DNA from: Iphione sp. A-MEVVRFRX5
Taxonomy: Eukaryota
DNA: 64,000 nt
Reading direction: 5' to 3'
Assembly (NCBI GenBank): GCA_976226885.1
Contig: OZ320318.1
Location: 79,112,001-79,176,000, forward strand
The translations under genes and the position numbers were made by a program. Positions 1 to 64,000 of the stretch are shown one piece after another. Each line of letters starts with the position of its first letter. Positions within the stretch are counted from its first letter, which is position 1. The notes under the pieces are model-generated. The model made no database searches and was not told the origin of the DNA. It saw only the letters and a program-made list of their open reading frames with translations.

Positions 1-729
1 AGCAGGGAGTACAATCGCGCCATGTGCAGTAACTAACTCCTCCTGAATTACTCAACCTGCTGTTTGTAACGAGCCAACTGACGAGCTTCTAGCACTTAGA
101 TATATATTTCTGGACATCTCCTTAGACCTTCTTTTCTAGCCTAGAGTTGGGGGGTTGAGTCGAAGAAACGCCCACCATGGATGAATCACAGGACAAGGCT
201 GAAGTAAGCATGTTTTCATACTAATAAACTCCTACACGGTGAACAATAAAAAAAATACAAGCTTTACGTTAGTCTCGGGATACACGGGGGTCATGTATGC
301 ACATTCCATTGATTTCAAATCCATGAAACTGCTCAAGGCTTAATAATGATACAGTATTTTATTTCATCAGACAAGCCATTTAACTGTGTAAGTGCAATGG
401 CTTAGGTTAACGTATTGTAAAGATAGCATTCACTGTACATACCATTCACCATTGTCAGTTAGGTTAGTATTGAAGATCTGATTCACTCAACATACCATTA
501 ACACCCCTGGCAGAGCAGTCCGTTTCATCCTCTGGAAATGTAGCTTTTACGTGACGCAATGAATTATCAGCAGGGATTTTCTTCCATTCCTGTGTACTTT
601 CAGATTTACCAAATTCAATGATATGATCGACATTGTTTTATATTGTTTTCAAAGATATATTGTTGTTTTCAAAGATAAATTGTTGTTTTCAAAGAGAAAC
701 TCATAGAACGTATATAAAATTAAGTTATA

Positions 730-914
730 CACAAAGCCTCTAATCAGGGCACCCTTGGTTCTTTCTCAAACCATCCCTTATTGAGACATGCCCCTTTTGG
801 AAACTTCAAATATAGGGCAAGTAGAATTAATTCTTCACATAGGTGTACATATTTGAGACACGCCCCTATTGGAGATGTGTCCTTATGGTGGCTTTCTATG
901 GTGGCTTTCTACTA
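730..914. mobile_element. Tc1/mariner (pogo-like) MITE, degenerate copy of the 25554 family
   Basis: Shares aaagcctctaatcaggRcacccttgg, ttgagacatg and tggctttcYact blocks with 25554-25731. Confidence 0.7.
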
Positions 915-2500
915 TAGTATATTTGTGCGTATTCATATTATAACTGCTTCGTTCTTTTCCAATTGTGTATGGCATTCCGTTATTCATTCACACTTTAGAT
1001 TGTGTCTCTCACATTTTCTATTCAACTGTGTAGCTATTTCTCAATGGTATGTTGGATCCAGACATTTCCCTCCATCACGAAAGGCCTGTAACCCGCTATC
1101 AATGTGATTATATCTGTGTTTGCAGAATTGAGTTAGACTCCTCTTCGAGCATAGCGGTTGTCTATATCTCTTAGCGTAGCATTGCGCTAGCGTTCTCTTT
1201 GAATGCATTGGTAGCTTTGTCTTTTCAGCATAGAGCTATAGCCTCCTCTTCACACATAATGGTGAGGTACCTCGCTGTGTGTAATATTAAGCTAACCTTA
1301 CTGGCTTTCTAGCCCTGAGTGTGCAACATTGAACTAGCCTCCTCGTTGTATACACGGGAGGGGCTACCTCCCCAACGGTTGGACATTTGGGGTTGACTGT
1401 CTGTTTGGTGGTCATACTTCCTATCGTCAGGAATGGTAGAGGATGGGGTAAGGAGGGAAAGTTGAAGGACGGACAGAGTAATGGAAAATGAGGGAGATTG
1501 GGAGGGGTAGGGCATGGGTGGGTATAGTAAGTTGTGTGGTGCAGGGGAGAATGGGAACATTGGGAAATTGAAGCACGAAGGAAGGTATACCGGTAACTAT
1601 AAACCCTCTCTCAGATTTGCCGCACTATATTATAGTAGATCATAGATCTATATGATATGTTTTATCTAGCTTGGGAACCCAGTCCAGTGTGGGATGGAGC
1701 CAGGGTCTTATCCCTCTTGAAACGGTTTATTGTGGGTCAGTTAAGGGATTAAGATCCCTCTACATATTCCAATACACATGTAGGTCTTTGAGGGCCTGTG
1801 ACTCACTATTTTAGGTAGAGCGTAATAGTCTCTCTCTAGTATGCATGCATGTTTATGCAGTGGTATGGTTACTAGGAAGTACTTTCCTGCGGACAATGTA
1901 AAGAGTATGATAGGATCAGGATAGTAAATACAATGTAGAAGGTAAGGTAAGAACATGGCTACAAATGCAGGTATTCCGACAATGTAAGGGTGGCGGGGAT
2001 TTAACTATAATGGCTTTCCCCTAAGATAACCAAAGCACCCACAAACCCACTCTCTGTTTATCTACGTAGCCCACACACAAACACGGAACTACTTCGTACG
2101 TGACTAATTCAAGTCATCCATCCACCCAGAAACATACCCCTTCACACTAACTCTAGACCCATTAACCTGCAGTACACGTGGCCTGGTACGTTATCACCCA
2201 ACTTCACCACAATAAAACAAAGTTTTATCACCTTTTTGCAGACAAACATCACAGGGCATTAGGAGGAGGCGGTCATCTCGAAGTACGTAGTGAATTCCTT
2301 TATTTGTCAGTGATGACAAGGTGGTTTTGCAAAGAATTAACCTTCTAAACATACAAAACTAGTTGCTTCATCCATCAGTGACAAAGTGGTGTTAGGAGGA
2401 TGTAGTCCTCTAGATGCACGAGACCAATTCCTTTGTTTGTTATTCCAATAACAATATATAATGACATATATTTCTTTGAACAGAAATATATGCTTCTAGT

Positions 2501-2762
2501 AAAAGGCTGGGAAAATATAGGGTCCGTAGGTAGGTATTTTGTTTCTTTTTTTACTGTTAATGGGGCCTAAAAACACTACCACTTCTACTGCTTGGTTTTT
2601 ATTCAAACTTATATCAAGGAGCTAAGGAAGAAAACTTTATCTGGAATAAGTAGTATCTTAATTCATTTCCAATATTTCAAATAATCTTGAATCAAGTTCC
2701 ATCAGGACAAAAATACGGTCTGATCTGGTTACCAGAAACACAGATATTTTTCTAGGGCCTAA
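2501..2762. mobile_element. Non-autonomous DNA element, same family as 55697-56008
   Basis: Shared blocks ggaaaatatagggtccgtagggtaggtatttt and ggttaccagaaacacagatattttt...ggcct. Confidence 0.5.
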
Positions 2763-5099
2763 GATCTTACATCAACTTCTCCCCATTGTAAACAACATGC
2801 ATGTTAAACAATAGCAGTCCTTCAACCATACCTATGCATATTAATTAGGCAGGATGCCGATTCAGTCTGTGCGTGGATATGCTGGAGTTCCAATGAACAG
2901 AAATCTGTTTGTATCGGACACAAATCCTGTTAATCGGAAAGAAACTGGACAGGGAAAAGACGATATCTATGCGATGTCTTGGCAGAAGACCTTATCACGC
3001 AGAACATATTCAGCGGGAAACGAATTTTCAGGAGCTAAACAATATTGATTGAAAATGTTCATACATTCACACAAACACATACACCCTTCGCTTCCTCTGG
3101 TAGACACAAATACACATTTTTATGAAATGCACATGTATACAGATACACTTGGGACACTTAGATATGTGATACACTTAGCTATTTGTATTGATTTATCAAC
3201 ACATATGCAAATGTACATTCACCTCAATCAAACGCTTCATACCAACATATTTCCCGTGCATGGCGCCCCCGCCCACCCCCACAGATCGACCTCTACTTCC
3301 CTGAACCCTGCTGTACGCTCACCTCGACGTTTCACATACTCTGCCTGCTGGTCTGCCTCGTGACCTGCACGTGACACATGGTTCATAGTTCCTGCCTGAC
3401 CAGGCAGAGGTTGCCTTGTAGAGGGCAACCTCCGGGGAAGCGGTGGGGGGTTGCGACAGATTGAACTGCTTTGGTGGTACGTGGGGTAAAGGAAATACTG
3501 TAACTTTTACACGTCCAGTTATGACCCCGTGGATTCTATAGGCTCTTCTTCTTCCATTATCTTCCCGATCCAACACTCCTCTGTCTGCTTTCCACCTCCC
3601 CTCATTCAGTCAGATCATTACTTTTACCATTTTCACTAAAAGTGAAGCATGTGTAGTTCTCACGAAATTCTTGGGGACCAATTTATGAGTCATGCTATAA
3701 AAGCAAAACAATACTTAGGAACATTATGTATATTACTTATAAGAAAGAAATATGTGCGCCAAATATCCAGTAAAGATATAAAATAAGACATACAGTTTCC
3801 AGTTGTGAGGCGATCAAGGTCTACAATCTGAATCATACATATCTAATATTACAGATTATGTTAGCCTAAGCCCACATAGAAGAAACACCAAGGACTTCTA
3901 TGAACCAGTTACTTTCGTAAATAATATTCTGTTCGTTTTTTTAACATAAACTGAGCCGGATGTAACAAATGTTTTGAAAGAACACTGCTCGAGGTCCTTT
4001 CCACCTATCAACATCTACATCATGTTTATGTTATCTCCGCCGCTTGTGTCATTATATAATATAAACGGCCCGCAACCAATTAGGGATCGTAGATTTTATC
4101 CGTAGAATAGAGGCACGTGCATGGGCACCACTGTTGGCAGCAGTTTCACATATTATCTTCAACTATACTCAGATAAACATTTCATCATTTATTTCAGTGC
4201 AAGAAGGACATTTCTTTTGTGTTTGTGTCCAGTATTTACACCTCCATGGTGTAAGATTCCTCTTCCCTCTTTTAGTCCGATGTCTGTTTGTCTCTCTCAA
4301 GATAAGTAAATGGCAGTCTGTCTTTGTAATTTCTTTTTTTGGATCAGGTCCTAGATGTCTGCATCCGTCTGTCGTTGTGAGGATCTGGTATTACACTAGA
4401 TGTATGTCTAACTATCGTTCAGTATCAGGCAATAGATCAATGTCTCTCTGTCTTCCGGTGCTGGTTTTTGTTGTAAACTGTAAAATATTTGTCACTCTTT
4501 TTCTCATACAAGTATATTCCTGCTATGATTCTTGCTTGTATACCCGTATACGTCGTACTATATTTCCTTCCCCGATTTTAGTGCATAAAACAGTATTCAG
4601 ATAATTTATACAGTGGACGTCCATATCCGCCCAATGTGGCAATGGGGTGTTGGGGCTCCCTCGTATCAAGAGTAATTGGACCATCTCTGGTGGATGATTG
4701 GTCCCCCTTTTGCGGGGTAAGAATCTGTCATTAATGCGGGGAGGGGGTCGGTGAGGAGTGCATTTCCTTCCCTCTCTCCTGCTATTATTTAGATATATAA
4801 CCCTCTTCTTTCTCTAAGTCGTTTGAGAACTCTCCTATTATCTTCTGCACCCACCACACTCGCGTCCTCTGTGCTCCCTTCCTGTTCCTTGAAGCCTGAG
4901 GGACTTTCATTCGGCATCCTCTCCTTTCAGTACTGCTTGGGGTTTCAGTCCTACCCCACGCCCGTCAGTCAGTTCCATGCATATACCTGCCTGCACCTGA
5001 ATGTATAATTGATTACGATGTATAACCAGCATAATTAAAGAACAACCCCTCTTGTTTTTACAGAGTCTACGTTCGCCCAGCCCCCAGCACCGCTTCGAG

Positions 5100-6833
5100 A
5101 TGTCGACGACAGGCACGTCGGGCGTGAAGCTGGCCCAGGAGATCCACGACGAGTTCCTCGTCTGTAAGATCTGCCTGGAGGTGTACACCAATCCCAAGTC
5201 TCTCAACTGCCTGCACACGTTCTGCGAGCAGTGCATCGAGAACCACGTCATGTCGGAGAGCACCTACAAGAAGTACAGCGACTACCGCGAGTTCACCTGC
5301 CCGCTCTGCCGCAAGCGAACCCAGCTGCCGATAGGCGGCGTCAAGAAGCTGCCGGATAACTTCCTGGTGTCGAGTCTCTCGGAGGTGGTGGGCCGCCAGC
5401 GGCCGTCCAAGTTCCCTTTCTGCGATATCTGTAAGATGGTGAACCGCAAGCATCGGGAGGCCTCCTCCAAGTGTCTGGATTGCGCCAAGCTGCTGTGCAA
5501 GGGATGCGTGGACCTTCACCGACAGACGAAGGTGACCAAGAACCACAGCATCTTCGACGTGGAGATTGAGAAGGACATCGAGTGTAAGGAGCATGACGAG
5601 GAGGTGGTGCGCTTCTACTGCGAGCCTTGCGAGACGTGCATCTGCGTGCTTTGCACCTTCAACGAGCACAAGGACCACGAGATCTCCCAGTTCGGGGAGG
5701 CCGTCACCAAATACAAAGGCAACATCCAGAAGAGACTGGAGAGCTGCAAAGAGAAGGTGGCCAAGTTCGACAGTCAGATCGACCAGCTCAACAAGGCCGA
5801 GCAGCTCATCAAGCAGACCGAGCAGAGGATCCACGAGACGGCCATTCAGTTTATCTCCGATATTCGCGGGCGTGAGAAGCAGCTGATTGAGGAGTTACAG
5901 AATCTGTACGGCAAGGACATGATGGGTCAGCTGGACAGTCTGAAGGACATGACCTCGCAGGTCGACGGGCTCCGCAGCACTTGCAATCTGACCGAGGTCA
6001 TCCTGAAGGGCAAGGACATCGAGTTACTCCTGCTCAAGAAAGACGTGCAGGAGAAGCTCGATTCACTAGGCGCGGTCACTATCTGCAACCTGCCTGCCAC
6101 CATTTCGAAACAGGTCAACTTCCTGCCCGGAGAGATTGACCTGGGATGTATACAGGACATGGACCGGCCAATGCTGACCAAGATGAGGGCTAAGAAGATC
6201 AGTGGAGACGTCTCCGCCACCGGGAAGAAGGACGGTCCGCCCTCTATGGAAGAGATCGTCTTCAAGGACCAGACTACCCAAACGGACGCCCCCGAGAAGA
6301 AACAACCGGTCAAGAAGAAGATCACCAGGGGCGGAGGGGACAGCGACTCGGACACCGAGTCGGAGTCGGAGGACAGCGACGATGACGACGACGACGAGTC
6401 CGATAGTGAGTCGGAAGATGAGAAGCCGGAGACGGTGGAGAAGGGCGTGCAGACCGAACCGCCGCCGCCGCCCGCACCGTCGTCGTGCTCCGACAAGGGC
6501 CCCGGGGAGAAGACGGAGATGATCGACCAGTGCATCTACACCGACGAGATCTGCACCGAAGAGAAGGGGGTCAACACACGCTCGCGTAGTCTCCAGAACG
6601 CAGGCGCTGGGGCAAAAGACGCTAACGAGGACTCTCTGGCCGCCAGGAGGCGACGGCGTCGCGAGCGTGCGCAGTACGCCTCCCAAGGTGGGGGCAGCTT
6701 CAGCAGTTTCGACGAGGAAACCGACAAGCGAGCGGCTCCAGGGAGTGGCAGCAGTAACCGGCTTTCCTACCGCGGCAGTATAGATAACGACGACATGTTC
6801 TACGAGGTAGGCGAACAGAGCACTGCGTACTGA
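5100..6833 (+). CDS. TRIM (RBCC) E3 ubiquitin ligase, 577 aa, single coding exon; RING + B-box1 + B-box2 + coiled coil + acidic disordered tail
   Basis: C3HC4 RING CKIC...CLHTFCEQC...CPLC; B-box1 CDIC...CLDCAKLLCKGCVDLH...H; B-box2 CKEH...YCEPCETCICVLCTFNEHKDH; heptad-rich helix follows. Strong GC3 codon bias. The ORF track starts at TTG 5052, but that lies in a splice acceptor (ttgtttttacag, AG 5062-5063). First ATG is 5100 (GAGATGT). Confidence 0.95.
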   Translation: MSTTGTSGVKLAQEIHDEFLVCKICLEVYTNPKSLNCLHTFCEQCIENHVMSESTYKKYSDYREFTCPLCRKRTQLPIGGVKKLPDNFLVSSLSEVVGRQRPSKFPFCDICKMVNRKHREASSKCLDCAKLLCKGCVDLHRQTKVTKNHSIFDVEIEKDIECKEHDEEVVRFYCEPCETCICVLCTFNEHKDHEISQFGEAVTKYKGNIQKRLESCKEKVAKFDSQIDQLNKAEQLIKQTEQRIHETAIQFISDIRGREKQLIEELQNLYGKDMMGQLDSLKDMTSQVDGLRSTCNLTEVILKGKDIELLLLKKDVQEKLDSLGAVTICNLPATISKQVNFLPGEIDLGCIQDMDRPMLTKMRAKKISGDVSATGKKDGPPSMEEIVFKDQTTQTDAPEKKQPVKKKITRGGGDSDSDTESESEDSDDDDDDESDSESEDEKPETVEKGVQTEPPPPPAPSSCSDKGPGEKTEMIDQCIYTDEICTEEKGVNTRSRSLQNAGAGAKDANEDSLAARRRRRRERAQYASQGGGSFSSFDEETDKRAAPGSGSSNRLSYRGSIDNDDMFYEVGEQSTAY

Positions 6834-7127
6834 CCACCACCACCACCACAACAACACGACCACGACACAGAGTGGACGGACCGACGGACCTGCCTTGACA
6901 GATTCTACTGACAGACAGGGTGACACATCTGACATACGCATTCACACATAGGACAGTATATTGACAGACACATCGACAACCATACCGAAATCCTGACAGA
7001 AAGACAGAAGACAGTCACTCCCAGCAGCCTACCTACTTTTGTATTGTCTATACGCCATATGGTTTATCTCTTTCAAGAAAGCATGAAGGATATGTGAAAT
7101 ATTTTTTGTTTTTTTCTTAATTTCCAG

Positions 7128-7181
7128 GAGCGATGTATGCAAGTGACCAAGGGTGCAGTGGAGGAAAGCAGAATGATGTGA
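7128..7181 (+). CDS. Candidate alternative terminal coding exon of the TRIM gene (ERCMQVTKGAVEESRMM*)
   Basis: Phase-0 donor GAG|gtaggc at 6806/6807 inside the TRIM ORF. Long T-tract acceptor ttttttgtttttttcttaatttccag ends at 7127. Spliced frame is open to TGA 7179-7181. Confidence 0.4.
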   Translation, partial: ERCMQVTKGAVEESRMM

Positions 7182-7921
7182 TAAAGGAAGGATCAGTCTC
7201 AATAAGAGTTATAATCATTATCATCATAGACTGGGGAAAAACTGTAACTAGTTTAACTTATTGAAGTGTGTTATTTATCTTCCTATGTCAAACAGAAAGT
7301 ACCAAACCGCAAATACTCGTCCCTTAAAAAAGCAATGTTTGTATTGAATTTAAACCATTCTCAAGTATGGAAACTGTCAATAGGAAAGAAAACCTTGCAC
7401 TAAAAGCTTACAAAGCACATGTTGGACAGTGTTAGAACGTTCCTGGAGGAATTGTAAGCTATAATTGCTCAAAATTGTGTGATGATTGTGAGCAATCAAT
7501 TACCAAAGACTATACTGACGAATGTCCTCTGAACTGACTAGGCGATTTGCGCAGGGCATTTTCAGTTCTACGTGATACTGGAGACGTGAGGCTAAACAGA
7601 ACAATCTTCCGAGATCTCCAGAATAGAAAGGCTTGGTACCTGCCGAGCCCACTACAGGAACATAGTCCTCATCTAATCTTCTCATATTTATATTTGTTCC
7701 ATTCTCATCTCTATATAAAACTTTCACTCTCCTTTCTGTCTTCTGTATCTCTCTCTCAATTACTTTGTTTCAGTCTTCCATATAAAATGTGTGTGGTTCT
7801 CTTCTCGTCCTAGTTTCCCTTGATCTGTATCTCAGCTTTTAACATCTTTGCTTATTTAGAGCGGAGTAGACACCCCTAAGGTAATTTAGTCTTCAACCAA
7901 TAGCATAATATATTCCAACAT

Positions 7922-8150
7922 ATACCGGCGACCCCCCTCTATCGGACCCCTCCCTTCCGGAATATCACCGTTACCGGATGGAATCTGAATAACCAATGCT
8001 TTTTCTATTAAAATTATATTACTTAACCGGACCCTGCCTTTCCGTATTCGGACGAAATTTAGCTGCATTTTTGAGTGTTTAACATAGGAAATACAGCCAT
8101 TTAACCGGAGGCGACTTGTCAATGGATAGGGGTCTGTTTGAAGTACATAG
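7922..8150. mobile_element. Degenerate pogo/Tigger-like MITE
   Basis: Begins tataccggcgacccccctctatcggac and ends with ggataggggtc; weak inverted ends. Confidence 0.3.
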
Positions 8151-8315
8151 CGTCAGTTCCTCGGACAACACAGGACATCCGTTGACGCACAGAGTAACTC
8201 CATAACAAAGGGATTGGGTCGGGGACTTATGGTTACATAAGAGTGACGTGTGGGTGGTGACCCCCTAAAGAAGAAGACAACATAGATTAGAGAACAAAGA
8301 AATTGGAAGTATTTT

Positions 8316-8510
8316 GACATTTTCTCCATGGAATATGCCTCAATCTCCATGAATTTTGCCGTTTTTTGTAAAATTCTCCTTGAAATTTGCCGTTTTTGAC
8401 ATTTTCTCCATGGAATATGCCTCAATCTCCATGAATTTTGCCGTTTTTTGTCACATTCTCCTTGAAATTTGTCGTTTTTGACACTTTCTCCATGGAATAT
8501 GCCTCCCATA
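8316..8510. repeat. 82-bp tandem repeat, about 2.3 copies
   Basis: gacattttctccatggaatatgcc recurs at 8316, 8398 and 8480. Confidence 0.85.
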
Positions 8511-9849
8511 CTTTACCATTATGACAGTTTTCCCCACCAGGAGACGCATGGTGCGCAGATCGCCACTCCGGACCCCCTCCCAACCGGACATATTTTCGCA
8601 TTCCGCTACCCCTCCGGTTGAGGAGGGCCGTCGGTAGATGATTGGACATTGTTTTATCATAAAATCCAACGGTTATGTCATTGTCAGCCAGTCAGTCAGT
8701 TTGTATTGGAGATCACAATGTAGGTAAATAGCAAATATTATGTCACAGAGATTCTTGATGATACATTTGATTGTGATTCCATACACAATAATTGAAGCAA
8801 AGGATTGAAAGGCAACACAATGGATTTAATAGTAACAATAAAAAAGAATTCCTATCTCTACCTGTACAATCACCATTGGATATGCCATATGTCTCTAGGT
8901 CGAGTTCGAATGGTTAGAAAGGTACAGTATCTACCTTCATATGCATGATATTTTGAAGTTTAAACGTTATGTGGATCAGAGTCCAAGCTTTGTTAATACA
9001 ACTGTTCGCAAAGAGTCGTCAAATATATTTTGAACGATTTACTCTTCTTGGCTTGTTCTTTCGACTTCCCTTCCTCCGCCTCCCACGCACGGTTGCCTTA
9101 GTTACCGGCCAAAAAGGTTACGTAAAATAGGTCAGCCTCTGATGTGCCCAGTAAGTAAATTCTTGAAAAAATATTAATTAATATTAAGTTTTCAAAGAAT
9201 ATTTATTGTATCCTTCCAGATTATTGAAATGTATAATACCAATTCAAATTTATCATTTATGAATCATACTGGTATTGTCTTGATGTTAGATAAGTAAAAT
9301 ATTGTAGAACGTGAAGTCCGATGCTAATAAACCTACGCTGAAACCTCCATCCGAAGAGTAGTGATTCCTGTCGTGATCCAAGAAGTCGAGAAAGAATGCA
9401 TCTTTATAGTTGAAGCCAGCACCACCTCATGGTAGATAAATTAATCAGACTCAGTCGAGCTATCTGCCATTTCTCCGCTTGGTTATTTTTAGCCCGACTC
9501 CTGGTTGCCATGGAGAGGGGTATTCTAGGAGCCTGCCTCCTGGAAGAGGGAAATACGATCACGCCTCCCAACCCCCTGACAGCTGCTGCTGGTGCACATC
9601 GCAGCAACCCCAGCAGCCCTGCTCCCTACACATTTTAACTGGGCCCCACCCAAACCTGACTCAGACTGACCTTCCCTGAGTGAAAGCCTCCCCGTAGCCC
9701 TCTTTCCTCTACCTCTCCCACCCCTCACCCCCCTGGAATGCCTTCCTCACACGAGCAGGGCCCGTGGTAATCCTAATCTCCACGCAAGCCGTCGACGGTC
9801 TCGTTCTCCCGCCCGAGGTGGAATTACTGTTATTGTCGCGTCGCCTCTG

Positions 9850-9980
9850 NNNNNNNNNNNNNNNNNNNNNNNNNNNNNNNNNNNNNNNNNNNNNNNNNNN
9901 NNNNNNNNNNNNNNNNNNNNNNNNNNNNNNNNNNNNNNNNNNNNNNNNNNNNNNNNNNNNNNNNNNNNNNNNNNNNNNNN
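9850..9980. other. Assembly gap (131 N)
   Basis: Run of N. Confidence 1.
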
Positions 9981-10963
9981 TTAATGTCTGCAGGGGTTCT
10001 CGGGATGGAAACGGTTGTCGTCGAAACCCACGAGAGGCCGACACTGGAACACATTAGTCAGCCATCGTCCAGCAGGGGGAGCTGATAGTCACGGCGGCCT
10101 TGCCAAGTACCGCAAAAAAGACGATGGAAACGCATTGAAATGATGGTCGTAGGCTACACGAGTAGATTTGATGCATTGATGTATCGTAAGTGTATTGAGT
10201 AACTCCTTGGGTGAGAATGTGGTAAATGCTTTCCTAACTCCGGTTAACATGTAGTACCTTAAAAACTAAGGCATGTACCATCAAGTATATATCTGTCTCT
10301 TGTCGAAACTGCGATCCTTCGTGTTTGCCTATAACATCAGCTCAACGTCCGAGCAAACAGTAACGCCCGTAATAATTGTAACTGGAAATGTCCCTAGACC
10401 AAAATCAACCATGAACCGTGACTGCTACCGTGGATTCATGAACCCCCGCAGGTGGTCGAATGTTTTCATACTTCCGTACAAAAATTAGAGATAGAGCTAC
10501 ACATTATACTCATAAACAGATACATACATTGGAACCCCTCATTCTGGAAAAGATTCAGATCTGATTCTATTTAGGATTGTCGTCCTGGACAGGAACCTTT
10601 TAATAACATCACAATTCACAATAACGTCTCTTATTAGGACATCCCACATCATGGACAGGCTGGAGACAGAACCAAGTCTATATATTCATGTTTACACCTA
10701 CATGTATTACTGACATCAAACTTCATTGATAGTTTATGATCAGTACCTTTGCCATCCGTTCCACTGTATGAAGATAGTAGTTCTTACATACAGACAGACA
10801 TACACATATGCATGTATGTGTGCACATATATGCGTAATTAATATATGTATGCATAGCACTTTTACACATGGATTAATTTAACCATATAATTATATGTACA
10901 TGTACACAACCACAAATGTATGCATATACAGGTACGTAGTATATACATGTACGTACATACATA

Positions 10964-11141
10964 CAATGGAGTCTCTATTTGCGACCACCACTCTGTTCCA
11001 AGCTCAAATGGTCATAATGGTGAATTTGGTCATAAATAGGTTATCAAATGTATAGGAATCTATACTTTGGTTCCTATCTAAGATGGTCGTAATAACAAGA
11101 ATGGTCGGAAATCTATGCGGTTGCAAATAGAGACTCCACTG
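10964..11141. mobile_element. Tc1/mariner-type MITE, 178 bp
   Basis: TIRs CAATGGAGTCTCTATTTGCGACC / GGTTGCAAATAGAGACTCCACTG, flanked by TA on both sides. Confidence 0.85.
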
Positions 11142-13398
11142 TACATACATGTACATACACAGAGTTGTATGCATGTGCATCTTTTTGGGAGATCTAGGAA
11201 AGCCAACCAGGAGGCTTCTGCTTAGAACCTTTTTACTGAAAATGCACTAGAGCCGATCAGTGGCATCACTGATCATTCTCATAAAGCATCCCTACAATGC
11301 GTTCATAGCCACGGAGTCACTAAAAATAATACCTATAACACCACGGGAGATTTTTACCCGTTGTCGACCCTCGTCTGGGAAGGTGCAATGCGAAGGAAGG
11401 TAAGACTCTCTTTTAGTAAGATTTGTCATGGTACTGCTACCCGTTTTGCTGGCTATTTTTCATGGTTTGTATACCATGAAGGAATCATCATGATCATCAT
11501 TAGGCAAGTCTGCAGTGTAATGCCTTGAACAATAATGATAAGGCGTTACAAACTAATATTCATAATGATCTGATGAATGGTGTCGTACAAACTCATGCCA
11601 CTGCCAGATTTTTCCAACTTAGTTTTCAACTTACCTACTACATGTATATGCACTTGACTTTGCTTTAATCATCCCGCATATGCCCATACCAAAAATTAGA
11701 ACGCCAACCTAATTTCTCTGAATTGTAGACAAGTCTTTTGCATATCGTCAAAAGGAAGCAGATGTGTAGAGCATTTGTAATAAAGCCTGGAAAGAAATAT
11801 TTTTGCTGGAACTTATTTATTCATCACGGTGTCTTCATCGCCCTCTCCAGCTCAGTGAGTTAACAATATCAACACATTGTTGTTCAGATATTTTATTTAC
11901 AAAAGTAATATGATAAAGTACTTTGTATCCGAGCCTTCAGAAAAAAAGACCTTGTACATGCAGATACGTAAGGGCCTACTCACTGTATACGTGGAGGAAG
12001 GTACAATTTGTACGATATTAGATGCGTTTATTACAGGCAGCATACCAAAATATTTTACAATGATAGTATAAACGTAAAAAAAATGACACCAGATCTGCCA
12101 TCCATTTTACCGTTACCATGTAGTGAACTGTGAATATTTCCTCAAGGATAAGCGTTTTTCCCACTGATACAGCATAATCTAACTCCACAGCTTCCTCTCC
12201 TCATGGGAATATTTTTTTGCTGGGATGAGTGAAGATCCATGAGGGTAGGATCTAGATCTGTGAATCAAACTGTGACTTGCATGGACCAAAATTACTCCTA
12301 TAATTGTCTCTTGATACTGTAACGATTACAAACGTCTTAAATTAATTCTTTCATTGAGAGTACTTACACTATTGTCAAATATTTTTAAATACCAACGTGC
12401 ATATTATTAAAGCAACTCGCTGCCAGGGAGCATTTCCTGACATGCTGGCAATATGTGAGTACTCAGATTAACCTAATGTTGACGCGTACATACAATGAGT
12501 TCCTTTTTATCTTACCTGCTATTATATCATTACTCAAATAGGCGTGAAGAATTGGAGTGTGTACACTAACGGTTTACATCAATATCTGAATCCTAGAGAT
12601 GGATATCTGAAGAAAAGCGTAGCCGGAGAAACACAAAAAGTGTACGTTTTGACAAAGACACAATTACAAGTACAAACATGTAAAAAGTGAGTCCCTGACA
12701 GGAAAACAAAAATGTCTTGGATTAAAGCTGAAAGCATACAAGCTGTTCATGGCATGAGTGTCTAGCGGGTGAGCCGGTTGTGAAATTGTATATATATACA
12801 ATAGAAACCCTATCTGCGACCGCATCCATTTGTGACCGAATCCTACTTCCGACCATGTCAGCTATGATCAGATGTATTGATTTCTATATAATCAATAATC
12901 AATTTCCGACCAAACTCGCTAATGCGACTTCTTTTGGTGGTGGGACTCAAGGGGTGGTCGCAAATTAGGGTTCTACTGTATTTATCTGTATTTATGTCAT
13001 AGCCAGACCTATAGTAAGCATGATTCCATCCAAGATGAAAATCATATCAACTGGTGTACAGTAGTCGATAGCATCCATATGTTAACTATTAGCAGTATCA
13101 TTGGCCCCTCTTCTCCTACTAATAACTCTTTCTTGGCAAAGCTGGTTTCTATTACTGCCCTAAAGCTAAAAGCCCATGTATCTGTGAGCGCATATTTTCG
13201 CCATGCAGATAAGTCAACAAGAAATAAGCCTGGAGCACGGATAGGTATGCTTCCATGCACATGGATATGTCATAGATACATCCCGAGTAGAGTGTTGTGC
13301 GAACATTTCAAGTGGCAGCTCTACGAGGTATCCCGCTTAAGGCACGGCACACACACACTCACACTCACACACACACACTCACAAGTAGCTAACAAATA

Positions 13399-13556
13399 CA
13401 GTGGGAAGCCTCCTCAGGGAGATGTCTCCAAGAAGGAAAAGTCCCTACGAGGGACATTTCTTGAAAGAACAAATTCTATTTGTTGTATATAAAAAGACGT
13501 CCCTCATAGGTATACGTCTCAATGAGGGACAACTCTGGAAAGAACCAGTGGTGTCC

Positions 13557-13560
<4 letters not shown>
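13399..13560. mobile_element. Truncated inverted copy of the 25554 MITE family
   Basis: TA then CAGTGGGAAGCCTCCTCAGGGAGATGTCTCC, close to the reverse complement of the 25731 end; runs into (GA)n. Confidence 0.6.

Positions 13561-13592
<32 letters not shown>
13560..13592. repeat. (GA)n microsatellite
   Basis: Direct observation. Confidence 0.95.
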
Positions 13593-13595
<3 letters not shown>

Positions 13596-14200
13596 ACAGG
13601 TAACGCATAGCATGACACAGGTGATACACACATAAACAGAGGGTTACAGTAGGCACAAGACAGGAGACAGCTAGACCCCCTTACAGAGAGTTACAGGTGG
13701 CATACAACATGAAACAGATGCCTAAACTGAGGGATTTAAGTTGGCACACCACAGGTAACAGGCACCTTTATGAAGGGTTACTGGGGACACACAACAGTCA
13801 CAGACACCTCTACAGAAGGTTACTGGGGACACACAACAGGCAACAGATACCTACACAGAGGGTTACAGCAGACACACAACATGAAATAGACACCTAAACA
13901 GAGGGTTACAGCTGGCACACAACAGGTCACAGACACCTTTAGAGAGGGTCACAGGTGATGCACTACAGGTAGAGGACACCTATGCGGTATGCAGAGCGTT
14001 ACAGGAGACACACAGCAGATAAAAAAGACCTTTACAGAGGGTTACAGGAGACAGACAATGGGTAACAGACACCTCTATAGAGAGTTACAGGAGGCAAACA
14101 ACATGTAACAAACACCTCTACAGAGGGTTACAGTAGGCACACAACATGTAAGAGACACACTTTCAGAGGGTTACAGGGGACACAACAGGTAGCAGACACT
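13593..14200. repeat. Degenerate ~42-43-bp minisatellite (cagagggttacaggagacacacaacaggtaacagacacctcta-like)
   Basis: gagggttacag and variants recur about every 42-43 bp. Confidence 0.8.
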
Positions 14201-15187
14201 AAAACAGCCCTTTAACCCATGCCCAGTCTCCACGGTCTAGTGGGTAAGAGGGCCAAAACCTATATAGACACGGTACAGGGAGATTTAAGGCCTGCTGTTG
14301 AAGTGGGATCAAAACCCCAGGCCAGCTAGACAGACTTCCACACCAGAAGGAAGTGTGTGTGTGTGTGTGTGTTTGTGTGTGTATGCACCATGCTTTGAGG
14401 TGTTAGCATTTCGCACCGAATAGTCGATCATCTTAATCCTAACCATGCTGTAGTGAAATATTAGCACCCCTCTCAATATAGGACTAAAGATGAAAACATC
14501 CGCCGCCGTGCTTTAAGTGAATTTAATTCAGGAGATAATATACGTGCACTCTCTCTATATCTGTATATGATTATATGCACGTGAAGATAAGTGAAATTTA
14601 CATTATCTGTGCCATCCGTACATGAAGATGGATGAAAACAACATAAAACCAGATCATTTGTATAATGTCAGTACCCAACCTATAATATTCCTTTGCTGCC
14701 TGAGCACCTCTGTTTATGCACTTCTAGCCTAATAACGGAAGGTGATGTGTGGTAAATGGAAGTATCCAACATCGTCTGAGTTAGTTTCCCAGTACCCACT
14801 TGTGTATGGAAACACTCCTGCTGAAACCAATTGGAGCTAAAGTCACAGCCACATGACTGACTATATACAGAGTCAATATCAAAACTACGTACACAAGGAA
14901 AACAAGGCAAATCACTGGCTTGGTTTCCACAGAACAAACTTCGCCTTTAGGGCAGTGAAGTATACTTTCCTAAATATCGTTACTCACAGAGACAATGCGA
15001 CCAAATATTGATTCAGCATGCCGAGGTTTTCCAAGTGGGACCCAGCTATACAGGCCACAGACAGACCCAGATCAGCCCCACCTGGGCTGCCCAGCCGGAG
15101 CCCACCTGTTTTCCTGATGGGTCTGCTGGCTGGAGAGACCAAAGCTAAATGAAACGCCGCATTCGGAAGCAGTCCGGAGAACAGGTT

Positions 15188-15260
15188 AGAAGAAGAAGAA
15201 GAAGAAGAAGAAGAAGAAGAAGAAGACGAAGATGAAGACGGAGAAGAAGACGAAGGAGGA
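15188..15260. repeat. (GAA)n microsatellite decaying into GAAGAC/GGA variants
   Basis: Direct observation. Confidence 0.9.
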
Positions 15261-16316
15261 GCAGCTGTCTCCGATAGCTACACATCTCTAGGCAGTGGCT
15301 GCTGGACACAAGCAATAAAGTAGACCATAACTGGACGGAATCCCAAACTTGGTTGTCTTAAACCACTCACACTATCCTGAGTTTGTACAAGTATGTGATG
15401 TTAAAGATAATACAACGGTTTCAATCTCATGAACTCATAACTAAGGACACGTCGTACCCTTGAAAATCTACGACATTTATAAGAGGTGTCACTCCACAAT
15501 GTATTCCAAAGTGCTGAAATCACTGGTTTACCTCGACTCTAGTACAGTTGAACCTCGCTACTACGACCAACGTCGCATGTGCATGTGTGTTATTCTGTTC
15601 CTTAAAAGTGGTTGTATTGTGGAGGTGGTCTGGTTAGAGAGGTGGTCACTGTCCAGGGCAGACTGTAAATAGGCAGTGCAACCGTGGAATCATTGGGTAC
15701 AGAAATAACGATGGCAAGAAAAAACATACATAGTAATCTTTAGGGTACATGCGGAAACCCTCAAACAATCAGCCACACAAATGGATTAAATAATGTCCCT
15801 TTATTAAAGGAAATCACATAAGACGGGTAATACTGATTGTGCCTTCGAACATGACCATTCACTTCATATATTATATGTGTGTGTCTATAATACATAAATA
15901 ATATAAATACATACCGATTCTAAGGTAAGCAATATGTGTATGTCAATATATATTGGTTGTGAAAAAAAACAGCAACTCAGAAGCTTATCCAACTCTCTCA
16001 TCTGGAAGTAGAGTTGGTTGACTTGTATTTGGAAGATAGTGACATACTTTCCAGAATGAAAAAGGAAAAGAAACAAATAAATGAAATAAGAGACACTGAT
16101 GACATTACTTACCTGCCTATTGTCATATATTTACAGCAAATTCTTTAGAATAAATATTTCAAGTCATGGGGCCCAGGACACAAGTATGCAAACAGTCAAG
16201 CTTTCGACATTTCAAAGCTAACAAAAATCAAATAATTATGACGTATATGGCCAAGGGCAGACTTCCTGCTATACATAGTGAATAACTGCAAGAAGAGAAA
16301 CAGAGGCCCTCTCAGA

Positions 16317-17062
16317 TCAGCTGACTTCTTCAAACTTGGCCACCCTGGAGGCCACAACCGTCTTGTTGTTTGGTCTCTTCTCACCTGGAGGAGGAGGAGG
16401 TTTCTTTTCCACGGTGGCTCCCCCTGGTGTTGAGGAAACAGTTGTGGCATGCAGCTTCAACACAGGCTTCGGGGACAACTGCGGCTTTGTTTTCAGAACT
16501 GGAGGCTTATCAGGACTCAGGCGCTGTTCTATAGCCTTCAGTCTGTTCGCAAAGGAGGATTTCAGCTCCCCCTTGGCCTCGTCCTCCTCCTCCTTGTCCT
16601 TTTTCTCCACCTCGTCTTCGGTCCGACTAAATGCCGTGGTTGCATGTAACCTGTGGGCTAGCGCAGCTTTCAACTCTGAAGTACAGTCCTGATCCGGAGA
16701 GGCCGCCCTCTGGTGGACCTTTAACTGCGCTCCCTCTGTCCTCCCCGGTTTCGCATCAACACTAACAACGTCATGTTCCTTTTTCTTTACATTTGTACCA
16801 AACGGGCTGAAGCTATTGCCAGCTTTGGGTGGAAGGCTTGGTGGACCGGGCTCGGTTGTAACATGACGTTCGGTATTTAGATGAGCAGCTGGTAAGTCTG
16901 CCTTATTCAAAGTGGTCGTCTGGTCTGGAGGTGGAGGGAAAGCAGGTCGTCTAGGTACGAATTCTTCCCTTTGTGACGTCGCATGCGGCGGTACGTCTTT
17001 TGGTGAAGTGTCAGCAATGATGTCGTCATAGATGTCATCATTAGGCACGCCGGAGAAGTCAT
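16317..17062 (-). CDS. NCF1: NCF1-like distal terminal exon 12, proline-rich tail (DDFSGVPNDDIYDDI...VASRVAKFEEVS*)
   Basis: 746 nt; acceptor cctctcttacag; phase 1 fits the exon-11 donor; open to TGA 16317-16319. Linkage to this gene is inferred from strand, phase and position. Confidence 0.8.
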
Positions 17063-20000
17063 CTGTAAGAGGGGAGGAAGTTAATTGTAATCTTTATAAA
17101 AGTCTAAATGCATAGAATTTATGCACTACAGACTATTATGGTTATTATTGTTCTTATTAACCAAAATGCCATTTCCTGACTTGGTATAATAGTGTTATCA
17201 TTCATATACAAGTTTAATGCGATAAGATTCAGGCTAGAGTCTAACTGCGCACAGGTAGAGATATTCAATGCCACCTTATCTTTCCTGAACAGCATATTTC
17301 TTGTGCATGCTTATATAGGTAGATAGAATAAAGCTCAATTGCAAAATTTCTATGGATCATACGGCATTACTAGTTCATAAACGGAGGAAGGACAGCTCTC
17401 GTCGTAGTAATTTATGGACTGGTAATAAGCAATAATGCATGAACGCGGAGAACCAGAGAGCGGTTGGGTATTGTGCCTCATGTGTGATGTACGCTTTCCA
17501 GGAGCACTACATATTACCTATCTAGATGTTTACTAATAAACAATAGCATGAGATAGAAGAGAGATTTATGCAAAGATTTACGTCTATGCTGGTTATCTCA
17601 TTTACTTTATTCTATCAGATAGAAGAGTCTTTGCTCAAGTCTCTCAGAGTCACCTGTTTCGTGCACATAAATCTATAACCTATGCAAACATGCAAACACT
17701 TAATATGTTGTTTACTATCTATGGATGCAAGCTGACCTGGCATGTCTGCTTAGAGGATACGAACAGACCTGGGAGGTATATCCTAAAAAGTACAAGCTTG
17801 CCGGTTTTAGACGACACAATTAGGCCTACAGTGTGCGTCACTTAGGATATCAGGTACCTTGGAAGCTGTATTCTAGAGAATGCAAACAAGTCTTGTTGCT
17901 AATGGTGAGTAATGTAGTATTAGAATGCTAAAGGGTAATGTGAAAACCAATGTTTTCGTGGTATTGTAAGCGTGTACACACGTAATATTATACGTGCAAT
18001 GTACGTACATGCATATTGGGTGGTATTAAAGGCACTGTGAATTTGTATGTGTCTTATATGTATAGTGAAAGGTGGTTGCGCTGTCTTTCACCATAACCGC
18101 CATATCTTGGCTAATCTTGACCAGATTTTGCTTTTCATCATTTAATCCCTCTAGTTGGTCATTATTTAAAAACTGGACATGTCATCATTTACACCTGTAA
18201 GAAATGTTTGCTGGTTATCTTCCGACGCAAATAATAACTTAATCCAAATCACGTGCAGATAGAAATGAGACGCTTTTGCAATGTTACGTGCTGGTTAAGA
18301 TGCAGTTTGTTTATCGTGCAAGTCAGTGACAGTTCGAGGTGCTTATAGATCCAATTGTATTGTTTCTCCTTCCAAAGAATAAAAATAAACGCTTACAAAC
18401 ATGACAAAAGTATACAGACAGGGGCTGAGAACATAGTCATCATACAGGGTTTTCCTGAGTGTAGGACTACGTCCGTGTGCCTGAATGATCTAAAAGAGTA
18501 TTCCAATGTATGAGATAAAGTCAGTATGTCTATAAGGACTGAGTCTTTCTTAAAGTGTTTTACTCTGTATGGGACTAGTACAGTGCGCTCAAGGACTGAA
18601 CCATCTCAGAGCGTATTCCTATGTATATGACAGTTTCAGTGTGCCTGAGGAGGGAGTTATCTCACAGATTATTCTTGTGTTTGACACTAGTTCAGTGTGC
18701 CTGAGAACTGAGTTATCTTACAGATTATTCCCATGTATGGCACTAGTTCAGTGTGCCTGAAGACTGAGTTATCTTATAGATTATTCTTGTGTTTGGCACT
18801 AGTTCAGTGTGCCTGAGGACTGAGTTTATCTTACAGGGTATTCCAGTGTATTTCCCAGTTGACCTACACACAAACAGAAGGCTTATTTGCACGATGGATG
18901 CCTCATACTCACACATTTACTTCATCTGTGTAAGTGTGTCTCCTGTTGAGATGAATATGCTTTCATAATATGGCAAGTAAAAGATAAACGGTTTTCACAA
19001 ATAAAGAGGACTGCTAAAATCATAGATTTTATAAAAAGAACTTGAAGATGTGGGATAAGCAAATACATGGACACTACAATGTGTGATGTCTGAGCATATG
19101 ATTTTAAGTATTTGCAGTTCAGAGACACCTTTAAAGAGAAAAACGGTAATACAAATGTTTTGCTGCTGAAGGATCAAACACTAACTGCCATAGATCTCCG
19201 TTAAAAAGAACGCTGACAAACATTCATTTAAACTAAGTAGGCGTTGTCGTGATGGGCATATACCAACTAGGTTTACATGTACGATTAATCCTGGTCTGGC
19301 CCTGGACGAAACTTCCCAATCCGCGACCAATCCTATTTAGGTAGTGACAGTTTGAAATCCCCGAAAAACAGCACTTTGTCCTAGTTGACTCAGTTTAAGA
19401 TAGTCGAAGCATAATGTTTGTCCACTCAACTTATGGAGAACCCTTCGCCCCACCGCCTCTGTTACGAGACGATCACGTACGAGGATGTTGTGTGCACTCA
19501 GAAAACCCATGGGTCATTTCTGTTCGGCCTTTTTTTCAACGATAAGTAGGAGTTATTAAAACTAATACCCAGACAGACATATCAATATTTGAATCAACAG
19601 GTGCGTCCTGCCAAGATAAGATATGTATAATCATGAAAATGTACCGTCTGAGGAAGTTAACAGTTTCGCCACTACAACATGGTCTGAGAGCAAAAAATGA
19701 TTTCATTATCTGTTACTTCAAGTCGAATGATCTAGGTGATAAGGCCGGTTATAGATTAGGACATAATAAAGAAATAAAGGATTCCAGGATCCTGGAAGTG
19801 TTAGAATGTTAGGCACTATACCCGTGTATGTGAACTATTCAGACCCACCACTCCATGCGTGGACGGTAGGCTGCTCCAGTGAATAAATTATCCCCATGTG
19901 CACGGAAGGTCCTGACCTGCCACCTGATGTGTGCAGACCAATTGGTGTTGGTGCAGTCCACCTGGACCCCGCCACCTTGTGCAGGCTGGAAATAGGCATT

Positions 20001-23000
20001 TATGATATGTAAAACTTATGTATGTATACATCATATACATATGTTAATTGTAAAATATTGTCTTATTGCCAAAATAGAGGCATATTGGTGGAAATTTCAG
20101 GTCTTTTTGTCAAAAGTGATGCATGATCAGTGGAATTTTTGGGTCTTTTTTCAAAAGTGAGGCAAATCGATGGAAATTGCAAGTCATTTTGTCAAAAGTG
20201 AGGCATAACAGTGGAAATTTCATGTCTTTTTGTGCAAATGAAATGTTAATTAGGAACAAATTTTACAGAACTAACATATGTTAAAGCATGTTCACATATG
20301 TTTTATGCCAATTAGGACACTGCATATAGCCCGGGTACATAGGGATAAGCCATACCCCTGGTGGCAGGGAGGTTCAAGACAGCCCAGATCTCATACCCAG
20401 TGGCAGATGTATAACTCATGCACATGGGGATAGCACCTTAAGTTTTCTAATTTTTTTTACATGAAAAATGACTCTTCTGTACAAAAAAATGACTCTTCTG
20501 TACAAACGTACTTTAAACCACACTACTAACAAATCCACCAGCTGATATGACATATGTATCAGTCATAGTTCAACAATGGACAATTCCACACCCAGACTCA
20601 TATGCCCGCACTACTAACACACAGCTATCGACGGACATGACACATGAGCCAGGGTTAATATAGCAGCATGCAAGTTTTACTCATCACTAAGGCTTTGTTC
20701 CTAAGTAAAATAACAGAGTGGTAAATAGACATTCCTACTATACTTTGTCTTCGACGTTACCAGCTTCAGCTTTGAAAAAGTAATCAAGATTGTTGCGAAG
20801 CCTCATGTGCACAAACCAGCAGGAAATTGACGGCCTACTGCTCAGGGTGTTGAGAGACATTCTGCTAAGGAGCCCACCCTATTTTCAATGGCTCTTCAAC
20901 AGGATAGTGGACACATCCACATTTATCTACTTGACAGACAACTCATGTATAAGCACATTCACAAGAAGAGAGTGACTAATAATGTAGCAAACTAACGGCT
21001 GGCTTCAATTTTTCTAGCATCAAGTAACGTCGAGAGAGTATTCGGTCAATAGACTAACGGGCACAAGGGAGGAGATGTCAACACACACAGTGACATCGCT
21101 TGTTGTGGAAATAGTGCTCAAAGCATGCACCAAAGGTCATTACTTCCAACTTTCCTTGTTGGACTTCAGAGAGTCCTTCAATCTTATATCGAGTAGGAAA
21201 TCATGCGGTGATGGAGGGAGTAGGGGGCATCCTTTCATATATGGCCACTCATGAAAAGTGAGGTATTTGATAGGTCCCAATTTGTCGGCATTGGTTCCTA
21301 TGAATCTGACATCAGCTACCTTAGGCTTTAGGCCTGGTGTCCCACAAGGATCGGAGGTTAGCCCCGTTTGTTTCAATCTGATAGTAAACACACTTCCCAG
21401 CCTGTCTCCCACATGGGTCAAAGGCCACTCTCTATCCAGATGACTTGTGAGTTGTTTGAATTGGAAGTGACCTGCTACATCTGATGTAGAACTATGAAAT
21501 GGCAGCATTGAATTGATGCTCTGACTTGCAAAGTTCTACATCTGTGGTGTGAGAAGTCTCAGTACATGACGGCCAGCAAAGCTGCCGGCATTCTACTGGA
21601 CATTGCACTCGGAAACGTCCCTATCAAGCAGAGTGCTCCATGCACCACCCTGGCTTACAAACTGTACAACAGGCTTAATGAGAGTGCAGCGTAGGGCAAA
21701 ACTAAGAGAATGATGTGGATGCAAGGAAAGATGTTGGCCAAGGTAAATTAGAAACTACCTGCATGGACAAGACTTCATTTTCTACAAACTTTAGGGCTGG
21801 TGCATCTCATCTACCAAGCCATAGGGCTATTTGTCTGCAGGTAAAGGTATGTCCAGGCTGGCATGTCAGGGCATCAAATTCCGATCAGCATCAAAGATTA
21901 TGAAAGGTGATCTTGTCCCAGGTTCAATCCGATTGCAAAACCTGGACGTGTAGAACTGCTACTTGGCAAGGCAGGAAAAACTGTTTGCTGTTATTCAGAC
22001 CCAAGCTGTGTGTTCATTTACCACACTGGTACCAATGTCTCAGGAAATGGAGTCAGCTACTGGGGGATACGAACACCAACTTGGGGATATGACCACCAAC
22101 TAAAGATGCATAACAATCAACATGGTCAAGGGATGGCTACAGGATGGTGTGCAGAAGCAAATCTCTCTCAGTGCAACCACATAAACACATATAAGGTACA
22201 TATGATATCTTGAACTCATCAGGGGTAATATGCACCTGACCTGTATGGTGTGCTGCTGAGTTATTCGAGTTCTTCAAAGGTTACACGTTTATGCAACATT
22301 GGTGTTTTCATATGATATCCAGTTAACCGGGCTTCATGAGGTAAGTGTGCAGTGTTTTACCACTATCAAAGAGGCAACAGACTAAACTTTTGATGAGAGT
22401 ACTTTGCATATGAGATCAGAACCAAAATTGGTCAAGCTGATAGGAGGTCCTTATTTGGCAGTGGATGTGATAAGTGGTAATAAAACCATGAAAATGTGAT
22501 TATGTCTTACACATCTGTGTTTCTTGCCTTTTGTCATCGGCCTGTGGATCCTAGTTTCTATGATACTCAGGATTAATGTATTCATATAAACACTGCATTA
22601 TTCCTCAATATGTGTTAGTTGTCTTTACACACATTGTTAATCATTTCTGATTGCACCTATGTATTCAACTAAGAAACAATTTGACGTACTGTCGAGATCT
22701 GGATAGAATGAAATCCTTACAATCCTTAAAAATCCCCACTCCATATATCTAATTTACCCTGGTTATTGATTGTTAACCATGCCCGAAATTCTGGATCCAT
22801 ATGTAAATACCTGTGGTCTCATGAGAAGCCAAAATTTCATGGGCTCCTTCAAGGGGAACACTAAAACTCTACAACTGCTCACTTGTCATATTAAATAAGA
22901 CCTTCCAGTCCATTCGCGAATTGCAATAATCTTGTCAAATACTTGAAATCAAAGAAAGTAGCCATAATACCAGCGATATGTCACAGTAAGTGCTCACTCA

Positions 23001-26000
23001 TGGTAAGTTTTAAGGCTCTGTTAAAGAAGAGATTGAAAATCACATTATCTCTTTAATATTAGTTTCGCAGTTGATGGATTCAGGCAAACTGGGCATGGAA
23101 GAGACTGATGGAGTGAGATGATAGAACGGTAATTCAACCGGAGAGTAACCTGTTCACTACAATATTTCATTGTCATGATGACAATAGTTCCCGCCCCCCT
23201 TGGACCAGAGTGCGTTATGGATACAGATCTATTCTGAGAGGGGTCGACTGAAAGAGATCCTCCTCAAGAAAAGGAGTCCGTCAATGAAAGAGATCCCCCA
23301 TGAGAGAAAATTACCTTAGAATCTTATAATTGCATCCGAAGCAGTGAGTCTTAAACGTAATGTCTGTGGGAGCAGGTGCTTGTGCTTTTTATACCCTTTT
23401 CTTAAAGTGTGGAAATACCGACCTCGGGTAGAACGTTAATGCAAATTCGTCCATGGTGGGTGGTATCGATCATATAACCACCTCAGTGTTTGAATACTGT
23501 GTGAATTCGTTCCAGCCAACAATTCCTCTGAATCATTCAGCAAAGGAGGAGGACCTTTGCACTGAAAGAAGCCTGAATCCGGCATCATATATCTTAAGAC
23601 TAATGAACAGATTAAGTGGTTTTATTTTCGATATTATTGTCTAAAGAATCAGGGAGGGTTTGAAAGCTTACAACCAAAGAATCATTAGGTTCAATGTTTT
23701 ACACAGAAACTTAATATCCATGAAGTTTAAGTTGGCTGTTAGTTCCCAATCTAACATTTTAATTGCAATTGAACAAAAGAAATGGTACCAGTTCGTCCAT
23801 TTTCAGAATTGCGACGTTAGTTACAGCATGGCACCAGAAAGTGGCCATGTGAGAGCAAAGCGATTGCAATATATCCTGCAGCAAGTTAGGACGCCTTGAT
23901 GAAAAAAACCTGGATGAATTCGTTTTTTCAGTTTCACTATGAAAAAAAATCCAAATAACATTCAAAGCAGATTGGCAGTGGCACCATTTTATTATGCTCT
24001 GTTGCAGAAATATAGCGCTTTATTATTCTTATTTCCAGACCTGAGCAGGCATGTTAGATATCAACGGTGAATGATGTCTTTGCTAAAAAAAATCTAAATA
24101 AACTTACGACCAAAGAAGAAGGATCAAATGGCTTTTATTGAAGGGAGTGTGTACAGTCAATGTAAAATAAAAGTGCCGTGATCACACGACCAACTGAAGA
24201 GGTATGTGAGTGGTAACCCAGGCACGCTGGGACGGTTAGTGCAAGGATTTACTTATCTACAATATGTACAAATAACAATCATACAGTGCAATGAACGTGT
24301 TGTTTGTCAAATATTCAATGTGAAAGGAATCGTCATTGCTAAGAGGACTTTTGTAACTAACAATTATTTATCGTATGAATGGAATGTGCACCTATCTAAA
24401 CGCCAGTCTTCTCACGTACACAGTGACATCTTCGCTCAAGATTACTTCTATAAGGGGTGCCTTATTAGTATTGCCGACAGAATCATTGACAATATACTCC
24501 GGAAATGTCTCATCCGCACACCACCGTTTATACGTTTATATACACGGTTTCATAGACCCACATTAACCCTAGCTTACACATATTAATCAATAATATGGCA
24601 ATCTACAGCCCTTTCGAAAGTAAACATTGGCCATCACCTAACTGTAATGGAATCCCCCACACTCCCCTAACTGAGGGTTTCTACAGACACCTATTAAGCA
24701 CATGTTGGGATAAAACAAAAACAAAACCGACAGATTAAGCTGAAAAAAACTAATTTCCTTCAAGATTTCCTTAGCATCAGCAGTATGGTATAGCTCAGTT
24801 TGGGTCTAAATACAACAATGGGCTGATTTTGCCCCCTTTTTTTATTTCCGGGCCTATTATTTAGAAAAAAAAATAAAGAGACAAGGTTAAAATCAGAGGT
24901 CAAAATTTTAGAGTTCTAGTTCACAGTTAATAGGTTTCCAAGGTTTAATAGAATAGTCCTGTAGTTGGAAGTAAGAGGGCGATTAAGACATCAACGTGAA
25001 ATTCCCTAACTAGAGGGAATGGAAAAATAGAATCAGGGCTGGATGTGAAAGAACTTTTATATTTATATGCGATCAAATCTTCCTTCTTTAGTGAACTTAT
25101 TATCCAAGAACAGAATGTGTTTCCATGGCAAAATGTTGTAAGGCTTCTTTTACTTATGATTAAAATTTGCTATTATAAAACATACCATTACAAAAAAAGT
25201 ACTGTTGTCAACAGTTTGTTATTAAATATTGAATGAAGGTATACCTCTGTTAATGAAGTAGATGCATTCTTTGAAATTATTTTATTCTGGGGAAACCTTG
25301 TTTTGAGAGGCAGGTCATTTCAGCATGAATTTACACGGTTTGCATTTGTTCCCTTGGATGCAAATGCATGAATCTGTCTTTTTTCCTTCCGAGTAAACAT
25401 TTCAACCCATAGCTTGTTAAAAAGTGTCCTCACGCCACAGGGCCTACAGAAGCAACCGACTTTCTTATCCAAAGGTTTTGTTCTAAGAGGCTTCGTTAAC
25501 AGAGGTAAACTTGCAGAAAGGATGTTACTATACGGACAGTTTAAAATAAACTACAGTGGAAAGCCTCTAATCAGGACACCCTTGGTTCTGTCCCAAAGTG
25601 TCCCTGTTTGAGACATGTCCCTATTAGAGATTTCTTTTTATATAGAACAAATAGAATCTGTTCTTCCCAAAAGTGTCCCTATTAGAGACATGTCCCTATT
25701 GGAGACTTGTCCCTAAGGTGGCTTTCCACTGTACTATAAAACATACTTTCACCAGTGAAGTGGTTAACATAAAATACAGTATAATTTCTGCAAAACAATG
25801 TACATAAATTATACCAAAGCAAATGACTGAATTAACCCTGTCATCTTCCCAGCTTTGATAACTATTTTTGATATACATGTACTTACTGGCAGCATCACAT
25901 ATCTAAAAAAAATTGGAGGACATGTCCTCATTTATACGACGTCTGTACAATATGTTCGAGGCATTTCCTCGTAAATATAACATTCAATGATTTCACTTTA

Positions 26001-29000
26001 AAGAGTGACAACGAGGCGTAAACTCCAGATTCCCCCCTCCACCAGTTTCACAGATACCTGTAACTTATTCAGCTGTGAGATGAAACATTTATTTTTCAAC
26101 CAACAAAACCTCTGCTATGCGAACTTAAGAACAGATACCTGTAACTTATTCAGCTGTGAGATGAAACATTTATTTTTCAACCAACAAACCCTCTGCTATG
26201 CGAACCTAAGAACAGATACCTGTAACTTATTCAGCTGTGAGATGAAACATTTATTTTTCAACCAACAAACCCTCTGCTATGCGAACCTAAGAACAGAAGA
26301 ATAAAATTTGGTAATACTGCATACATAGATATCATTTCATATCTTGAAGTGTGTCGTGATCTGTATATATTATGCATGTGTATTTGCATTACAGGTTATG
26401 TACCTCTTTTCTCTTGTTTTGGAAACTACATACATGTACATATATATATCATGACTTGACTAATACTCCTTGGAAACATTGTGTTATGTTCAAAGCTCAC
26501 TTTTTGACTTTTATAATCTGGAGACTGTGATGACCTGGTTGAGGTCTAACTTGGGGCTTTCTTTTTCAGACGGACTAGCTAAGGTGGCACTGCCGTAACC
26601 GCTACTGGACTGAGTGGATACGTCGGACACGGTATCCCCCTCGCTCTCAGGAACCAAGGTCAGAGAAACGAAACCAAAGTCAATCGAAGGGTCAAGGTCA
26701 GGGATCGAGTGGCACTCGCTAGATGTGCTCCTATACGACCGGACGGATCCTTGCTGTGTGGGGACTTGAAGGTGATGTCCCTCAAGACAAAGATCACGCT
26801 CACCTTGGGCCGACGTTGAAGGCCGCCTAGGCTCTTCTGCAACGTCACCTTCTTTGATATCCTCGTAGAGGGCGTTCTCGTCGGTCTGAAATTCCAGGTA
26901 TTCCGGCTCCTCCTGCGGCGGCGCTAGTTGACTCACGTTGATGTAGGCGCCGCCGCTGCTGTCTTCCTCCTCCTCTATTATCCTGGCGGGCTTCGGCGGC
27001 TGTTCAACAAAAAAAAAAAATACTCATCCACTTAATGGGTATCAATAACATATTGGACCCTTCGCCAGAGGCGGAAGTAACGGTTACTGCCGACGTCACT
27101 TTTACTAAATTCTGACATTGTCCAAATTTGAATCGATTAGATTGGTCGATTCCGATTTTGACGTCACCCAAAAAACGTGCCAATAGTACCCATTTTTTCA
27201 ACCGTTGGCGATACGTCCATTGTCTGACGGTTCATCTCAATAACTCCCTCGCATGAGGGCAGGCAAGCGTAAGTCTTGGATGTCCATATTCGGTATTGGT
27301 TGTGCTATGAGCTGAAGTATTACAACTAATTTTACATGGATTGTAATTAATTTTCTGGTACGACCATTTTCAATCGAGGCAATATGGTCATTGTTAAGAT
27401 ATGCCTGGTCACTTTTAGTTAAAAATGGGTTGTCCATAGATTTTCAACTGGTGGAGCACATATATCTACGTATATATATATATATATATATGTATATCAT
27501 AAACCACAACCTCTCTCTATTTTGGCACCAGTCATGAGCTTCCCGATGAGCACATTGGCCGTGTTAATACCAGCCCTTCCCAAAACCATGAACTAGTCCG
27601 CTCTCTTAATGTTCCTCGAATTTGTTTATGTCAAGGCCGTTAGAGGTTGACCTCATCCTCGGTCAAATATAGAATTTTCCTTGATTCCTTTTATCATTCA
27701 AGCTATGAGTACTTCAGCACACAATAGTCATGCATGGATCTCTCGTCGAAAAAAAAAAACACTGCATCCGGGTAGCGCCATTGGTTTCAACCGCTAAAAA
27801 AATGTCAGACCTTGTCTAGGCAACATATTATAGAGACAAGCCTAGGTCAGAGGTTATTCAACTATTAACTCACTGGTGGGGCCATCTGAAGCGTGGCCTG
27901 CTGGGTCTTCCGCTTCCGGCTGTACTTCCGGTAGAGACTCAGGTCCTTTCGTGAGCGATCTGTACCTTTTCCTATGGACTTTTTCAAAGTGCAACTAAAG
28001 AGAAAACAAATATAAACGCGAGAATTAGCATGGTTGAGACGGTACTGGTTCTTTTCCATTGAACGTATCGTTGAGACGTTCTTTACCAGAAAAGTATTAA
28101 ATTAAAGCCACGGCTCCATTTTATTACCAACACCTTTATTTCAGAAAGATCTGGGTACCAGTTATTTTGGTGAAGGGAATTCAGGGGCTTTTCAGGGGTT
28201 TCATGGGTTTTCTTGGGTTGCCCCTTCGGTGCTAGTTGCCTGCCGGTGAAATAGTAAAGCGTTTCTCTCGTAGCAGATTATGTATATTCGATTGAGGGTT
28301 ACATTTGTTATTAGGGATACGATTCCCAACATGGCCTTCTCTTTTGTCTTTCTTGTTGAAACCAGCCAGAAGGGAGAAATATCTAGGCGAATACTGGTCC
28401 ATCTACAGAGATAATAATTTTAAATCAAACTCGAAAACACTTCATGTCATTGATTGCTTTATGTTAAAGCAGTCTTAATACAAGGACAGATTGACGAACA
28501 TCTTGGGAACCCTCTAGGGTGGGATCACGGCATCTTTTCAAGCTTTCCCTGCAACCCTGCTTATCTGTTAAATTACAGATGAAGAAGCATACTACACCGT
28601 CCACCAATCTCCGGCTTAACTGTAGGTTATACAGACCAACCGATCAACGTTAGCGGGTAAAGCTTACCTACTTTGGCTGATTGCTCTTGAACTAGTTCAG
28701 CTTTACAAACTTCATCTCAAAATTGATAAAAAAAAACCCACACACGGGCAAACTGACGTTTATAACCTTTATACCTACCGTCGAAAACTGGAACTGTATT
28801 TAGAAAATTGTATGAGAATCGCAAACAACGAAAGTTTGGGAGAGTGGCTTTAGATCATTACATCATAAGTGACATTCACGTGTAAATTATTACCCGGCAA
28901 CGATTGGAAAAAAAGAAGCTGAAAGAAAGATTATCACTGTTAGCGTTACACTATTACTTTTTAATCTAACTTTCCAAATATCGTTCAAATCTCGTTCAAA

Positions 29001-32000
29001 ATCCATCCATTTTCAATGCGGACCACATATAGTTCTACATCTTAAATACACTTTGGACTGATCATCTGAGAAAGAAAAAGTACATATATATGATACAAAA
29101 CAACAGGGCGTTGATTGATTGATCAGGTAAGATCCTGTCGACAGATCACGCAATCAATCGTGTTTACTCTTTACCAAACTTCCTCTCCTACATATATGTT
29201 CGGGAACCATTTACCTTAGCAACAAAAATCTTGATCTGGTAACATGAAGGGAGTGGCACACTTGAAGACGTACTCCGTGCAAATGTTAGGAACAAATAAC
29301 GAGGTCAGAAAGGTTAATTGTACCCTGACTAGATACAACGTTGGGGCGGTAACAAAAAGCAATAACAGCCAAGTGGCTATGGCAAGGATTCCTGACATTT
29401 TTTGTTCCGACCCAAATCATAGTGCTGGAAATAGCTCAGCAACCATTCCATCGATAAAACTATCCTTAATCTTTTTATATCCTTATCTCTCTTTATATTC
29501 CTCATTCCTTTTTATATATTTTCCTCTGTGTTGCATGCATTGAGGGCCCCAATACTAAAAGTCAGTATACATGTACATATGTGTATGAGGGTATGCTGTT
29601 CTCCACTGAGGCGCCAGCGAAATAAAGTTAATATATATGTGGGTGAGGCTATATAGTTGTCAAAAAAAATGTTCAATACTGAAGGCTGTCGCGATTTTGA
29701 ATGCTTGTGGTGCATGTTTTTTTTTGCGAAATGTGGCAGGTTGCCCAGCCCTGTTTACTGAACAACAGAAGAGAAAGACCCTCAGTGACCAACTCAACAC
29801 AAGGTGTACCAAGGATGGCTCGTTACCCAGGCATTATGAACCACTGGGATATGGTGTATGGGCTATATTGAATAGGTAATGATAGTAACGTAGCAAAAAC
29901 AATATATTTCATTCTGGACGTACCCATACATTGCGCACTGAACAAGCAACTCTTTCAGCAATCGTTAAATAGAAACATAATTAGCTCATTTAGGAATCAT
30001 AGGCCAATAACATGTCACTAACTCAATGACATAAACTGGACACACTGACCAAAAAATGGCAAACTTCATACACAAATACGAAGTCTAGAGTCATCGAGGA
30101 CAGCTAGGACTGTCATTTAGTGTTGCACACACTCATCGAGTCCAAGTACGAAACAAAATGCACAACCACGTCATGTCTGATATCTTACACAACAAATGGT
30201 TCCAGTCTTGTGTCCTGAACAACAAGTGTACCAAAACTGTCTAACTGATACAGATGCCCAGAGAGAAGCAATGAACTTTATAATAATACAGTAAAATTTC
30301 GCCATTGCAACACTGCTTGGTACCAAATGATTATGTCTGCAACAGTGGGAGTACTGGAATAGTGAAGGGTTTTTGGCATCACATGATTTCATTCCGTACC
30401 GTGAATCTGTGTGCAAAATATTGTTCATTTGTCAACTATGTAACATAGCTAGTGACTGAGGTTTAATAGTCTCTTGTAGAATTTAATCTCTCTTTTACTT
30501 ATCGAGAAGACACTCACCAATGCTAATGCTCATCAATTAGGGCAACCCTAGGTAGAGACAATCTTCAACAGGTATCCATGACATGTTATATATAAGGAAA
30601 CAATTTCATTTAAGAGGCCAACCCTGTGGTAAAAGGCAAATTTATGCGGTCACAGTGGTGATCGCATTAGAGTTTTTTTTTACCGTGTTTGACTTAAATG
30701 GTTTCTTTGGCCTTCATGCTGAAGTCATAAATAAATCTATGAACGGTTCGCCAAAGACTGACCTCATCCTCATCTTAAGCTGTCTGTAGTATCTAAAGTA
30801 ATCACAGTCTCTGTCCTCTGCTGTTTGTGGGGTAGCCCCACCTAATACAATCACAGAGTCTGTCTCATGTGTTTTGTAGGGTAGCCCTATCTAATGTGAT
30901 CACACAATCTCCATCACACCCTGTATGTAGGATAGCCTTATCTAATGTAATCAAACGAGCTGTCTTCAACTGTTTGTAGAGTAGCCCTGTAAGGAACATT
31001 ATGCCTGAGCACATAAGGTGAGTTCATACAGGACAAGGATGTTACTTTGCAGATGCATCGGTTTTCATACTTATAGAGGCTGTTCTAATGATGAATACAA
31101 AGCTTACTGCTTAATGCTTACTCAATCGCTTCCTTTTAGTACTGGTCTGGTAATCGCTTGCCATATTCGTTATGAAAGTCACCATTGACGGGATAATCAT
31201 GTAACACAAATTCCTTTGTTATATTCACATACTGTGACTGGGACACTGTGATAGTCCACTGACCGAAGGAAAAGCCTTGAATACTACCTCCTATAGGAAC
31301 AATCAGAGTCCCCACAATCATTCTCCACCAGAGGAAGTTGGATCCACCCCACTAGTTCCTGCCCGATTTTTACCATTCTCACCTTACTCCATTTTCAACG
31401 ATATCCATCTCTTCTCTTTGGTCGCTGTCAGAGTCTGAGTTTCTGTCGTGGGGAAAGAATATAGACAAATGGATACGAATGAGAAGGCGAAAAGGGGAAT
31501 AAAGACTTAGTGCTAGTGTTGTGGTACCGAGGGGAACTTACATTGTACTGGTGCTTTGTTTGGTTAGTAGAAGTACTTATAGTAGATCAGTGGTGACTGC
31601 TTGTTGGTGATTCCATCCCCATCATATGATAAGGATGTATTTCATCCTTTGACAGCACATATACACGTTTGGAGTAGCTCTTTTCACATGGAGTAGCTCC
31701 ACCTAGCTACGAGCTGTGTATAATAAGAAGCGGTTTACCGACAGAGTGACACACTGGGTGCAACACCGATGTGTGTGTGCAGCTGTGAAGATTCATCCAT
31801 TGCAGTACAGTATCTATATACATCTCATTCAGTGAGCTGTCACTTGAGGTATCGCTACAGTGACAGCCACTAACTACGACGCATGCTATTCTGCCTCTGT
31901 GACATCAAAATAGACCATCCGGCAGTGAAGATTCGCTTTTTTTTCTACGTCTGGTATGTAAATGGCATTATGCAATGGGCTGTGATGGGTCGATTCTGTG

Positions 32001-35000
32001 CATCACTCGTGTTTGATCCTACTAAGTGCAGTCAAAATCGGTTGACTTCATGATTATTATTACCGTATTTTCCAATCCACAGTTTCCATTCACCTGTATC
32101 ACTAGATCACTGCTCGTCGTTAGTCCTTTCTAAAGTAGAATTCAATACTGTATTCTTTCATCTGTAAAAGTGAGAATATGTACGAAGGTTTTTCAGTCCA
32201 ACGATATTGTACGAACATCTCCAATAAGATAAAAGATTTTCATCCTGGTGACTGTGTGTATCATTTTGTGTGTATCGCAAACGTCCGAGAACACTGACTA
32301 CAGGTGACCGACTTGTAGTTACATGTATTTTGTTTTCGATCCAGAAATGGTGTTCACTCTTGACATGACGCTGGTGATGATTCGTGAAGTCAGGAGCATT
32401 CTCTCATATATTCCCTATTATCCGATGCCACACGCGGTTAGATCACGTGATTCTTAAAGGAGACCGATGTTAAATCTATCTTATCCATCATACGTCATAC
32501 TTGAGGAGACACATCAGAATACACTGTAAACCACGACTAATTAATAATTCCTTCAGGCCTCCGTCAGGTAAGAAAATATGGAAAAAAACTACAATATACT
32601 AGAAACCTTGGTTTCAAACGTGGCGAATACTGACTGCTGAACGTGGTTCCTGTGAATCCATATTAAGACATTAGTAGCTGTGCATGACCACAATGAACAA
32701 AACATACAAACATTTAGACACTAATTGTTGCACAATATCCGCATACGCTTCTATGCATTAGTACTCGATCCAGCCCAACTCTTTCAAGTACATATGGTGC
32801 GGTGAGAGAAGGACATAATTCCTTTACACTCTCATAGAGTGCATGTCAACGACTCTCTATTTCCAGCTTAGCATGCAAACACCCAAACCACCTGATTATC
32901 CGAAGTGCGATGACAATGTGCATACGTTTACTTCAACATTGTGTTACATGTCGTTAAGCATGTCTCAACAAAATTAGCCAATTTTAACGAAGAACCTCCT
33001 ATGTTGCTGCGTATGTTCGGGTACGTCATGATAGGTGGCCAACCTCAATTAACCCCAAGCTAAAGATAATCTCCTACTGTCGGGGAAGACATTTGAAGAA
33101 ACTACAATATACTAGAAACCTCATGTTGATCTGCCTTCGAGGAACAAAGTTTTATTCACCAGCCAGAAAAGGACTGATATAACTAATAGGTATACAGAAG
33201 TATTATATACTTTAGGATAGGTAGATTTACCATTCAGCTAAGTTTGGATTGCTTACCGTCTTGGTATGGGCTTCTTTCGCACTGTGGATCTCTTCATGTG
33301 AGGGTTGGTGTACGCAGTCAGGTAGGCAGCAGGGGCGTAACCAGCCTCTCCCTGGTAACTACATGAAGGAACCAGCGGAGAAAACAGGTATTTAATAAAT
33401 AGAGTGTTTCATTGACTTTAGGGATGACATGATTTTTATCGAGATCGAGGGGCACCAAGAGGGAGCAGTGGGATGGGTAGGCGGTCAAAAGGAGAGACAG
33501 AATTAGTGGAGAGTTGTCCTGAAATTAACTTCAATTTAACGCTTTACTGACCATGCGTGAGATATATCTAGACAGGTGGACTGCTATATATACAACAATA
33601 GAGACCACAGGAGAGCTACGCACCTAACGATCCACCAGCCATCCAACAGTTTGTGCATGACCTCTACGATAACATCTCGTTCGAACGAGATTTCGTCCGA
33701 CATCTCCGCTTTGTATGCTTCGGTGGTAATGAACTTCTCGAGATTACCTAGAATATTGAATTAACCGGATAATTACACATAATAAATGAGGGATTCATCT
33801 CTTTCAGACCGTTGAAATTTACACGTGCATGTCCATGGTGTATGTATGTATTTGTCATACAATGTACATGACCATTTTAAGTGCATTAGGACAACACGTA
33901 GTTTACCATGGGTACGTTCGTAATCTTTTGAAGGTCAAATTCACACGGCACTGGGCGAAACATACAATGAAAGCCACACAGACTTCGACAATGTTTCGAT
34001 ATGTCCCCAGCCGTATATCACTATCACAGGAAGAATTATTGATAGAATTCTTGATAGTCATTATCATATATAGGTTCATGAATTATCCATTCATCTATTT
34101 ACATGTAGTCCTACAGACAATATAACTATGATATTTAATTAATGGTACCTACACTGCCTTAATGTACATTATGCTGCTTGCTCTTCTATATCTACGTTGT
34201 GGAAACCGGCTTACTGAGATGACAATTAGATAATAAACTTATTCTTAGTCGTGTTGTTACCTGTGTATGTGGGGTCGGGCTCGTCGATCTCCACGGGGTG
34301 AGATACTGGGTCTAGGTAGGAAGCGGGAGCCCAGCCGTGAGCGTTGTCAGTCTGCACAAACCACCATCCTGCGGACGACAGAACGACGGCAACGATACAC
34401 CGAAATTCACCAGGCAGAAATGGTAATGGTACAACGTGTAAGAAGCAGGCCCGTAGCCAGGAAATCTTGTGGGGGTGTATCTCAAATTAGAGAGGTGAAA
34501 CTCTTGGCTAGATAGGTAAAACTCCTGGTTAGAGAGGTGGAACTCCTGGTTAGAGAGGTCCTCTTTCCTATCTCTCTGCTCTCTCTCTCTCTCTCCCTCT
34601 CTCCCTCTCTCTCCCTCATTTCCTCTTTCTCATGATACACCCTTGGCTATAGGCCTAGAGAAGTGGAACTCCTGGCTTTTCTGGGGTGTACCAGCCGATA
34701 TCCCAGATACCCCCTTGGCTACAGGCCTGAAGATGGTATGTATACATGTATGTACGTTTTGTTTATTCACTCTGGCGAGATCATTCAGTGATTGAAGGAA
34801 ATAGGAACAACCATATCTTAAATATATCTTATCCTGCTCCCACATCACAAAAGAAAAGGGATTTCTCCTGCACAGGAGCAATCATGGTTTCCCATTTATG
34901 AAGTATCTTATCTATGGTAGCTTACTTCATCTTTGATATATTTTCTTCCTAGTTCTTCGTCTACAGGTCTAGGATAGGTTCTTGCCACAGTCACGACCGA

Positions 35001-38000
35001 GACTGCACGACATCCTTTTCCAGGAGGGAACTACAGAAGGAATACATTGTTTTCAGATTCTTACCATTGCTGTTCTTCTCCAGAACCTCCACATGCATCC
35101 CCTCTTTGAGCGACACCTCCGATTTCTCCTGAGCCTCATAGTCTGTCACCACCTCGTAGGTCTCCAGGGTGACGGGCCCAGAGATGTTCATGTCATCGTT
35201 ATCAGTGGTTTCTGGCAACGTAATGATAAAAAAGGTCAACAGGGCGAGGGAGGGTGTGGATTGATTTATTAATAATAATAATAATAATAATTATTATTAT
35301 TGTATATTATTTGTCTTCTATGTATTTAGTCAGCGTCGAGCATCTTATCTATAAAGATGTTCCTACATTTACATGCAAGTCATATTAGTATAAAGTGTGG
35401 TAAGAGCTCGTCAAGGCTAGAGTCTAAGGCAAGGATCCTTGTTATTCTAGAGTCTAGAGTATTCTACGGCTAGTGTCATTGTAAACAGAATGTCATGCAA
35501 ATATGGTCAGATAAATACATTTTTTGCCCGAATTGAAAAGGTACGTAGGTTCCTGGTAGTAAACTTATGAACATACATGTATAATAAATTAGGAGCAAGG
35601 ATACCCCTCCGTGCAGTATTTATAAATCTGAGTTATTGACTGTATGAAGATCTAAACAGAGTCGATGAAAGATTTTCAGTGCTTGTTGTGACTTCTTCTA
35701 ATAGTATATTAGTATATAGTATAGTAGTAGTATAGTAGAATACTTAGCTATTTACACAGATCTAGGAAACAATAAATCTCTGTATGACTCACATTCCCTC
35801 CATTTCCCGCCGCTCCCTCTTGCCCCCACACATCCTTATCCTCCGTGCCTCTATTTTAGAATATTAGACACCTATTCCCATGTCTCTGCTTCCCCATTCC
35901 CAGCCCCCCCCATCTCCCCTGCCCATATCGACCTTTTCCCTTATCTCATCCTCATGACCTATTTCTTCCTTCATATTCATGGCCCACTCCCCCATACTCC
36001 CATCCATCAATCTCATGGCCCATTTTTCTATACGCCCTACCTATGCTTCTATACCTTCCCTCTCGACTCATATTTTCAGTCAGTACTGAATCAACAACAT
36101 TTAATCGACACGAAAGTTACACAGCAATATCTCTACCTAAACCAGCATAGAGGAATCAATCATGCCCCGGATATTGTTGGGCTGTGCCAGTAACGTAGTG
36201 GTCTAACTAACTGTTAACTCAAAGGGGGGCTTAGGATAACTCATCCTAGTGCTACTGCTAAGGTGGTGTAATAAGAACTATATATCTTAATGATAAAACT
36301 AAGCCAACTTAAGATTAACTTAACATTACTATATCTACGTAAAGCTGGTGTTAGTCCCAACCTTCCTGTCCTCCCGCCAGTCTGATATTTAGCGCTGTGG
36401 TCGACTTGGCCCTTCGGATGGGAGGGGACTGGTCCCCAGACAGTTTGGGTGTCTTACGGCCTGCTGTTCGGCCAAGGCAGTATCATACGGCAATGAGTGG
36501 AATATTCACATGGAAACTGTACTATCCACGGAAAACGGCAGGACCTAATTGTACTAGACAAATGCTGACATAGCTCTGCTAAACCACAAATACTAAGCCT
36601 AAAAGCAACAGTCCTTTCTTGAGTTTTGTATTTTAACAAAATTCCATTTATACATGCTGGACTACCAACTACAAGCTTATCACTGACAATTTAGACACTA
36701 AATGTTCTGTTATTCACGGCGTCGCTATTCTATTGTTAGTTAGAAAAGGAAAATTAGCTTAATATATCAGCACAAGCAATATTCTCAATTGTACATGATG
36801 CTCATACAAAGCAAAACATTAGTCTGCAAAGAGTACAGTGATAACGACTCCAAGGCATCAGTCAACAACAAAGTAATATTTTTCGGTTACAAGTAATGTA
36901 TATGCTTCTACCTACTGATCAATATAATTATATTCATCATCAAAAAATTGACATCAGAGGAACACAGGTGATCTCTAAGGCATGTACTGGAATAGTCACT
37001 TTTTTCCCTACACCGTTTAATGCTTGTCTTTGTCTGTTTCTCAACTTTGATGAAGGGGAACTGTTGCCGAATACCCTAGAATATGCCAAGCAAGCTCTTA
37101 TGCTGTCATTCCAATTAGAACACGAAAGTAAAACGGTAACCCCTTAAAGCGTATCAGGGTAAATGTATCTGTGTGTATAATAATAATTGATAATTAATAA
37201 TAATTAACGATGGTATTTACTGCCAAAATCGCGACGGTCGCACATCGACAGATACATAACATCCTTTCCTCGCAAATGAAGTCAGATGAATCATATGTAG
37301 AAATGGGTTAGTTCGCTATCAAATAAAACGCTACCAGTGCTCACGAGCTTAATGAAGCACCACATATCCTTCCTATCACGTCAAGCTAGATGCATAGCAT
37401 GTGGTAACAGGTTAGTTAAGTAGCATATCGAAGGCTGTTAATGGGTACACGTGGGGATACCTACCTTTGTTCTTTTTCCGAAGGAACGGAAGTAGCGCCA
37501 TCAGTATTCTCGACCGGTCTGGCTTCCGGCTGGAGGGTAACGCGGTTCAGAATTTTTAGAACACATGATATAAACGATAAATCAAATTTGGGCACGTATA
37601 AATGACACATATCAGGTACCAGCGTCATGCCTCATTATATTGGCAATTATTATGTTTCTCTCGATTTAAGCTCATATAAATACAGTAATGATGTGTGTGA
37701 CTTCTTAAATTGCACACGGGCCACATCTTGACACACAATATCCTTGACATACACGTCAGCGCTGCCGGGGGATGGGGGGCGGGGGGGGGACCCCACCCAT
37801 CAGCCAGGAGGGATCTACATGGGGAGCTACGAGAGTGACTCACGTGGCATCTTTAGGGGGGTTTATGTCCTCGTAGCGGGCTTCCAGGAAGTCCAGGACC
37901 TCGTCCGAGGCGGAGATCTTGGGGTGCAGCTTGATGAGTTCCACCAGGTAATTGGAGAGGTCAGTCTTCCTCTGGTTGGCGATTTTCTCAGATCTTGAGA

Positions 38001-61104: not shown

Positions 61105-61810
61105 CATGTAGTCCATAGCTTGTGGGATGAATATTATCAGTATAGTCTATAGCTTGAAGGATGAATATTACCAGTACAGTCTATAGCCTGAGGGATGAAT
61201 ATTATCAGCATAGTCTATAGCCTGAGGGATGAATATTATCAGTATAGTCTATAGCCTGAGGGATGAATATTATCAGTATAGTCTATAGCCTGAGGGATGA
61301 ATATTATCAGCATAGTCTATAGCCTGAGGGATGAATATTATCAGTATAGTCTATAGCCTGAGGGATGAATATTATCAGTATAGTCTATAGCCTGAGGGAT
61401 TAATATTATCAGCATAGTCTATAGCCTGATGGATGAATATTACCAGTACATTCTATAGCCTGAGGGATGAAAATTATCAGCATAGTCTATAGCCTGAGGG
61501 ATGAATATTATCAGTATAGTTTAAGATAGTTTGAGGGATGAATATTATCAGCATAGTCTATAGCTTGAGGGATGAATATTACCAGTATAATCTATAGGCT
61601 GAAGGATGAATATTATCAGCATAGTCTATAGTCTGAGGGGTGAATATCATTTATATATCTTTAGCATGAGGGATGGATATTATCAGTCTAGTCTACCATC
61701 TGAAGGTTGAGTATCATCAGTATACATATAGTCTATAGTCTGAGGGATGGATCTTATCAGTCTAGTCTATAGTTTGACAGATAAACTATCAGTACAGTCT
61801 ATAGTCTAAT
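61105..61810. repeat. 34-bp minisatellite, about 20 copies (tagtctatagcctgagggatgaatattatcagYa)
   Basis: cctgag at 61221, 61255, 61289 and onward; no unique spacers; edges degenerate. Confidence 0.95.
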
Positions 61811-64000
61811 GGTCTATATATAGCCGGAGAGATAATACTAGCATCTATTACATAATATTTATGTTTCCAATAACCTGACTGACCCTGATATTTGTCATAA
61901 TGGCGCTTTATATCTTTATAATGTTTTATGAATACCTCCATCAATAATACCGATTAAGATTCAAAATACACATCGCTGTCTTCCTTATGTCATTATGGTA
62001 TGAGATTCATTAAAATTTAAGCATTAGAAGTGATAGTTCCAAGCTTACAAAGTACTGTCTGTTTTTTCACTGCTACAATAATTTGTGCGTACAAAAATGT
62101 ACCGGTCGACATATTAACCCTGGTTTTTTCCAGCATGTTACCGAAAACACAGATATCTTTTTTAGCATAATACGTAATAGGAGGCGGAGATCCGCTTGGC
62201 TGGAGCACACGACCAGCTCGAGAGGAGGTTCTTTCCCCGGCATGGCGAGAAGTCGAGGATAATGTCGATACATGTTATTGTATGCCATTACAACGGTATG
62301 AAAGATCACCAAATCTCCATATAAGTCGACCTGGCCTGAACAGCGTTAAACACGTTTGAAGCATTATTGGTGTGTGTAGGCCTACATATTTATATGAAGA
62401 TAAACATGCATTTAGAATGGCAGCGAACCCTCACTCGTTCTATATCTAACACATATAGATATCAAATATGTCGTACAACATGTGGTTGGTATTGTTATAT
62501 CCTGTTGTGACTGGCGGCGTCACGGTCTCGTCAGATTAAAAAAAAACAGAAAGAGTAGTAAATAGTCTTAATCTGGGATGGTCTGATGAGTGGGAAAAGT
62601 TCCTTTTTTTACACACACCGCAAAGACCGGAAGTATTCATGGAAACCGGAGCAATATATTCATCAAAGTGTCAAGATACTTTGTATATCAATCGTGTGTA
62701 CAAGTTGTCTATAGTGGACGGAAGTACATGTATAATGCTGTTACAACACAATACGATACCCTGGAGAGAAGGGGGCGCCATAGAGCGTCCTCTCAGAGAC
62801 ACATCCGCGACCTATATATGTCAAAGCGCATCTTCCTCTCGAGGTCACTACCTGCGCGACCTATCTGTGCTATTATCAGATCAAGGTAAATACGAGCTAA
62901 TCCAGCTGGATTAGACACCGGTAACAGACGAGTGGGTTAATCCATTAGGTGAAGGCCCGCTGAGTGGTTCACACTAGACCCGCTAGAGGGCAGTCAAATA
63001 GTTGGATTGTCTATGATTTATCGACATCCCAACCCCCCCCCCCCCGACACCCACCCAATCTGACTGTTGATCACACGAGTAAATCTTGTCACTCGTTGAT
63101 CCTGACAGTTCTCGCTAGGGGGCCCTCCAATGACGTCATTTTAAGAGGGCTGCGGGACGATCGGCAGTGACAGTGACCCGGTGGCCGTCCTGGTAGTAGA
63201 TTTATTTTCAAATCAACGGACGTAATGAGAATCTACGCTAACGTTACGCGAAAAAGGTGTACTCTTAACAAATACGCTTCTACACCACGTCAATCCTTGT
63301 TACTTTCTAGCAAGTCCTGATTCACTAGTGAATAATGCTCACGGATGTCAAGTGAATACGCGATCAGTTACTTCAAGGAACATAACCACATGATGTACCG
63401 GGAATATGGGAAGTCGATGAGGGGTATTTTCCCCAGTTTCGACTAACGTCTTATATTATGGTACAAACACGAACGAGATTATAACACGTTATGATGTAAT
63501 CAATGATGATATAACACAGTCATCAACCACAAACAACCCACCCAACCCCCAGTACGGCCAGAGCATCATCTTCCCAACGTCCTCAAACTACGTACTATTT
63601 TCGAAAGACCACATGTGGATGTCATAAGCAGTAGGTCACCATGGATTATAACTAATAATTATTTGTTATCGTTTGGTTTTATGCTGTTTTGACAATGGGA
63701 TCAAGATAGATTTGCCACCCTGTTTCCGACTCTGAAGTGAGATACAGATAAATAACTATTATTACAGCAGAGATAGACTCAGTTTTCATAGCACAGGCGT
63801 ATTGTTTGTATGGATAAAGGTTTTCTTAGGGAAAATTGATTTTCTTCATGTTTGATAGAAAATTTGTACCTACAGATCCATAGACTCAGCCTGTACTCCC
63901 AGATGGGGGATAGGTGTTTCTTGTCTGGTAGAGAACACGTTCATATGGGTAAATATAGACATGTACACTCAGTCCAAAGAGAAAAGAGGAAAGGCACCTG

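Follow-up and report, generated by a model that had tools for sequence, protein, structure and literature searches.

We conclude that the 60-nt exon-like segment examined here has about an even chance of being a pseudo-exon, unused or marginally spliced, within an intron that is ancient and has expanded in this lineage, in a p47phox/NCF1-type gene of an annelid. The segment lies on the minus strand of the window (the whole 64,000-nt stretch of Iphione sp. DNA that was analyzed), and a sequence-only reading of that DNA had proposed it as a cassette exon controlling a NOX organizer through splicing. We consider a chance resemblance at least as likely as a genuine switch governed by splicing. The normal message would join 33257 straight to 27994, and the continuous KKPIPRR-CTLKK so produced, lodged in the groove between the two SH3 domains, would keep the protein in its closed state until phosphorylation, as in p47phox. 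We infer that the candidate is unused and that in the worm the motif has an autoinhibitory role. The odds of a real exon are raised by the exon-likeness of the segment and lowered by its intron-like composition and the lack of a conserved counterpart.

The candidate (31442-31383, minus strand) is exactly 60 nt long and is flanked by AG and GTGAGA; its letters run ...cccacgacag, AAACTCAGAC...GGAGTAAG, gtgaga (also written AAACTCAGACTCTGACAGCGAC...AATGGAGTAAG). Its sole open frame is the one demanded by the flanking exons, the upstream of which ends at 33257 in ...AAG CCC ATA CCA AGA CG before gtaagc, and the downstream of which begins at 27994, after ...ctctttag, with TTGCACTTTG (also written TTGCACTTTGAAAAAG). 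The codon split at entry gives R on inclusion (CG+A) as on skipping (CG+T), and the exit codon AG+T gives S; therefore, the 20 inserted residues would be NSDSDSDQREEMDIVENGVS, of which 7 are acidic and 1 is basic (net charge, -6). They would stand between ...KKPIPRR and CTLKK... in phase 2-2, with the frame kept. Our rereading matches the coordinates, phase, and peptide of the earlier description, which had placed a 60-nt phase 2-2 exon with strong splice sites in PIPRR-CTLKK, and the three junctions named there (33257-31442, 31383-27994, and 33257-27994) all coincide with exon boundaries of the rederived model (Table 1). A reading of the segment as a recursive splice site was rejected, as ACG joined to AAACTC rebuilds no 5' splice site.

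Table 1. Exon model of the host gene and position of the candidate segment (window coordinates)
Feature	Coordinates	Strand	Remarks
Possible exon 1	40298-40233	-	
PX domain exons	39222-39142, 38231-38156, 38012-37844	-	Pfam PX; 1kq6 match; region 37465..39222 with linker exon
65-nt linker exon RKPDRSRILMALLPFLRKKNK	37529-37465	-	Reconciles phases of last PX and first SH3-A exons
SH3-A, two exons	35211-35065, 34368-34261	-	Pfam; collinear with Owenia P0027
SH3-B first half	33747-33624	-	Pfam SH3_1; NCF1 chains
SH3-B second half and linker	33358-33257	-	Ends ...KKPIPR(R), phase 2; aligns with Owenia P0027 312-347
5262-nt intron splitting PPRR from x-T/S-I/L-K/R	27995..33256	-	Position and phase same in Paralvinella and amphioxus
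Candidate 3' splice site	31443..31470	-	Pyrimidine-rich ...tgtctatattctttcccc then acgacAG; acceptor 4.1
Candidate 60-nt cassette exon	31383..31442	-	Would encode (R)NSDSDSDQREEMDIVENGV(S); required frame open, length divisible by 3
Candidate 5' splice site, AAG/gtgaga	31377..31382	-	Donor 10.7
Polybasic, autoinhibitory-region-like exon CTLKKSIGKGTDRSRKDLSLYRKYSRKRKTQQATLQMAPP	27994-27874	-	Aligns with Owenia P0027 352-388 and Paralvinella CTIRGK...
196-nt exon after polybasic exon, PPKPARIIEEEED...STSAQ	26999-26804	-	Donor AAG/gtgagc at 26804
Probable last coding exon, tail of ~248 aa, DDIYDD...RVAKFEEVS	17062-16317	-	Stop 16319-16317; frame-consistent with 26804 donor

Domain content and nearest relatives mark the host gene as a long-tailed p47phox/NCF1-type NOX organizer with two SH3 domains, from an annelid. 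Exon pieces were searched singly or as separate rows of an alignment. Pfam recognized PX (E values of 2.4e-5 and 0.026) and four SH3 half-domains among the pieces, with the first-half exon of SH3-B matching SH3_1 at an E value of 6.9e-7. Among solved structures, the best matches of the SH3-B piece were NCF1 chains (E value, 1.2e-11), including the autoinhibited 1ng2 and 1uec, and the best match of the PX piece was the NCF1 PX chain 1kq6; the second-half exon of SH3-B, searched alone against solved structures, matched nothing. A polybasic region with a PPRR-x-S/T motif directly follows SH3-B, where KKPIPRR-CTLKK...RKDLSLYRKYSRKRK aligns with the family motif, and, with regard to the C-terminal proline-rich region by which p47phox-type organizers bind p67phox, a PPKPAR stretch comes after the polybasic exon. 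Pfam searches of the downstream exons gave no SH3 signal, and the gene in the window shows two SH3 domains only. The closest full-length relative comes from the annelid Owenia fusiformis (P0027, unnamed, 829 aa), and all exons from the first PX exon through the polybasic exon are collinear with it. The next relatives are amphioxus homologues of 758 to 890 aa, one of them named NCF1, and the long tail of the worm gene resembles those of the 829-aa Owenia and the 840- to 890-aa amphioxus homologues.

Two details of the exon model deserve mention in their own right. The 65-nt linker exon (37465-37529, minus strand) has a weak acceptor, with a score of -0.1. The donor at 26804 is strong, and if it is read through, the frame stops after ...VITVSRL at about 26513.

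A representative protein search with the SH3-B exon as the query returned mostly multi-SH3 Tks-like proteins, none of them from this species. In the 1.18-Gb genome, the sole other match of this exon (contig C15, 49214939-49215049; L003) belongs to a separate Tks/SH3PXD2-like multi-SH3 locus, and a search of the genome for a second organizer gene found none. Four loci reached through a 70-aa ENA fragment (L005-L008) were dropped as relatives, as they represent a Tks-like multi-SH3 gene.

By several measures, the candidate is more exon-like than would be expected by chance. Scored with a rough splice-site matrix, the absolute values of which are indicative only, its acceptor (4.1) and donor (10.7) fall inside or exceed the spread seen in the ten other exons of the gene (acceptors, 0.1 to 7.3; donors, 6.9 to 12.5). 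The 5262-nt intron contains 175 open, frame-preserving AG..GT segments, among which the candidate alone has sites at both ends that resemble those of real exons; shuffling the intron under a first-order Markov model gave 0.007 segments as good, or 0.22 at the thresholds of the weakest real exons. Sites of this strength bound only 9 AG..GT pairs on the minus strand across the whole window, and the 3 that are open in any frame are the first PX exon, the 26999-26804 exon, and the candidate. The segment is purine/GAR-rich and splicing-enhancer-like, its purine content of 0.68 standing at the 97.7th percentile among intron windows. It is single copy in the genome and unique in sequence, not a repeat; no source from which it might have been duplicated was found in the window, an Rfam search of the window returned no family, and no other feature overlaps it. 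The candidate exceeds chance for one intron, and a scan over many genes also yields such cases by chance.

Elsewhere in the window, a 99-nt segment on the plus strand (50483-50581; acceptor, 8.1; donor, 11.4) has two open frames and probably belongs, as an exon, to a gene on that strand, and a run of 131 N occupies 9850-9980 (assembly gap or masked).

The composition of the candidate is that of its surroundings. Its GC content and GC3 are both 0.42 and the GC content of the host intron is 0.40, whereas the ten well-supported coding exons range from 0.47 to 0.60 in GC and from 0.52 to 0.78 in GC3. Eight of its 19 codons end in G or C, which by our own binomial estimate favors intron over exon composition about eightfold. 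Such a composition speaks against a coding exon of great age but leaves the case for a young one unaffected.

The intron between 33257 and 27994 splits a motif that is found family-wide, PPRR followed by x-T/S-I/L-K/R, and the correspondence drawn by the sequence-only reading between this junction and the GAPPRRSS segment of p47phox is borne out by the alignment of PIPRR-CTLKK with mammalian APPRR-SSI. None of the 24 family members or isoforms carrying the motif (Owenia, unnamed transcript-derived proteins, amphioxus NCBI isoforms, fish NCF1, Hydra, and Tks-type proteins) has an insertion between RR and x-T/S-I/L, and in a 36-sequence alignment the motif is ungapped and conserved on both sides of the junction. 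The orthologous intron of Paralvinella palmiformis has equal position and phase (...QRR followed by CTIRGK), is about 197 nt long (L009, 15899-16096), and contains no cassette. In amphioxus, the intron again has equal position and phase (...PPRR followed by STIQ) and spans about 1 kb (L010, about 8698-9682), and several amphioxus NCBI isoforms show no insert at the junction. The phase is 2 nt + 1 nt in Iphione, Paralvinella, and amphioxus, and the shortest form measures about 0.2 kb and the longest 5.3 kb. Because position and phase are equal in annelids and amphioxus, the intron is ancient; by the same comparison, the 5.3-kb form is a lineage expansion of it. Conservation in related genomes had been named earlier as a check on the exon, and here the proposal fared poorly, with Paralvinella, Owenia, the amphioxus isoforms, fish, and Hydra all being without the insertion, although the relatives compared are distant ones.

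A listing of sequencing runs for 26514-28000 contained no RNA run. Protein collections were also searched by shared words for transcript-derived proteins from the worm itself or a near relative, and none was found. The Owenia query, which shares many words with the worm gene, found nothing nearer than Owenia itself, and the polybasic exon alone found no candidate sharing enough words. An alignment of Owenia 230-560 with separate exon rows proved a poor profile, with which nothing scored, known relatives included.

In p47phox, the autoinhibitory region (AIR) fills the groove formed by the two SH3 domains, and serine phosphorylation releases it (PMC2121648). With Owenia as a proxy for, not a copy of, the protein encoded in the window, we modeled the complex of the bis-SH3 unit (190-330) and the polybasic segment (336-395), with controls. 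Against a best control of 0.01, the ipSAE was 0.71 (median of three runs: 0.71, 0.72, and 0.02), a mark that 51 of 78 solved complexes attain, as do 2 of 108 mismatched pairs; since like complexes are solved, this score shows likeness, not binding. The runs agreed in at least 21% of contacts, with a partner pLDDT of no less than 43. In the model, the contacts defined best join P344-R347 to the conserved Trp regions of each SH3 domain, and contacts at 337-349 and 351-353 flank the intron position, between R348 and R349, on both sides. The earlier proposal that the junction falls inside the segment occupying the groove is thus consistent with the Owenia model, which puts both sides of the junction there. 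An AlphaFold2 model of Owenia 175-400 (pTM, 0.37) gave confident SH3 domains and a pLDDT of about 50 at the motif. For the partner, a search of the genome for the p22phox family found nothing at an E value of 0.01, and at an E value of 10 the family profile (PF05038) gave three weak matches of 17 to 21.5 bits each on contig C11 (70740834-70749336; L012 and L013). They cover profile positions 3-18, 45-76, and 95-123 and are collinear on one strand, which is suggestive only; the locus is probably a CYBA/p22phox gene, and so the target of the groove probably exists.

Several readings of the segment have to be weighed. For a pseudo-exon speak the absence of an insertion in every motif carrier, the ungapped alignment, the short Paralvinella intron without the cassette and the amphioxus isoforms without the insert, the agreement of its composition with the intron and not with the ten coding exons, and the failure to find in protein collections any transcript-derived protein with or without the exon. 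Against it stand the rarity of so exon-like a segment in shuffled introns, the fact that the other two open strong-site pairs on the strand are real exons, and the coincidence of the single open frame with the required one in a purine/GAR-rich, unique sequence; moreover, absence from distant annelids is uninformative about a young, lineage-specific exon. The possible, though doubtful, alternative is a real lineage-specific cassette, in which the 60 nt would be included in some tissues or states and would place an acidic, serine-rich loop (net charge, -6) after PIPRR. Inclusion would put N-S-D-S-D in place of C-T-L-K-K beside PIPRR and keep an R-R-x-S site, and it is reasonable to expect that the acidic 20-residue insert would weaken docking. 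From the bis-SH3 groove the insert would displace both C-T-L-K-K, as one half of the docking motif, and the helix that follows, and the resulting organizer, its autoinhibition weakened, could engage p22phox without kinase input. The phosphomimetic, NOXO1-like effect of inclusion put forward by the sequence-only reading would be coherent with such a change. A cassette gains from an exon-likeness well beyond chance for one intron, from its purine-rich sequence, from an insertion point inside the interface predicted for Owenia, from a motif conserved family-wide on both sides of the junction, and from the three weak collinear p22phox-family matches. It loses from an exon conserved in no relative examined, from intron-like codon composition, and from the lack of any protein-level sign of inclusion in protein collections. 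The complex score, obtained on Owenia, may also reflect memory of the solved autoinhibited p47phox structures, the AlphaFold2 model of Owenia is only weakly confident at the motif, and a 20-residue insert could loop out, with both halves staying bound.

Strong splice sites, intron-like composition, and absence of conservation are the usual signature of young exons included at a low level, and the candidate combines all three. It may then be a noise exon or proto-exon, spliced in at a low level or belonging to another or a noncoding transcript, without a selected protein function; we consider this unlikely, as noise has no need of a preserved open frame and no Rfam family or other feature overlaps the segment. 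Constitutive inclusion, which would simply lengthen the linker, is very improbable: although the splice sites match those of constitutive exons in strength, the segment would interrupt a motif without gaps in all relatives, differs in composition from each of the gene's other exons, and is absent from both other annelids examined.

The full switch, which we count as a part of the cassette reading, would toggle one NOX organizer between a kinase-gated and a preopened form by splicing an acidic, CK2-site-rich 20-residue loop into PPRR-xTL, and we regard it as quite unlikely. If it were true, one gene would do the work of vertebrate p47phox and NOXO1 together, and we know of no prior case in which splicing, in place of phosphorylation or gene duplication, sets the autoinhibition of a p47phox-type organizer. 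A used exon would offer a simple handle on basal versus induced production of reactive oxygen species (ROS) in an invertebrate; an unused one would leave an ordinary annelid NCF1-like gene. Either way, there is the modest result of an ancient intron that splits PPRR from xTI, with position and phase common to annelids and amphioxus.

Set beside known systems, the candidate resembles intronic pseudo-exons and young exonized sequences in its good AG and GT, its long host intron, its intron-like composition, and its lack of conservation; it differs in being open in the needed frame, divisible by three, and not transposon derived, features that are less common among them. Neither literature searches nor the relatives examined yielded a splice insertion in an AIR. 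With Tks4/Tks5 (SH3PXD2A/B), the worm gene shares a PX-SH3-SH3-PPRRSTVK ancestry, but those proteins carry 4 to 5 SH3 domains, compared to two in the gene of the window, and the worm's Tks-like locus lies separately on C15. Like vertebrate p47phox/NCF1 (1NG2 and 1UEC), the worm protein combines PX, two SH3 domains, and a polybasic segment with an alignable motif; it differs by a long tail of about 300 aa, as do the Owenia and amphioxus homologues. NOXO1, the constitutively open vertebrate organizer, has lost the AIR (PMC2121648), and the product of the worm gene would be expected to act similarly if the exon were included. However, NOXO1 is a separate vertebrate paralogue without an AIR, whereas the worm gene has an AIR-like exon, and inclusion would split that region by the insert without removing it.
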